Source of the DNA: an uncultured Candidatus Rokubacteria bacterium
Lineage (GTDB): Bacteria; Methylomirabilota; Methylomirabilia; Rokubacteriales; DASRDR01
Direction: 5' to 3'
Length of the DNA stretch: 64,000 nucleotides
Assembly: GCA_963826115.1 (NCBI GenBank)
Contig: CAWGVS010000004.1
Location: forward strand, 1-64,000
Position 1 is the first letter of the stretch; every line of letters begins with the position of its first letter. A program made the translations under genes and the position numbers. Below, in pieces: positions 1 through 64,000 of this stretch. The notes beneath the pieces are model-generated. The model had not been told where the DNA came from, made no database searches, and was given only the letters and a program-made list of their open reading frames with translations.

Positions 1-1581
1 CTATTCTGTTGAACAACTCGTTGTTTGGCCAGCGCGGTATCGCCGCGAACGCTGGGCAGGCAGAGGATCGGTGACTTGGGGGCGCTCGATTCTGGGCTGG
101 CGAGCTGTTCTTCGCCGATTTAGATCGCCATTCTTGCTGTTTCTGGTTCTGCCGGGCACAACCACTTCGCCATTCGTCGTAGGTTCTGCGCGGTTGCCGC
201 CAGAAGAAACTCGTCGTGAGCCCCACTCGGTCCGCGCAATCGCAGTCGATCAAGCTTCAGGATCCGCTTGAGGTGGGCGAAGAGCATCTCGACCTTCTTG
301 CGATCCCTGCGTGATTGCTTATAAGCATCGGTCTTGGCAACGTCGCGAGCGACATCCCGTGCCGATTCATGGACGCTGCGGGCGATCTTCCGAGTCGGTG
401 TGTTCGGACAGCAACGTGACTTCATCGGGCACTTGCTGCAAGCGGCTTGGCTGGCGTGATAGATGATGGTGTTTGCCTTGGTGATGCGCGTTCGCGGGCG
501 TTTGAAGATCCGCCATTCACTCCGTAGCGGCTGCCCCTGCGGGCAGCGGTATTCGTTGGCCTGTTCATCCCATTCGAAGTCGCTGCTGGATAGCGTTTCG
601 TCGCTGCGTTGGGTCTTGTCCCACACCGACACATGCGGCTCGATCTGCTTCTCGTCGACCATCCACCCCAGAATTTCTGCCGTGCCGTAATTGGTGTCGC
701 CGATCAGCCGCTGCGGCTTGAGATCAAACCGCGTCTCAACCCGCTCGATCATCGTCTTGGTGGCGTTGATTTCATCGAGCTTGTGGGCGGGTGTCGCCTC
801 AACGTCAACCACAATGCCCGCGGCAATGTCGATCAGGTAGTTCGCCGAGTAGGCGTAGAACGCCGGTCCCCAGGCGGCACTCCACTGCGCCGCCGGATCG
901 GTCAGCGAGATGTTCTTCGGTGTGCTCTTCTCCAGCTCGGACTGATCCAAGGCCGCCAGATACTCGCGCACCGGGCGGCTGATCGATGGCTGGTTCGACC
1001 AGTCGGCCTCGGCGCCAGGCACGCCACGCTGACGGTTGGCATCCGCCTTCACCAAGCTGGCATCGATGGCGAACCCTTCGCCACCCACCAGCCCCTCCCG
1101 CACGCAGCGCTCCAGCACCTGCTCGAACACGAAACGCAGCGTGTCGCTGTCCCGGAAACGGCCATGCCGGTTCTTGGAGAACGTCGAGTGATCCGGCACC
1201 GGGTCTTCCAATCCCAGCCGGCAGAACCAGCGGTACGCCAGGTTCAGGTGGACTTCCTCGCACAGCTGCCGCTCGGATCGGATGCCGAAGCAGTAGCCCA
1301 CGATCAACATGCGAATCAGCAGCTGCGGGTCAATCGAGGGGCGACCGGTATGGCTGTAGTACGGGGCGAGGTGGCGATGCAGGTCGCCGAGGTCGAGGAA
1401 CTGATCAATCCCGCGCAGCAGATGATCCGCAGGGACGTGATCGTCGAGATTGAATGAGTAGAACAGCTGCTTCTGGCCGCCACGCTGTCGTCCCATCATT
1501 CCCGCGTCTCCCTCTTCGAACATCTTGGCTTCAACATAGCCAAGAACCGATCAAATTCAAGGGAGTTTTTCAACAGAATAG
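1..1581 (-). mobile_element. IS1182-family insertion sequence, complete
   Basis: 19-bp terminal inverted repeats: 1-19 CTATTCTGTTGAACAACTC vs reverse complement of 1563-1581 CTATTCTGTTGAAAAACTC (18/19), enclosing one transposase ORF. Confidence 0.92.
120..1499 (-). CDS. IS1182-family DDE transposase
   Basis: N-terminal GRPSIDP...GIRSERQLC...AYRWFC...PDHSTFS, AIDASLVKA, IGDTNYG, Cys cluster and C-terminal RKKVEMLFAHLK; likely start MMGRQ. Confidence 0.93.
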   Translation of the reverse strand: MMGRQRGGQKQLFYSFNLDDHVPADHLLRGIDQFLDLGDLHRHLAPYYSHTGRPSIDPQLLIRMLIVGYCFGIRSERQLCEEVHLNLAYRWFCRLGLEDPVPDHSTFSKNRHGRFRDSDTLRFVFEQVLERCVREGLVGGEGFAIDASLVKADANRQRGVPGAEADWSNQPSISRPVREYLAALDQSELEKSTPKNISLTDPAAQWSAAWGPAFYAYSANYLIDIAAGIVVDVEATPAHKLDEINATKTMIERVETRFDLKPQRLIGDTNYGTAEILGWMVDEKQIEPHVSVWDKTQRSDETLSSSDFEWDEQANEYRCPQGQPLRSEWRIFKRPRTRITKANTIIYHASQAACSKCPMKSRCCPNTPTRKIARSVHESARDVARDVAKTDAYKQSRRDRKKVEMLFAHLKRILKLDRLRLRGPSGAHDEFLLAATAQNLRRMAKWLCPAEPETARMAI

Positions 1582-1705
1582 ACCCATCAGAGACGCTCGG
1601 CAGATGCCAAAGCGGACCTCGCCCAGTCGGCTCAACCTGGCCTGCGTCAGGCCTGAGTTCCGGAACCTCGGTCATCAGGGACTTCGCACCAGATCGCGGC
1701 GCTGG

Positions 1706-2916
1706 TCATTGGAGGATGTCCAGCGCCGGCAGACCCGACGTTCCATCGATGCAATGCCACAGGTAGACCGCGAGGCCCGGGTCGCCGGTCCACAGCGTGT
1801 AGCGGCCGCGCCCGTACTGCTGCCGCATGCGATCCCTCTGTGCGATCGCGTGCATCGCGAAGGCGCGCGCGCGTTCCAGCCACAGGCGATCGCCGGTGCG
1901 CTGGTACAGCTTGAGGAATGCGTAGCCGTTGCCCGCCGTGCCGTGGCACAGGCCGGGGCCTTTGGTCAGCGGCCCGGCGTGCCAGATCGCGTGGCCGGCA
2001 CCGATCAGCATCGCGTCCATGTCGGGCGACCGCTGCGGCGGAAAGTCCGCCAGCGCGGTCACGATGCCGGGCGCGCCGTGGCACCACTGCATCGAGATGC
2101 TCGTCCGACCCGGTCGCGGGGCGTAGGTGCCGTCGGGCCAGTTGACGGCGCCATCTTCGATCTTCGCGGTGGCACGCAGCGTCGCAACGCAGCGCTCGTA
2201 GAGCGTTTCGCGGCGGTCCGCATCGAGCAGCGACGCGCCCTTCAGCAACGGATAGACATTGCCCGCGAAGCCGTGGGCGGCGCCGAGGTACTGCACGACC
2301 TTGCGGTCTACAGATGCTGGGTCCACAGGTGGCACTGCGCCTTCGCGTCGAAGACCCAGGTCCGCCAGAGCTGCTCGACGTTGTCCAGGAAGAGCTCGCG
2401 CCAGCGTGCCTCGCCGGTCGCTTGCCACAGGTGCCAGGCCGCAACCATGGTGCCGGGCGCGGCCCACAACGCCTCGTTGGTCGGGTTCCGATGTTCGACG
2501 CGACCGACGCGAAAAGTCGATCCGCCGCTCGCGTCGACCCGTCAAGCGCCACCGCACGAGCAGGATGCCCACTTCGCCCAGGTAGTAGGACGGCACGACC
2601 TTCCCGGTGTCGGGATCGGCCTGGTACGCGGCGTCGACCTGCCGATGCCTTCCCTCGGATCGCTGCCCAGCTCCGCCGCACCCTCGCGCTGCAGGTACCA
2701 CAGCGCCCAAAGCACGCCGGCGCTGCCGAGGTAGAGGCCCTTGAAGCCGGCTCGCGGCACGTCGCCTTCGTCGTCGAGCGGATGCAGGGGCCAGTGACCG
2801 TCGGGAAGGCGATTCTGCTCGACGTCGCGGACGATGGATTGGATGGCCTCGCGCGCGCGGGACGCATCCCAGGCGGTGTCGCCGAGCGCTTCGTGGCGAT
2901 CGGGTTCGAAGAGCAT
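1706..2916 (-). pseudogene. Stand-alone LanC-like (lanthionine synthetase C family) protein, about 4 frameshifts
   Basis: MLFEPDRHE start at 2916; motifs GLYLGSAG, GAAHGFAG, QWCHGAPG, GLCHGTAG are spread across frames, with shifts near 2638, 2530, 2487 and 2308. Confidence 0.85.
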
Positions 2917-3393
2917 GGGATGGCGGTGCGAATGGGACCTTGGCTGCTTGGACGACGAGCGTACTGCAGCGAGCAGATGGTGAACAGCCACCGCTAAGAC
3001 CGCTTTGTAGCGTATTGGGCTACGACTGGACTTGCGATAGTGTGAGTTCCCGACGACACCCGCTAGCCGCCGTTCGCGTCAGAGGCTAACAACTCCAAGG
3101 GCGGCTATCGGCGACTCGGGGGAATCTCAGCTCGCGGCCAACACCGGCCGCAGGGTTATGTCGCCGATAACGGTCGTTCGCTGGCGTAATCGTCCCGAAG
3201 CCGTCACGCGTTCTAAACCGGTCATTCTCCCTTAACTTGATTCTAGCCCTTGCTCAGGCCCCCGCTCGGGCACCCACGTAGGGTGGCGCCCGCTACAGAG
3301 CACGCTGATCTTCCTCGAAACGGTACAGTGGCGTAGGCTACTGTCGATCGCTGTGCTGTCGTAGCGCCTGGGAGTGGCAAGGGAGGGAGGCGG

Positions 3394-4351
3394 ATGGGAC
3401 GGGGCGCAAGATCTGCAAAGACCAAGGTCGAGGCAAGGTCAACTCTCCCCAGGAAATCGCGGAAGGTCGACGACTCTACCGGCCGCAGGTCAAGCAGCGC
3501 CCCGCGGAGGCATTGGAACAACACGCCGCGATCGGCGAGCTCCTGCAGGTGATCTCCGCTTCGCCGAGCGACGTGCAGCCTGTGCTCGACGCTGTCGCCG
3601 AACGGGCGGCCCGTCTGTGCGAAGCGCTCCTCGCACGGGTGTTGCTCGTCGATCGCGACCTCTTGCGTCCCATGGCCGAGTATTCGCTCGATGGTGCGTC
3701 CCAGGCGCGCACGGCTTCGCTCCCGTTGAGGCGGTCGTCCATCGTCGGTCGCGCAGTTATCGACCGCGCAACCATTCATCACGCCGACGTCGTTCCGTTG
3801 CTCGACAGCGAGTACCCGGACGCGGTAAACGCGCGGCGGCTCGGGTTTCGTGCCGTGCTCGCAGTACCACTGATGCGGGCAGGCAACGCCTACGGTGCGA
3901 TCTTGCTCTGGCGCCGCGAGCCCGGACTGTTCTCGCCCGAGCAGGTTGCGCTGGTGGGTACATTTGCGCAGCAGGTGGCAATTACCGTCGACAACGTACG
4001 CTTGTTCAAGGCGACAAAGGAGGCGCTCGAAAGGCAAACGGCGACCAGCGAGATCCTGCAGGGTGATCTCTCCGCTTCGCCGAGCGACGTGCAGCCGTAT
4101 CGACGCTGTCGCCGAACGGGCGGCCCGTCTGTGCGAAGCGCCCCTTGCACGGGTGTTGCTCGTCGATGGCGACCTCTTGCGCCCGATGGCCGCGTATTCG
4201 CTCGATGGTACGTCCCAGGTACGCACGGCTTCGCTCCCGTTAAAGCGGACGACCATCGTCGGACGCGCGCAGTTCTCGACCGCGCAACCATTCATCACGC
4301 CGACGTTGTTCCGTTGCTCGACAGCGAGTACCCGGACGCAGTAAACGCGCG
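3394..4351 (+). pseudogene. Multi-GAF sensor protein N-terminal part, frameshifted and truncated
   Basis: GGAGG RBS then MGRGARSAK...; repeated EALEQ/ERQTATSEIL-VISASPSDVQPV..AVAERAARLC GAF units; breaks off at about 4351. Confidence 0.8.
3535..4351 (+). repeat. Near-identical direct repeat of GAF-coding unit (about 3535-3833 and about 4049-4351)
   Basis: Shared runs such as gtgatct(ct)ccgcttcgccgagcgacgtgcagcc and ttccgttgctcgacagcgagtacccggacgc occur in both copies. Confidence 0.85.
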
Positions 4352-6125
4352 TCGGAATGCCGAGGGGCGCGCGTCGTTGCCTCCACTCGAGCGTACCGAC
4401 CGGTGAGATGGCGGCCCGCGTGCCGTGCGCCGCCCGGGGCGCCAGCACCACGAGGGGATCGGTGCCCCCGCCGCGGCGCAGGTTCTCGGCGTGCCCGAGC
4501 TCGGGCTCCAGCGCGTCGAGCAGCCGCCGCGCGGGCACACGGGTGTCGCCGCCGCTGCTCCCGAGCGTGAACGTCTCGTGCCACGAGATGTCGTGTAGGA
4601 ACGTCTCGACGGTCAAGCGGCCCGAGATCACGATCGGCCCGGGGCCGTCGATGGTGCCGTCGAGCCGGATACCGGCAAAAGTGAGCCCCAGGGCATACAC
4701 GCGGAAGCCCGCCGAGCAGACGGCGTGGAAGTGGAACGGCGTGAACTGGATCAGCGCGTCCAGCGCGAGGAAGCCGGCAGCCCCAACGCCCGCCGCGTCG
4801 AACGCACACTCGAGGCTCCCGCCGAACTGCAGGGTGTTGGTCGTGACCGCGAAGTAGCCCTCGACCCGTACGGAGACTCCCGGTACGGGGGCATCGAGAG
4901 CGAGCCCCACGCGGCGCAGCGGGGGAAGCTGAGCCGGCTCGGGATTGAAGCCCGGATAGAAGCCGCCCACCGTGAGCAGCGTGTACGGGCGGTCGCCGTA
5001 CGAGAGACGGAATGCGGCGTCGCCGGCGATCGTGAAGATGCCGAGCGCACCGCTGTCCACCAGTGTGGCGTCGAAGCCCGTCTGGCGTTGCGCGAAGTCG
5101 ATCCAGCCCAGCAGGTCAAGGCGTAGACGGAGTAGCGGAACTGGCCCCGGGATTCCGGCGCGGGCCACGCCGAGGAGCAGGAGGCGCGAGGGCCCCGGGA
5201 ACTCGATCAGCACGCCGAGGTCGAAGCTGACGAACGTGGCGTCCGCGATCTTGAGCCAGGAGAGTTGGAAGGTCGGCCCGACAAGGTGCGCTCCGCGCGC
5301 GGGCGGAAACATCTGCTCGGCCGCTGGCAAGAGGCGCGCCGCCTCGTGCAGCGGATCCGAGGCGAACAGCACGTCGCCCGCGGTCCCGGAGCGCAACTGG
5401 GTGGCGAGCGCCGCCGAATCTGCGCGGCGATTCGTGCCGATCACGCCCCCGGCGCGCGTGATCGCGAAGCCGAAACCGAGTTGGATCCCCGGCGTGAACG
5501 CGACGCCGATGATCGCGAGGAAACTCGCGTCACCTGTGGCCGGCATGCGGCGAAGCGAAGCGAGCGCGCTCACCTCCACGGCGCCGAGCGAGAGTGAGAG
5601 CACACCGGCAATGCCGTCGCCCAGTACGCGGAGCGCGCCGCCCCCGCCGAGTGCGCCTCCGAGCTTCGCCCCGATCAGATCGGGCCGCGCCGGGCCGATG
5701 ACGACCGGTGCCAGGGCGAACGACGGGTGCCGGACCACGACCGGCGCGCCGAGCGTCAGCTCTACCGGGCCCAGGCTGCTCGTGCCACGGAAGCCGAGCG
5801 GATCGTCCCACGAGAGGCGTCGGGCGACGTCGTCGAGCCCCGGCAGCGACGGCAGCCCGGCGGTGAGATATCCCGCCAGGCGGTTCTTGATGTCGTTCTG
5901 CGCCTGCTGCCACCCGGCCAGCGCGCTGTGCCACTGCTGCTCGAGGACGGCCGGAATCGGTTGCCCCGCCGTCATCAACGCCTCGACATCGTGGGTGACC
6001 AAGTCGAGGGCTGTGCCGGCCGCTAGGAACGCCTGCAGCGAGGGCTCGGTCACGAGGGATGCCGGGCGGCCTCCGAGCGTGCTGACGACGTCGCGGGCGT
6101 AGTCGAGGACGCTGTCGGGATTCAC
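4352..6125 (-). pseudogene. DUF6603-like beta-rich large protein, 3'-truncated
   Basis: GTG start at 6125; motifs GIQLGFGFAITRAGG, LTVGGFYPGF, EGYFAVTTNTLQFGG, DALIQFTPFHF, GTIDGPGP recalled as DUF6603-like; after PLGIP the ORF runs into antisense GAF sequence. Confidence 0.65.
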
Positions 6126-6537
6126 TCCGCCTCTGCGGCGGGCATCGCCAAGGTCGTTAGGTTCGCGGAGAGGCTGCACTCGTGCAGGACATACGAGCCA
6201 GCGCGGGGTGTGTACCCTGGTCTCTTCACAACGCCGATGGGGTCATCGGCACGGGCCATACTGCCGATCATGCCAAGTCGACGGGAACGGGTCAAACGAC
6301 GGTCCGAGGCAGACGACACGTCAGCGGAGCGCGGTATTCTCTCCGGGGCGCGCGTCAACGCTTCGCCGTCACGGGCGGTGCACAGGCCTCTAGCCCCATC
6401 TCGGCGAACAGACGGGCGGTCGTCGCCAGGTGCGCGGCTTGACGCCTCGAACCCACCCACCTCCCGTCGCCGATCTCACGTAACTCGTGACCGTGCAAGG
6501 TCTACCCAGTACGTTGCGGGCACCGTGTAGCATTCTG

Positions 6538-6558
6538 CAAATCCAGCCCCCGCAACCA
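6538..6558 (+). other. tRNA-fMet-type 3'-end fragment, putative att site
   Basis: CAAATCCAGCCCCCGCAACCA is the T-arm 3' half plus acceptor/CCA typical of initiator tRNA-Met; no 5' half upstream. Confidence 0.7.
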
Positions 6559-6706
6559 GGTAAACAAGGGGTTACGGCAACCACCGTATGCCGTTGGGTT
6601 GTCGAGGCAAGGTTCAGCTCTAAATTGCCGTAAAAGCCCTGATCGTCCACGGACAGGTCGCCGAGACATGGCTCTCGGCCTTGCGCACCTGAGGGAGGAT
6701 GTCTCG

Positions 6707-7378
6707 ATGAGAGAGACGTGGGACTTCTCCATGCCGCTCGCGGAGGCCATGACGACGCAGCGCGCGGTGAGGCGCCTCAAGCCTGATCCGGTGGACGACG
6801 CGCTCGTGCTGCGGCTCATCGAGCTCGCGCTGAAGGCACCGAGCGGGTCGAACGCCCAGAACTGGGAGTTCATCGTCGTGCGCGATCCCGACGTGAAGGC
6901 CAAGCTCGCGCGCCGCAACCGCCAGGCCTGGCGGCTGTACGGCGGGCTCGGGCGCTGGCTCACGCGCCATGACCCGAAGATGTCCCGGGTGCTCGACGCG
7001 GTGCAGTGGCAGGCGGACCACTTCGAGGAGATCCCGGTGATCGTCGTGGCCTGCCTGCGCGGGCCCCGGCTCTGGTTCCCACCGCTCGCGACGGCTTCGT
7101 ACTACGGTTCGGTCTTCCCCGCGGTGCAGAACCTGCTGCTCGCCGCGCGCGCCGTGAACCTCGGCGCGGCGCTGATCACGCTGCCGCTGTGGAGCACCTG
7201 ATCGGCGCGGCGCATCCTCGGCTGCCCCTGGAGCGTACGGCCCTGCGCGGTGATCCCGCTCGGCTGGCCGCGCGGCCGCTACGGCCCGACGACGCGCCGG
7301 CCGGTGGGCGAGGTGGTCTCGCTCGACCGCTATGGGCAACGGCCTTGGAAGGGTGCTCCGCTCACGCGCGGCTCGTGA
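6707..7378 (+). pseudogene. Nitroreductase family protein with in-frame TGA at 7199-7201
   Basis: GGGAGGA RBS, QRAVRR, APSGSNAQNWEFIVVRD, FPAVQNLLLAARA; the expected C-terminal AVIPLGWP...RRPVGEVV continues in frame after the TGA. Confidence 0.85.
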
Positions 7379-7504
7379 TGCGAGATGCGGGACGGCGACG
7401 AGAGGAGATTCCTGGCCTCTTGTCGACGGGCGGGCGGCGCCGGTATCGTCCCACAAGACGAAGGGCGAAACAGGAGGTCCGACCGCGCGAGGTGGGTGCT
7501 GCGT

Positions 7505-7527
7505 GTGTACCCGGTCGTGTACCCGGT
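7505..7527 (+). repeat. Tandem 11-bp direct repeat GTGTACCCGGT, possible integrase arm-type sites
   Basis: Exact copies at 7505-7515 and 7517-7527, about 100 bp before the tRNA-Asp fragment. Confidence 0.5.
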
Positions 7528-7629
7528 GAGGCGTCGGAACCCGCCCGCGCGGGCCCACGCGATCCAACGAGATTCGCGAAAACTCCTTGGCAAGTGTGGG
7601 TGGGAACGCACACCTCTGAGCATGGCCCA

Positions 7630-7677
7630 GGCCTGTCAAGCCAGAGGCCGCGGGTTCAAGTCCCGTCGACCCCGCCA
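7630..7677 (+). tRNA. tRNA-Asp(GTC) 3' half only, putative attR
   Basis: GGCCTGTCAAGCCAGAGGCCGCGGGTTCAAGTCCCGTCGACCCCGCCA has anticodon arm GTC, T-arm GGTTCAAGTCC and CCA; no matching 5' acceptor/D-arm upstream. Confidence 0.85.
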
Positions 7678-7765
7678 TATCCGAGCGTGAAGGGGGTGGC
7701 CCGCGCCACCCCCTTCGACCGTTGACCCGAGACGGCGTCCGCCGACCGCGCGATTCCGCGATCCG

Positions 7766-9004
7766 ATGATCCTCGCCGCCTTCCGCGTCCGGAGCTTCCG
7801 CTTCCAGTGGTCCGCCGATCTCCTGACATCCTGGGCGTTCGAGATGGAGACGGTCGTCCTCGGCTGGTACGTCGTGACCCACACGGGCTCGGTGGTGCTG
7901 CTCACGATCTTCGGCTCGCTCCAGTACGTGGGGACGCTGGTGGCCCCGCTGTTCGGCGTGCTGGGCGACCGGTTCGGCGGCCGGGCGATGCTCTGCGGAA
8001 TGCGCGCGATCTACGTGGCGGTGGCCGGGGCGCTGGCGGCCCTCGCCCTCGCCGGGCTCGTGACGCCAGGGTGGGTGCTCGTCCTCGCCGCGCTCGGCGG
8101 CATCGTGCGGCCGAACGACCTCGCCATGCGGAACACGCTGATCGGCGCGACCATTCCGGCGGGCCACCTGATGGGCGCGCTCGGGCTCTCGCGCGCGACG
8201 GCCGATTCCGCGCGGATCGTGGGCGCTCTCGCGGGGGCGACGCTGTCGTCGACGCTCGGCCTCGGGGCCACGTACCTCTTCGTCGCGGCCTTCTATCTCG
8301 CGAGCCTCGGGCTCACGCTCGGCGTGTCCCGGGGCCCGTCCCGGACCGAGACGGCGGGCCCGGCGCGGCCGGGCTCCGCGCTGGCCGGCACGGGGCGCGA
8401 TCTCCGGGAGGGCGTCGCGCACGTCGCGCGGACGCCGGTCCTGCTCGCGATGGTCCTGCTGGCCTTCCTCATCAACCTGACCGCCTATCCCACGACGAAC
8501 GGGCTCCTCCCGTACGTCGCCCAGCGCATCTACCTCGTGGACGCCACCGGGCTCGGCTGGCTGGTGGCGAGCTTCGCCGGCGGCGGGCTGCTGGCCTCGA
8601 TCGCCACCGTGCTCACGACCGGCTTCCGGCATCCGGAGCGCGCGACCGTCGTGGCGATCGCCGTCTGGCACGCGGCGCTCCTGGCCTTCGGCCACGTGGA
8701 GTCCATGGGCGCGGGGATGGTCACGCTCTTCCTCGCCGGCTGCGCGCAGAACGTGGCGGTGATCGGGATCGTGGCGGCGATCCTCGGGAGCGCCGAGCCG
8801 GGCTTGCGCGGGCGGGTCCTGGGCGTGCGCACGCTCGCCATCTACGGGTTGCCCCTGGGGCTCCTCGTGGCGGGCGTGCTGATCGAGCGGGTGGGCTTCC
8901 CGTGGACCAACACCGTGTTCGCGCTGGTCGGGCTGCTGGTGACCGGCGGGATCGGGCTCCGCTGGCGCGACGCCCTCTGGCACCGGCCGCGGGCGCGGGC
9001 GTGA
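7766..9004 (+). CDS. MFS transporter
   Basis: 412 aa, about 12 hydrophobic segments, GVLGDRFGGR motif A. Confidence 0.9.
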   Translation: MILAAFRVRSFRFQWSADLLTSWAFEMETVVLGWYVVTHTGSVVLLTIFGSLQYVGTLVAPLFGVLGDRFGGRAMLCGMRAIYVAVAGALAALALAGLVTPGWVLVLAALGGIVRPNDLAMRNTLIGATIPAGHLMGALGLSRATADSARIVGALAGATLSSTLGLGATYLFVAAFYLASLGLTLGVSRGPSRTETAGPARPGSALAGTGRDLREGVAHVARTPVLLAMVLLAFLINLTAYPTTNGLLPYVAQRIYLVDATGLGWLVASFAGGGLLASIATVLTTGFRHPERATVVAIAVWHAALLAFGHVESMGAGMVTLFLAGCAQNVAVIGIVAAILGSAEPGLRGRVLGVRTLAIYGLPLGLLVAGVLIERVGFPWTNTVFALVGLLVTGGIGLRWRDALWHRPRARA

Positions 9005-9070
9005 CGGGCCGATAGGCTAGACTCGGGCGCGGGCCCCCGCCCTCATCCCTCACGAGCAAGGAGACGCGTC

Positions 9071-9850
9071 ATGCGCGGCAAGCGGATCAAGGACAAGCTC
9101 CGGGCCGGTCAGCCGGTCTTCACCACCGGCCTCAAGTTCCACGCCCCGCGCCTGGTCGAGATGCTGGCGCGGAGCGGCGCCGACCAGATCTTCCTCGACG
9201 CCGAGCACGGCCCGATCACGGAAGGCGAGTGCGAGGAGATGGTCCGCGCCGCCGACCTCCACGACGTCCCGGTCATGATCCGCGTCCCGGCGAACGAGCC
9301 CCACGTGATCCTCCGGTACCTCGACATCGGAACGTCCGCGATCATGGCGCCCCACGTGACCACGCGGGCCGACGCCGAGCGCGTGGTGGCGGCCGTGAAG
9401 TACCCGCCGGAGGGGACGCGGAGCTTCGCCCCGGGGCGCGGCGCCGAGCTCCTCGGGCTGACGCCGCTCGAGTACGTCCGGCGCTCGAACGCGGAGACGG
9501 TGGTCTTCGCCCTCTTCGAGGACGTCGCCGGGATCGACAACGTCGACGCCATCTGCCAGGTCCCGGGCCTCGACGGCGTGGCGGTCGGCGCCTACGACCT
9601 CGCGGCCTCGATGGGCCACCCGGGCGAGCCGTGGCGCGACGACGTCCAGGCGGTGGTCGAGCGCGTGCTCCAGGCGTGCCGCCGGCACCGCATGCCGTTC
9701 GGGACCGTGCCGCGGGACCGGGCCGACCTCCGGCGCCAGATCGAGCGCGGTTGCCAGCTGATCACGGTCTCGACGCTCGAGTGGGGGATCCAGGCGACGC
9801 GCGACGCCGTCTCGGAGCTGGGCGGGCTCGGCCCGCGAGCCAGCGGGTAG
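9071..9850 (+). CDS. HpcH/HpaI aldolase family protein
   Basis: FLDAEHGP, IMAPHV, KYPPEGTRS, GAYDLAASMG. Confidence 0.9.
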   Translation: MRGKRIKDKLRAGQPVFTTGLKFHAPRLVEMLARSGADQIFLDAEHGPITEGECEEMVRAADLHDVPVMIRVPANEPHVILRYLDIGTSAIMAPHVTTRADAERVVAAVKYPPEGTRSFAPGRGAELLGLTPLEYVRRSNAETVVFALFEDVAGIDNVDAICQVPGLDGVAVGAYDLAASMGHPGEPWRDDVQAVVERVLQACRRHRMPFGTVPRDRADLRRQIERGCQLITVSTLEWGIQATRDAVSELGGLGPRASG

Positions 9851-9853
9851 GGG

Positions 9854-10846
9854 ATGGGTTCGGCCACGGACACGCTGCCGACCTTTGCCGACGTCCAGGC
9901 GGCCGCCGCGCGGCTTCGCGCGCACGTGGTGCGCACGCCCGTGCTGCGGCATCCCCTGCTCGACGCGCTCGCGGGCGGCACGGTGGTGGTGAAGCCCGAG
10001 CCGCTCCAGCGCACGGGGAGCTTCAAGCTCCGCGGCGCGATGAACGCGGCCCTCCAGATGGATCCCGCGTCGCGGCCGGGCGGCATCGTGTCGTTCTCGT
10101 CGGGCAACCACGGGCAGGCGACCGCGGCGGCGGCGCACGCGCTGGGGATGCCGGCGCTGGTCGCGATGCCGAGCGACGCGCCCGCCATCAAGGTGGAGAG
10201 CACTCGGCGCTGGGGCGCCGAGATCGTGTTCTTCGACCGCCGGGGCACCGACCGGAACGCGCTGGCCGCCCGGCTCGCCGCCGAGCGCGGCGCGACGGTG
10301 ATCCCGCCGTTCGACCATCCGCACGTGATCGCCGGCCAGGGCACCGTCGCCCTCGAGCTGGTCGAGGACGCCAGAGCGGCCGGGCTGACGCTGGACGCGC
10401 TCGCCGTCGCCGCCGGGGGAGGCGGGCTGATCGGCGGCTCTGCCCTGGCCATGGAGGCGGAGGCCCCGGGCGCGGAGGTGTGGGCGGTCGAGCCCGAAGG
10501 CTGGGACGACACGCGGCGATCGCTCGAGGCGGGGCGCCGCGTGTCCAACGACGGCGCCGGGTCCGCCCTGTGCGACGCCCTGCTCTCGATGCTGCCCGGC
10601 GAGCTCACGTTCGCGCTCAACCAGCCCCGTCTCGCCGGCGGGCTGGTCGTCACCGAGGCCGAGATCTTCCGGGCGATGCGCTTCGCCTTCGAGCACCTGA
10701 AGGTGGTCGCCGAGCCCGGCGGCGCGGTCGCCCTGGCGGCCGTGCTGGCGGGCAAGCTCCCGGCGCGGGGGCGCGTCGTGGGCGTCGTGATCAGCGGCGG
10801 CAACGTGGATCCGGCCATCTTCGCCCGCGCGCTCGCCGCCGCCTGA
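9854..10846 (+). CDS. Threonine/serine dehydratase (PLP, fold type II)
   Basis: QRTGSFKLRGA, SSGNHGQ, GQGT, GGGGL, SGGNVD. Confidence 0.92.
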   Translation: MGSATDTLPTFADVQAAAARLRAHVVRTPVLRHPLLDALAGGTVVVKPEPLQRTGSFKLRGAMNAALQMDPASRPGGIVSFSSGNHGQATAAAAHALGMPALVAMPSDAPAIKVESTRRWGAEIVFFDRRGTDRNALAARLAAERGATVIPPFDHPHVIAGQGTVALELVEDARAAGLTLDALAVAAGGGGLIGGSALAMEAEAPGAEVWAVEPEGWDDTRRSLEAGRRVSNDGAGSALCDALLSMLPGELTFALNQPRLAGGLVVTEAEIFRAMRFAFEHLKVVAEPGGAVALAAVLAGKLPARGRVVGVVISGGNVDPAIFARALAAA

Positions 10847-11041
10847 CGCCCGGCGGGTCCCGCCGCGGATCCTGCCCCCGAGGACACCACCGCCGGCCGC
10901 GTCGACCCGGGCTCCGGTGCCGCCGCGTCGCGACCGGCGCCTGGGCCCCCGATCTTCAGTCGGTCGATGCGGCGGCGACCTCCCACCGCCTTCGGGTAGC
11001 GCGGCTCGCGCGGCTGGACGCGCCGGTCGCGCCGCGCGGCG

Positions 11042-12005
11042 TCAGGCGAGGCCGAGGTTCCGGCGGATTCGCGGGAGCGGCTCCTCGGTGTCCGGCGCGA
11101 ACGCGCGGCCGGTCACGAGCTCGTAGGCCTCGATGTAGCGCCGCGCCGCCTCCACGCGCACGTCGTCGGGCATCGGCGGCGGCGCGCCCTCGCCGGTGTA
11201 CCCGATCGCGGCGTAGTGGCGCCGCACGTACTCCTTGTCGAGGGACCGCGGCTCCTCGCCCCGCGCGAGCCGCGCCTCGTAGTCCGCCGCGTACCAGTAG
11301 CGCGAGGAGTCGGGCGTGTGGATCTCGTCGATGAACAGGATCCGCCCGTCCGGCGCCCGGCCGAGCTCGTACTTCGTGTCGACGAGGATCAGGCCCCGCG
11401 CGCGCGCGCGCTCCTGGCCGAAGGCGAACATGCGGAGGCACATCGCCGCGAGCTCGTCGAAGGTCGGCCCGTCCACGAGCCCCCGCTCGATCAGGTCGGC
11501 CCGCGCGACGGTCTCGTCGTGGGCGCCCGTCTCGGCCTTGGTCGACGGCGTGACGAGCGGCTGCGGGAGCGGCTGGTTCTTCCGCATCCCGTCAGGGAGC
11601 GCGTGGCCGGCGAAGCGGCGCGCGCCTGCTTCATAGTGCTTCCAGATCGAGGTGGAGGTGACCCCGGTGAGGTAGGCGCGCACCACCATCTCGACCGGGA
11701 GCGGCCGGCACTCGACGGCGCGCGTCACGTTCGGGTCGGGGACGTCGATCAGGTGGTTCGGCGCGACGTGCGCGCGTCTCCTCGAACCAGTGGGCGGCGA
11801 GCTGGTTCAGCACCTGGCCCTTGAACGGGATCGTGCCCAGCACCACGTCGAACGCGCTCAGGCGATCCGACACGATCAGGATGCGTCGGCCGCCCCGGGA
11901 GTAGCTCTCGCGCACCTTCCCGTGGTAGTGCGCGCCCAGCTCGGGGAGGTCGATGCGGTCGAGGGTCCGCCGGAGTTGCGCGCGCAGGACGTCGTCAGGG
12001 ACCAG
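11042..12005 (-). CDS. purC: SAICAR synthetase, one frameshift near 11770, probable CTG start
   Basis: [19 protein letters not shown] in one frame; [30 protein letters not shown] in another; GGAGG 5 nt before an in-frame CTG at 12005. Confidence 0.88.
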
Positions 12006-12038
12006 GGGGACCTCCGTCAGGCCGCGCGGGTCGCGCCG

Positions 12039-13016
12039 TCACTCCACGAGCTCGTCCGCGTGCTGGAGCACCGACTCGTGAGGCTTGAGGTTGAGCGCCT
12101 TCACCGTCTTCATGTTCACGACGAAGTCGAACTTGGCCGGCGGCTCGACGGGCAGCTCCGCGGGCGCCGCGCCCTTGAGGATCCGGTCGACGGTCGCGGC
12201 GGCCTGCCGCCCGAGCTCCGTCGGATTGGCCGCGTAGGACGCGAGGCCGCCGGCCTCGACCCACTCGCGCTGCCCGTACATCGCGGGGAGGCGGTGCTTG
12301 GCGGCCAGATCCACGATGCGCTGGCGATGGAACGTGAAGAGGGGATCAGGGAGGACGAGCAGCGCGCCCGCGCGCTGCCGGACCATCGTCGCGAAGGCGC
12401 GGTCGAGGTCGTTGGGATTTCGCACCTCGGCCCACTGGAGCTGCACCCCGAGCCCGGGCGCCGCGGCCTCCGCCTCGCGCCGGAGCTGGGTCTGGTAGGC
12501 GAGGCTGGCCGGGTTCCAGAGCGCCGCGACGCGCGTGATCCGGGGCGCGACCTCCATGAGGCGCTGGAGCGCCCGGCCGATCGTCTCGCCGCCAAGGGAG
12601 GCGGTGCCCGTGACGTTCCGGCCGGGCCGCGCGAGACTCTCGACGAGCCCGGCCCCGACCGGATCGTCCACCCCGACCATGACGATGGGCGTCGCGCCGA
12701 GGGCCTGCTTGGCGGCGAGGGCGGCGTCCCTCCCCACGGCGACCACGAGGTCCGAGTTCAGGCTGACCAGCTCCGCCGCCAGGTCCGGCAGGCGGTCGTA
12801 TCGGCCGTCGGCCCACTTGAAGTAGATGGCGACGGTCTTGTCCTCGACGAGGCCGAGCGCGCGGAGTCCCTGCCGGAAGGCCTCGCCGACCGCCGACGGC
12901 TCGGTGACCGCGAGGAAGCCGACACGGGGGATCGAGACCGCCGACTGCGCGCCGGCGAGCGGCGTCGGGCCGAGGAGCGCGAGGGCAATTGCGAGAACGA
13001 GCCGGCGAGGCGTCAC
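12039..13016 (-). CDS. ABC substrate-binding protein (ABC_sub_bind / aromatic-ligand type)
   Basis: Signal peptide, DDPVGAGLVESLARPGRNVTG, GGLASY, ELPVEPPAKFDFVVNMKT. Confidence 0.9.
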   Translation of the reverse strand: MTPRRLVLAIALALLGPTPLAGAQSAVSIPRVGFLAVTEPSAVGEAFRQGLRALGLVEDKTVAIYFKWADGRYDRLPDLAAELVSLNSDLVVAVGRDAALAAKQALGATPIVMVGVDDPVGAGLVESLARPGRNVTGTASLGGETIGRALQRLMEVAPRITRVAALWNPASLAYQTQLRREAEAAAPGLGVQLQWAEVRNPNDLDRAFATMVRQRAGALLVLPDPLFTFHRQRIVDLAAKHRLPAMYGQREWVEAGGLASYAANPTELGRQAAATVDRILKGAAPAELPVEPPAKFDFVVNMKTVKALNLKPHESVLQHADELVE

Positions 13017-13029
13017 GTGGCCCGCGCCG

Positions 13030-13977
13030 TCAGGCGGCCGGCGCGCGCTCGAGGATCCCCGTGAGACAGCCGATGCCGCCGGCCGCCTTCCGGAGCTCGG
13101 CGACGGGCGTCGTGCGACACGCGAGGCCGGCCTTCTCGAAGAAGCGCTCGAAGACCGGGTACCCCTCGGCCATCAGGATCCGCCCGGGCGCGAGCGTGAC
13201 GAAGTTGAGCGCGGTGGTGCGCTCGGCGGCCGCGCCCTCGGGGAGGAACTCGACGCGGTAGCCCCGGTCGCGGAGCGCCTCCACGGCCCGGATGGCGAGG
13301 CGCCCGGGCCACGCGACGGCGAGATCGCGATCGGGGATCCGGAGGGTCCCCATCAGGTGCATCGCGCCCCACGGCAGGTCGACGGTGACCGTCCGGACGC
13401 CCATCTCGCCGAGCGTTGCGGCCACCTGGGCGGCGCCCTCGGCGTTCGTCCGGAGCCCGAGCCCGACGAGGGCCGTGGTCGCGTCGAGCCACATCAGGTC
13501 GGCGCCCTCGAACGTCCCGTGTCCCCGCACCGTCCGGACGATCGGGATCCCGAGGTCCGCCAGGCGCCGCGCGACGGCGACCTCCTCGCCCGCGCGCACC
13601 GTCGACGCGGGCCGGCCGACGATCGCGCCTTCCGGCGTCATGACGAAGAGGTCCGCGCAGAACATGAGGTTCGGCGTCGGCCGGCCCGCGGGCTCGACCC
13701 GGCGGACGGCGACGCCCTCGTCCCGGTACGCCTCGGCCAGCTGATCGTGCTCCGCGGCCGCGCGTCCGGGATCGACCGGCTCGAGCAGCTGCGCGGCGTC
13801 GGGATCCGCCACGGCCAGCTCCGCGCCGGGGCGGTGGAGGAGCACCGCGCGGAGCGGGCTCCACTCGTCGCGGAGGCCGCAGCGGGCCCAGAGGGCGCCG
13901 ATCTCGTCGCGAAGCGACGCGGTCCGCGGGGACCAGCCGTCCCCGCCGTAGGCGGCCGCCGCGCTCGGGTCGGACAT
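13030..13977 (-). CDS. Amidinotransferase / dimethylarginine dimethylaminohydrolase family
   Basis: Start MSDPSAAAAYGG; EWSPLRAVLLHRPG, FEGAD, MHL, C-terminal GGIGCLT. Confidence 0.85.
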   Translation of the reverse strand: MSDPSAAAAYGGDGWSPRTASLRDEIGALWARCGLRDEWSPLRAVLLHRPGAELAVADPDAAQLLEPVDPGRAAAEHDQLAEAYRDEGVAVRRVEPAGRPTPNLMFCADLFVMTPEGAIVGRPASTVRAGEEVAVARRLADLGIPIVRTVRGHGTFEGADLMWLDATTALVGLGLRTNAEGAAQVAATLGEMGVRTVTVDLPWGAMHLMGTLRIPDRDLAVAWPGRLAIRAVEALRDRGYRVEFLPEGAAAERTTALNFVTLAPGRILMAEGYPVFERFFEKAGLACRTTPVAELRKAAGGIGCLTGILERAPAA

Positions 13978-14021
13978 GGGCGTCACGCTAGCAGAGGGCC
14001 GGCGCGGGCGCCAGCGGAGGG

Positions 14022-14729
14022 TCAGGTCTCGAGCTGGCGAGCGAGGTCGAGGAAGTCGGCGGCGACCACGTCCCAGTCGGCCGCGGGCGCGAGGTCGGAC
14101 GTCTGCCCCGGTCCGTACTCGGTGGGGCGCGGGACGAACGCCGTCCGGAGCCCGCAGCCCCGGGCGGCGGCGAGATCGTAGTTGTGGGCGGCGACCATCA
14201 TGACCTCGTCCGGCCGGAGGCCGAGGAGCCCGACGGCCGTCCGGTAGGTCTCGGGCCGCGGCTTGTAGCAGCGGGCGTTCTCGGCGGTGATGACGCAGTC
14301 CCACGGGAGCCCGGCGAAGCGGGCCAGGTGCACCATGCCGGCGAAGCTCCCGTTCGACAGCGGCGACAGGACGAACCGCGTCCGGAGCCGCCGGAGGCCC
14401 GGGACGGCGTCGGGCCAGGGATGAAGGCGCCACCAGACGCGGGTGAGGTGCAGGAGGTCGGCCTCGCCGAGACCCTCGATGCCGTGCTGGGGCAGGATCT
14501 CGTCCAGGCGCCGGCGGTAGATCGTCTCGACCGTCGTCCAGGGCCACTCGCCGGAGTTGACCCGGTCCATGCCCGGCCGGTAGCCGGCCTTCCACTCGGT
14601 GAGGAAGCGCGCCCAGTCGATGTCGAGCCCCCGGGCGGCCCCGAAGGCGACGAGCTCGGCGAGGACGCTGTCACGCCAGTCCACGACCGTGCCGAACGTG
14701 TCGAACAGAAGCGCCTGGACCGTCACCAT
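14022..14729 (-). CDS. Haloacid dehalogenase type II
   Basis: FDTFGTVVDW, LSNG, YKPRPETY, MVAAHNYDL. Confidence 0.9.
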   Translation of the reverse strand: MVTVQALLFDTFGTVVDWRDSVLAELVAFGAARGLDIDWARFLTEWKAGYRPGMDRVNSGEWPWTTVETIYRRRLDEILPQHGIEGLGEADLLHLTRVWWRLHPWPDAVPGLRRLRTRFVLSPLSNGSFAGMVHLARFAGLPWDCVITAENARCYKPRPETYRTAVGLLGLRPDEVMMVAAHNYDLAAARGCGLRTAFVPRPTEYGPGQTSDLAPAADWDVVAADFLDLARQLET

Positions 14730-14813
14730 CAAACTCGGGGTCAGGCCTTAACTTTGATATTCGCCGGTGGCGCGGCGAACCATCAAAGTTAAGGCCTGAC
14801 CCCGGAGTTTGAT
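14728..14813. repeat. 86-bp inverted repeat (REPIN/MITE-like hairpin)
   Basis: Arms ATCAAACTCGGGGTCAGGCCTTAACTTTGAT (14728-14758) and its inverse (14782-14813, one extra base); inner TTCGCCG/CGGCGAA stem. Confidence 0.9.
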
Positions 14814-14814
14814 T

Positions 14815-16050
14815 TCAGCGGCGGAGGCGGGTGCGGATCCGATCGACGGCTTCCTCGGTCTGGTCGCGGCGGCCGAAGGCGGTGAAGCGGAAGTAGCCCT
14901 CGCCGCTCGGCCCGAAGCCGACCCCCGGGGTCCCGACGACGTGGGCCTCGGTGAGCAGGCGGTCGAAGAAGGCCCAGGAGTCGAGGCCCGGCGGCGTCTT
15001 GACCCAGATGTACGGGGCGTTCTCGCCGCCGTAGACGTGGAACCCCGCGGCCCGGAGCCCGTCGCGGATGATCCCTGCGTTCTCCATGTAGAAGTCGACG
15101 GCCGCCCGCACTTCCTTCCGCCCCTCGTCGGTGTAGCTGGCGGCGGCGCCCTTCTGGACGACGTAGGGCACGCCGTTGAACTTGGTCGACTGCCGACGGA
15201 ACCAGAGCGCGTGGAGGCTCGACGGCTCGCCGCTCGCCGTGCGGCCCTGGAGCTCCTTCGGGACGACGGTGAACGCGCACCGCGTGCCCGTGAACCCCGC
15301 CGTCTTCGAGAAGCTCCGGAACTCGATGGCGCACTCCCGCGCGCCCTCGATCTCGAAGATCGAGTGGGGCACGTCGGGGTCGCGGATGTACGCCTCGTAC
15401 GCCGCGTCGTAGAGGATGACCGCCTGGTGCCGGCGGGCCCAGTCGACCCACGTGCGGAGCACGTCGCGGGGCAGCGTCGCCCCGGTCGGGTTGTTCGGGT
15501 AGCAGAGATAGAGGAGGTCGACCGGTCGATCCGGGAGGGCCGGGCGGAAGCCGTTCTCGGCGGTGGCCGGGAGATAGAGGAGCCGGGAGTAGCGCCCGTC
15601 GTCGCCGATCGTGCCCGCGCGCCCGGCCATGGCGTTCGTGTCCACATAGGCGGGATACACGGGGTCGACCAGGGCGACCCGGGCGTCCGCGGCGAAGATC
15701 TCCTGGATGTTCCCGGTGTCGCTCTTGGCGCCGTCGCTCACGAAGATCTCGTCGGTCGCGACGCGGACCCCCCGCGCGCCGTAGTCGTGGGCGGCGATCT
15801 GCTCGGTCAGGAACTCGTACCCCGTCTCCGGTCCGTAGCCCCGGAAGGTCTCGGCGCGCGCCATCTCGTCGACGGCCTCGTGCATGGCGCGCACGACCGC
15901 CGGCGCGAGCGGCAGCGTGACGTCCCCGATGCCGAGGCGGATGAGCCGGGCGTCCGGGTGGGCGGCGGCGAAGGTCTTCACGCGGCGCGCGATCTCGGAG
16001 AAGAGGTAGGTCGGCGTGAGCGTGAGGTAGTGCTCGTTGATCTGGACCAC
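14815..16050 (-). CDS. dapL: LL-diaminopimelate aminotransferase
   Basis: [61 protein letters not shown]. Confidence 0.93.
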
Positions 16051-16172
16051 GATCGTCTCCCGGCGTGTGAGGTGGTTGTTCGGGAATTCTAGCACTGGTT
16101 GACGCCCCGGCGGGGATCGCCCACCATTCTGGCCAGGAGTCCGCCCGACCGGCGGACCACGGGAGGAGAGGC

Positions 16173-17456
16173 ATGACGGCGCGGACGCGGAACGCTCACG
16201 AGCTGGAGCTGGTGGCGAAGGCGGGGCGGTACCTGGCCGGGGGCACCCTCGGCAACCTGGTGGCCGACGACGTGATCCTCGCGCGGGGGCAGGGGAGCCG
16301 GGTGTGGGACGTGAGCGGCCACGAGTACATCGACTATCTCCTCGGCTCGGGGCCGATGCTGGTGGGCCACGCGCATCCCGAGGTGGTGGCCGCCGTCCAC
16401 GAGCAGCTCGAGCTCGGCTCGACGTTCTTCGCGAACAACGAGCGCGCCATCCTCCTCGCCGAGGAGATCTCGAAGGCGATGCCGTGCGCCGAGAAGATCC
16501 GCTTCTGCAGCTCCGGCACCGAGGCCACTCTCTACGCGATGCGCGTCGCGCGGGCGTTCCGCCGGCGCGACCGGATCCTGAAGTTCGAGGGCGGCTTCCA
16601 CGGCATGCACGACTACGCCGTGATGGGCATGAGCCCGCCGTCGCCGGCCCAGTTCCCGGCGGCCGTTCCGGACTCGGCGGGCATCCCCCAGGCCGTCGCG
16701 TCGACGATGCTGGTCGCGCCGTTCAACGACCTCGAGACCACGGCGGCCATCGTCGACCGCCACCGCGACGAATTGGCCGGCGTGATCGTGGAGCCCTTCC
16801 AGCGCGTGCTCGCGCCGAAGCCCGGCTTCCTGGCGGGGCTTCGCGAGCTGACCGCGCGCCACGCGATCCCGCTCATCTTCGACGAGGTGGTGACCTCGTT
16901 CCGGTTCGCCTACGGCGGGGCCCAGGAGTTCTACGGCGTGACGCCAGACCTCTGCGCCCTCGGCAAGGCGGTGGGGGGCGGCTTCGCCCTGACGGCCGTC
17001 GCGGGCCGCGAGGAGCTGATGGCCCACTTCGACCAGTCCCGCGTGGGGCGGGAGCACTTCATCCCGCAGGTCGGGACGCTCAGCGGGAACCCGATCGCGA
17101 CGGCCGCGGGGCTCGCCACCGTGCGGATCCTGAAGCGGCCCGGGACGTACGAGCGGATGCACGCGCTCGGCCGGGAGCTGAAGCAGGCGCTCCAGTCGAT
17201 CTGCGACCGCGCGGGCGTCCCGGCGCGGGTCGTGGGCGAGGGAGTCCTGTTCGAGATCTACTTCACCGACGAGCCGATCACCGACTACCGGTCGACGCTC
17301 AAGGCGGACAAGGCGAAGCTGACCCGGTTCGTGGCGCTCCTCCGCGAGCGCGGGATCTTCCGCGGCGCGTCGAAGTTCTACCTTTCCATCGTCCACGACG
17401 AGCGGGACGTCAAGGAGACGACGGAGGCGTTCGAATCGGCGGTCGCCGCGCTGTAG
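16173..17456 (+). CDS. Class III aminotransferase, glutamate-1-semialdehyde aminomutase-like
   Basis: [44 protein letters not shown]. Confidence 0.88.
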
Positions 17457-17519
17457 CTGCGCGCGGAGCGGGCGCGCGGCGGCCCTCGGCCGCGCGCCGT
17501 GATCGCCTGACGGTGGCGG

Positions 17520-19925
17520 CTAGCGGACGCCGCCCGCGGGCGCGGCGTCGAGGACCTCCCGCACCTTGTGGGCGAGGTCCGACGCCGTGAACGGCTTCGG
17601 CAGGAAGGCCGTGCCAGTTTCCGACACGCCCTGGTGCAGGATGGCGTCGTCGGTGTAGCCGGACACGTAGAGCACCTTCGTCTCGCGGCGCCCCGCCTTC
17701 AGGTGGTCGGCGAGCTCCCGCCCCCCCATCTGCGGCATCACCACGTCCGTGACCAGGAGGTGGATGGGGCCGCCGTGCTCGCGGCCGATCCGGAGCGCCT
17801 CGTCGCCGTCGGCCGCCTCCAGCACCGTGTAGCCCTGCTGGTGGAGGATGTCCCGCGCGAGGCCGCGGACCTCGGGCTCGTCCTCGACCAGGAGGACCGT
17901 CTCCGAGCCGTGGGGCGCGGCCGTCGGGATCGCGGGGTCCCCGCGGAGGTCGGCGGGGGCGTCCACCCGCGGCAGGTCGATCGTGAACGTGGCGCCCTGC
18001 CCGGGCTCGCTGTCGACGCGGATCGCGCCCCCGCTCTGGGTCACGATCCCGTAAACCGTCGCCAGCCCGAGGCCGGTGCCCTTGCCCGGCCCCTTGGTCG
18101 TGAAGAAGGGCTCGAAGAGGTGCGCCTTGATGAGCCCGTCCATCCCGACGCCGGTGTCGCGGACGGTCAGTCGCACGTGCGGCCCGGGCCGGAGCCCGAC
18201 GTGCTGGCGGGCAAACCCCTCGTCGATCCGAACGAAGCCCGTCTCGAGGGTGAGCCGCCCGCCGAGCGGCATGGCGTCCCGCGCGTTGACCGCCAGGTTG
18301 ACGATCATCTGCTCGAGCTGGGCCGGGTCCGCCCGGACGCACCCCGCGGTGGCGTCGAGGCGGGTGGCGAGGGAGATGTCCTCGCCGATCAGGCGGCTCA
18401 GCATCGTCTCCATGCCGCGGACGACCTCGTTCACGTCGACGACGCGGGGCTGCACCATCTGCTTCCGGCTGAAGGCGAGGAGCTGCCGCGTGAGGGCGGA
18501 GGCGCGATGGGCCGTCTCCTCCACGAGCTCCACGTCGCGGCGCATCGGGCTCTCGGGCGGGAGCTTCAGGAGGAGGAGCTGGCTCCGGCCCGTGATGACC
18601 GTCAGGAGGTTGTTGAAGTCGTGGGCCACGCCGCCCGCGAGGCGCCCGACCGCCTCCATCTTCTGGGCGTGGCGGAGCTGGGCCTCGAGGGCCCGCACCG
18701 CCGTGAGGTCCCGCACGACGACGATGACCCCGAGGTCCTGGCCCTCGCCGCCCTTCAGCATGGCCGTCGTGGCCTCGACGGGCACCATGCCGCCCGCGCG
18801 GATCGGCAGGGAGACGGTCGCCGTGCGCCCGGTGCGCCACTGGAGGGCCGCCTGGAGGATCGCCACCAGCTCGGGGGCGTGGTCCAGGACCTCGGTCACG
18901 TGGCGGCCGCGGGCCGCGGCGACGGTCGGGGAGCCCAGGAGCGACTCGGCGGCGCCGTTCAGGGTCACCACCCGGCCGTCGAGATCGAGGGTCACGATCC
19001 CGTTCACCAGGGAGTCGAGGATGTGGTCGGTGTAGCTCTTGAGGTCCGAGAGCTCGGCGAAGCGGCGACGGAGCTCGGCGTGCGCCGCCTCGAGGGCCGT
19101 CCGCCCCTCGAGGAGCGCCGAGCGCTGCTCCTGGAGCTGGCCCGCCATCTCGTTGAAGGCGCTGGCGAGCTGGCCGATCTCGTCGGACGTCGTCGGCTCG
19201 ACGCGCTGGTCGAGCTCGCCCCGGGAGATCGCGCCCGCGCCGGCCGCGAGCTGCTGGACCGGGTGCGCGATCCGCCGCGCGACCAGGGCCGACGCCAGGC
19301 CCGCGCCGCCGAGGACCAGGATCGCCAGCAGGATCAGCTGGCGGCGGGTGGCGGCGATCTCGCGCTCCATCCGGTGGCGGGAGAGGCCGACCCGGGCCGT
19401 GCCCCACCGCTGGGCGTCCACGCGGATCGGGACGGCGAAGTCGTAGAGCGCGGCGCCGTCGGCCCCGTCGATCTCCTGGGCCAGCGTGGCCTCCGTCGAC
19501 AGGATCCGGTCGAGCGCGCCGCCGGTGAGGAGCGTGCCGACGACCTCCGGCCGGTGGTTGTGCGCGGCGACGCGGCCGTCGCGGTCGAGGATCATCGCGT
19601 AGGAGACGTCGACCTCGGTCGTGAGCCGCGCCACGTTCTGCTCGAGCTGCGTGTAGTTGTAGAGCACGAGCGGCCCGGTGGAGACGGCGGCCAGGTCGCG
19701 GGCGAGCGAGTCCCCGCGGCGCTGGACCTCCCGGATGATCGCCTCCCGCTGGCGGTGCTCGACGATCAGGACGAGGGCGCTCATGACCGCGGCGACGACG
19801 AGGAGGGTCCCGACCAGGAACTTCGCCTGGAGCGAGAGGAAGCGGCCGGTGTTGGGGCTTGCCGTCGCCCGGAGTCGGGCGGCGGCCTGGGCGGATTCGC
19901 GCGCGTCGGGTCGGTCGGTCGTCAC
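17520..19925 (-). CDS. Hybrid sensor histidine kinase (TM-sensor-HAMP-PAS-HisKA-HATPase-REC)
   Basis: DEIGQLASAFN, AHDFNNLL, NLAVNARDA, FFTTKGPGKGTGLGL, LLVTDVVMP; AGGAGGAG RBS before GTG at 19925. Confidence 0.93.
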   Translation of the reverse strand: MTTDRPDARESAQAAARLRATASPNTGRFLSLQAKFLVGTLLVVAAVMSALVLIVEHRQREAIIREVQRRGDSLARDLAAVSTGPLVLYNYTQLEQNVARLTTEVDVSYAMILDRDGRVAAHNHRPEVVGTLLTGGALDRILSTEATLAQEIDGADGAALYDFAVPIRVDAQRWGTARVGLSRHRMEREIAATRRQLILLAILVLGGAGLASALVARRIAHPVQQLAAGAGAISRGELDQRVEPTTSDEIGQLASAFNEMAGQLQEQRSALLEGRTALEAAHAELRRRFAELSDLKSYTDHILDSLVNGIVTLDLDGRVVTLNGAAESLLGSPTVAAARGRHVTEVLDHAPELVAILQAALQWRTGRTATVSLPIRAGGMVPVEATTAMLKGGEGQDLGVIVVVRDLTAVRALEAQLRHAQKMEAVGRLAGGVAHDFNNLLTVITGRSQLLLLKLPPESPMRRDVELVEETAHRASALTRQLLAFSRKQMVQPRVVDVNEVVRGMETMLSRLIGEDISLATRLDATAGCVRADPAQLEQMIVNLAVNARDAMPLGGRLTLETGFVRIDEGFARQHVGLRPGPHVRLTVRDTGVGMDGLIKAHLFEPFFTTKGPGKGTGLGLATVYGIVTQSGGAIRVDSEPGQGATFTIDLPRVDAPADLRGDPAIPTAAPHGSETVLLVEDEPEVRGLARDILHQQGYTVLEAADGDEALRIGREHGGPIHLLVTDVVMPQMGGRELADHLKAGRRETKVLYVSGYTDDAILHQGVSETGTAFLPKPFTASDLAHKVREVLDAAPAGGVR

Positions 19926-20193
19926 GCTCCTCCTCTGACCGGGATCCCGGGGGGCCCTCCCGCAGGCCCAAGTAGGCCTGAAATCTAGGCCAGGGGGCCC
20001 TTCCGGGTCAAGGAATACCTCCCCCGTGAACATCGGCCCCCGGTTTCGGGTCCAACGGTGCGCTGGGCGGGGCGCGCGCGCTGCCGCCGGGGGGGCCCGT
20101 TCGTGGACAGTCCCGCGACCCGGGCGGTAGACTCTCCACGAGAGCGCGTGGAGTGGGTGGACGCCGGCGCCTCGGGGCGCCAGGAGGGGTCAC

Positions 20194-20832
20194 GTGCGGA
20201 TCCGAATCGTGCACCGGGTGGTCGCTGCGGGCCTCTTGGCCGTCGTCCTTGCCGGGTGCACCGCCGCCAACGACGGCGCCCTGAAGGGCGGGGTGATCGG
20301 GGCGGCCACCGGCGGCGTGATCGGCGGCGCCGCCGGGCGCTCCCCGGCGGCCATGGGCCTGGGGGCCCTGATCGGCGGCCTGCTCGGCGCCCTGACGGGC
20401 GAGGTCGTCCAGAACCGGCAGGTGGCCGCCGCGAGCCCGCCCCCGCCGCCGCCCCCCCCGCCCGCGGGTGCGCCGCCGCCCCCCCCGCCCCCGGGCCAAT
20501 GGTCGGTCGTGACCGCGCCGCCGACCCCGGGCGGCCCGCCGCCCCCGGGGCCCGGACAGCCGCCTGACCCGACGATGGGCGTGATCACCAACGGCACCCA
20601 GTGGGAGATCCAGGTCTACATGGACCTGCCGCCGGGCTCGCCGAGCCCGCTGGTCCTGAAGCCGGGCATGCAGGCGCCCGTGGTGCTGGACATCGGCCAG
20701 CACCGGATCGTGGCGCAGGCCTTCGTCGACACGCAGCTCGGGCGCCGTCTCGTCGGGACGTTCGACCGCACATTGACGGTCGACCCGCGGGCTCCCGGCT
20801 GGACGATCCATTTCTTTCCGGCCAACTTCTGA
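20194..20832 (+). CDS. Lipoprotein with glycine zipper and polyproline linker
   Basis: LAGC lipobox, GGVIGAATGGVIG zipper, PPPPPPPP tracts, beta-rich C-terminus. Confidence 0.75.
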   Translation: MRIRIVHRVVAAGLLAVVLAGCTAANDGALKGGVIGAATGGVIGGAAGRSPAAMGLGALIGGLLGALTGEVVQNRQVAAASPPPPPPPPPAGAPPPPPPPGQWSVVTAPPTPGGPPPPGPGQPPDPTMGVITNGTQWEIQVYMDLPPGSPSPLVLKPGMQAPVVLDIGQHRIVAQAFVDTQLGRRLVGTFDRTLTVDPRAPGWTIHFFPANF

Positions 20833-20857
20833 GCGGAATGTAGGAGGAAGTCGAACC

Positions 20858-22354
20858 ATGACGCGAAACCTACGCTGGCCTGCGGCCCTCGGCCTCGGGC
20901 TTCTCGTATCCCTGGTCGTCTCCGCGCTGCCCGCCGGCGCCGCCGGCGCCGCCGTGGCGCCGGCCCAGGTGGCGCAGGCGGCGCCCCGCGCGGCGGACCC
21001 CGCGTTCACCGGCGCGCTCCCGGAGTCGTACCCCTGGGTGCGTCTCGCGGAGCAGCTCACGCCGGCCGTCGTCAACGTCCGCACGGTGGGCGAGGCGCGG
21101 CGCTCGCGGACTCCCAACATCCCCGAGCCGTTCCGGCGCTTCTTCCCCCAGCCGCCGCCTGAGGGCGGCGGGGGCGCGGAGCGGGAGCCGCAGCGGCCGC
21201 GCGGCATCGGCTCCGGGTTCATCATCGACGCCGACGGCTACATCGTGACGAACCACCACGTCGTGGACGGCTCGAGGACGATCGAGGTCCAGCTCTCCGA
21301 CGGGCGGACCTTCCAGCCGAAGGTCATCGGCAGCGACCCGGAGACAGACATCGCCCTCTTGAAGATCGAGGCGACCGGGCTCCCGATGATCCCCCTGGGC
21401 AGCTCGAGCGCGCTGAAGGTGGCCGAGCCCGTGATGGCCATCGGGAACCCGTTCGGGTTCGACCACACCGTGACGGTCGGCATCGTGAGCGGCACGGGCC
21501 GGTTCATCGGGGCGGGCCGCTTCGACGACTTCATCCAGACCGATGCCGCCATCAATCCCGGGAACTCGGGCGGCCCACTGATCAACACCCGGGGCGAGGC
21601 GGTCGGCATCAACTCGGCCATCCGGAGCAGCACGGGCGGCTTCCAGGGCATCGGCTTCGCGATCCCGGTCGACCTGGCGAAGCCGATCCTCGGCCAGCTC
21701 CGTGCGAGCGGGAAGGTCACGCGCGGCTGGCTCGGCGTGGGCATCCAGCCCCTCACGCAGGAGCTCGCGAAGTCGTTCGGCCTCACCGGCACGCAGGGCG
21801 CCCTCATCGCGTCGGTGAGCGACGATTCTCCCGCCGCGCGGGCCGGCTTCAAGCCGGGCGACGTGATCGTCACGTTCGACGGGAAGACCGTCGAGGGCCC
21901 GCGCGTCCTGCCGGCGATCGTCGCCAACACGCCGGTCGGGCGCGCGGTGCCGGTCGTGATCGTCCGCGACGGGAAGCGCCAGACCGTCACCGTCACGGTG
22001 GGGAGCCTCGCCGACTCGCAAGAGGCCCGCGCCGCGACGGGGGAGAAGCCGCCGCCGGAGAGCCGCGCGACGGACAAGCTCGGGCTCGCCCTCCAGGAGC
22101 TCACACCCGAGCTCGCGAAGCAGCTCGGCGTCCAGAGCGACAAGGGCGTCGTCGTCACCCAGGTGAAGCCCGACTCGCCGGCGGCCCAGGCCGGTCTTGC
22201 GCCGGGCGACGTGATCCGCGAGGTGAACCGGATGCCCGTGCAGGACCTCCAGGACGTCGAGCGGGGCCTGTCCCGGGGCCAGGATCCCGCCCAGGTCCTG
22301 CTTCGCGTCGAGCGCGAGGGCTCGCAGCGCTACGTGGTCCTCGGGATCGGGTAG
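20858..22354 (+). CDS. degP: Do/DegP (HtrA) serine protease with two PDZ domains
   Basis: GSGFII, TNHHV, DIALLK, IQTDAAINPGNSGGPL, two PDZ segments. Confidence 0.93.
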   Translation: MTRNLRWPAALGLGLLVSLVVSALPAGAAGAAVAPAQVAQAAPRAADPAFTGALPESYPWVRLAEQLTPAVVNVRTVGEARRSRTPNIPEPFRRFFPQPPPEGGGGAEREPQRPRGIGSGFIIDADGYIVTNHHVVDGSRTIEVQLSDGRTFQPKVIGSDPETDIALLKIEATGLPMIPLGSSSALKVAEPVMAIGNPFGFDHTVTVGIVSGTGRFIGAGRFDDFIQTDAAINPGNSGGPLINTRGEAVGINSAIRSSTGGFQGIGFAIPVDLAKPILGQLRASGKVTRGWLGVGIQPLTQELAKSFGLTGTQGALIASVSDDSPAARAGFKPGDVIVTFDGKTVEGPRVLPAIVANTPVGRAVPVVIVRDGKRQTVTVTVGSLADSQEARAATGEKPPPESRATDKLGLALQELTPELAKQLGVQSDKGVVVTQVKPDSPAAQAGLAPGDVIREVNRMPVQDLQDVERGLSRGQDPAQVLLRVEREGSQRYVVLGIG

Positions 22355-22509
22355 GCCGCGCGCCCGCTCGCGCGTTCCGCTTCACGCCGCGGCGCCGGGG
22401 GAGTCCTCGGCGCCGCGGCGGTCTGTTCGGTGCCCGCGCCGCGTGCTAGCATCGCGCGCGTCGTGACCGGCCGGCCCCGCCTCCGCGCCCATCCACCCCG
22501 GGAGAGACC

Positions 22510-24243
22510 ATGACGCCACCGACCGACGTCGCCGCCCGTCCCCTTCACCGCGTCCGCACGCTGCTCGGCGTCGGAGTGCCGATGCGCGACGGGGTCAAGC
22601 TCTCGACCGACGTGTACCTGCCGGACGCGCCCGGTCGCTTCCCGGTGATCCTGATCCGCACGCCGTACAGCAACATGGTCGAGGCGAACGTGGACGACGG
22701 GCAGTACTTCGCGCAGCGCGGGTACGCCGTCGTGGTCCAGGACGTCCGGGGGCGCTACGACTCCGAGGGCGCGTGGGCCCCCTTCGTCCACGAGGCCCAG
22801 GACGGCTACGACGCCCAGGAGTGGTGCGGGACCCAGCCCTGGTCGACCGGGAAGGTCGGGACCAGCGGCGCGTCGTACGTGGCGCTCACCCAGTGGCTCA
22901 CGGCGCCGCTCCGCAACCGGCATCTCACCGCCATGGCGCCGCGCGTCGGATTCTCGAACCTCTACCACAACTGGGTCTACACCGGCGGGGCGTTCCAGCT
23001 CGGCTTCAACCTCCGGTGGGGCGCGGTCCAGATGCACACGCGCACGAACCGCCTCCAGCACCTCTGGCTCCCGACGGAGCAGCACTACTCGACGCTCTTC
23101 TGGCATCTCCCGCTCTCCTCGGGCGACGAGCGCGCGGGCCGGGTCTGCGAGTTCTACCGGGAGTGGATCCGGCACCCGGACTACGGCCCGTACTGGGAGC
23201 GCCTCGGCAACCTCGAGAAGGACTACGCCGAGATCGACGTGCCGGCCTACGGCTTCGGCGGCTGGTACGACGTGTTCCTGCAGGGCACCCTCAACAACTT
23301 CATGGGCGTCCGGGCCAAGGCGCGGTCCGAGCGCGCGCGGCGCCAGAAGGTCCTGATCGGGCCCTGGATCCACTCGCTGGGGGCCCGGGGGACCGAGCGG
23401 CGGACCGGCGACGTCGACTTCGGGCCGGCGAGCCTCGTCGACCTCCGGCGCGAGGAGCTCCGCTGGTTCGACTACTGGCTCCGCGGCGTCGACGACGGGA
23501 TCATGAGCGAGCCCCCGGTGAAGGTGTTCGTCATGGGGGCCAACGTCTGGCGGACTGCGACGGACTGGCCCATCCCGGGCACGCGCTTCGTCCCCCACTA
23601 CTTCCACTCCCGCGGCCAGGCGGGGACCCTCTGGGGCGACGGGACCCTCGACCGGCAGGCGCCGGGCGCGGAGCCCACGGACCGGTACGTCTACGATCCG
23701 GCCGATCCCGTGCCGACCCTCGGCGGGAGCACGTGCTGCGGGGAGGACCTCACCCCCGTCTCGATGGGCCCCCGCGACCAGCGGTCGGCGGAGTGGCGCC
23801 CGGACGTGCTCGTGTACTCGACGCCCCCGCTCGAGGCCGATGTCGAGGTGACCGGCCCCATCAAGGTCGTCCTGTGGGCGGCCTCGTCGGCCCCGGACAC
23901 GGACTTCACCGCGAAGCTCGTCGACGTCTTCCCGTCCGGGTACGTGATGAACGTCGCGCAGGGCATCCTCCGCGCCCGCTACCGCGACTCGTTCGAGCGG
24001 CCGAGCCCGCTCGAGGCGGGCCGGCCGTACCGCCTGGAGATCGACTGCTGGTCGTCGTCGAACCTGTTCCGGCGCGGCCACCGGATCCGGGTCGAGATCT
24101 CGTCGTCGAACTTCCCCCAGTTCGACCGGAACCCGAACACCGGGCGGCCGTTCGGGCACGACACGGAGCTCGCGCGCGCGACCCAGACCGTCTATCACGA
24201 CGCGCAGCACCCGAGCCACATCCTCCTGCCCATCGTCGACTGA
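22510..24243 (+). CDS. CocE/NonD family hydrolase
   Basis: MRDGVKLSTD, RTPY, QDVRGRYDSEG, GASY, IGPWIH, SSSNFPQFDRN. Confidence 0.92.
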   Translation: MTPPTDVAARPLHRVRTLLGVGVPMRDGVKLSTDVYLPDAPGRFPVILIRTPYSNMVEANVDDGQYFAQRGYAVVVQDVRGRYDSEGAWAPFVHEAQDGYDAQEWCGTQPWSTGKVGTSGASYVALTQWLTAPLRNRHLTAMAPRVGFSNLYHNWVYTGGAFQLGFNLRWGAVQMHTRTNRLQHLWLPTEQHYSTLFWHLPLSSGDERAGRVCEFYREWIRHPDYGPYWERLGNLEKDYAEIDVPAYGFGGWYDVFLQGTLNNFMGVRAKARSERARRQKVLIGPWIHSLGARGTERRTGDVDFGPASLVDLRREELRWFDYWLRGVDDGIMSEPPVKVFVMGANVWRTATDWPIPGTRFVPHYFHSRGQAGTLWGDGTLDRQAPGAEPTDRYVYDPADPVPTLGGSTCCGEDLTPVSMGPRDQRSAEWRPDVLVYSTPPLEADVEVTGPIKVVLWAASSAPDTDFTAKLVDVFPSGYVMNVAQGILRARYRDSFERPSPLEAGRPYRLEIDCWSSSNLFRRGHRIRVEISSSNFPQFDRNPNTGRPFGHDTELARATQTVYHDAQHPSHILLPIVD

Positions 24244-24253
24244 ACGCGAACAG

Positions 24254-24322
24254 GCGGGGTCAGGCCACACCGTGAGGACGGCCTCTCGCGCGGCGAATCC
24301 CACCGTCGGGACCTGACCCCGC
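24254..24322. repeat. Second REP-like hairpin, GCGGGGTCAGG...CCTGACCCCGC
   Basis: Perfect 11-bp inverted repeat (24254-24264 / 24312-24322) sharing the GGGGTCAGG core and inner CGCGGCGAA with the 14728 element. Confidence 0.7.
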
Positions 24323-24334
24323 GGGTGACGTCGA

Positions 24335-25378
24335 ATGTCACAGTCAGGGCCTGACCTCGAGCTTGGCGCGGCGGTACGGGCGGCGCCCAAGGTGGAGCTC
24401 CACCTCCACCTCGACGGCGCGATGGCGCTCCCGTGGCTCCTCGAGCGCGTGCGCCGGCGCGAGCCCGGCATCGCCACGGTCGAGGCGCTCCGGGCGCGGC
24501 TCGCGTTCCGGACGTTCGACGAGTTCATCGAGCGCTGGGTCTGGAAGTGCGGCTTCCTCGACCGGTACGAGGACTTCGACGCGCTCGCCGAGTCCGTGCT
24601 CGGCGACCTCGCCGCCCAGGGCGTGGTGCACGTCGAGCCCTCGATCTCGCCGGGCGACTACGAGAAGGCCCGCGGCCTCGAGGCGGTCGGCGTCCTGGAG
24701 GCCGTGCTCCGCGGCGTGGAGCGGGCCACGCGCGCCCACGGCATCACGTGCGGGCTGGTGGTCGACCTGATCCGGAACCACGGCCCGGCGACCGCCGCGC
24801 GGCGGCTCGAGGAGATCACGCCCTACCGGCGCCAGGGCGTCGTCGCGGTCGGGCTCGGCGGGAGCGAGGCGGAGTTCCCACCCGGCCCGTTCGCCGAGGT
24901 CTACCGGGAAGCCGCGCGGCGCGGGTTCCACCGGACGGCGCACGCCGGGGAGGTGGCGGGTCCCGCGTCGGTGCGGGACGCGCTCGACCAGCTCGGCGTC
25001 GAGCGGATCGATCACGGCGTGCGCGCGATCGAGGACCCGGCCCTGGTGGCGCGGCTCGCGCGCGATGGCGTGCCGCTCGCCGTCTGCCCGACCTCGAACG
25101 TCCGGACGGCCGCGGTGCCGAGCCTCGCCGAGCACCCGCTGCGCCGGCTCTACGACGCCGGCGTGCGCGTGACGGTCAACTCCGACGACCCGACGTTCTT
25201 CGGCCACAGCGTGACGGACGAGCTCTTGCTCTGCCACACGGCGTTCGGCTTCACGCCCCGCGAGCTCGCCCTCGTGACCGGCAACGCGGTCGACGCGGCG
25301 TTCCTGGATCCGGTGGCGCGGGCCCAGCTCCGGGCCCGCGTCCGCTCCGGCTGGGCCGACCTCGTCGCGCGCGGCTGA
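24335..25378 (+). CDS. add: Adenosine/adenine deaminase
   Basis: PKVELHLHLDG, HAGE, RIDHG, VCPTSN, NSDDP. Confidence 0.9.
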   Translation: MSQSGPDLELGAAVRAAPKVELHLHLDGAMALPWLLERVRRREPGIATVEALRARLAFRTFDEFIERWVWKCGFLDRYEDFDALAESVLGDLAAQGVVHVEPSISPGDYEKARGLEAVGVLEAVLRGVERATRAHGITCGLVVDLIRNHGPATAARRLEEITPYRRQGVVAVGLGGSEAEFPPGPFAEVYREAARRGFHRTAHAGEVAGPASVRDALDQLGVERIDHGVRAIEDPALVARLARDGVPLAVCPTSNVRTAAVPSLAEHPLRRLYDAGVRVTVNSDDPTFFGHSVTDELLLCHTAFGFTPRELALVTGNAVDAAFLDPVARAQLRARVRSGWADLVARG

Positions 25379-25393
25379 GCGGAGCCCGGGCGC

Positions 25394-26797
25394 CTAGCCG
25401 AGCGGCGGGCGCTGTCGCCACCATCCCGCCGCCTGCTCGTACGCGTGGCCGGCGCGGAGGAGGGTGGCCTCGTCGAACGGCCGGCCCACCAGCTGGAGGC
25501 CCACGGGCCGCCCGTCGGGCGCGAAGCCGCACGGCACGCTGAGCGCCGGCAGCCCGAGCGCGTTGAAGGGCCGCGTGAACCGCGAGAACCGGCCCATCCG
25601 GCGCACGATCTCGTCGGGCGTGCCCGCCTTCGCCGCCGCGATGGCCGGCGCCGGCTCGGGGATCGTGGGCGCGACGAGGACGTCGACCCGCGCGAAGGCG
25701 TCGTCCACGAAGTCCCGCGTGACGCGGGCCCGGAGCCGCGTCGCCTGGAGGTAGTCGAGGGCCATCACCTGGAAGCCCACCTCGAGCCGCATCCGGACGG
25801 CCGGCTGGAGCAGGTGCGGCGACTCGCGGACGATGCGCGCGTGGACGGCCGCGCTCTCGGAGCGGGCGATCACGTTGGCGAGGTCGTTGAGGAGCGCCGG
25901 GTCGGGCACGGGGCACTCGGCGACCTCGGCCCCGAGGCCGCGGAGCGTCTCGAGGGCGCGGCCGACGGCGTCCTGGACCGCCGCGTCCAGCCCGTCGAAG
26001 TAGTAGCGATCCGGCACGCCGACGCGGAGTCCGGCGATGGGCCGGTCGAGGCCCGCCAGATAGTCGGGGACCGGGCGGCCGCTCGCCGTCGCGTCGCGCG
26101 GGTCGGCCCCCGCGATCACGCCGAGGAGAATCGCCGCGTCGCGCACGGTCCGGGCGAGCGGCCCCACGTGGTCGAGCGACCACGACAGCGGCATGCCGCC
26201 GGCCCGGCTCACGCGGCCATAGGTGGGCTTGAGCCCCACGACGCCGCAGCACGCGGCCGGGAGTCGGATCGAGCCGCCGGTGTCGGTGCCGAGCGCGCCG
26301 TAGACGAGGCCGCCGCCCACGGCCGCGCCCGATCCGCTCGACGAGCCGCCCGCGCAGTGGCCCGCGCGCCAGGGCGTCTCGGCATCGCCGTGGTGCGCGT
26401 TGTCGCCGAAGGGCCCGAGCGCCAGCTCCGAGAGGTTCAGCCGGCCGAGCGTGATCGCGCCCGCCGCCTCGAGCCGGGCCACGGCGGTGGCGTCGTGCGC
26501 GGCGCGAAAGTACTCCGGCACGGCGGTGCCGCAGGACGCCGCGCGGCCGCCCCACGCGAAGAGGTCCTTGTGGGCGAGCGGGACCCCGTGGAGCGGGCCG
26601 CGGGACCGGCCCGCCTTGACCTCGGCCTCGCGGACCCGCGCCGTCCGGATCGCCTGGTCGGCGTCGACGTGGAGGAAGGCGTGGAGTCGCGGCCCGATGG
26701 CGTCGATGCGGGCGAGGCACTCCTCCGTCGCCTCGACCGGCGAGATCTCGCGGGCGCGGATCCGCGCGGCCAGGCCGGCGAGCGTGTCGTCAGTCAC
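25394..26797 (-). CDS. Amidase signature family enzyme
   Basis: HGVPLAHKD, GGSSSGS, GTDTGGSIRLPA, GLKPTYGRVS. Confidence 0.92.
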   Translation of the reverse strand: MTDDTLAGLAARIRAREISPVEATEECLARIDAIGPRLHAFLHVDADQAIRTARVREAEVKAGRSRGPLHGVPLAHKDLFAWGGRAASCGTAVPEYFRAAHDATAVARLEAAGAITLGRLNLSELALGPFGDNAHHGDAETPWRAGHCAGGSSSGSGAAVGGGLVYGALGTDTGGSIRLPAACCGVVGLKPTYGRVSRAGGMPLSWSLDHVGPLARTVRDAAILLGVIAGADPRDATASGRPVPDYLAGLDRPIAGLRVGVPDRYYFDGLDAAVQDAVGRALETLRGLGAEVAECPVPDPALLNDLANVIARSESAAVHARIVRESPHLLQPAVRMRLEVGFQVMALDYLQATRLRARVTRDFVDDAFARVDVLVAPTIPEPAPAIAAAKAGTPDEIVRRMGRFSRFTRPFNALGLPALSVPCGFAPDGRPVGLQLVGRPFDEATLLRAGHAYEQAAGWWRQRPPLG

Positions 26798-26969
26798 GGC
26801 GCGGCGCGGCCGGGGGCGGCGGGGGCTCGGGCGCGGGGGCGCCCGCGTCGAGGGCGGCCGCGAAGTTGGCGGGCTCCTCGCCGAGGGCGAGGTCGCCGGC
26901 GGCGCGCTCGATCGGGGCGACCAGATCGGCCAGCGCGCCGGCGCGCGCGCGCTCCGCGTCGCGGGTCAA
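26790..26969 (-). CDS. Small protein (about 59 aa) upstream of amidase, possible GatC/AtzG-like partner
   Basis: Not in ORF track; TTG..ALADLVAPIERAAGDLALGEEPANFAAALDAGAP..TGA overlapping the amidase GTG; start uncertain. Confidence 0.5.
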   Translation of the reverse strand: MTRDAERARAGALADLVAPIERAAGDLALGEEPANFAAALDAGAPAPEPPPPPAAPRRD

Positions 26970-27100
26970 CGCGGGGCGGGGGCGAGGGAGCGGGGCGGGG
27001 AGGGCATGGCCGACGGGGGCGATGCTATCATGGCGCCGCCGCCCGAAGCCCGCCGCGTTCCCGAGCCGGCACGCCGGCCGGGGGGAGGTCAGCCCCAGTC

Positions 27101-28153
27101 GTGCACGCGTTCCTCGCCGCTTGCCGGCGCCGTCCGACGGCGTTCACGCCGATCTGGCTGATGCGCCAGGCCGGCCGCTTCCTGCCCGAGTACCGCGCGA
27201 TCCGGGAGCGGATCGGCTTCCTCGAGCTCTGCCGGACGCCGGATGTCGCCGCCGAGGTGACGGTCCTGCCCGTGGACAAGCTCGGCGTGGACGCCGCGAT
27301 CCTCTTCGCCGACATCCTGCTCCTGCTGGAGCCGCTGGGCGTCGGCCTCGAGTTCTCGCGAGGCGAGGGGCCAGTCATCCGGCGCCCGGTGCGCTCGGCG
27401 GCCGACGTCGCCCGCCTGGTCGAGCGGGATCCCGCGGAGACCGTCCCCTTCGTGTTCGAGACCGTGCGCCGGGCGCGCGCGGCCCTCGGCGGCCGGGTAC
27501 CCCTGATCGGCTTCGCCGGGGCGCCGTTCACCGTGGCGTCGTACCTCGTGGAGGGCGGCGCGTCGCGTGACTACCTCGAGACGAAGCGGCTCATGTATGG
27601 CGACCCGGGCGCGTGGCAGGCGCTCCTCGCGCTCCTCGCGCGGACGACGGCCCGCTACCTGAACGGCCAGATCGCCGCGGGGGTCGAGGCCGTGCAGCTC
27701 TTCGACTCGTGGGTCGGCGCGCTCGGGCCGGACGACTACCGCGCCTTCGTCCTCCCGCACACCCGGGCGCTCCTCCGGGCGCTGACGCCGGGCGTGCCCG
27801 TGATCCATTTCGGCACCGGGACGGCGGGGTTGCTGGAGCTCCTCCGCGAGGCCGGGGGCGACGTCATCGGGCTCGACTGGCGCGTCGAGCTCGCCGAGGG
27901 CTGGCGCCGGGTCGGCCCCGACGTGGCGGTCCAGGGGAACCTCGACCCCGTGGCGCTCTTCGCGCCGCCCGCCGAGATCCGCCGCCGGGCGGCCGCCATC
28001 CTCGCGCAGGCCGGCGGCCGGCCGGGCCACGTGTTCAACCTGGGCCACGGGGTCCTGCCCGGCACTCCCGTCGACCACGTGCGGGCCCTCGTCGACGCCG
28101 TCCACGAGCTGTCGGCCCGGCCGGCGGGGTCGGTCCGGGAGGCCACGGCGTGA
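27101..28153 (+). CDS. hemE: Uroporphyrinogen decarboxylase
   Basis: PIWLMRQAGRFLPEYR, AAILFADIL, IGFAGAPFT, QLFDSW, QGNLDP, FNLGHG. Confidence 0.95.
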   Translation: MHAFLAACRRRPTAFTPIWLMRQAGRFLPEYRAIRERIGFLELCRTPDVAAEVTVLPVDKLGVDAAILFADILLLLEPLGVGLEFSRGEGPVIRRPVRSAADVARLVERDPAETVPFVFETVRRARAALGGRVPLIGFAGAPFTVASYLVEGGASRDYLETKRLMYGDPGAWQALLALLARTTARYLNGQIAAGVEAVQLFDSWVGALGPDDYRAFVLPHTRALLRALTPGVPVIHFGTGTAGLLELLREAGGDVIGLDWRVELAEGWRRVGPDVAVQGNLDPVALFAPPAEIRRRAAAILAQAGGRPGHVFNLGHGVLPGTPVDHVRALVDAVHELSARPAGSVREATA

Positions 28154-28683
28154 AGCCGCTCGTCCCCTTCGGGCTCTGGTCGTGGATCGAGGCGCACCGT
28201 GCCGCGTTCGAGCCCCCGGTCGGCAACAAGGTCATCTGGGAGGACTCCCAGTTCACGGCGATGGTGGTCCGGGGCCCGAACGCGCGGCGCGACTTCCACA
28301 TCGATCCGTCGGACGAGCTCTTCTTCATGCTCCGGGGGGACATGACGCTCGAGTACCTCGAGGCCGGCCGGCGCCGGACCGCGGTGATCCGCGAGGGCGA
28401 GATGATGCTGGTGCCGGCGCTCACGCCCCACGCGCCCCACCGCCCGGCCGACACGTGGGGGCTGGTGGTCGAGGTGAAGCGCACCGGGGCGCAGGAGGAG
28501 TCCCTCCTCTGGCTCTGCGAGCGCTGCGACGCCACGCTCCACCAGGTCACGATGCGCGCGGCCGACATCGAGCGGGACCTCCGGCAGGCCATCGAGCGCT
28601 TCGACGCGAGCGCGGAGCTCCGGCGGTGTCGGGCCTGCGGCCACGTCCAGCCGGAGCGGGCGCCCGCGCCGGCGCGGCCCTGA
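28150..28683 (+). CDS. nbaC: 3-hydroxyanthranilate 3,4-dioxygenase
   Basis: PPVGNKVIW, GPNARRDFH, ELFF, PHAPHRP, CERC and CRACG rubredoxin-like site; GTGA overlap with hemE. Confidence 0.9.
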   Translation: MKPLVPFGLWSWIEAHRAAFEPPVGNKVIWEDSQFTAMVVRGPNARRDFHIDPSDELFFMLRGDMTLEYLEAGRRRTAVIREGEMMLVPALTPHAPHRPADTWGLVVEVKRTGAQEESLLWLCERCDATLHQVTMRAADIERDLRQAIERFDASAELRRCRACGHVQPERAPAPARP

Positions 28684-28702
28684 CGCCGAGGGCCGCGCGC
28701 CC

Positions 28703-30121
28703 GTGACCCCGCCTCGCGTCGTCGTCGTCGGGGGCGGCATCGCGGGGCTCGCGGCCGCGCATCGCCTGCTCGAGCTCGCGCGCGAGGCCGGGCGGCCCGT
28801 CGACGTCACGCTGGTCGAGGGCAGCGCGCGCCTCGGCGGGCACCTCCGCACCGAGCGGGCGGACGGATTCCTCCTCGAGGCCGGCGCGGACTCGTTCATC
28901 TCCGAGAAGCCGTGGGCGCTCGCGCTCGCCGAGCGCCTCGGCCTCGGCCCGCGCCTCCGCCGGACGGACGACCGCTACCGGCGCACGTACGTGGTCCGTC
29001 GGGGCCGGCTCTCGCCGCTTCCCGAGGGCTTCGTCCTCGTCGCGCCGACCCGCCCGTGGCCGGTGCTCGCCTCCGACGTGTTCTCCTGGCGCGGGAAGCT
29101 CCGGCTTGCGGCCGACCTCGTCCTGCCGCGCCGGACCGGGTCGGGGGACGAGAGCCTCGGCAGCTTCGTCCGCCGGCGACTCGGCCGCGAGGCGCTCGAG
29201 CGCGTCGTCCAGCCGCTCGTCGGCGGGATCTACACGGCGGACCCGGACCGCCTGTCGCTCCAGGCGACCATGCCGCGCTTCCTCGCGCTCGAGCGAGAGC
29301 ACCGGAGCCTGATCCTCGGCCTCCGGCGCGCGGTGCCGATCGGCGAGGCGGCCCGGGCGAGCGGCGCGCGCTGGAGCCTGTTCGTGACGCTCGCCGACGG
29401 CATGGAGGCGCTCGTCGCCGCCCTGGCCGCGCGCCTGCCCGGGGGGGCGGTGCGGCTCGGCACGCCGGCGACGGGGATCCGGGCGGCGCCGGACGGGTGG
29501 GACGTGGCCCTCGGGACCGGTCCGCCCCTCCGCGCCGACGCCGTCGTCCTGGCCGGCCCGGCGCCCCGGATGGCGCCGCTCGTCGACGCCGCCGACCCGC
29601 CGCTCGCCGCTCGCCTCGGCGAGATCCGGTACGCCTCGTCGGCCACGATCGCGCTCGCGTATCCGCGGGCCGCGGTCCGGCATCCCCTCGACGGCTTCGG
29701 TTTCGTCGTGCCCCGGGTCGAAGGGCGAGGGATCCTGGCCTGCACCTTCTCGAGCGTGAAGTACCCCGGCCGGGCGCCCGACGGCACCGTCCTCCTGCGA
29801 GTGTTCGTCGGCGGGGCCCTCCAGGAGTCGCTCCTCGCGCAGGACGACCGGGATCTCCTCGACCTGGCGCGCGCGGAGGTGGCGGCGCTCCTGGGCATCG
29901 CCGGGGACCCGATCCTCACCCGGCTCTGGCGGCACCCCGGGGCGATGCCGCAATATGAGGTTGGGCACCTCGACCGGGTCGCCGCGATCGAGGCCCGCCT
30001 CGAGGCGCTGCCGGGCCTGGCCGTGGCCGGCGGCGCCTACCGGGGCGTCGGGATCGCCGACTGCGTCCGCTCCGGCGAGGCAGCGGCCGAGCGGCTCCAC
30101 GGGAGCCTCAAGGGACGGTAG
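28703..30121 (+). CDS. hemY: Protoporphyrinogen/coproporphyrinogen oxidase (HemY type)
   Basis: GGGIAGL FAD motif, EAGADSF, GGIYTAD, GFGFVVP, MPQYEVGH, GVGIADC. Confidence 0.92.
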   Translation: MTPPRVVVVGGGIAGLAAAHRLLELAREAGRPVDVTLVEGSARLGGHLRTERADGFLLEAGADSFISEKPWALALAERLGLGPRLRRTDDRYRRTYVVRRGRLSPLPEGFVLVAPTRPWPVLASDVFSWRGKLRLAADLVLPRRTGSGDESLGSFVRRRLGREALERVVQPLVGGIYTADPDRLSLQATMPRFLALEREHRSLILGLRRAVPIGEAARASGARWSLFVTLADGMEALVAALAARLPGGAVRLGTPATGIRAAPDGWDVALGTGPPLRADAVVLAGPAPRMAPLVDAADPPLAARLGEIRYASSATIALAYPRAAVRHPLDGFGFVVPRVEGRGILACTFSSVKYPGRAPDGTVLLRVFVGGALQESLLAQDDRDLLDLARAEVAALLGIAGDPILTRLWRHPGAMPQYEVGHLDRVAAIEARLEALPGLAVAGGAYRGVGIADCVRSGEAAAERLHGSLKGR

Positions 30122-30123
30122 CG

Positions 30124-30552
30124 ATGCGCGGGATCTCCCGCCGGGTGGCGGTCTGGCTGGTCCTCGGGCTGATCGGCGGGGCGCTCCCCGGCCGGGCGGC
30201 CACGGTGCCGAACCGGACCTTCGACGCCCCCATCGACCGGGTCTGGACGGTGACCGAGACGGTCCTCAAGACCCTCGGCTGGGAGATCGATCGGTCCGAC
30301 CGGGCCGTCGGGTGGCTCCTGACCGACTCCCGGAAGGTCGATTTCAAGGAATATGCCGTCTACGGCAAGGGGTTACGGCACAAGCTCCGCATCTCGCTGA
30401 AGCGTCTCTCGGACAGGCGGACCCTGGTATCGGTCGAGCGGGAGCTCTACACCGAGGAGCGCGTCCTCTGGATGATCGAGCGGACGCCCATGGCCGCCAC
30501 CGAGCAGACCGTCGAGACCGAGGTCCTGGACGCGATCGGCCAGGGGCTCTAG
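30124..30552 (+). CDS. Secreted hypothetical protein
   Basis: Signal peptide-like N-terminus, GC3-biased codons, 2 bp after hemY. Confidence 0.7.
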   Translation: MRGISRRVAVWLVLGLIGGALPGRAATVPNRTFDAPIDRVWTVTETVLKTLGWEIDRSDRAVGWLLTDSRKVDFKEYAVYGKGLRHKLRISLKRLSDRRTLVSVERELYTEERVLWMIERTPMAATEQTVETEVLDAIGQGL

Positions 30553-30784
30553 GGGCCGGCTGGGGGGTCGCCGCCGGCGGGGCCCCTGGGCCGACCGCTT
30601 GATTTTGCGTCGCGTCATGCCGACAATACGGGGCACCGTATGCCCGGACGGGGCGGTCGCGCGTCCGTGGCCACGCACACTTCAGATACCGAGGGAGGTG
30701 AGGGACGGCCCTCGAACGCGAGGGCTTGACGCTGGTGTCCGCGTATCCATCCGAACCATGATGCTCTCACCTGGAGGTCACTCG

Positions 30785-31999
30785 ATGATGCGACGTGGAG
30801 TTATCGCAACGCTGGCCGTGCTACTGGCGGTGGGCCTGCTCGTGGTCCTGCCGGGCGGCGGGTCAGCGCAGATGAAGATGGCCAAGATCGGCATGTCCTT
30901 CCCGCTCACCGGGGCGGACGCCGACTCGGCCGATTCCATCACCAAGGGCGCCCAGCTGGCGGTCGACGAGATCAACGCCAAGGGCGGCGTGGCCGGTTAC
31001 AAGCTCGAGGCCGTGATCTACGACAGCGCCACCCCGGCGGCCGGTCAGTACGACCCGGCGCAGGCGGCGACCAACATCCGGAAGTTCATCGCCGACTCCG
31101 CGGTCGTGGCCCTCATCGGGCCGCAGATGAGCGGCGAGGGCAAGGCGACCTCCCCGATCCTGTCCGAGGCCGACCTGCCCACGATCACGCCGAGCTCGAC
31201 GAATCCCGACATCACGGACCCGAAGTTCCAGGCCCAGTACCGGCCCAAGGGCAAGGCGATCTACTTCCGGACGGTGACGACGGACGCCTACCAGGGCCCG
31301 AACATGGCCAACCACGCCTTCCACAACCTGAAGGTCAAGAAGATCTACATCCTGGACGACAGCGGGGCCTTCGGCGTGGGGATCGCGGACAGCTTCGAGC
31401 GGCGCGCCAAGGAGCTCAAGATCGAGGTCCTGGGCCGTGACCGCCTCGATCCGAAGGAAGCCGACTACAAGACCATCCTGACCAAGATCAAGGGCCTGAA
31501 CCCGGACGCGATCTACTACGGCGGCGTGCAGCAGGCGGCCGTGAAGCTCGCCCGGCAGCTCCAGGAGGTCATGCCGAAGATCCACAAGCTCGGATCCGAC
31601 GGCATCTACGACCTCGCCTTCCCGGAGCAGTCGAGCAAGGAGGCCGCCGAGGGCTGGTGGGCGACGAACGCCTCGCCGGACATGCTTTCCGACAAGAAGG
31701 CGACCGAGTGGATCAACTCCTACAAGTCGAAGTTCAAGCGGGAGCCGACCAACTACTCGATCACGGCGTACAACGGCGTGAAGGTCATCGCCGACGCCAT
31801 CGAGCGGACCGTCAAGGCCAACAAGCCGGTCAACCGCTCGAACATCCGTGATGCCATCCAGGCCGCGCACCTGAAGGGCACCCTCCAGGGTGACATCGCC
31901 TTCGACGCGAACGGCGACATCCTGAGCAAGGTGGTCTCGCTCTACCAGGTCGACAAGGACGGCAAGTTCGTCTACAAGGGCGTCGCGCCCGAGAAGTAA
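30785..31999 (+). CDS. livK: Branched-chain amino acid ABC substrate-binding protein
   Basis: GGAGG RBS, signal peptide, PLTG, AVDEINAKGG, TPSSTNP, AYNGV. Confidence 0.88.
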   Translation: MMRRGVIATLAVLLAVGLLVVLPGGGSAQMKMAKIGMSFPLTGADADSADSITKGAQLAVDEINAKGGVAGYKLEAVIYDSATPAAGQYDPAQAATNIRKFIADSAVVALIGPQMSGEGKATSPILSEADLPTITPSSTNPDITDPKFQAQYRPKGKAIYFRTVTTDAYQGPNMANHAFHNLKVKKIYILDDSGAFGVGIADSFERRAKELKIEVLGRDRLDPKEADYKTILTKIKGLNPDAIYYGGVQQAAVKLARQLQEVMPKIHKLGSDGIYDLAFPEQSSKEAAEGWWATNASPDMLSDKKATEWINSYKSKFKREPTNYSITAYNGVKVIADAIERTVKANKPVNRSNIRDAIQAAHLKGTLQGDIAFDANGDILSKVVSLYQVDKDGKFVYKGVAPEK

Positions 32000-32014
32000 G
32001 CGGCGGAAGCCAGG

Positions 32015-32046
32015 CCGGGCGGGGCCCAAACCCCGCCCGGTCTTCT
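32015..32046 (+). terminator. GC hairpin after SBP gene (terminator or mRNA stabiliser)
   Basis: CCGGGCGGGG-cccaaa-CCCCGCCCGG followed by TCTTCT. Confidence 0.55.
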
Positions 32047-32072
32047 GCCCCCACCTTCCCATCCATTAATTA

Positions 32073-33002
32073 ATGAGCGTCGGCGAGATCCTGCTGCAGC
32101 AGGTCGTCAACGGCCTGGCCCTGGGCATGATGTACGCCCTGCTGGCCCTGGGCTTCACGATGGTGTACGGCATCATCGAGCTGATCAACTTCGCCCACTT
32201 CAGCGTCTTCATGAGCGGGACGTTCCTGGGCCTCACGGTGCTCCACCTGCTGGGCTTCACCGGGTCGTCCGCGTCGCTGACCGGTCTCCCGCTGCTCGGC
32301 ACGCTGCTGCTGGTCTTCCCGGTCACGATGCTGCTGACCGGCACTCTCGGCGTCCTGATCGAGCGGATCTGTCTCCGCCCGGTCCGCGGGGTGTCCGGCA
32401 CGGCGCCCATGATCACCACCATCGGCGTGGCGTTCGTCCTGATCAACATCGTCCTGATGATCTGGGGCCCGCAGTCGAAGCCCTTCCCCCGGATCATCCC
32501 GGACCGCCGGTGGGCGTGGGGTCAGGCCGAGGTCTCGCTGGCGCAGGTGTTCCTGGCGATCACCGGCCTCGGCCTGATGCTGGTGCTGAACTACCTGGTG
32601 AAGCGCACCGCCCTCGGCAAGGCGATGCGCGCCACCGCCCAGGACATGGACGCCGCCAAGATGATGGGCGTGGACATCGATCGTGTCATCATCCTCACGT
32701 TCTTCCTGGGCTCGGCGCTGGCGGGGGCGGGAAGTCTCTTCTTCGGCTTCTACTACGGCTTCACCGCGTTCTACATCGGCTACCAGACCGGGCTCCGCGC
32801 GTTCACCTCCGCGGTGCTCGGCGGGATCGGCAACATCCCGGGCGCCGTGGCCGGCGCGCTGATCATCGGGCTCATCCAGGCGCTGGGCGGACAGCTCCTT
32901 GGCGTCAAGTGGACGGACGTCATCATTTTCTCGATCCTGATCACCGTGATGGTCTTCCGGCCGGCCGGCCTCTTCGGCATGTACACCCCCCAGAAGGCCT
33001 GA
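32073..33002 (+). CDS. livH: Branched-chain amino acid ABC permease
   Basis: NGLALGMMYALLALGFTMVYGIIELINFAH, GKAMRATAQD, VLGGIG. Confidence 0.92.
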   Translation: MSVGEILLQQVVNGLALGMMYALLALGFTMVYGIIELINFAHFSVFMSGTFLGLTVLHLLGFTGSSASLTGLPLLGTLLLVFPVTMLLTGTLGVLIERICLRPVRGVSGTAPMITTIGVAFVLINIVLMIWGPQSKPFPRIIPDRRWAWGQAEVSLAQVFLAITGLGLMLVLNYLVKRTALGKAMRATAQDMDAAKMMGVDIDRVIILTFFLGSALAGAGSLFFGFYYGFTAFYIGYQTGLRAFTSAVLGGIGNIPGAVAGALIIGLIQALGGQLLGVKWTDVIIFSILITVMVFRPAGLFGMYTPQKA

Positions 33003-33009
33003 CCCGACC

Positions 33010-35031
33010 GTGAGCGCGCTGACGACCTGGTGGGCCGGCTCGCCCTGGATGGCCCGCTGGCACGCGGTGGCGCCGGCGCGGCGGCGCCAGATCTGGTCGG
33101 TCCTGCTCCTGCTGCTCGGGCTCGCGTACCCGTTCGTGCTGACCGGCGGAGGCTACATCGACGCCGCGGCCAACGCGTACACCTACGTGCTCCTCGCGCT
33201 CGGGCTCAACATCGTCGTCGGCTTCTCGGGGCTCCTCGACCTGGGCTACGCGGCCTTCTTCGCGATCGGCGCCTACACTTACGGCGCGGCCGCGTCCGGG
33301 CACATCAAGATCCCGTGGTCCGACTTCTGGACGCCCTTTCTCTTCCTCGGGCAAGTCTTGCGGGTGCCGGCGGAGGGCGGGACCGATGTCGTCCAGTTCC
33401 AGTTCTCGTTCTGGGTGATGCTGGTCGTGGGCGCGCTCGTGTGCGCCCTCTTCGGGGTGCTGTTCGGCGCGCCGACCCTCCGCCTCCGCGGCGACTATCT
33501 CGCCATCGTGACGCTCGGGTTCGGCGAGATCGTGCCGGTGGTCGCGCGCAACTGGGACTGGTTCACCAACGGGGCCCAGGGCATGGGCGGCATCCGCACG
33601 CCGAAGCTGTTCGGCTTCGACTTCGGGTTCTCGCCGCTCCCGTACTACTTCCTGGGGCTCGCGCTGGTGGCGGGGGCCGTGTTCGTCTCCTTCCGGCTCC
33701 AGGAGTCGCGGGTCGGGCGGGCGTGGATGGCGATCCGCGAGGACGAGCTGGCGGCGGGCGCCATGGGTGTGAACCACGTCCGCTACAAGCTGCTCGCGTT
33801 CGCGCTCGGCGCGTCGATCGCCGGGCTGGCCGGGACCTTCTACGTCGCCAAGCTCACCACCGCCACCCCGGAGATGTTCCAGTTCCCGGTGTCCGTCATG
33901 ATCCTGGTCATGGTCGTGCTCGGCGGCATGGGCTCGGTGCGGGGGGTCGTGCTGGCGGCGCTCCTCCTCGCGTTCCTCCAGTCGGTGATCCTCCAGGAGC
34001 TCACGCTCTGGGTGAATGCCCTCGGCCGGGCCGTCGGGAGCGTCTACCTCCAGAAGGTGCAGCTCATCACCGCGCTCGAGCTGATCTTCGGCCTGATCCT
34101 CGTCCTGATGATGCTGTTCCGGCGAGAGGGGCTCTGGCCGGCCATGCGGCAGGTCTCGGCGCTCACGCGGGACCAGCAGCAAACGGCCCTGCCGAGCCGC
34201 GACGGCAAGGTCGAGCTCTCGTGGGCGACGCCGAGGGCGGCGGGCACCCCGGCCCGGCCGCTGCTCGAGATCGACGGCCTGACCAAGCGGTTCGGCGGCG
34301 TGGCCGCGGCGGACGGCATCACGCTTACCGTGTATGCGGGCGAGCTCGTGAGCGTCATCGGGCCGAACGGGTCCGGCAAGACCACGCTCTTCAACCTGAT
34401 CACCGGGCTCACCGAGCGGGACAGCGGCACGATCCGCCTCGAGGGACAGGAGATCAGCGGGCTGCCGTCGCACGAGATCGTCCAGCGGGGCGTTGCGCGC
34501 ACCTTCCAGAACATCCGGCTCTTCAACAAGCTGAGCGTGCTGGAGAACCTTCTGGTGGGCGAGCACACGCGGCTCCAGGCCGGGGCCATCGGCGCGATCC
34601 TCAGGCCCCCGCGGGTGCGCGAGGAGGAGCGGCGGGCGGTGGAGAGCGCGCTCGAGGTGCTGGGGCTGTTCGGGAACCGCCTGATCCCCCGGCTCGATCA
34701 CCCCGTGTACGGGCTCTCCTACGCGAACCGGCGCCGGACGGAGATCTCGCGGGCCATCATGACCCGCCCGAAGCTCCTCCTGCTCGACGAGCCGGCTGCC
34801 GGCATGAACCCGGCGGAGACGCTCGAGCTGATGGATCTCGTGAAGGCGCTGCGCGGGCTCGGGATCACCGTGATCCTCATCGAGCACAAGCTGGACGTCG
34901 TGATGGACATCTCGGACCGCGTGGTCGTTCTGGACCACGGGGTCAAGATCGCCGAGGGCAAGCCCGTGCAGGTCCGGAACGACGAGAAGGTCATCGAGGC
35001 GTACCTCGGACGCCGGCGGCGTGCGGCATGA
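33010..35031 (+). CDS. livM: Fused LivM permease / LivG ATPase
   Basis: LRLRGDYLAIVTLGFGEI, AIREDELAA, then GPNGSGKTT, ARTFQN, LLLLDEPAAG in one 673-aa ORF. Confidence 0.9.
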   Translation: MSALTTWWAGSPWMARWHAVAPARRRQIWSVLLLLLGLAYPFVLTGGGYIDAAANAYTYVLLALGLNIVVGFSGLLDLGYAAFFAIGAYTYGAAASGHIKIPWSDFWTPFLFLGQVLRVPAEGGTDVVQFQFSFWVMLVVGALVCALFGVLFGAPTLRLRGDYLAIVTLGFGEIVPVVARNWDWFTNGAQGMGGIRTPKLFGFDFGFSPLPYYFLGLALVAGAVFVSFRLQESRVGRAWMAIREDELAAGAMGVNHVRYKLLAFALGASIAGLAGTFYVAKLTTATPEMFQFPVSVMILVMVVLGGMGSVRGVVLAALLLAFLQSVILQELTLWVNALGRAVGSVYLQKVQLITALELIFGLILVLMMLFRREGLWPAMRQVSALTRDQQQTALPSRDGKVELSWATPRAAGTPARPLLEIDGLTKRFGGVAAADGITLTVYAGELVSVIGPNGSGKTTLFNLITGLTERDSGTIRLEGQEISGLPSHEIVQRGVARTFQNIRLFNKLSVLENLLVGEHTRLQAGAIGAILRPPRVREEERRAVESALEVLGLFGNRLIPRLDHPVYGLSYANRRRTEISRAIMTRPKLLLLDEPAAGMNPAETLELMDLVKALRGLGITVILIEHKLDVVMDISDRVVVLDHGVKIAEGKPVQVRNDEKVIEAYLGRRRRAA

Positions 35032-35062
35032 CCGCCCGACGAGGACAGGCGAGGTGAGCGCC

Positions 35063-35785
35063 GTGACGGGCGAGCCGATCCTCCGCTTCACGGACGTGCA
35101 CACGTACTATGGTCCGCTCCACGTGCTCAAGGGCGTGAGCTACGAGATCTACGAGGGTGAGATCGTGTCGCTCCTCGGCGGGAACGCCTCCGGCAAGTCG
35201 ACCACGATGAAGACCGTCCTCGGCCTCGTGCGCCCCAACCCGGGAACCATCACCTTCCGCGGCGAGCCGATCCACGCGCTGCGCACCAGCGAGATCGTCA
35301 AGCGCGGCATCGCGCCGGTGCCCGAGGCGCGCCGGGTGTTCCCGCGGATGACCGTGCTCGAGAACCTCGAGATGGGGCGCTACACGCGCCGCCGCGAGCC
35401 GGGCTGGGAAGCGGAGCTCGACCGGGTCTACGGCCTGTTCCCGATCCTCAAGGAGCGCCGGGGCCAGCTCGCGGGCACGATGTCGGGCGGCGAGCAGCAG
35501 ATGCTCGCGATCGGCCGGGCCCTCATGACGAACCCGAAGCTCCTCTGCATGGACGAGCCCTCCATGGGGCTCTCGCCGGGCTACGTGGAGCAGGTGTTCG
35601 ACATCATCAAGACGATCAACCAGCAGGGGACGACCATCTTCGTCGTCGAGCAGAACGTCAACATGGCGCTGTCCATCGCGAACCGCGGTTACGTCCTCCA
35701 GATGGGCGAGGTCGTGCTGGCCGGGACCGCCAAGGAGCTGCTCGAGAGCCCGCTCATCCAGAAGGCCTACCTGGGCACCGCCTAG
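35063..35785 (+). CDS. livF: Branched-chain amino acid ABC ATPase
   Basis: GGNASGKS, MSGGEQQM, DEPSMGL, VEQN. Confidence 0.92.
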   Translation: MTGEPILRFTDVHTYYGPLHVLKGVSYEIYEGEIVSLLGGNASGKSTTMKTVLGLVRPNPGTITFRGEPIHALRTSEIVKRGIAPVPEARRVFPRMTVLENLEMGRYTRRREPGWEAELDRVYGLFPILKERRGQLAGTMSGGEQQMLAIGRALMTNPKLLCMDEPSMGLSPGYVEQVFDIIKTINQQGTTIFVVEQNVNMALSIANRGYVLQMGEVVLAGTAKELLESPLIQKAYLGTA

Positions 35786-35792
35786 GCTGCGC

Positions 35793-36152
35793 GTGCGGAA
35801 CGGCCTGACGGCCCGGCGCCTCGCGCTCCTCGGGCTCGCGCTCTCGCCCCTGATCCCCTCGGTCGCGCGCGCGTGGCCGGCCATCCAGGACGAGGTCGGT
35901 CGCGTCTTCCTCTGCGACACGCGGCCGGCCGAGCTGGCCGACGGGCGCTGGGCCTGCCGGAGCGCGGGCCTGAACCTCGCGGGCTCGCTGGTGGACGTCG
36001 TGCGCCCCGGCAGCCCGCCGGGCGTCCGCCCGTGGGGCGGGCCGCCCGGCCCGCCCTCGCGCTGGGTGCCGTACCCCTGGGGGCCGCCGCCCCGCGAGCC
36101 GAGCGGCTACGACGCCCTCGACCCGTGGCTCGGCGGCCCGTCGGAGCGCTGA
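35793..36152 (+). CDS. Secreted Pro/Trp-rich hypothetical protein
   Basis: Signal-peptide-like N-terminus; fills the gap after livF. Confidence 0.5.
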   Translation: MRNGLTARRLALLGLALSPLIPSVARAWPAIQDEVGRVFLCDTRPAELADGRWACRSAGLNLAGSLVDVVRPGSPPGVRPWGGPPGPPSRWVPYPWGPPPREPSGYDALDPWLGGPSER

Positions 36153-36370
36153 CGACGGAGTCCCGCCCGCCCCCGCGGTCGTCGGAGCCGTCTCCGGAGG
36201 ACCGCGCGCGCGCCGGGCTCTGCGCGGACTGCCGCTGGGCCCGGCGCGTCCCGAGCGCGCGCGGCTCCGTCTTCTTCCTCTGCCGCCGCGCGGAGACCGA
36301 CCCCGCGTATCTTCGCTATCCACGCCTCCCCCGCCTGGCGTGTCCCGGCTACGAGGGGGGCGGACCGTGA
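36149..36370 (+). CDS. Small 4-Cys protein
   Basis: GLCADC..GSVFFLC..YPRLP..CPGYE pattern; start codon unclear. Confidence 0.6.
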   Translation: MTTESRPPPRSSEPSPEDRARAGLCADCRWARRVPSARGSVFFLCRRAETDPAYLRYPRLPRLACPGYEGGGP

Positions 36371-36563
36371 CTTCCCGACAAGGCGCTCGCCGCCGCGGGC
36401 TATCCGGACGTCAAAGGCAACCCGCGCGGGCCCACTGATCGACACGGACGAGCTCATCGAGGCCAGTGCCCACTTGGCGTGCTTATACGGGCGGGCCTGA
36501 CTCGACTCGAGCGGTGTGCATGGCCGAGACGGGCTGCCGCGCCTGCATCGCCGCCATGCCCTT

Positions 36564-37382
36564 ATGATGAGGGGCGTGCTGCGGCTCGAGCGCGCGGGGT
36601 TGGTCACGGCCTACGCCGTCGAGGGCGCCGGCCCGCCGGTGCTCCTGATCCATGGCGTGGGGGCCCGACTGGACAACTGGGACGGCGTCGTGGCGGCGCT
36701 CGGCGGCCGCTTCACGACGATCCGCTTCGACCTCCGCGGCCACGGCGAGTCCTCGAAGCCGCCAGGCCCGTACTCGGCCGCGCTCTTCGCCGCGGACGCG
36801 CGGGCGCTGCTCGACCACCTCGGCATCGGCCGGTGCCACGTCGCCGGTCACTCGCTGGGCGCCACGGTGGCCCTCCGCCTGGCCCTCGACGCGCCGGACC
36901 GCGTCGAGCGTCTCGCGCTCCTCAGCGCCGTGGCCGGCCGCACCGACGAGGAGCGGCAGCGGGTCATGGAGCGGCTCGCGATCGTCGAGCACGGCATCCC
37001 CGGCGAGCACTTCCGGCGCTCGCTGTCCCGATGGTTCTCGGACGAGTTCCGGCGCGACAACCCGGAGCTGCTCGAGCGCTACGCGGCGCGCAACATGGAG
37101 AACGACCCGCAGGCCTACGCGGCGGCCTATCACGTCCTGGCCACGGCGGACCTGGCGGACGAGGCTCCACGGGTCCGCGTCCCGACGCTCATCGTGACGG
37201 GGGAGGGCGACATCGGCTCGAACCCCCGCATGGCGCGGCTCCTCCACGAGCGCATTCCGGGCTCGGAGCTGGAGATCCTGCCCGGGCTCCGGCATGCCCT
37301 CCTGATCGAAGCGCCGGCGACCGTCGCGTGGCTGCTCGACGCCTTCTTCGCTGGCTCCCCGACCGGTCGCGGGCAGGGTTGA
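36564..37382 (+). CDS. Alpha/beta hydrolase (PcaD-like)
   Basis: LIHGVG, DLRGHGES, GHSLG, GEGD, catalytic His in LRHA. Confidence 0.88.
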   Translation: MMRGVLRLERAGLVTAYAVEGAGPPVLLIHGVGARLDNWDGVVAALGGRFTTIRFDLRGHGESSKPPGPYSAALFAADARALLDHLGIGRCHVAGHSLGATVALRLALDAPDRVERLALLSAVAGRTDEERQRVMERLAIVEHGIPGEHFRRSLSRWFSDEFRRDNPELLERYAARNMENDPQAYAAAYHVLATADLADEAPRVRVPTLIVTGEGDIGSNPRMARLLHERIPGSELEILPGLRHALLIEAPATVAWLLDAFFAGSPTGRGQG

Positions 37383-37561
37383 CGTCACGTGGCGGCTGTC
37401 CTACGGTGCCGACGCGCGAGGCTGAGCGGTGCCCGCCCGTCGCCTCACCGCCGGGCGCCCACACCGGTGGCCCCGTGAGCGCTCGAGGGGGCCCAGGCTG
37501 ACGAGATGCCGGACGAGATGGGCGCGCTCGAGACGCCGGACGGCGAAGGAGGCGGATCACG

Positions 37562-38998
37562 ATGAAGTTCGATTACTTCCTGACTAACATGCGGACGGAT
37601 GCCGCCGAGCCGTTCGAGCAAGTCTACGCCGATGGGCTCGAGCAGCTCGCGCTCTGCGACCAGATGGGGATGAACACCGTCTGGTTTCCGGAGCACCAGT
37701 TCACGAACCAGCTGTGCTCGCCGGCGCCGCTCATCAACGTGGTGGACGCCGCGCACCGGACCCGCCGCGTCCGGCTCGGCACGGCGGTCGTCATCACCCC
37801 GTACTATGACCCGCTGCTCGTGGCGGGACAGGCGGCGCTGGCCGACCAGCTCACGCAAGGGCGGCTGGACGTCGGCTTCGGCCGCGGCGGGTTCAAGTAC
37901 GAGTACGAGCGCCTCGGGATGACGGAGCCGCTGGCCGCCGCGCGCCAGCAGGAGGCCCTCGAGATCATCCTCCGGGCGTGGACGGAGTCGGACTTCGCCT
38001 ATTCGGGCACCCACTTCAAGTTCCCCGAGGTGACGGTCGTCCCGCGCCCGTTCCAGCGGCCGTGCCCGCCCACGTGGATCGCCGCGCGGACGCCGGACAG
38101 CCTCAGGTTCGCGGCCGCCCACGGCATCGGCATCATGATGGCGCCGCAGCGTCAGCCGATCGCCCGCCTCCAGGGGCAGATGCGGCTCCTCGACGCCATC
38201 TGCGAGGACCTGGGCGTGGCCCGGCCGCCGGTCCGCATGACCCGCGAGGTGTGGGTGTCGGACGACCGGGCCGAGATCCGGCGGGTCGCCGAGCTCTTGC
38301 GCGTGCACCACACGCTCCAGTGGAACCTCCACCAGAACGCCGCGCCGACCGTGGATGGCTTCACGGAGGCCACCCCGCTTCCGCAGGGCTACGACATCTC
38401 GCCCGAGGACCTGATCGCGCGGAGCGTGATGGGCGGGCCCGAAGAATGCGTGGAGCGGCTTCGCCAGTACCAGGCCCTGGGCGCCGATGCGTTCATCGCC
38501 AACTTCGACTGGGGCCAGCCGCAGCGGGACGTCCTCCGGTCGATGGAGCTCTTTGCCGAGCGTGTCCTGCCGCACTTCGCCGACGATCGGCCCGCGGTCC
38601 GGCCCGTGCCGGATCCGCACGGTGAATCCCGCACCGCCGTGCGCGAGCCCGTGCTCATCGACGTCGAGGGTCTGGCCGGGGACTGGGTGCACTGGGAGGC
38701 CGACCGGTGGTTCGAGCAGTTCGAGCGCGCGTCCGCCGGCGAGCGCCGGCGAAGCTACGTCTTCGACTTCGCGACCGCCCCCAAGGTACGGGCGCACGCG
38801 GACGGCTCGGTCGACGTGCAGGGGCTCCTGCGCCTCGTGTCGGACGTCGGCTGCCCGGACTGCGGTCGGCCCGTCATCGCGCTGTACCGGCGATGGGAGG
38901 GCGAGGACCGGTCGGCGATCACCCGACAGCTCACCGAGCGCATGCGCGCGCTCCGGTGGCACGAGCGACACACGACCCGACGACCGATGGGACGGTGA
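37562..38998 (+). CDS. Luciferase-like flavin monooxygenase with extra C-terminal domain
   Basis: WFPEHQF, RVRLGTAV, GRLDVGFGRG, PRPFQRP, MELFAERVLP, then about 130 further aa with CPDC. Confidence 0.85.
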   Translation: MKFDYFLTNMRTDAAEPFEQVYADGLEQLALCDQMGMNTVWFPEHQFTNQLCSPAPLINVVDAAHRTRRVRLGTAVVITPYYDPLLVAGQAALADQLTQGRLDVGFGRGGFKYEYERLGMTEPLAAARQQEALEIILRAWTESDFAYSGTHFKFPEVTVVPRPFQRPCPPTWIAARTPDSLRFAAAHGIGIMMAPQRQPIARLQGQMRLLDAICEDLGVARPPVRMTREVWVSDDRAEIRRVAELLRVHHTLQWNLHQNAAPTVDGFTEATPLPQGYDISPEDLIARSVMGGPEECVERLRQYQALGADAFIANFDWGQPQRDVLRSMELFAERVLPHFADDRPAVRPVPDPHGESRTAVREPVLIDVEGLAGDWVHWEADRWFEQFERASAGERRRSYVFDFATAPKVRAHADGSVDVQGLLRLVSDVGCPDCGRPVIALYRRWEGEDRSAITRQLTERMRALRWHERHTTRRPMGR

Positions 38999-39003
38999 CG
39001 ACC

Positions 39004-39393
39004 ATGGCGAGCCTGGAGGAGTATCGCGCGATCGGACAGAAGCTGCGCCAGCGGGTGTTCGGGCCGCCGACGGGCGCGAAGAGCCCGACGCAGGAGCTGG
39101 CGCCCGACCTGGGGCGGATCAGCGACGAGGTCCTGTTCGGCCAGATCTGGAGCCGCCCCGGCCTGGAGGTGCCGCACCGGAGCATGATCACCATCGCGGC
39201 GCTCACGGCGCTCGGCCGGGAGCCGGAGCTCCGCGCGCACATCCGGGGCGGGCTCAACGTCGGGCTCTCGCGCGAGCAGATCGTGGAGATCATCCTGCAG
39301 ATGGCCTTCTACGCCGGCCAGCCGGCGGCCCACGCCGGCTTCCGCGCCGCCAAGGAAGTCTTCGACCAGCTCGACAAGCAGGGAGGGCACTGA
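39004..39393 (+). CDS. Carboxymuconolactone decarboxylase family protein
   Basis: FGQIWSRPGL, RSMITIAAL, ELRAH, FYAGQP. Confidence 0.9.
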   Translation: MASLEEYRAIGQKLRQRVFGPPTGAKSPTQELAPDLGRISDEVLFGQIWSRPGLEVPHRSMITIAALTALGREPELRAHIRGGLNVGLSREQIVEIILQMAFYAGQPAAHAGFRAAKEVFDQLDKQGGH

Positions 39394-39394
39394 C

Positions 39395-40951
39395 ATGCGC
39401 GCGTATCGCGACCAGCGCGTCCGGAGCTTCCGATTCGCCGGCATCGGCGTCTCGATCGCCGTCCTGCTCGCCACCGTCGTCGGACCGGCCGCCGCTCAGA
39501 CGCCCGTGCGTGGCGGCACGCTCCGCATCGGGTGGATCTCGGACGCGAAGATCCTCGACCCGCACTTCTCGGTGCAGTTCTCCGAGCGCTACGCCCTCTA
39601 CATGGTCTTCAACACGCTGGTCGGCCTGGACAGGACCTTCAGCGTCGTCCCCGAGCTCGCGCGCTCGTGGCAGGTCTCACAGGACGGCAAGCGCGTGACG
39701 TTCCAGCTCCAGCACGGGGTGAAGTTCCACGACGGGACCGACTTCACCGCCGACGTCGTCAAGTGGAACATCGAGCGCATCCTGAATCCCGAGAACAAGT
39801 CCCCGCAGCGGAGCCAGCTGGAGCCGGCCGTGGCCGCGGTGACGGTGACGGATCCGTACACCGTCGTCTTCGAGCTGAAGAAGCCGTTCGCCCCGCTGCT
39901 GGCCGCGCTGGCGGAGCGCCCGGGATTCATGGTCTCGCCGACGGCGGTGAAGCAGGCCGGCGCCGACTTCGGCCGGCGCCCGGTCGGGACGGGGCCGTTC
40001 CGCTTCGTCGAGTGGGTGGCCGACTCCCAGCTGACGCTCGAGCGGTTCCCGGACTACTGGGACAAGGGCAAGCCCTACCTCGACCGGGTCGTCTTCCGGA
40101 TCGTCCCGGACCCCACGGTGCGGCTCACCATGGTGCGGACCGGTGAGGTGGACATCGCCACCGACGTGGATGCCAAGGACGTCCCCGCCCTCCAGGGCGA
40201 GGCCGCGCTCCGCGTCTCCGAGATGAAACCCCCGGCGCGGTGGACGGCGCTCCAGTGGCAGGTCGACAAGCCGCCCTTCAGCAACAAGGCCCTCCGCCAG
40301 GCGATCGCGCTCGGCATCGACCGGAACGAGCTCAAGGACGTGCTGCTGAGCGGCTTCGGCGAGCCGGCCCGCGGCCCGGTCGTGCCCGGGCTCTGGTGGT
40401 TCGATCCCGGCTTCAAGGGCTTCGGCCACGACGTCGAGCAGGCCAAGCGGAAGCTCGCCGAGGCGGGCTATCCGAACGGCTTCCGCCACAAGTTCGTCGT
40501 CGAGAACACGCCGCAGTGGATCCGCCAGGCCGAGCTGCTCCAGGGGCAGCTCCAGAAGATCAACGTGACGCTGGAGCTCGAGCCGGTCAACACCGCGGAT
40601 GCGTACGCCCTCATCGTCCAGCGGAAGTCCAACTGGACCCACACCCGCTGGACGCAGCGGGCCGATCCCAGCGGGCTCCTCTCCATCCTGTTCCACAGCA
40701 AGGGATTCGCGAACTCGACCGGCTACAGCAATCCCCGGGTGGACGAGCTGCTCGACCGCGCGGCGGTGATCTACGAGCCGGAGCGCCGGAAGCCCCTCTA
40801 CCAGGAGGCCGAGCGCCTCATCGTGGACGACGTCCCGTACGTGTTCCTCGACTACACGACCGAGTTCGCGGTCATGAGCAAGAAGGTCCAGAACTGGGGG
40901 TGGATCCCCGACCTGATCCCGCGCTTCCGCGAGCTGTGGCTCGAGCGCTGA
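39395..40951 (+). CDS. Peptide/nickel ABC substrate-binding protein (family 5)
   Basis: PELARSW, GVKFHDG..FTADVVK, PVGTGPF, GYSNPRVD. Confidence 0.92.
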   Translation: MRAYRDQRVRSFRFAGIGVSIAVLLATVVGPAAAQTPVRGGTLRIGWISDAKILDPHFSVQFSERYALYMVFNTLVGLDRTFSVVPELARSWQVSQDGKRVTFQLQHGVKFHDGTDFTADVVKWNIERILNPENKSPQRSQLEPAVAAVTVTDPYTVVFELKKPFAPLLAALAERPGFMVSPTAVKQAGADFGRRPVGTGPFRFVEWVADSQLTLERFPDYWDKGKPYLDRVVFRIVPDPTVRLTMVRTGEVDIATDVDAKDVPALQGEAALRVSEMKPPARWTALQWQVDKPPFSNKALRQAIALGIDRNELKDVLLSGFGEPARGPVVPGLWWFDPGFKGFGHDVEQAKRKLAEAGYPNGFRHKFVVENTPQWIRQAELLQGQLQKINVTLELEPVNTADAYALIVQRKSNWTHTRWTQRADPSGLLSILFHSKGFANSTGYSNPRVDELLDRAAVIYEPERRKPLYQEAERLIVDDVPYVFLDYTTEFAVMSKKVQNWGWIPDLIPRFRELWLER

Positions 40952-41041
40952 TCGGCAGCGCGACGCGCCCCAGGCCCCGGGCGCGTCGCGTTTCGGTCGG
41001 ATGAGCGGCACCGGGCCAGGGACGCGCCCCGTCGTCTGACC

Positions 41042-41986
41042 GTGCCCATCTTCGTCCTTCGCCGCGTGGCGGCGATGCTCTTCGCCATGCTCTTCCTCAC
41101 CGCGCTGATCTTCTGGCTGATGCACGCGGTGCTGGGCGACCCGGTGGTGCTGATGCTGGGGCGCGACGCGGACCCGGCCACGGTGGCGCGCCTTCGCCAG
41201 GACCTCGGCTTCGACCGCCCCGCGCACGCGCAGTACCTCGACTGGCTGGGGCGGCTCGTGCGCGGCGACTGGGGCCGCTCCTTCCGCACGAGCCAGCCCG
41301 TCCTGGGCGTGATCGCCGCCCGGCTGCCGGTGACCCTCGAGCTGACGATGCTCGCGCTCGGGCTCGCCCTCGGGCTGGCCCTCGTGCTCGGCATCCTGGC
41401 CGCCGTCCGCCCGCACGGGCCGCTGGACCTCGGCGTCTCCGTGCTCACGGCGCTCGGGATCGCCATGCCGAACTTCTGGATCGCGATCCTGCTGATCCTG
41501 CTGTTCGCCCTCCACCTCCGCTGGCTGCCCTCCTCCGGCAGCGTGCCGCTGCTGGAGGACCCGCTCGGGAACCTGCGCGCCATGGCCCTGCCGGCGATCA
41601 CGCTCAGCGCCGCCTACTTCTCCAACCTGGCCCGCCTGACGCGGGCCCGGATGCTCGAGGCGCTCGGGAGCGACTACGTGCGAACGGCCCGCGCCAAGGG
41701 CGTGCAGGAGCGCCGCGTCCTGTGGGCGCACGCGCTGCGGAACTCGCTCCTGCCGGTCCTGAGCGTGCTCGGCGTCAGCCTCTCGCGCCTCTTCGGCGGC
41801 GCGGTCGTCACCGAGACCGTGTTCGCCCTGCCGGGCGTCGGCATCCTCCTCGTCGATTCCATCCTGAGCCGCGACTTCCCGGTCGTGCAGGGCGTGATCG
41901 TCGTCGTGACCATCGGCGTCTTCCTCACGAATCTTCTCGTCGAGCTGACCTACGGGCTGGTGGATCCCCGGGTGCGGCATGAGTAG
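41042..41986 (+). CDS. Peptide ABC permease (DppB/OppB type)
   Basis: GDWGRSF, MPNFW, DYVRTARAKG, ETVFALPG, DPRVR. Confidence 0.92.
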   Translation: MPIFVLRRVAAMLFAMLFLTALIFWLMHAVLGDPVVLMLGRDADPATVARLRQDLGFDRPAHAQYLDWLGRLVRGDWGRSFRTSQPVLGVIAARLPVTLELTMLALGLALGLALVLGILAAVRPHGPLDLGVSVLTALGIAMPNFWIAILLILLFALHLRWLPSSGSVPLLEDPLGNLRAMALPAITLSAAYFSNLARLTRARMLEALGSDYVRTARAKGVQERRVLWAHALRNSLLPVLSVLGVSLSRLFGGAVVTETVFALPGVGILLVDSILSRDFPVVQGVIVVVTIGVFLTNLLVELTYGLVDPRVRHE

Positions 41987-42854
41987 GCGGACCGCGCTGG
42001 TCGCCGCGAGCGCCGCCGTCATCGGCGCCGCGCTCCTGTGCGCGGCGCTCGGCGCGCGGCTCGCGCCGTACGACGCCCTCCGCTACGACGTCCGCAACAC
42101 CCTCCGCGCCCCCAGCCGGGCGCACCTGCTCGGGACCGATCCCCTCGGCCGCGACGTGCTGAGCCAGCTGATCACCGGCGCGCGCGTCTCGATGGTGGCC
42201 GGCGTGGTCTCGGTGATCGTGGGCATGGCGGCCGGGACCGCGGTGGGCCTGGTGGCGGGGACCGCCCGCGGCCGCGCGGCCGGCCTCCTGATGCGCGCGA
42301 TGGACGCCCTCCTCGTCTTCCCGTCCCTCGTCCTGGCGCTGGCCATCACCGCCTTCCTCGGCGTGAGCCTGTGGAACGTGATCGTCGCGCTCGCGGTGAC
42401 GTTCCTCCCGACGTTCGCGATCCTGGTGCGCGGCGAGGTGCTGTCGCTGCGGGAGCGCGAGTTCGTCACCGCCGCCTGGGCGCTCGGATCCCGCCGGACC
42501 CGGGTCATGTGGCGGCATCTCCTACCGAACGTCGGCGACGTCCTGCTGGTCCAGGCCTCGTTCGGCCTCGGGACCGCGATCCTGACCGAGGCGAGCCTGA
42601 GCTTTCTCGGGCTCGGCGTGCCGCCGCCCACGCTCTCCTGGGGTCGGATGCTGAGGGAGGGCTACTCGTATCTCCTGCTCGCGCCGTGGATCTCGGTCGC
42701 GTCCGGCGCCGCGATCTTCGCCGTCGTCCTGGCGTTCCAGCTGCTGGCGGACGGCCTCCAGGACGTCTTCGCCCGGCGGGCCGGTGGCGCGCGGTCTCGC
42801 GGCGTGGGCGGCAGGGCGTATCCAGCCCCGGCCGCGGGCGGCCGGGCGACCTGA
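41979..42854 (+). CDS. Peptide ABC permease (DppC/OppC type)
   Basis: HLLGTDPLGRD, REFVTAA, HLLPN, EASLSFLGLG. Confidence 0.92.
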   Translation: MSRRTALVAASAAVIGAALLCAALGARLAPYDALRYDVRNTLRAPSRAHLLGTDPLGRDVLSQLITGARVSMVAGVVSVIVGMAAGTAVGLVAGTARGRAAGLLMRAMDALLVFPSLVLALAITAFLGVSLWNVIVALAVTFLPTFAILVRGEVLSLREREFVTAAWALGSRRTRVMWRHLLPNVGDVLLVQASFGLGTAILTEASLSFLGLGVPPPTLSWGRMLREGYSYLLLAPWISVASGAAIFAVVLAFQLLADGLQDVFARRAGGARSRGVGGRAYPAPAAGGRAT

Positions 42855-42978
42855 CGGGTCAGCGGTCGGCGTAGACGCGCCGGCCCCCCTCGCGCCCGGG
42901 GGTACTCAGGCCCGGGTGGACCGGGTGTTCGACCTGCTCGGTCAGCCGATCGGGGTAGACGCCAAAGCCTGATCTCGA

Positions 42979-44316
42979 CTAGCGCCCGGGGAAGACCACC
43001 TTCAGGCAGTCGGCGAGGACGCCGAGCACGGTCTCGACCTCGCCCTCGTCGATGATGAGCGGGGGCTTGATCTTGATCACGTTCGGGAGCGCGGCCGCGG
43101 TCGCCAGGATGACGCCGCGCTTCCAGGCCTCGGCGACCAGTTGCTTGGCCTGGGCCGAGGCCGGCTCCCGCGTCTCCGGGTCCGTGACCAGCTCGACGCC
43201 CAGGAACAGGCCCGGCCCGCGGATGTCGCCGATCTGGGGATACTCGGCCTGCAAGGCCTTCAGGCCGCGGGTGAAGAGGGCCCCCATCTTCGCGGCGTGC
43301 TCGGGAATGCGGTCGCGCTCGAGGATCTCGATCACCTTGAGGGCCGCGGCCTGGGCGATGGGATTCGACCCGAACGTGTAGACGTCCTCGCCCGTCGCCT
43401 CGAACTGCTTGAGCCGATCGTCGGACACCACGGCCGCCAGGGGGAAGCCGCCGCCGATCGCCTTCGACAGCACCATGATGTCGGGCGTCACGCCGAGCCC
43501 CTCGGCGGCGAACATCCGGCCCGTCCGCCCGAAGCCGGTCTGGATCTCGTCGAAGATGAGAAGCGCGCCGAACTCGTCCGCGATCCGGCGCACCTCGCGC
43601 ACGAACGCCGCCGGGAAGACGACGCCCCCGCCGTTGCCCTGGATCGGCTCCATCATGATGGCGGCGACCGGGCCGTCCACCCCGCGCTGGAGCGTGTCGC
43701 GGATCGGGGCCGCGCAGCCGGCGTCGCACTGGCCGTCCAGCCCGTGCTGGGCGCGCCGCCAGCAGCGGTAGGAGTACGGGTTCGGCACCCGGACGAAGTT
43801 CTGCATGAACGGCATGAACTTCACGCCGGGGCCGTAGTGGCCGGCCGTCTTCGTCGGGCTCCACGAGGCCGCCATCGTCGCCAGCGTGTTGCCGTGGTAC
43901 GCGTGGTAGAAGGTCACGAACCGGTGCGCGGCCGGCCGGTTGATCATCGCGAGCTTCATCGCCGACTCGATGCCCAGAGAGCCGGTCGGGGCGTAGGTGA
44001 CGATGTTCAGCCGGCCCGGGCAGAGATCAGCCAGCCGCTTCGCGAGCTGGAGGCGCGGCAAGGTCGGGAAGCCCGCGCGCACGTGCGGCAACGACTGCAT
44101 CTGGGCGAGCGCGGCCTCCGTCACCTCGGGGTGGTTGTAGCCGAGCGCGAGCGTCCAGGCCTGCGCCGTGCAGTCGATGTACGACTTCCCGTCGATATCG
44201 GTGACGCGGGAGCCCTTGCCGGCGACCAGGACGGGGCCGAGCCAGGTGGCGCCGTAGCCCACGTGGCGCTGGAGCTCCGCGATCTGCTCGGGTGTGAACG
44301 ATCCCTGTTGCTGCAC
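42979..44316 (-). CDS. Class III aminotransferase
   Basis: LGYNHP, AYHGNT, MEPIQG, LIFDEIQTGFGRTG, SKAIGGG. Confidence 0.9.
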   Translation of the reverse strand: MQQQGSFTPEQIAELQRHVGYGATWLGPVLVAGKGSRVTDIDGKSYIDCTAQAWTLALGYNHPEVTEAALAQMQSLPHVRAGFPTLPRLQLAKRLADLCPGRLNIVTYAPTGSLGIESAMKLAMINRPAAHRFVTFYHAYHGNTLATMAASWSPTKTAGHYGPGVKFMPFMQNFVRVPNPYSYRCWRRAQHGLDGQCDAGCAAPIRDTLQRGVDGPVAAIMMEPIQGNGGGVVFPAAFVREVRRIADEFGALLIFDEIQTGFGRTGRMFAAEGLGVTPDIMVLSKAIGGGFPLAAVVSDDRLKQFEATGEDVYTFGSNPIAQAAALKVIEILERDRIPEHAAKMGALFTRGLKALQAEYPQIGDIRGPGLFLGVELVTDPETREPASAQAKQLVAEAWKRGVILATAAALPNVIKIKPPLIIDEGEVETVLGVLADCLKVVFPGR

Positions 44317-44361
44317 GAGCGGCTCCTTCCGTATTGGGCCGTGTCGGGGTGAGGGGACGGC

Positions 44362-45141
44362 TCAGACGTACTCCATCCGGCCGCCGTGGATGTCGAGGAC
44401 GGCGCCGTTCACGAACGCGGCGCCGTCGGAGGCGAGGAAGACCACGGCCGCGGCGATCTCGCGCGGCTGACCGATCCGGCCGACCGGGATCTGCTTCGTG
44501 AGGGCGTCCAGGCGCTCCCGGGGAAGCGTGCTCCCGAGGCGCTCGGTGTCCACGTAGCCCGGCGAGATCGCGTTGACCGTGACGCCGTGGGGCCCGAGCT
44601 CGCGGGCGGCCGTGCGGGTGAGCGCGATCACCCCGGCCTTCGCCGCGCCGTAGTGGCCGAGCGTCGGCCGCCCGCCGATGCGCCCGTGGACCGACGAGGT
44701 GTTGACGATCCGTCCCCAGCGCTGGCGCACCATGTGGGGCGCCGCGTGCTTGAGGCACAGGAACGTCCCGGTGAGGTGGGAATCCACCATCAGGTGCCAG
44801 GTGCTCTCGTCGAGATCGAGGAGCGGCACGTTGAGCTGGGCGCCGAGCGCGCCGGCGTTGTTGACCAGGATGTCGAGGCGTCCCAGCGTCCGCACCACCT
44901 CGTCCACCGCGTGGCGGACCTCGTCGGAGCGGCGGACGTCCGCCCGCACGACGAGCGCGCGGCGTCCGGTGGCCCGGCAGCGGCGCGCCGTCTCCTCGGC
45001 GCCCGCGACGTCCGAGTGGCCGAGGATCGCCACGTCGGCGCCCGCCTCGGCGAGCCCGACCGCCTCCGCGCGCCCGATCCCCGCTGCCCCGCCGGTGACC
45101 AGCGCGACGCGCGGCTCGGTCCAGGTCGGACTGCCCGTCAC
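44362..45141 (-). CDS. SDR oxidoreductase (FabG-like)
   Basis: TGGAAGIG, NNAG, YGAAK, NAISPG. Confidence 0.92.
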   Translation of the reverse strand: MTGSPTWTEPRVALVTGGAAGIGRAEAVGLAEAGADVAILGHSDVAGAEETARRCRATGRRALVVRADVRRSDEVRHAVDEVVRTLGRLDILVNNAGALGAQLNVPLLDLDESTWHLMVDSHLTGTFLCLKHAAPHMVRQRWGRIVNTSSVHGRIGGRPTLGHYGAAKAGVIALTRTAARELGPHGVTVNAISPGYVDTERLGSTLPRERLDALTKQIPVGRIGQPREIAAAVVFLASDGAAFVNGAVLDIHGGRMEYV

Positions 45142-45208
45142 GCGCGCCTCCTCGTCTCGATCGGTCGTCCCCCCGCCCGTCCGCGGGCGGGCCCGGCGAT
45201 GCCGTCGA

Positions 45209-46366
45209 TCATAGCCCGTCCGCGACCCGCGCGTCCGCGCCGATGTACTCGTAGGTCGCGCGGCCGGTCAACGAGACGAGGACCTCGAGCGCGGTCCGCC
45301 CCTGAGCCGCGGCCACCTCGGCGAGGGTCGGGCCCGCCGCGGGCTCCGCCGCGACGAGCCGCACCGGGTCGCCGACGCGGGCGCTCCCGACGTCGGTGAG
45401 CTCGACGACGGTGTGCTCGAGCGACACTGACAGCACTGGCGCGTCGCCGCCCGCCACGCGCACCCGCTGCCCCGGCTTCGGAACGAGGATCGAGTTCGAG
45501 TAGCCGATCGGGAGCGCGCCGAGGCGGGTGGCGCGGGTCGCGACCCGGGTGCCGCCGTAGCCGTACCGCGTTCCCGCCGCGACCTCCCGGATCGTCTCGA
45601 GCGCGGTCCGGACCTCGGTCAGCACCGGACGCGTCCCCAGCGGGGCGGAGACCCAGCCGGGCTCGATGCCGTACAGGAGCGAGCCGGGACAGACGGCGTT
45701 GGCCTCGGGCGCGGCCAGGCCGCAGGCGATCCCTCCACTCGCGAGGGCCTGCACGAGGAAGGGCCCGCGCGCGGCCGCGCGGATCTCGGCCGCGACGTGC
45801 CCGAAGGCGCGGAGCCGCTCCTCGACCCAGGCGGTGGCGTCACGCCCGCCGAAGGGGAGGTGGGTGAAGACGCCCGCGAGCCGGACCGCGGGGAGCGCCG
45901 TCCGGATGCGCGCCGCCACCCGCGCGGCGTCGTCGAGCGGAACGCCCACGCGGCCGAGCCCGCTGTCGACCTTCAGGAAGACCGAGGGGAGCCGCGACCG
46001 GGCCGCGCCCGCGAGCGTCTCCGCCTCCGTGTACGACTGGATGCCCACCGTGATTCCCGCATCCACCAAGGGCGCGGGATCGCCGCCGTCCCCGGTGGGG
46101 AAGAGGAGGATGTCGCAGGCGACGCCCCAGCCTCGGAGCGCGAGGGCATCATGCGGGCTCCCGAGCGAGAGCCACCGGACGCCCGCCGCCTCGAGGCCGC
46201 GGGCGACGGCGCGCACGCCGTGGCCGTAGGCGTTGGCCTTGACGCACGCGATCAGCTCGGTCTCGGGGCCGAGGCGCCGGCGGAGCAGCGCGAGGTTTTC
46301 GCGCAGCGCGTCCAGCGAGACGACCGCGCGGAGCGGCGTGGCGTGAAGGGTCTCGATCGCGCTCAT
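45209..46366 (-). CDS. Alanine racemase family protein (divergent)
   Basis: CVKANAYGHG PLP-Lys motif, LKVDSGLGRVG, FTH, YGYG. Confidence 0.85.
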   Translation of the reverse strand: MSAIETLHATPLRAVVSLDALRENLALLRRRLGPETELIACVKANAYGHGVRAVARGLEAAGVRWLSLGSPHDALALRGWGVACDILLFPTGDGGDPAPLVDAGITVGIQSYTEAETLAGAARSRLPSVFLKVDSGLGRVGVPLDDAARVAARIRTALPAVRLAGVFTHLPFGGRDATAWVEERLRAFGHVAAEIRAAARGPFLVQALASGGIACGLAAPEANAVCPGSLLYGIEPGWVSAPLGTRPVLTEVRTALETIREVAAGTRYGYGGTRVATRATRLGALPIGYSNSILVPKPGQRVRVAGGDAPVLSVSLEHTVVELTDVGSARVGDPVRLVAAEPAAGPTLAEVAAAQGRTALEVLVSLTGRATYEYIGADARVADGL

Positions 46367-46424
46367 GGCGTGAGGCCTCGATGCCGCTGACGCGGCCGCG
46401 GGCGGGTCATCGTCGTGACGCGCG

Positions 46425-47222
46425 TCAGGAGGCGGCGCCCGCGGGCGCGGTCAGGAGGCAGTCGTCGGCGAGCGGGGCGACCGGGGTGAAGTCCCGGTGG
46501 TGCTTGTAGTCCGGGCGCGCGAAGCGCGTCTGGGCGTTCGCGATCGGGTTCAGGATCAGGGAGAAGATCCGGCGGTCCCAGGGCGAGAGGTTCGGCGGCG
46601 AGCCGTGGACCAGGCAGTCGCCGAAGATGAGCGCGGTCCCCGCCACGCCCGACGCCGTCACCAGGCCGCCCGCCGCCGTCAGCCGGGCCACCGTCTCGTT
46701 GGCCACCGTCCAGAGCGCGTAGCTCGTGGTCACGGTGTCGAGCGCCGTCGGGGCGGGGCCGTCCCGGTGCGAGCCCCGGATGAAGACGAGCGGCCCGTTG
46801 TGCTCCGTGACGTCGTCGAGGAAGACGTGGAGGTTCAGCGCGAGCGGCTCGGGGACGCCGTCCTCGGCGTGGTGCGTCGCGAAGTCGTAGTGCCACTGCC
46901 AGGCCTCGCCCGTGAAGGCGACCTTGGCGTTGACCTTCGCCTGCTGGACGTAGAGCCGGTCGGTGCCGAGGATCTGGCGCGCCGGCTCGACGAACCGCGG
47001 GTGTCGGCAGAGGCGCGCGTAGGCGTCGCTGCGGAGGTGGAGCCCCATGAGGGTGCGGGCCTCGCCGCTCGCCTTCTCCCGGATGTTCGCGGGGGTGTCC
47101 TCGGCGAGGAGGCGCGGAAGCTCCGCGCGGAGGACGTCGACCTCCGCCGTCGAGAACAGCGCGGGCAGGATCAGGAACCCCTGCGCGTGGAACGCCTCGA
47201 GCTGGGCCGCCGTCAGCCGCAC
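46425..47222 (-). CDS. PhyH-family Fe(II)/2-oxoglutarate dioxygenase (EctD-like)
   Basis: QQAKVNAK, WQWHYD, NGPL..GSH, HGSPPNLSP. Confidence 0.88.
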   Translation of the reverse strand: MRLTAAQLEAFHAQGFLILPALFSTAEVDVLRAELPRLLAEDTPANIREKASGEARTLMGLHLRSDAYARLCRHPRFVEPARQILGTDRLYVQQAKVNAKVAFTGEAWQWHYDFATHHAEDGVPEPLALNLHVFLDDVTEHNGPLVFIRGSHRDGPAPTALDTVTTSYALWTVANETVARLTAAGGLVTASGVAGTALIFGDCLVHGSPPNLSPWDRRIFSLILNPIANAQTRFARPDYKHHRDFTPVAPLADDCLLTAPAGAAS

Positions 47223-47255
47223 GCATCGAGGATAGTCGACGCGGCGCCCGGGCTG

Positions 47256-47963
47256 TCAAGGCGACCTCCCGTCCGTCGCGGCCACGCGGAAGCCGTAGTC
47301 CGAGTAGCGGAGATGGGGCGGCAGGCTCGAGCGGTGCGCCACCGGGCTCCACGGCGCGTGGTGGCGCCAGGCGCCGCCTCGCGACACGCGGCGCGTGCCC
47401 GCGGGCGGCCCCGTCGGGTTGCGGTCCGTCGCGCGCGCGTACGCGTCCGTGGCGTACCAGTCCCCGCACCACTCGTGCACGACGCCGGCGAGGTCGGTGA
47501 GCCCGAACCCGTTCGCCGGGCCGCGCCCGATGCGCGGGGGCGCGGGCAGGGCGCCCGTCGTCTCGCCGAACCAGCGGGCGGGCGGCTCGTCGCCCCACGG
47601 GTACCGCGCGTCCTCCCGGCCGCCCCGCGCCGCGCGCTCCCACTCCGCCTCGCTCGGCAGCCGATGCGCGCGCCCGCGCGTCTCGGTCAGCCACGCGCAG
47701 AACCGGACAGCCTCCTCCCAGGTCACGCCCACGACCGGCTGAGCGGGGTCCGAGAAGCGCGGGTCGGCCCAGAACGGCGGCGGCGGGGTCCCGCTCGCCG
47801 TCAGGAACGGGCCGTACTGGGCATTGGTGACCGGCGTGCCCGCCAGGTGGAACGCGTCGACCCACACCGGATGCGCGGGCCGCGCGTCGGGCAGGCCGTC
47901 GTCCCAGCCCATCCGGAACCATCCCGCCGGGATCGCCACGAGCTCCACGAGTGCGACCGTCAT
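47256..47963 (-). CDS. FGE-sulfatase (SUMF1/EgtB/PvdO) domain protein
   Basis: IPAGWFRMG, PVTNAQY, RLPSEAEWE, NGFGL.D, RGGAW, GFRV. Confidence 0.88.
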   Translation of the reverse strand: MTVALVELVAIPAGWFRMGWDDGLPDARPAHPVWVDAFHLAGTPVTNAQYGPFLTASGTPPPPFWADPRFSDPAQPVVGVTWEEAVRFCAWLTETRGRAHRLPSEAEWERAARGGREDARYPWGDEPPARWFGETTGALPAPPRIGRGPANGFGLTDLAGVVHEWCGDWYATDAYARATDRNPTGPPAGTRRVSRGGAWRHHAPWSPVAHRSSLPPHLRYSDYGFRVAATDGRSP

Positions 47964-47997
47964 TCTACCGAGCGGGGCCGCCTGCTACCATGAGCGC

Positions 47998-49512
47998 GTG
48001 CGCATCGCGCCGCCGCCGGCCGATCCCATCCTGGTCGCGCTCGACGTGGGCTCGTCGTCGGTGCGGGCCCTCGCCTTCTCCCGGCTGGGCGAGCCGCTCG
48101 GGCTCGTCTGCCAGCGCCCGTACGAGCCGACCACGACGCCCGACGGGGGAGTGGAGGTCGACGCCGCGCGGCTCGTCGAGCTGACCGGCGAGGCGCTCGA
48201 CGGGCTCGTGGCCGCGCTGGGCCCGCGGATCGGCCGGGTGACCGCGGTGGCCACCTGCACCTTCTGGCACACCGTGCTCGGCCTCGGGCCCGACGACCGC
48301 CCGTCCACGCCCGTCTACTCCTGGGCGGACACGCGGAGCGCGGGTGCCGTCGAGGCGCTCCGCGCGAAGATCGACGAGAAGGCGTACCACGCGCGCGTGG
48401 GCTGCCGGCTGCACACGTCCTATCTCCCGGCGCGCCTCTGGTGGCTCCGCGAGCGTGACCCGGCCGCGTTCCGCGCGACGCGACGCTGGGTGTCGTTCGG
48501 GGAGTACCTGGGGCTCCGACTCTTCGGCGAGCTCCGCACGAGCGTCTCGATGGCGTCGGGGACCGGCCTGTTCGACCAGTGGGCGCGCCGCTGGGACCCC
48601 GGCATCCTGGAGGTCCTCGGCATCGCGCCCGAGCAGCTCGGGCCGATCGTCGACCTGGACCAGCCGTTCCGTGGCCTCCGGCCCGAGTTCGCCGCGCGCT
48701 GGCCCGGGTTCGCGACGGTGCCGTGGCTGCCGGCGCTCGGGGACGGGGCATGCTCGAACGTCGGGGCCGGCTGCACGACGGCCTCGCGGGCGGCCCTGAT
48801 GATCGGCACGTCGGGCGCGATGCGCGTCTGCTTCGAGGCCGATACGGTCACGATTCCCGACGGTCTCTGGTGCTATCGCGTGGACCGCCGGCGGCTCCTC
48901 CTCGGAGGCTCCCTGTCGAACGGCGGGAGTGTCTACGCCTGGCTGACCGACACGCTCGACGTGCCCCCGCCCAAGCGGCTCGAGAAGGCGCTCCAGGCGA
49001 TGGAGGCCGACGCCCACGGGCTGACGATGCTCCCGTTCTTGGCCGGGGAGCGGAGCCTCGGCTGGGTTGCAGCCGCCCGGGCGGCCGTCGTGGGACTGTC
49101 GCTCGCGACGCGGCCCCTCGACATCGTCCGCGCGGGGCTCGAGACCGTGGCGTATCGTTTCGCGATGATCCACGAGCGGCTCCGCGACGCGTGCCCCGGT
49201 CTCCGGGAGGTGGTCGGAACCGGAGGGGCGCTGCTCGCGTCGCCGGCCTGGATGGGCATCGTGGCCGACGTCCTCGGCGTCCCGCTCACGCCCTCGGCCG
49301 AGACCGAGGGGTCGAGCCGCGGCGCGGCCCTCCTCGCGAGCGAGGCGCTCGGCTTCATCCCGTCCCTCGACGCCGCCCCCGCGGGCGTCCAGCCAGCCGT
49401 CGCCGCGGACCCCGGTCGCCACGCCCGCTACCGCGCGGGGCTCGCCCGGCACCGCCAGCTCTACGACGTCCTGGTCCCGCACACCGACCCCGAGAGGAGA
49501 GCGGCCCCATGA
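47998..49512 (+). CDS. gntK: FGGY-family carbohydrate kinase (gluconokinase)
   Basis: [44 protein letters not shown]. Confidence 0.85.
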
Positions 49513-51515
49513 CGGATCGCGATCTCGACCAGCTCTGCGTCAACACGATCCGGTTCCTCGCGGTCGATGCCGTGCAGCAGGCCAAGTCCGGGCACCCCGG
49601 GCTCCCGATGGGCGCGGCCGCCATGGCGTACGTCCTCTGGACACGCTTCCTCCGTCACCATCCGGCGAACCCCGCGTGGCCCGACCGCGACCGCTTCGTC
49701 CTCTCCGCGGGCCATGGCTCGATGCTGCTCTACGCGCTCCTCCATCTCACCGGCTACGACCTCTCGCTGGACGAGATCAAGCGCTTCCGCCAGTGGGGCT
49801 CGAAGACGCCGGGTCACCCCGAGTTCGGGCTCACGCCCGGGGTCGAGGCCACCACGGGCCCGCTGGGCCAGGGCCTCGCGAACGCGGTCGGCATGGCCGT
49901 CGCGGAGCGGCACCTCGCGGCCCGCTTCAATCGCCCGGGTCACACGGTCGTGGACCACCACACCTACGTGATCTGCTCGGACGGCGACCTCATGGAAGGC
50001 GTGGCCGCGGAGGCGTCGTCGCTGGCGGGCCACCTGGGGCTCGGCAAGCTGATCGTCCTGTACGACGACAACCACGTGTCCCTCGCGGGAAAGGCGTCCC
50101 TCTCGTTCTCCGAGGACGTGCCCCGGCGATTCGACGCGCTCGGCTGGCACACACAGGCGGTCGCCGACGGGAACGACCTCGACGCGATCGACGCGGCCAT
50201 CCTGGCCGCGCGGGCCGAGCCCGCGCACCCGTCCCTGATCGCCGTGCGCACCATCATCGGCTACGGCGCGCCGAAGAAGGCGGGCACCCACGAGGCGCAC
50301 GGGGAGCCGCTCGGCGACGCGGAGGTGCGGGGCGCCAAGCAGGCGCTCGGGTGGCCCGTCGAGCCGCCGTTTCTCCTTCCGGAGCCCGCGGTGCGGCGGT
50401 TCCGCCAGGCGCTCGCGGATGGCGCGCGGGCCGAGGCCGACTGGCAGACGCGGCTCGACGGGTGGCAGCGCGCGTTCCCCGGCCTCGCCGCAGAGTGGCG
50501 CGACGGCCAGGCGCGGGCGCTCCCCGCCGGCTGGGACCAGGACGTCCCGCGCTTCCCGGCGGACACGCCGATGGCGACGCGCGACGCGAGCGGCGCGGTC
50601 CTGGCCGCGGTGTCGCCGCGCGTGCCGCATCTGATCGGCGGCGACGCGGACCTCGCGCCCTCGACGAAGACGCTGGTGAAGACCGCCGGCTCGTTCCTCT
50701 CCGCCTCGCCCGAGGGTCGCCACATCCACTTCGGCGTGCGGGAGCACGCCATGGGGTCCATCGCCAACGGCATCACGTACCACGGCGGGCTCCTCGTCTT
50801 CTGCGGCACGTTCTTCGTGTTCTCCGACTACATGCGCCCCGCGGTGCGGCTGGCCGCGCTCGCGGAGCTGCCCGTCGTCTACGTCTGGACCCATGACTCG
50901 ATCGGGGTGGGGGAGGACGGGCCGACGCACGAGCCGGTCGAGCATCTGGCGGCGCTCCGGGCGATGCCGAACCTGGTCGTGCTCCGTCCCGGGGACGCCG
51001 CCGAGACGGTCGAGGCCTGGCGGGTCGCGCTCGGACGCCGGCACGGTCCGACGGCGCTGGTTCTCACCCGCCAGAAGCTGCCGGTGCTCGACCGCGCGGT
51101 CTACGCGCCCGCCGCGGGCCTCCGGCGGGGCGCTTACGTGCTCGCGGACGCGCCGGGCGGAGTGCCGGAGCTCGTCCTGATCGGGACCGGCTCCGAGCTC
51201 CAGCTCGTGGTGGCCGCGCAGACCGCCCTCGCGAAGGACGGAATCCGCGCGCGGGTCGTGAGCATGCCCTCGTGGGAGCTCTTCTCCACCGAGCCGACCG
51301 AGTACCGGGAGACGGTCCTCCCGCGGACGATCGCGCGCCGCCTGGCCGTGGAGGCCGGGGCGACCTTCGGGTGGGAGCGCTGGGTCGGGAGCGCGGGCGC
51401 GGTCGTGGGCATCGACCGGTTCGGCGCGTCCGCGCCGGGCGACACCGTGATGCGGGAGCTGGGCTTCACGGTCGACCACGTCGTGAGCCGCGCCCGCGCG
51501 CTGCTCGGCCGCTGA
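49509..51515 (+). CDS. tkt: Transketolase
   Basis: [53 protein letters not shown]. Confidence 0.96.
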
Positions 51516-51538
51516 CCCGCGCCCGGCGGCGCGCCCGC

Positions 51539-52699
51539 GTGCCGCGCCCGTTCGCGGTCCTCTGGCTCGCGACGCTCCTCTTCTATCTCGGCTTCCAGCT
51601 CCTCCTGCCCGTCGTCCCGCTCTACGCGGCCGAACTCGGCGCCGGCGAGGCGCACGTGGGCTTCATCGTCGGCGCCTTCGCGCTGGCCGCGATGGTCCCG
51701 CGCCCCCTCGCGGGCGACCTCGCCGACCGCATCGGCCGTCGCCCGCTCGTCCTCCTGGGGACCGCGATCTTCGCGCTGGCCCCGCTCGGCTACGCGGTCG
51801 TCGCCACGATCCCCGGACTGTTCCTCCTGCGGCTGTTCCACGGGACCGGCATGGGGTTCGGCCCCACGGCCGCCACCGTGATCGCCACGGACCTCACCCC
51901 GCCCGCGCGCCGAGGCCACGCCATGGGCGTGTACGGCCTCGCCTCCGCGGCCGCGCTGGCCGCCGGGCCCTTCGTCGGCGGGGAGCTCGCGCATCGCTGG
52001 GGCCTCCGCCCGACGTTCCTGCTCGCGACCGCGATCGAGGCCGCGGCGTTCGCGCTCGCCTGGACGCTCCCCGAGACGCGGCCCGCGCGCGATCCGGCAC
52101 TCGCGCCCGGCCCCCCGGCCGCCGCCGGCGCGCTCGCCCGGTTCTGGCGCCGCTGGTTCAGCACCGCGGCGGTCTACCCGTCCGCCCTCGTCCTCACCCT
52201 CTACGTCTCGTACGGCGGGCTGACCGCGCTCCTGCCGCTCTTCGCCGAGCGGCGCCGGCTGGGGAATCCGGGCCTGTTCTTCACGGTGTTCGCGCTGGTG
52301 AGCCTCGCGGCCCGGCCAGCCGCGGGGCGTCTGTCCGACCGCCACGGGCGGCGAGCCGTGATCGCGCCCGCGCTCGCCGTCACGGGGCTGAGCATGATCC
52401 TGCTCGGGCTCGCCACCTCGCCCTGGCTGTTCCTCGCGGCGGCCGTCCTCTACGGCGTCGGCTTCGGCGCCGGCCAGCCCGCGCTCCTCGCGATGACGGC
52501 GGACCGCGTCCCGGCCGGCGAGCGAGGCCGCGCGATGGGAACGCTCTACACCGCGTGGGAGCTCGGCATCTCGGGCGGGGCGGTCGCGCTGGGGTTCTGC
52601 GCCGCGCGGCTCGGTTACACGGCGACGTGGTGGACGGCCGCGGCGATCGCGGGGCTGGGCGCGCTCTTCGTCCTCGTCCCGGCGGGCCGGCGCGGTTGA
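51539..52699 (+). CDS. MFS transporter
   Basis: GDLADRIGRR and GRLSDRHGRR motifs, about 12 TM segments. Confidence 0.9.
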   Translation: MPRPFAVLWLATLLFYLGFQLLLPVVPLYAAELGAGEAHVGFIVGAFALAAMVPRPLAGDLADRIGRRPLVLLGTAIFALAPLGYAVVATIPGLFLLRLFHGTGMGFGPTAATVIATDLTPPARRGHAMGVYGLASAAALAAGPFVGGELAHRWGLRPTFLLATAIEAAAFALAWTLPETRPARDPALAPGPPAAAGALARFWRRWFSTAAVYPSALVLTLYVSYGGLTALLPLFAERRRLGNPGLFFTVFALVSLAARPAAGRLSDRHGRRAVIAPALAVTGLSMILLGLATSPWLFLAAAVLYGVGFGAGQPALLAMTADRVPAGERGRAMGTLYTAWELGISGGAVALGFCAARLGYTATWWTAAAIAGLGALFVLVPAGRRG

Positions 52700-52739
52700 G
52701 CGGGCCGCGCGGAAGGGGACGACGCGCGCGCCGCGCGCG

Positions 52740-53690
52740 TCAGCGCGGGGCGCCGCCGCCGCTCGCCGGCCGGAGGATCCGGGGGGCGGGGGCGAGGTCG
52801 GCGGCGCCGCCCGGCACCAGCTGGAAGCCGAGCCGCGTCCACGTCTCCGTCGGCGTGCCGCGTCGGTCGGTGCGGCGGCGCTCGTGCGAGACGGGCCGGC
52901 GCGCGGTCCGTCGCCGCTCGCTGCGCCGCCGGTCCCAGATGACGGCCAGCCCCGGGCCCGCCGCGCCGCGCTCGACGGCGCGGTAGAGGTCGCCGCGGCC
53001 GCGCTGGACGACGACCACGGCGCGGCCGGCCTCGCCCGGGGCCTTGTCAGGTCCCGCCTCCGCCTGGGATGACACGGCGCCAGGCGCGAGCCGCCGCCGG
53101 AGGTCCTGGACGTAGCCGACGTGGAGCACCGTGGCCGCCTCGGTCAGCGCGCGGGTGATCTCGCGGACCCCGTCCTTCGTGTCGGCCGCGACCATCCGCA
53201 GGAGACCGACCTCGTGGTCGAGCGCGACGACCCGGCGGCGCAGCGCCTTCAGCTCCCGCCACAGCAGCACGCCGAGGGCCGCGATGGCGCCGAGGGCCGC
53301 GAGCGCCAGGACGGCGACTGTGCCCGCCAGCACGCGGTCGAGCCATCCCCCGGCCGCGAAGCCGTCGGGCGTGAGGCTCAGGACCGTGAGGAGGCCATGC
53401 GAGTCGTCGCCGGCGCCGAGCGTGAAGCGGACCCGATCCCCCGGATGCGCGGCCTCGATCAGGGCCGCGTTCTGGACCGGGAACTCCGACTGGGAGGCGG
53501 GCAACAGACCTGCGATGCCCCGGTGCTGGATGGTCACGGTGCCGCGCACCGGGTCGACCGCGGTGATGCGCCCCTGGCCGTCGAAGCTCGCCGCGGCCCC
53601 GGCCGGTCCGGCCGCCGAGAGCGCGAGGGCCACGCCCACCGCCAGCCGGCGGGCCCCGGCGCCGCGCCGTCGTGTGCTTCCCGTGGCCAT
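52740..53690 (-). CDS. Membrane protein: CusF-like domain, TM helix, coiled coil, Arg-rich C-terminal domain
   Basis: GRITAVD..TVTIQH..EFPV..PGDRVRF; hydrophobic helix; VIWDRRRSERR..ERRRTDRR; GGAGGG RBS. Confidence 0.7.
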   Translation of the reverse strand: MATGSTRRRGAGARRLAVGVALALSAAGPAGAAASFDGQGRITAVDPVRGTVTIQHRGIAGLLPASQSEFPVQNAALIEAAHPGDRVRFTLGAGDDSHGLLTVLSLTPDGFAAGGWLDRVLAGTVAVLALAALGAIAALGVLLWRELKALRRRVVALDHEVGLLRMVAADTKDGVREITRALTEAATVLHVGYVQDLRRRLAPGAVSSQAEAGPDKAPGEAGRAVVVVQRGRGDLYRAVERGAAGPGLAVIWDRRRSERRRTARRPVSHERRRTDRRGTPTETWTRLGFQLVPGGAADLAPAPRILRPASGGGAPR

Positions 53691-54157
53691 CCGTGCCCTC
53701 CAATCGACAGCGAGTAGGCAGACGGTAGGCGGTGTGCCCGGGCGCGTCAAGGGGTTTCGAACTCGACAGCTGAACGAAGGGTAGCGAACGCGACGAGGAG
53801 ACGCAGAGTATGGGCGGCCAACCCGTCACGCCAGCCGTTTGCTGGCGTATCACGGCCGGCTTGCCCCGCGCACCCGCAGGCGATCGGCGATCGCCGCGCC
53901 CGCACTAAGACGGTGACCGGGTGCCCGGCTCCTCCACCGCGTGTCCGCGATCGAGATCCTCGTCCGGCCCGCGCCGGTCGTGGGCGCGGTGACCGAGCCT
54001 CATGCGGTGCGGCGACTCCTCGCGGCGCCGGGCTGGCGTCCGAGCTGCCGCCGGGACCGCCAGCCTGGGCGGTTCGCTGATTTCGTGGCCACCGACGGTT
54101 GCCACCACAGCTTCGGCCTGTACGCCTTGGTGGCCGAGCGGGGGACGCGTCCTCCTG

Positions 54158-55168
54158 CTAGTCGTGACTCCTTTGATAACGACGGGCACGGTACTCATCG
54201 ACCCAGCGACGGGTGCTCCGCCACTGGCCCCGTGCATCGCGTTGAGCACGGAGGCGCCCCCGATCGGCCGCAGTGCGAAGCGCGCGGGCGCTCAGCTTGG
54301 CCTCGGCGAGGGCAGCCAAGGGCACCAGTCGGGCCGGGCCAGCCACAGAGGGCACGATAAACCGCACGAGCGTGTCGATGATGGCCCGGGCGAGGAGCTC
54401 GCCGAGCGGAGCCGGATCTCCGCCATCGGCCCGACGGAGGTTCTGCAAGTACCGCGTTCGGTCGGCCTTGCGGATGATGGCCGGCGGGTATCCGAGTCGG
54501 ATGAGGAGGAGGTTTGTCACGAGGCGTCCGGCTCGACCGTTTCCGTCTAGGAATGGGTGCACGCGCTCGAACTCTGCGTGAACGTCGGCGAGTGCCTCCG
54601 GGAACGGACCCTCGACCCGTGTCAGCTTGCAGGCGCGCTCCACCCAGGTCGACATGCGGGCCGGAACGTCCGGCCAATCCGGTGGCTGCATGCCACCCGG
54701 GAATGGTTTGATCCCGTGGCGTCGAAACGCACCGGGCCTCTCGGGCTCGGTCGCGTCAGGGTGCGGGGCCACTTCCCACACCTTTGACATGGCCAGAGTG
54801 TGGACGTGGCGCACCTCGGTCAGCGTGATCAGCTCGCCCGTGGTCCAGTCGCCAGGAGTCAGCCCCTGCCGATAGACCCACTGGGCGGCGTCCGCGTATC
54901 CCCGAACCTCGAGGTACTCCGTGAGCAGCTTGGCACCGACCGCTCGGCCCGCACCCAGAAGGGCCTCGACCTCCTTGAGCACGAGGGTGTTGCCTTCAAT
55001 GGCGGTCGAGTTGTGGGCCTCCTGGTACCAGATGTCACCCCAAATGTCCTCGGCCTCGAGAGGGGTCGGGAGGCCGCCGAGCCGCGCCTTGAGCTCCTCC
55101 ACTCCCTCTGTCAGCTGCCGGTAGATCGCCTTACGACTCGGCCGACCTCGCGGTGATTTGGCAGCCAT
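54158..55168 (-). CDS. Fic-domain protein
   Basis: HPFLDGNGRAGR catalytic motif; N-terminal STAIEGN inhibitory motif; short C-terminal HTH-like tail. Confidence 0.92.
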   Translation of the reverse strand: MAAKSPRGRPSRKAIYRQLTEGVEELKARLGGLPTPLEAEDIWGDIWYQEAHNSTAIEGNTLVLKEVEALLGAGRAVGAKLLTEYLEVRGYADAAQWVYRQGLTPGDWTTGELITLTEVRHVHTLAMSKVWEVAPHPDATEPERPGAFRRHGIKPFPGGMQPPDWPDVPARMSTWVERACKLTRVEGPFPEALADVHAEFERVHPFLDGNGRAGRLVTNLLLIRLGYPPAIIRKADRTRYLQNLRRADGGDPAPLGELLARAIIDTLVRFIVPSVAGPARLVPLAALAEAKLSARALRTAADRGRLRAQRDARGQWRSTRRWVDEYRARRYQRSHD

Positions 55169-55635
55169 ATCAGTAGGATACAAATATGTGAGTCGGATAT
55201 GCGGAATAAATTACGCCGACGCACATTCATCGAGCCAGTCCCGGCCGAATTGGCGTCGTCCCGCCCTGGGAAATTGATGCGACTCAACTCCGAGCCTCGG
55301 TCCCAAGATGGCCGCCGCCTTCCCACCGATCTCGAGCCAGGAGGCGATAGGCGATCCCCAGTTGCTAGATAGCCACCGACCTCCGGCGATTGGCAGGTCG
55401 CGTTAGCTTGCCCGCACGAAGATCTCGTATCGCTCGGCGAGCCACTCGCGATTCGGCTGGAGGCGCTCAAGGGGCTTCGGCCCCCTGCGGGACCGACCCG
55501 GCCGATCTCTCCTCTCCACCTGTTTGGCGCGACCGTCGGCGTCCGCGGCTGGCCGCCGCAAGCTTGCGATCCGGCGGGGGGGTGGGCTATCGTGGGTACC
55601 CCGTTCGCGCCACCCCGGGGCCAGGAGGACGTCCG

Positions 55636-56181
55636 ATGGGCGAGGTCAAGTTCGGCGAGTTGCGCTCGGTCGTGGAGGCGGTCCGGCAGATCGTGCTCGA
55701 CTGGGACGGGTTCGTGTCCAACGTCGAGGCCCTCGCCAAGGAGCACGACGAGTATCGGCACACGGCGGACCGCCTCGCGTGGGAGCTGGGCGAGCTCCGC
55801 GCCGCCCACGAGCGCCTCGGTCACGAGCACGACGAGGCGCGGTCGGACCTTGCCACGCTGCGGGCGAGCCAGGAGAGCCTGACGCGCGAGCACGCGCGGC
55901 TGGCCCAGGATCGCGACGAGGGGCAGCGGGCCCTCACCACGCTGCGGGCGAGCCAGGAGACCCTGGCGCGCGAGCAGGCGCGGCTGGTCCAGGACCGCGA
56001 GGAGGCGCAGCGGACGCTCGCCTCGCTGCGGGCGAGCCACGAGGGGCTGCTCCGTGATCGCGAGCGCCTCGAGCGCGAGCTCACGGACGTCCAGGAGCGG
56101 TACGAGTCGGTGATGCGCGAGCGCCACCGCGCCGGCGAGGAGCTCGAAGCGATCCTCCGCCGGTTCCGCGCGACCGCCTAG
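55636..56181 (+). CDS. Coiled-coil protein with 28-aa repeats
   Basis: AGGAGG RBS then ATG 55636; LxxLRASxE units at 84-bp spacing (55855, 55939, 56023). Confidence 0.8.
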   Translation: MGEVKFGELRSVVEAVRQIVLDWDGFVSNVEALAKEHDEYRHTADRLAWELGELRAAHERLGHEHDEARSDLATLRASQESLTREHARLAQDRDEGQRALTTLRASQETLAREQARLVQDREEAQRTLASLRASHEGLLRDRERLERELTDVQERYESVMRERHRAGEELEAILRRFRATA

Positions 56182-56206
56182 TCCCTCGCCGCGCCGGCCG
56201 CCCGCC

Positions 56207-58711
56207 TCAGCGTGGGTCGCCGGCCCCGTCGCCGAAGACCAGGTCCTCGAGCCACTCGATCCGGATGCGGTCGGGCCCCCGGAGGCTTCCGCCGTAGCTG
56301 TCGCTCACCGCCCGCCGCGTCGTCCACAGGATCACCTGCTTGCCCTGGGCCTGGAGCGTCTTCACGACCTCGTGGAAGTCGCCGTCGCCGGTCGCGATCA
56401 CGTACACGGGGATCTCGGGGTGCTCGCGCAGGACGAAGTGGATCTTCTCGCGGAGCACGTGGTCGGAGGCGTTCGCCTTGTCGCGGCCCGCGATGTCGGT
56501 GGAGAAGCGCGCGTTCCGGACGGCCTTCTGGTCGCCCTCGAAGAAGTCGCGGTCCCAGTCCGCGACCGCCCACCGCTGCCGGGGGAAGCCGTGCCGCCAC
56601 GCGGCGTCGAGGAGCCGCGAGGCGAGCTCGACGCCGGCGAGCCGGGTGCGGCCCCCCGAGGCGTGACCGTCGGGGCGCTCGTCGAGGTGGCGCGCCAGGC
56701 TCACCTTGACGTTCTCCCAGTCGAGCATCAGGGCGAGCGCGGCCCGCCGCGCGGCCGGATCGCCGGCGCGCCCTCGGCCCGGCGGCGCGTCCGGCTCCGC
56801 GGTCGCGCTCACCGACGGCTCCGCGCCGGCGTCCGGCCCGCCGGCCGTCTCGGCCGCCTCGACGAGTGGCGCGCCGAGCCGCTCCGCCCACAGGCGCGCG
56901 TCCGTCTCCGCGAAGCTCGTCTCCGTCCAGCCCTGCCGGAGGACGCGCAGCCCTTCCTCGCGGAATCCGTGCCGGAGCGCCCAGCCCAGGAGGCCGCGCA
57001 GGAGCTGGCCCTTTTTCCGCGGATCGACGTTGCGCCGGTGCTGGGTGACGCGCCAGCTGTGGAGCCGGCAGCGCCAGCTCGCCGCGAGCTCGCCCGCCTC
57101 CTCGTTCAGCGTGGCGGCGCAGTCCCAGTTCTTGAACACGCCCGCCTCGGGCCCGGCGGCCACCCGCTGGCGGAACCACTCCACCCCCGCCGTGACCAGC
57201 GAGGTCTCGATGAACTCGCGCGTCAGGTGGTCCAGCTCCTCGAAGAGGAGCCGCTCTCGGGGATCGGGAAAGACCCGGTCGGGGTCCCGGAGGATGCGGT
57301 TGATGCGGCGGAAGTGGTCGCGGAAGCGCGGCCCCGCCGCGCCGGTGCCCGCGGCCTCGGCGTCGTGGAGCGCGGCGAGGAGGTGCGCCTCGTAGTGGCG
57401 CGCCCGGAGACAGAGCGCCGCGAGCACGGCCTGGCGATCCTGCTCGATCGCCCAGAGGAGACACAGCTCGAAGGCCTCCGCCGGGTGGGCGTCCAGCTCG
57501 AGCACGGGCAGGAGGACGTCGAGGGCCTCGTCGGCGCGCGACGGCAGGCGGCGGAGCGCGCAGGCGAGGTTCCAGCGCGCGGTCCAGCCGCGGTGCTCGT
57601 GGAAGCGGTCGGAGGCGATGGCGGCCTCGAGCAGCTCGATGACGTCGTGGATGTCGGTGCCCTGGCCGAACAGCGTGAGCGCGTAGGCGTACCACTCCTT
57701 CGCGATGGTGTTCGCGCTGCGCCGGTAGTGCAGGTCGGCGAACTCGGCGAGCGCGCGCGGCTCGCGACGGAGCAGGAGCTCGCGCGCCTGGTGGAAGGCC
57801 GGGTCGGCGGCGCCGACGACCCGGAGCTCCGAGACGGGCTCGCGGTACTCCGGTTTGGCGTCCAGCCGGAGCCTGAGGTTCGCCTCGAGCTCGTCCCGCA
57901 CGTCGGCCAGCGCCTGGCCGAGCGCCTCGGCGTCGCCACGCTCCACCGCCTGGCGGATCTCGCCCCAGATGGCGGGAGGCACGAGCGCGGACAAGGGCTC
58001 GGGGCGCCGCGCGGCGCGCTGGGCGCGCTGGACCGCCGCGGGCGCGATCCGCTCGCCGATCTCGGCCCAGTCCCGGCGGATGCGCTCGAGCCGGGTCGGC
58101 ACCTCGAGCTCGAGGACGGCCTCGATGTTCGACCGGACGAGGAGGTCGCGCGCCGCCGGATCGCCATCGGCCGCGAGCCGGGCTCGCTCGAGCTCGAGCA
58201 GGATCATCTCGTCGACGGCCAGCGTCACCTGGGCCGGCACCGTGCCCCACGCCGAGCTGACGAAGGCCGTCAGGGCCTGGCGCACCGCCCGCACGTCGGC
58301 CTCGCCCTGCCGGCACCGGGCGACCTGATCGATCACGAGCGCCCGGATCGCGTTCCCGAGGGTCTGGCGCATGGGCCGGGTCGCGTGCATCAGGGGGTTC
58401 GCCCGCCGGAACAGCTCGTGGGCGGCCTGGAAGAGGCGGAGGGCTTCATCGAGCTCGCCGTCCCGGGCGGCGCGGCGCCCGAGGACGTCGAGGGCAAAGC
58501 CGAGGGTGGTGAGATCGCGGCTTCGCGACCCGTCCCGGACCTCGGCGGTGCCGGGGAGATCGCCTCTCAGGACCTCGACGGCGGCTCGGTTCTTCTCGAG
58601 ATGCTCGGCAGGCAGGTCCTGGAGGTGGACCTCGACCACGGCGACGAGCCCCGGAAGCGCCTCGACGATCTGCTCAGGGGACCAAAGAGACCATGCGACA
58701 ACCTTGTCCAT
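56207..58711 (-). CDS. Helical-repeat (TPR-like) protein with C-terminal NYN/LabA-DUF88 (PIN-like) nuclease domain
   Basis: C-terminal LDWEN, ADW, KANASD, ATGDGDF motifs; about 620-aa A/L/E/R-rich helical N-terminus. Confidence 0.8.
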   Translation of the reverse strand: MDKVVAWSLWSPEQIVEALPGLVAVVEVHLQDLPAEHLEKNRAAVEVLRGDLPGTAEVRDGSRSRDLTTLGFALDVLGRRAARDGELDEALRLFQAAHELFRRANPLMHATRPMRQTLGNAIRALVIDQVARCRQGEADVRAVRQALTAFVSSAWGTVPAQVTLAVDEMILLELERARLAADGDPAARDLLVRSNIEAVLELEVPTRLERIRRDWAEIGERIAPAAVQRAQRAARRPEPLSALVPPAIWGEIRQAVERGDAEALGQALADVRDELEANLRLRLDAKPEYREPVSELRVVGAADPAFHQARELLLRREPRALAEFADLHYRRSANTIAKEWYAYALTLFGQGTDIHDVIELLEAAIASDRFHEHRGWTARWNLACALRRLPSRADEALDVLLPVLELDAHPAEAFELCLLWAIEQDRQAVLAALCLRARHYEAHLLAALHDAEAAGTGAAGPRFRDHFRRINRILRDPDRVFPDPRERLLFEELDHLTREFIETSLVTAGVEWFRQRVAAGPEAGVFKNWDCAATLNEEAGELAASWRCRLHSWRVTQHRRNVDPRKKGQLLRGLLGWALRHGFREEGLRVLRQGWTETSFAETDARLWAERLGAPLVEAAETAGGPDAGAEPSVSATAEPDAPPGRGRAGDPAARRAALALMLDWENVKVSLARHLDERPDGHASGGRTRLAGVELASRLLDAAWRHGFPRQRWAVADWDRDFFEGDQKAVRNARFSTDIAGRDKANASDHVLREKIHFVLREHPEIPVYVIATGDGDFHEVVKTLQAQGKQVILWTTRRAVSDSYGGSLRGPDRIRIEWLEDLVFGDGAGDPR

Positions 58712-58799
58712 ACGGGATCACTCCAGCAAAGGCTCAAGAATTGACGGGGCGACCTCCCGAGGGGAGGCGGAGGGACAACCAGGGCCAGCGGCGCGGCTC

Positions 58800-59231
58800 C
58801 TAGCGGCGCCGGCGCGCCGCGCTCTTCCGACCGACCTCGACCGCGTGGGCCCGCCGGGCCGGAGCCGGCGCAGGCACGTGGCGCGTCGGGACCGATTTCC
58901 GGGCCGACGCCAGCTGGAGCCCCCGGTCCGGAGGCGGCAAGGACCCGATCGAGGGACGGTTGTCCTTCCCGGGCAGGGCCTTGCGGGCCTTGGGGTCGTG
59001 CGTGGTCGGGGTGAGGATGGTGCCGACCGGGTCCAGGAAGTGCCGCAGCGCGAAACCGCACACCTTGCAGCGCTTGTACGAGAACCGCCGATTCTGCTCA
59101 TCCAGGCGGGGACGGCCCAGCGTCTCCATGCGACCAGGACAACACTTGTTGGGCGCCGGAGGGGAGACAATGCGACGAGGATAAAGATTCTGCGCCTTTA
59201 GCTCTCGGCTGTAGACAATGATGTTCTTCAT
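58800..59231 (-). CDS. Small Zn-ribbon-like protein with basic tail
   Basis: MKNIIVYS..KCCPGRM..YKRCKVCGFALR, then low-complexity Arg/Pro tail. Confidence 0.65.
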   Translation of the reverse strand: MKNIIVYSRELKAQNLYPRRIVSPPAPNKCCPGRMETLGRPRLDEQNRRFSYKRCKVCGFALRHFLDPVGTILTPTTHDPKARKALPGKDNRPSIGSLPPPDRGLQLASARKSVPTRHVPAPAPARRAHAVEVGRKSAARRRR

Positions 59232-59314
59232 TTCGACCAACGTCTCGCCCTGTATTTTCGCCACGAATGCGCGCGCTTGCAAGCGGAAATCGGGCGTCCG
59301 GAGGTGGACGGGGG

Positions 59315-60184
59315 TCAGCCGGCCCCCTCGGGGCGGGCGAGCTCCCGGGCGCTCGGGAACCACCGGGCGAGCTCATCGAGCGGGGTGGAGCCCAGGAACG
59401 GCTCCACCAGGCGGCGGGTGTACGCCCGGCTCCCCCCGAACCGGACGTCGGCCGTGGCCAGGACCGCCCCGTCGGGTCCGAGCAGCGCGCCGCGGACCCG
59501 GGAGTAGCGGCCACGGGGATCGTCGTCCGGCTCGCCGGCGGTACGGTCCCCCACCACGAGGAGCGGGGCGAAGGGGACCGCCTCGAACAGCGTGATCCGG
59601 ACGTCCGTGGTCACCCCGCATTCGCGCTGGGCGAGCGCGCCGAGCCACCAGCCGAGCTCGTCGAGGGCGATCAGCGCGAGCGCCGGATGCGCTCCGTCCC
59701 GGGTGCGATAGGCCTCGGGCGGGTGGAGCTCCCGCCAGAGGAAGCGCTCGTTCACCCGGAAGCGGATGCCGAGACCGACCGGGTTGGCGGCGCCGCACGC
59801 GAGACAGGTCGCGGTGCCGGGCACCTCCTCGTGGACGTCGCGCTCGGCGGCCCACCGCCGGTGGAGCGGGCCGAGGTCGGGCGGGACCAGGTCCTCCCGA
59901 TGGAGCGTCGCCTCGGCGAGGGTCCGGTCACCCTGGACCAGCGCGAGCCGCGCCGTCGTCCCGGCGCTGCCGGTCCGGAGCGCGAGCTCCGTGACCGTCG
60001 GGACGCCGCGGAGCAGCTGGAGGTGGATCGCCACCGGCAGGCGGGGGAGCGTGAGCCGGTGGAAGACCGCCGCGACCGCGCCGCCGTGCGCGGTGCCGGG
60101 GAAGCCGTGGAGGTCCGCCGGGATGGTGACGCGGCCGCGCGCCGCGTCGACCGCCGCCTGACGGAGCGCCTCGTCAATGGTCAT
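59315..60184 (-). CDS. Double hotdog-fold thioesterase-like protein
   Basis: GFPGTAHGG, CLACGAANPVGL, ALDELGWW. Confidence 0.7.
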   Translation of the reverse strand: MTIDEALRQAAVDAARGRVTIPADLHGFPGTAHGGAVAAVFHRLTLPRLPVAIHLQLLRGVPTVTELALRTGSAGTTARLALVQGDRTLAEATLHREDLVPPDLGPLHRRWAAERDVHEEVPGTATCLACGAANPVGLGIRFRVNERFLWRELHPPEAYRTRDGAHPALALIALDELGWWLGALAQRECGVTTDVRITLFEAVPFAPLLVVGDRTAGEPDDDPRGRYSRVRGALLGPDGAVLATADVRFGGSRAYTRRLVEPFLGSTPLDELARWFPSARELARPEGAG

Positions 60185-60200
60185 CGCGGAGGCGCGGGCG

Positions 60201-60317
60201 TCAGGGATCCGAGCAGTCGCGCGTGTATCCGCAGTGCGGGCAGACGATCTTGCACTTGATCTCGCGCATGATCGCGCCGCAGACCCAGCAGTGGTGCACG
60301 AGCGTGTCCTGGGCCAT
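60201..60317 (-). CDS. 38-aa Zn-finger microprotein
   Basis: Not in ORF track; MAQDTLVHHCWVCGAIMREIKCKIVCPHCGYTRDCSDP with GC3-biased codons. Confidence 0.75.
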   Translation of the reverse strand: MAQDTLVHHCWVCGAIMREIKCKIVCPHCGYTRDCSDP

Positions 60318-60342
60318 GTCGAGTCGGGTTATAGTAAGCGCG

Positions 60343-60924
60343 ATGTGCCGCCCGCATCAACTTCTCGGACGGCGCGCACCGCTCGTGCTCCTCCTGGCCG
60401 GCCTCCTCGGGACCGGGTGTGCGCGCGTCTCGCTCGACACCGTGCGCGGCGACGTCGCCGCCGGCCAGGGGCACCTCATCGGCACCGTGCCCTTCATCCC
60501 GCAGGAGACCCAGCAGTGCGGGCCGGCCGCCCTCGCGATGGTGCTCCGCTACTGGGGCGCCGTCGCGGATGCCGACGAGATCGGGCGCACGCTGTACCTG
60601 CCGTCCGCCCGCGGCGTCCTCAACATCGAGCTCGAGTTCGAGGCGCGCCGGCGGGGCTTCCGCACCCAGGCGTTCGAGGGCACGCTCGACCGCGCCAAGG
60701 CCGAGCTCCGGCAGGGCCGGCCGATCATCGTCTTCCAGGACCTCGGCCGCGGGCCGGTGTCCGTGCCGCACTTCGCGGTGCTGCTCGGCTACGACGACGA
60801 CGCCGGCGTCGTCGTGCTCCACTCGGGGACCACCGCCTATCAGGTCCTGCCCTACGCCGAGTTCCAGCGGACCTGGGCCGCGCGCCGCGCCTGGTCGCTC
60901 CTGGTCACGCCGGCCGCCCTCTGA
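60343..60924 (+). CDS. C39-like cysteine peptidase lipoprotein
   Basis: GTGC lipobox-like, VPF, QCGPAALAMVL, HFAVLLGYD. Confidence 0.82.
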   Translation: MCRPHQLLGRRAPLVLLLAGLLGTGCARVSLDTVRGDVAAGQGHLIGTVPFIPQETQQCGPAALAMVLRYWGAVADADEIGRTLYLPSARGVLNIELEFEARRRGFRTQAFEGTLDRAKAELRQGRPIIVFQDLGRGPVSVPHFAVLLGYDDDAGVVVLHSGTTAYQVLPYAEFQRTWAARRAWSLLVTPAAL

Positions 60925-60950
60925 CCGGCTCCGCGTCCGCCCCGCCCGCG

Positions 60951-62123
60951 ATGTCGGCCCCCACGATCTTCACGCCCGCGTTCCTGACCGCCGCGGGCGC
61001 GAACTTCCTCTTCTTCACCGGGCTGGCGGGGTTCGTCCTCCTGCCGCTCCACCTCCGGCACCTCGGCGCGAGCGATGGCCAGCTGGGCCTGATCATGGCG
61101 TGTTACAGCGGGACGGCGATCGTCACCCAGCCGGTGGTGGGCGCCTGGGTCGACCGGGGCGGGCACCGCGCGTTCCTCGTGACCGGCGCCGTGCTCACCT
61201 CGGGCGTCGCGCTCCTGTTCGCGGCCGCGCCGGACGCGCTCGCGCTCTTCCCCGTGCTGCGCGCGCTCCAGGGCGTGGCCTTCTCGGTCTTCTTCATCGC
61301 GAACTTCACGGTCGTGGTCGACCTGGTGCCCCCCGACCGCCGGAGCGAAGCGCTCGGGATCTTCGGCATCTCCGGGCTGGTCTCGGGCGCGGTGGGCCCG
61401 GCCCTCGGCGAGCTGCTGGTGGGCGCCGTGGGCTTCCGCGGCCTGTTCCTCGCCGCCGCGGCCCTCCCGCTCCTGGCCGCCGCGATCTCCGCGCGGCTCC
61501 GGCTCCCGCCGGCGCCGCCGGCCACGCACCCGCGCGAGGGGCTCCCGGGTCTCCTGCGGGGCGTCGTGACGGCGCCCCGGCTGCCGATGGCCCTCGGCGC
61601 GGCCTTCGGGCTCGGTCAGGGCGTCATGTTCACGTTCTTCCCGACCTACGCGCTGGATCTCGGCGTGCGCTGGGTCGGGCTCTTCGCGATCGCGTACTCG
61701 GGCGCGGCGCTCACCGTGCGGGTGACGGCGAGCGGTCTGGCGGACACGCTCGGGCGCCGGGCGGTCATCATTCCCGCGATGGCGCTCCAGGCCGCGGCCA
61801 CCGGGCTCCTCGCGAGCATCGGGTGGCTCGCGCATGGGCTCGGTCTGCCGGCGGGTCCGCCCCTCGCGGTCGCCGGCTTCCTCGCCGGCGCGGCGCACGG
61901 GCTGCTCTATCCGGCGCTCACCGCGCTGGTGGTGGACCTGACGCCGCCCGTGCGGCGCGGCCGGATGGTCGGGGTCTTCATGGCCTTCATCCTGCTCGGC
62001 CAGGCCGGGGGCGCCGCGGGATTCGGCCAGCTCGCGCACGCGGTGGGCTACCCCGTGATGTACGTGATCCTCGGCGTGGTGCTCGCGGGCGCCACCGTCC
62101 TGGCGGTCCGGCTCGAACGCTGA
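60951..62123 (+). CDS. MFS transporter
   Basis: About 12 TM segments, GAWVDRGG and GLADTLGRR motifs. Confidence 0.88.
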   Translation: MSAPTIFTPAFLTAAGANFLFFTGLAGFVLLPLHLRHLGASDGQLGLIMACYSGTAIVTQPVVGAWVDRGGHRAFLVTGAVLTSGVALLFAAAPDALALFPVLRALQGVAFSVFFIANFTVVVDLVPPDRRSEALGIFGISGLVSGAVGPALGELLVGAVGFRGLFLAAAALPLLAAAISARLRLPPAPPATHPREGLPGLLRGVVTAPRLPMALGAAFGLGQGVMFTFFPTYALDLGVRWVGLFAIAYSGAALTVRVTASGLADTLGRRAVIIPAMALQAAATGLLASIGWLAHGLGLPAGPPLAVAGFLAGAAHGLLYPALTALVVDLTPPVRRGRMVGVFMAFILLGQAGGAAGFGQLAHAVGYPVMYVILGVVLAGATVLAVRLER

Positions 62124-62184
62124 GCGCCGAGGGGGGTATACTTCGGCACGGCGCCGAGGGGCGCCGGGCAAGGAGGGCGGGGCC

Positions 62185-62706
62185 ATGCGGAGAGCGCGGA
62201 CGCTGGCCATGGTGACGCTGGTGGGGCTCGGGAGCCTGGGCGCGACGGAGCCACCGAAGGCGAGCGGCCCGGGCGCGGGCCCGCAGGAAGCCGAGGTGAC
62301 CGCGGTCGTGGTCGATCCCGGCACGCGGCAGCCCCTCGTGCTCCTCCAGGGCAAGCGCGACCGGCGGCCGCTGGCCCTCGCCATCGGCCCCTTCGAGGCC
62401 AACGGCATCGCGATCGCCCTCCAGCGCGTCACGCCCCCGCGCCCGCTCACGCACGACCTGTTCCTGAACGTCCTGGGCGACCTCCGCGCGTCCCTGAAGC
62501 GCATCGTGGTGACGGATCTCCGGGACGACGTCTTCTACGCGCAGCTCCACCTGGAGGCGGCGGGGGCGCAGCTGACGATCGATGCGCGGCCGTCGGACGC
62601 CATCGCGCTCGCGCTCCGCGCGCGCGTGCCCATCCTCGTCGAGGACCGGGTCTTCGACAAGGCGAGCCGACCCCTGCCCAAGGGCGGGGACGCGCCGACC
62701 CTCTGA
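62185..62706 (+). CDS. Bifunctional nuclease / DUF151 family protein
   Basis: IGPFEANGI, PRPLTHDL, FYAQL, DARPSDAIALA. Confidence 0.9.
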   Translation: MRRARTLAMVTLVGLGSLGATEPPKASGPGAGPQEAEVTAVVVDPGTRQPLVLLQGKRDRRPLALAIGPFEANGIAIALQRVTPPRPLTHDLFLNVLGDLRASLKRIVVTDLRDDVFYAQLHLEAAGAQLTIDARPSDAIALALRARVPILVEDRVFDKASRPLPKGGDAPTL

Positions 62707-62711
62707 CCCTC

Positions 62712-63668
62712 GTGCGCGACGGGTCCGGATCGAGCCGCGCGCTACCCGACGTCGAGTGGGCCGTCCAGCGCCGCCTGGACGACCTCATCGGCAAGCTCGA
62801 GCCCAAGTTCGGGGACCTCAAGGGCCGCGTCGAGGTCATCCCGCGGCCGAGCGTGACGTTCGCGATGATCGGCGGCGCCGAGGCCGCGAAGGCGGCGATC
62901 AGCGGCCTGTCCCACGCGCTCCGCACGCCCGAGCTCTACCGCCGCTGGGGCATCACGCCGCCGCGGGGCGGCCTCCTCTACGGCCCGCCCGGGAACGGCA
63001 AGACGCTCCTCGCGAAGGCCCTGGCGACCTTGTCCGAGGCGCTCTTCTACCACCTCCGGCTCGCGACCCTCACCTCGAAGGTCGGCCTGGCGGCGTCCGA
63101 GGTGATCAAGGAGGTCTTCCAGCTCGCGGGCTCCGAAGGCAAGGGCGTCCTCTACTTCGAGGACGCCGAGGCCCTCTCGTTCGAGCACCTCCTGCCTCCC
63201 GAGCGCGCCCGGGAGGCGGCGGCGCCGCTCCTGGTCGGCATCGGCGAGCTGCTCGACGGCCTCCGCGCCTTCCCGTCGCTCCTCGTGGTCGCGTCCACGA
63301 GCCGGCCGGACGGGATCGGCTCCATCCTGATCGCCCCCGGGCGGCTCGACCACCTGATCGAGGTGCCGCTGCCCGACGGCCCCGCCTTGCGCCAGATCGT
63401 CGAGATCCAGCGGAAGCGCGCCGAGGCGCTGGCCGAGCGGCCGCTGTTCGAGGCGATCGACGCCGAGGCGCTCGTGCCGCGGCTCGCCGGGATGAGCGGC
63501 GGCGAGGTCGCCGAGGTGATCCACCGCGCGCTCGAGGAGAAGGTCCACCAGTCGGGTACGGGGTCGGAGGCCGGTCTCGTCCGGACCGAGGACCTCCTCA
63601 CCGCCGTGGACGAGTCGCGCCGCGTGCGCGACGTCGTCGTCAAGATCCGCTACGGCCAGTACCTCTGA
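62712..63668 (+). CDS. AAA+ ATPase-like protein (proteasome/Cdc48-type module, degenerate motifs)
   Basis: FAMIGG, PELYRRWGITPPRGGLLYGPPGNGKT, PGRLD. Confidence 0.85.
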   Translation: MRDGSGSSRALPDVEWAVQRRLDDLIGKLEPKFGDLKGRVEVIPRPSVTFAMIGGAEAAKAAISGLSHALRTPELYRRWGITPPRGGLLYGPPGNGKTLLAKALATLSEALFYHLRLATLTSKVGLAASEVIKEVFQLAGSEGKGVLYFEDAEALSFEHLLPPERAREAAAPLLVGIGELLDGLRAFPSLLVVASTSRPDGIGSILIAPGRLDHLIEVPLPDGPALRQIVEIQRKRAEALAERPLFEAIDAEALVPRLAGMSGGEVAEVIHRALEEKVHQSGTGSEAGLVRTEDLLTAVDESRRVRDVVVKIRYGQYL

Positions 63669-63721
63669 TGCCGGCACGCCGGATGCCGGCCCCAGCGCGC
63701 CCCTAGGAGCGCCGACCACGG

Positions 63722-64000
63722 GTGTGGAGCGACACGACGATCCGGGTGCGGTATGCCGAGACCGACACGATGGGCGTCGTCTACTACGGCCACTACCTGA
63801 CCTACTTCGAGGTGGGGCGCGTCGAGTTCCTGCGCCAGCACGGCTACGCCATGTCGACGGTGGACCGGCAGGTGCGGATGCCGGTCGTGGAGGCATCGGT
63901 GCGCTACCTCCGGCCCGCGCGGCTCGACGACCTGCTCCGGGTGCGATGCTGGGTCAGCGAGCGGAAGCGCGCATCCTTCGTCTTCCGGTACGACATCCGG
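63722..64000 (+). CDS. YbgC/FadM-type acyl-CoA thioesterase (runs off window)
   Basis: RVRYAETDTMGVVYYGHYLTYFEVGR, PARLDD. Confidence 0.88.
   Translation, partial: MWSDTTIRVRYAETDTMGVVYYGHYLTYFEVGRVEFLRQHGYAMSTVDRQVRMPVVEASVRYLRPARLDDLLRVRCWVSERKRASFVFRYDIR

Follow-up and report, generated by a model that had tools for sequence, protein, structure and literature searches.

The window analysed here, a stretch of 64,000 nucleotides of DNA from an uncultured Candidatus Rokubacteria bacterium, carries a real gene for a protein of 834 residues (TPR-NYN) in which an extended stretch of helical repeats is joined to an intact, predicted RNA-cleaving NYN domain. Within its soil-bacterial family the gene is fixed and evolves slowly, as core genes do, and it does not behave like a mobile anti-phage system. 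We hold with middling confidence that it encodes a lineage-fixed, TPR-targeted NYN endoribonuclease of cellular RNA metabolism. The data themselves show how the protein is built, that its catalytic set is conserved, where it descends from and that the gene behaves as a core gene; we infer that the protein is an active RNase, that its helical module docks on a protein, and that its role is cellular rather than immune.

The gene and its coding signal

The original prediction of an 834-residue protein at 56207..58711 corresponds to a complete coding sequence on the minus strand. The ORF list and the translation give an ATG start and a stop codon at 56207-56209, the frame plot shows a single unbroken coding signal on the minus strand between about 56150 and 58550, and the orthologues are full-length, with 60-96% identity. 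The GC3 of 0.95 is similar to that of the neighbours and the base composition is native. The plus-strand frame at 56207-58711 is not the gene. A Shine-Dalgarno-like GGAG could be read from the sequence 9 nt 5' of the ATG (58721..58724, minus strand), and a scan of 55900-60400 for promoters and terminators returned 0 sites of both kinds.

A predicted NYN nuclease domain at the C-terminus

On sequence comparison, the C-terminus (residues 657-834; 56210..56743, minus strand) is a divergent, PIN-like NYN domain of the LabA type with an intact acidic set. An HMM search bore out the assignment marginally: the Pfam NYN model (PF01936) matched residues 698-799 and scored 25.0 bits, where the cut-off lies at 24.2, and it reached 28.2 bits in a six-frame scan of the genome. 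The cut-off was exceeded by 16 of the 19 scanned relatives. When hhalign set the C-terminus of the family against 15 proteins of the canonical NYN kind (probability 98.3%, E 1.6e-14, 134 columns), every motif fell in register with its canonical counterpart, among them DFEN, NSAD and GDSDF, and about 15 extra residues behind the first strand of the domain proved to be specific to the family. The PDB entry 2qip was a weak profile match to the NYN region (E 0.0047), and searches of PDB sequences with this region alone gave chance-level matches only.

The four acidic motifs originally noticed in this domain are all present and conserved in the alignments. On the minus strand they are DWEN, the first acidic site (residues 664-667, with D664 and N667; 56711..56722), ADW (residues 717-719; 56555..56563), KANASD (residues 745-750, with D750; 56462..56479) and TGDGDF (residues 774-779, with D776 and D778; 56375..56392). 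In an alignment of 40 sequences that extends to 20% identity, D664, E666, N667, A715-A717, W719, D750, G775, D776 and D778 were at least 90% conserved, and with them the metal-binding acidic set (D664/N667, D750, D776/D778). For other NYN proteins, activity is reported in a preprint (bioRxiv 10.1101/2024.04.08.588522).

A helical TPR-like region and a variable linker

Residues 1-612 (56876..58711, minus strand) form a mildly acidic helical region (pI 6.0, net charge -10) of degenerate, TPR-like units. The TPR character of these N-terminal ~610 residues finds only indirect support, from sub-threshold models, relatives, PDB chains and protein-language-model (ESM) searches. No TPR model reached the Pfam cut-off in the query, the best being TPR_12 at residues 73-104 (16.2 vs 30.1 bits). 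Some TPR models do exceed their cut-offs in the distant relatives P0184, P0191, P0201 and P0212, and those of P0201 correspond to query residues 312-411 and 499-550. Consensus-TPR PDB chains matched the family profile at positions 351-411 and 510-563 (9gzg, E 1.1e-5), and the ESM neighbours were all TPR clusters (0.95). Self-comparison of the region by hhalign found no significant internal repeat (best E 0.015), and an internal duplication is unsupported by it. The two helical segments quoted in the original prediction occur as described, and translation and alignment place invariant residues in both: AKEWYAYAL (residues 337-345; 57677..57703, minus strand) contains W340, and ARWNLACAL (residues 378-386; 57554..57580, minus strand) contains N381-L382-A383.

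Between the two parts lies a low-complexity linker rich in Ala, Gly and Pro (residues 613-656; 56744..56875, minus strand); of the 45 residues 613-657, 13 are Ala, 7 are Gly and 7 are Pro. No other segment varies as much among 19 orthologues. The linker occupies the position at which relatives carry about 650 residues including an NTPase module, with the insertion point at 637/638. The proposed succession of a helical TPR-like region and a linker was correct as an architecture; the query's own Pfam TPR matches remained sub-threshold.

TPR-NYN is a core gene in its family

The gene is intact and single-copy in 21 of 21 genomes of its own Rokubacteria family, at completeness down to 68%. Across 200 genomes of the phylum it was present in 17, namely the window's genome, all 15 others of the family and one of the 19 genomes of family f12, and it was found in none of the 127 sister-family genomes. 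At all 13 family loci with enough flank, a zinc-ribbon gene and a thioesterase-like gene are found upstream, both in the orientation of the TPR-NYN gene, and on the opposite flank the gene order is kept within the genus. Within-genus dN/dS was 0.13-0.19 for the whole gene, 0.12-0.17 for the N-terminal region and 0.10-0.15 for the NYN domain. Both domains are under purifying selection as strong as that on transketolase (0.10-0.14); the AAA ATPase gave 0.14-0.21 and the CusF-like gene 0.29-0.51. The sensor-like region had no hypervariable patch among the 19 orthologues, variability being confined to the linker. Neither IMG/VR viral contigs nor PLSDB plasmids yielded relatives.

These results bear on the original idea of a ligand- or phage-triggered anti-phage RNase, which they do not support for this gene: presence in every family genome, kept synteny, low dN/dS, the lack of a hypervariable patch, native composition and relatives found on neither viral contigs nor plasmids. 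The homologues are conserved, syntenic and core across the clade, a pattern that the original prediction itself listed among the signs against it. The remark that the protein is not a recognised named system was borne out, as PADLOC gave 0 families for the query; its conserved neighbours were also unmatched, and 10 relatives gave noise-level matches only, none better than E 1.6e-4 or 18.4 bits.

Conserved neighbouring genes

The stop codon of the adjacent gene (58800..59231, minus strand) lies 88 nt 5' of the TPR-NYN ATG. Synteny, alignment and charge define its product as a small, very basic zinc-ribbon-like protein (pI 11.4, net charge +22), which has a 70-residue CC...CxxC domain with invariant Cys and a basic tail; no Pfam, NCBIfam or PADLOC family matched it. 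The next gene (59315..60184, minus strand), conserved at the same 13 loci, encodes a 289-residue protein with a weak hotdog/thioesterase-like match (PF13622, 18.1 bits, below cut-off). Neither the ESM atlas (best score 0.86) nor the PDB gave usable matches for either protein. Some 1 kb from the TPR-NYN gene, the window's strain alone has a Fic gene with matches to defence models.

Descent from long TPR-NTPase-NYN proteins

The window protein is descended from a family of ~1450-residue TPR-NTPase-NYN proteins by loss of the NTPase module. Long relatives of about 1270-1490 residues (e.g. P0113, P0119 and P0124) combine TPR, an NTPase (ATPase_2/AAA_16/AAA_14) and NYN; their N-terminal 610 residues are 23-55% identical to those of the window protein, and the NYN domain is common to both. 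The NTPase module, present in 16 of 17 scanned relatives longer than 1200 residues, is of the Walker type and related to PDB 2qen (E 8e-6). The query had no Pfam NTPase match. A split NTPase partner elsewhere in the genome was rejected, as tblastn with seven long forms matched solely the TPR-NYN gene. Remote relatives that match in the NYN domain only likewise have a TPR-ATPase-NYN build. The short forms are a single clade (SH-aLRT 100) nested among the long forms, and two quick trees agree on this.

The long forms are rare, scattered across at least five phyla, and set in variable neighbourhoods. They look like conflict-type proteins in being patchy, in having atypically low GC3 at 3 of 12 loci (L052, L053 and L063), and in their kinase, CHAT and restriction neighbours: kinase-FGE at L051 and L055, a kinase at L060, CHAT at L059, and NsnA/GmrSD with a methyltransferase at L062. 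The long family is unnamed. Our literature search found no paper on a bacterial TPR-NYN or TPR-NTPase-NYN family; such architectures may be listed in the supplements of PMC8195603 (Kaur and colleagues, taken up below) and in a 2020 eLife paper from the same group.

Loss of the canonical NYN-LOTUS protein

A canonical protein with NYN and OST-HTH is near-universal in the phylum (in other families, 119 of 127, 15 of 16, 12 of 12 and 16 of 19 have it); none of the 15 genomes of the window's genus does. At the syntenic site of the lost gene the flanking genes are just 229 bp apart. The canonical gene has been deleted in the genus, so that TPR-NYN is the genome's sole NYN domain. Two points tell against a link between TPR-NYN and loss of the canonical protein: it comes down to one robust loss, that of the genus, and one single-genome event, and eight of the 127 sister-family genomes, which are free of TPR-NYN, are likewise without an NYN match. 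It is conceivable, if unlikely, that TPR-NYN is a domesticated immune-type nuclease, a conflict protein that lost its NTPase switch, was fixed at the family root and then replaced the deleted NYN-LOTUS RNase in the genus. If true, a former conflict-system effector displaced a housekeeping RNase.

Discussion

In the model that we favour, TPR-NYN would be a metal-dependent NYN endoribonuclease tethered by a flexible linker to a mildly acidic TPR-like module of 610 residues. This module most likely docks the enzyme on a conserved partner in the cell, be it a protein or a ribonucleoprotein, and we propose that the docking selects or gates the RNA substrates. The NTPase switch of a ~1450-residue ancestor was lost by an internal deletion, with the linker now in its place. 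Throughout this Rokubacteria family the gene is fixed, core and inherited vertically, and it would serve RNA processing or turnover; it encodes the last NYN protein that remains to the window's genus.

Several other explanations have to be weighed against this model. Core-gene behaviour may also be compatible with a fixed immune gene, and the defence idea stays partly alive because the protein is nested in a rare, patchy TPR-NTPase-NYN family, some members of which have atypical composition and a few of which have conflict-type neighbours. TPR-NYN could accordingly be pictured as a fixed single-protein innate immune sensor whose TPR-like region senses a phage protein and frees the NYN RNase, leading to abortive infection. 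We consider this somewhat improbable. The sensor-like repeat joined to a nuclease, the descent from proteins patchy over at least five phyla, the low GC3 and the conflict-type genes at the long-form loci named above, and the insertion of the Fic gene nearby in the window's strain would all fit such a sensor. Against it stand the single copy in all 21 family genomes with conserved synteny, a supposed sensor without a hypervariable patch and with dN/dS as low as that of housekeeping neighbours, the lack of PADLOC matches and of relatives on viral contigs and plasmids, and the missing NTPase switch, a usual part of sensors of this kind. A two-part module, in which the upstream zinc-ribbon protein acts as an RNA adaptor for the acidic TPR module or as an antitoxin-like restraint, seems to us decidedly unlikely. 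It would account for the adjacency of the two genes on one strand (13 of 13 family loci) and the lack of any terminator-like site to separate them, for strict zinc-ribbon orthologues in 15 of 15 family genomes vs 1 of 127 sister-family genomes (E 8e-4), for the opposite charges of the two proteins, and for the low within-genus dN/dS of the zinc-ribbon gene (0.07-0.19). Adjacency by itself is weak evidence, however; the 70-residue domain is multi-copy (1-11) in families of the class that have no TPR-NYN, and the zinc-ribbon gene occurs at 0 of 12 long-form loci.

The remaining alternatives concern what the NYN domain does. That it is a non-catalytic relic in a protein serving as a scaffold is scarcely credible: the marginal Pfam score and the family-specific insertion would be expected of a relic, but the metal-binding acidic residues are conserved in sequences down to 20% identity and the domain has the lowest dN/dS within the protein. 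That the protein works like PRORP, as a protein-only RNase P or as a different maturase of tRNA 5' ends with helical repeats that bind RNA directly, is very improbable. The build of helical repeat and NYN resembles that of PRORP as given in PMC5039416, in which, however, the PRORP NYN signature is unlike the basic NYN type. The genome keeps both a full RNase P RNA (275.9 bits) and RnpA (85 bits), Pfam found neither PPR matches nor a zinc-binding connector, and the helical region is acidic, not basic; with both RNase P components present and an acidic helical region, we rejected an RNase P replacement.

The TPR-targeted cellular ribonuclease that we favour would belong to a group of enzymes that a 2017 review counts among the most widespread bacterial nucleases lacking functional studies (NYN, LabA-type; PMC5499597). 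The NTPase-gated long forms, the NTPase-less core form and a genus without canonical NYN-LOTUS make up a natural series, which could help to ask what roles bacterial NYN proteins have and how accessory domains target them. The case is also a caution for defence-gene prediction: by itself the repeat-plus-nuclease build predicted immunity, and it took distribution, synteny and selection to indicate a cellular role.

Comparison with known systems

Among the closest counterparts is the bacterial LabA-type NYN protein with OST-HTH/LOTUS, which has a homologous nuclease domain with the same acidic motifs in register and, like the window protein, combines a nuclease with an accessory targeting domain. 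The accessory domain is an N-terminal TPR-like solenoid of 610 residues in the window protein and a C-terminal OST-HTH of 70 residues in the canonical one, and the NYN domain is divergent (25 bits vs ~120 bits for the canonical protein of the phylum). The canonical proteins form the NYN.COG1432 group in Matelska et al. (2017, PMC5499597), where the family is described as being without functional studies as of that review. Compared with the long TPR-NTPase-NYN forms, the window protein is without ~650 residues that include the Walker-type NTPase, and is core where the long forms are patchy and have variable neighbourhoods.

STAND/Avs-type anti-phage sensors unite an effector, an NTPase and a TPR sensor in one protein. 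They share with the window protein a repeat region and a nuclease on one polypeptide, and the long-form relatives additionally carry a STAND/Orc-Cdc6-like NTPase. The window protein differs in being NTPase-free and in its domain order of repeat, (NTPase) and nuclease; no PADLOC/Avs model matched it, and it is core, not sporadic, with a slowly evolving N-terminal region. The TPR-GreA/B-C-PIN constant-core conflict proteins, whose core is rapidly evolving according to Kaur, Burroughs, Iyer and Aravind (2021, PMC8195603), similarly place TPR repeats before a C-terminal PIN-superfamily nuclease. As far as they are described there, the window protein differs in evolving slowly and in starting at the conserved helical region, without a variable N-terminal effector; neither the query nor 19 relatives had a GreA/GreB match in Pfam, which a divergent GreA/B-C could escape. 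In PRORP, a PPR domain, a zinc-binding connector and NYN are joined (PMC5039416). The window protein is without PPR repeats or zinc connector, and its solenoid is acidic, but on that description PRORP likewise has a helical-repeat arm and an NYN arm, and may serve as a model for how a solenoid positions substrate at NYN.

An intact NYN domain follows a degenerate TPR-like region

The gene occupies 56207..58711 on the minus strand and encodes 834 amino acids from an ATG start, with a GGAG located 9 nt before it. A sliding frame plot gave a single minus-strand coding signal over the full stretch, with a GC3 of 0.95, and the open reading frame of the original prediction exists at its stated coordinates. 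All four acidic motifs reported for it are present, DWEN (residues 664-667), ADW (717-719), KANASD (745-750) and TGDGDF (774-779), and D664, E666, N667, D750, D776 and D778 are conserved to at least 90% in 40 aligned relatives, down to 20% identity. Residues 698-799 match the Pfam NYN model with 25.0 bits, a marginal pass at a cut-off of 24.2. Because this match alone only just passes, we built a profile from the C-terminal 185 residues of the family and compared it by hhalign with 15 canonical NYN proteins from within the phylum. The two aligned over 134 columns (98.3% probability, E 1.6e-14) with DWEN/DFEN, ADW/ADW, NASD/NSAD and GDGDF/GDSDF in register, which makes the assignment of an intact NYN domain sound at the level of sequence.

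The N-terminal region had been described as TPR-like and helical. TPR models match its ~610 residues below threshold only (residues 73-104), but some score above cut-off in the distant relatives P0184, P0191, P0201 and P0212. The P0201 matches correspond to residues 312-411 and 499-550 of the query, and the former segment contains both motifs originally cited as examples, AKEWYAYAL and ARWNLACAL. The family profile is also matched by consensus-TPR PDB chains, and the language-model neighbours of the protein belong to TPR clusters without exception. As hhalign detected no significant internal repeat here, the region is most fairly called helical and TPR-like in a degenerate form. The module is acidic (pI 6.0, net charge -10), and conservation along the protein peaks in its core (residues 331-420 and 481-540). 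The low-complexity linker, found at residues 613-656, is Ala/Gly/Pro-rich, and no other segment is as poorly conserved among 19 orthologues. One protein combines an intact NYN catalytic set, a variable linker and a conserved helical module.

The gene is a core, syntenic and constrained member of its family

A word-indexed search returned 134 relatives, of which the full-length ones have ~825-855 amino acids, are 60-96% identical and carry Rokubacteria/Methylomirabilota labels wherever the source is named. The family is small: when 1.84 billion cluster representatives were scanned exhaustively with HMMER, only 106 matched at E<=1e-3. In a survey of 200 genomes of the phylum with at least 80% completeness, 17 contained a match: 15/15 genomes of the window's family were positive, plus the window's own genome, none of the 127 genomes of the sister family, which belongs to the same order, was, and one of 19 in another family of the phylum carried a long form, 57-61% identical; the remaining families of the survey gave no match. 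When the completeness filter was dropped, the gene was present in 21/21 genomes and 7/7 genera of the family, all of MAG grade and non-independent, so that this presence amounts to about one evolutionary event. The gene is single-copy and without internal stops in the family genomes, and is broken across contig ends in G196 and G200. In a 70% complete genome of the genus (G203:C10:189538-192043) the orthologue lies in two overlapping frames meeting near residue 457, which stems from a frameshift or from misassembly.

Frame plots were used to call the neighboring genes, which were then searched against Pfam, NCBIfam and PADLOC; flanks of up to 8 kb from 14 family genomes were compared by tblastn. 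Upstream on the same strand are a small basic zinc-ribbon-like protein and a 289-amino acid protein with a weak hotdog-like match, and the order thioesterase-like, zinc-ribbon, target on one strand was found in 13/13 loci with an upstream flank (the fourteenth contig stops 600 bp beyond the target gene). The divergent side encodes a PA2778-type C39 cysteine peptidase, an MFS transporter, a BFN (bifunctional nuclease) domain protein and a CDC48/PAN-like AAA ATPase (60223-63668, plus strand), as well as a thioesterase; the peptidase-to-AAA block is kept across the genus (9/9 loci) and partly in other genera of the family. Downstream are genes for a coiled-coil protein, a Fic protein, a CusF-domain protein, an MFS transporter, a transketolase and an FGGY kinase, and conservation of this coiled-coil-to-kinase side is limited to the genus. 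The Fic gene (54158-55183, minus strand, 341 amino acids) lies in the 53750-55390 gap between the CusF-like and coiled-coil genes, within a GC dip of 0.63-0.71 over ~1.6 kb, and matches Pfam Fic (52.6 bits) and the PADLOC defense models PDC-S04 (1.4e-22) and SoFic (1.1e-19). It was found in 0/14 related loci, where within the genus the CusF-like and coiled-coil genes adjoin; it is an insertion specific to this strain, which may be a defense or toxin cassette, and no partner of the target.

Nei-Gojobori comparison with 9 genus orthologues gave a dN/dS of 0.13-0.19 for the gene (N-terminal region, 0.12-0.17; NYN domain, 0.10-0.15), against 0.10-0.14 for the transketolase, 0.14-0.21 for the AAA ATPase, 0.20-0.31 for the thioesterase-like and 0.29-0.51 for the CusF-like gene; because dS is high and GC3 extreme, the absolute values are rough, whilst the comparison between neighbors is fair. 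There was no hypervariable patch in the supposed sensor. No relative was found in IMG/VR viral contigs, nor in PLSDB plasmids by tblastn with the long form P0113. PADLOC placed the protein in no named defense family among the models tested, in agreement with the original prediction, which did not recognise it as a named system. The proposed anti-phage role itself is not supported and fails the test set for it, as the gene behaves as a core, syntenic and constrained gene in its clade.

The short forms probably descend from NTPase-bearing proteins

The next relatives have ~1270-1490 residues; their residues ~1-620 align to the N-terminal region of the query and their last ~170 to its NYN domain, and between these parts they carry ATPase_2, AAA_16 or AAA_14 matches related to the Walker-type ATPases 2qen and 2fna. 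Such a match was present in 16/17 scanned proteins of >1200 amino acids, in several above curated cut-offs, and the alignment puts the insert in the query linker, at 637/638. We computed two quick maximum-likelihood trees from the shared columns; for the second, the linker columns and the longest branch were left out. In both, the 19 Rokubacterial short forms group together as a single clade (SH-aLRT 100) lying within the long forms, and the short proteins P0115 and P0134 branch apart from it. More distant proteins, matching in the NYN domain only, likewise have a TPR-ATPase-NYN build. This nesting and the shared build point to descent from NTPase-bearing forms, NTPase loss being the likelier direction under an inferred root. 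A split-off NTPase elsewhere in the genome was rejected, as whole-genome tblastn with seven long forms matched the target gene only.

Long forms come from MAGs or isolates that carry the labels Anaerolineae, Ktedonobacteraceae, Thermoanaerobaculia, Pyrinomonadaceae, Planctomycetota, Actinophytocola, Actinoallomurus, Amycolatopsis, Desulfatibacillum and 'Rickettsiales'. Among 54 scanned neighbors they showed no conserved neighborhood. The few conflict-type neighbors were a kinase-FGE-sulfatase gene in two related MAGs and, at one locus each, a kinase, a CHAT protein and NsnA/GmrSD with a methyltransferase; the kinase matches to PD-T4-6 models are generic. The GC3 of the long-form gene is clearly below that of its neighbors in 3/12 loci. 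It is far under them at L063:7014-11867 and L053:8001-12465, with 0.32 against 0.49-0.69 in the Desulfatibacillum MAG. At L063 and L062 the long-form gene is followed by a small co-oriented open reading frame (167-176 amino acids) that matches no family and could encode a partner. Separately, ~40 Rubrobacter-type genomes (L064-L104) share another NYN protein, 26-30% identical to query residues 659-803, which seems to represent a distinct NYN lineage conserved in that group.

The canonical NYN-LOTUS gene is missing from the genus

The target is the sole PF01936 match in its own genome. An NYN+OST-HTH protein (NYN-LOTUS), near-universal in the phylum, has 254 amino acids, with an NYN match of 121.8 bits and an OST-HTH match of 21 bits, just under cut-off. 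NYN matches at E ~1e-34 or better were obtained in most genomes of the larger families (119/127, 15/16, 12/12 and 16/19 genomes; the tally includes the genomes G027, G034, G061 and G173, flagged as unpublished, and no conclusion rests on them). NYN-LOTUS sequences from different genera of the window's family share 96% identity, and identity to the sister-family protein is 81%. Within the window's family it was found in 5/5 genera besides the window's genus and the genus g5; it is missing from 15/15 genomes of the window's genus (68-99% complete), a loss counting as about one event among these related genomes, and from the single genome of g5. In a sister genus the gene (L111:6689-7450) sits between glucose/sorbosone-dehydrogenase-like and PNP-oxidase-like genes; in the window's genome the same two genes are 229 bp apart (C5:1719363-1719593, outside the window), with no detectable remnant between them. 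As g5 does not group with the window's genus on the target's tree, there were two losses, the second resting on one fragmented genome. Eight of the 127 sister-family genomes, without TPR-NYN, also gave no NYN match. The pattern of loss is suggestive of functional overlap with TPR-NYN, not proof of it.

Possible function and comparison with known systems

The NYN domain would act as a metal-dependent endoribonuclease, an activity demonstrated for other NYN proteins (bioRxiv 10.1101/2024.04.08.588522; PRORP review PMC5039416). The helical module may dock onto a conserved protein or ribonucleoprotein; its acidity and highly conserved core fit docking better than direct RNA binding or the sensing of phage proteins that change fast. 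The NTPase of the long forms presumably gates the nuclease, and the short form would have to be gated by partner binding or be constitutively active. A candidate adaptor is the very basic zinc-ribbon neighbor (58800-59231, minus strand; pI 11.4), whose 70-amino acid domain has an invariant CC...CxxC and is covered by no Pfam, NCBIfam or PADLOC model. However, this domain is multi-copy in other families of the class (1-11 per genome, in proteins of 119-154 amino acids, L126-L131; G027 and G034, flagged as unpublished, are included in the tally, and no conclusion rests on them), and the gene is absent from 12/12 long-form loci. The genome encodes RNase P RNA as well as RnpA, which led us to reject a PRORP-like RNase P role.

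The literature searched, Aravind-group supplements aside, describes no bacterial TPR-NYN or TPR-NTPase-NYN family. The protein lacks the defining features of STAND/Avs sensors, of TPR-GreA/B-C-PIN proteins (Kaur et al. 2021) and of PRORP. Judged by its sequence it is instead a member of the NYN domain family, a predicted NYN RNase whose accessory module is unusual and fixed in the lineage, and the NTPase loss together with the coincident loss of NYN-LOTUS offers a case in which possible domestication and displacement can be tested.
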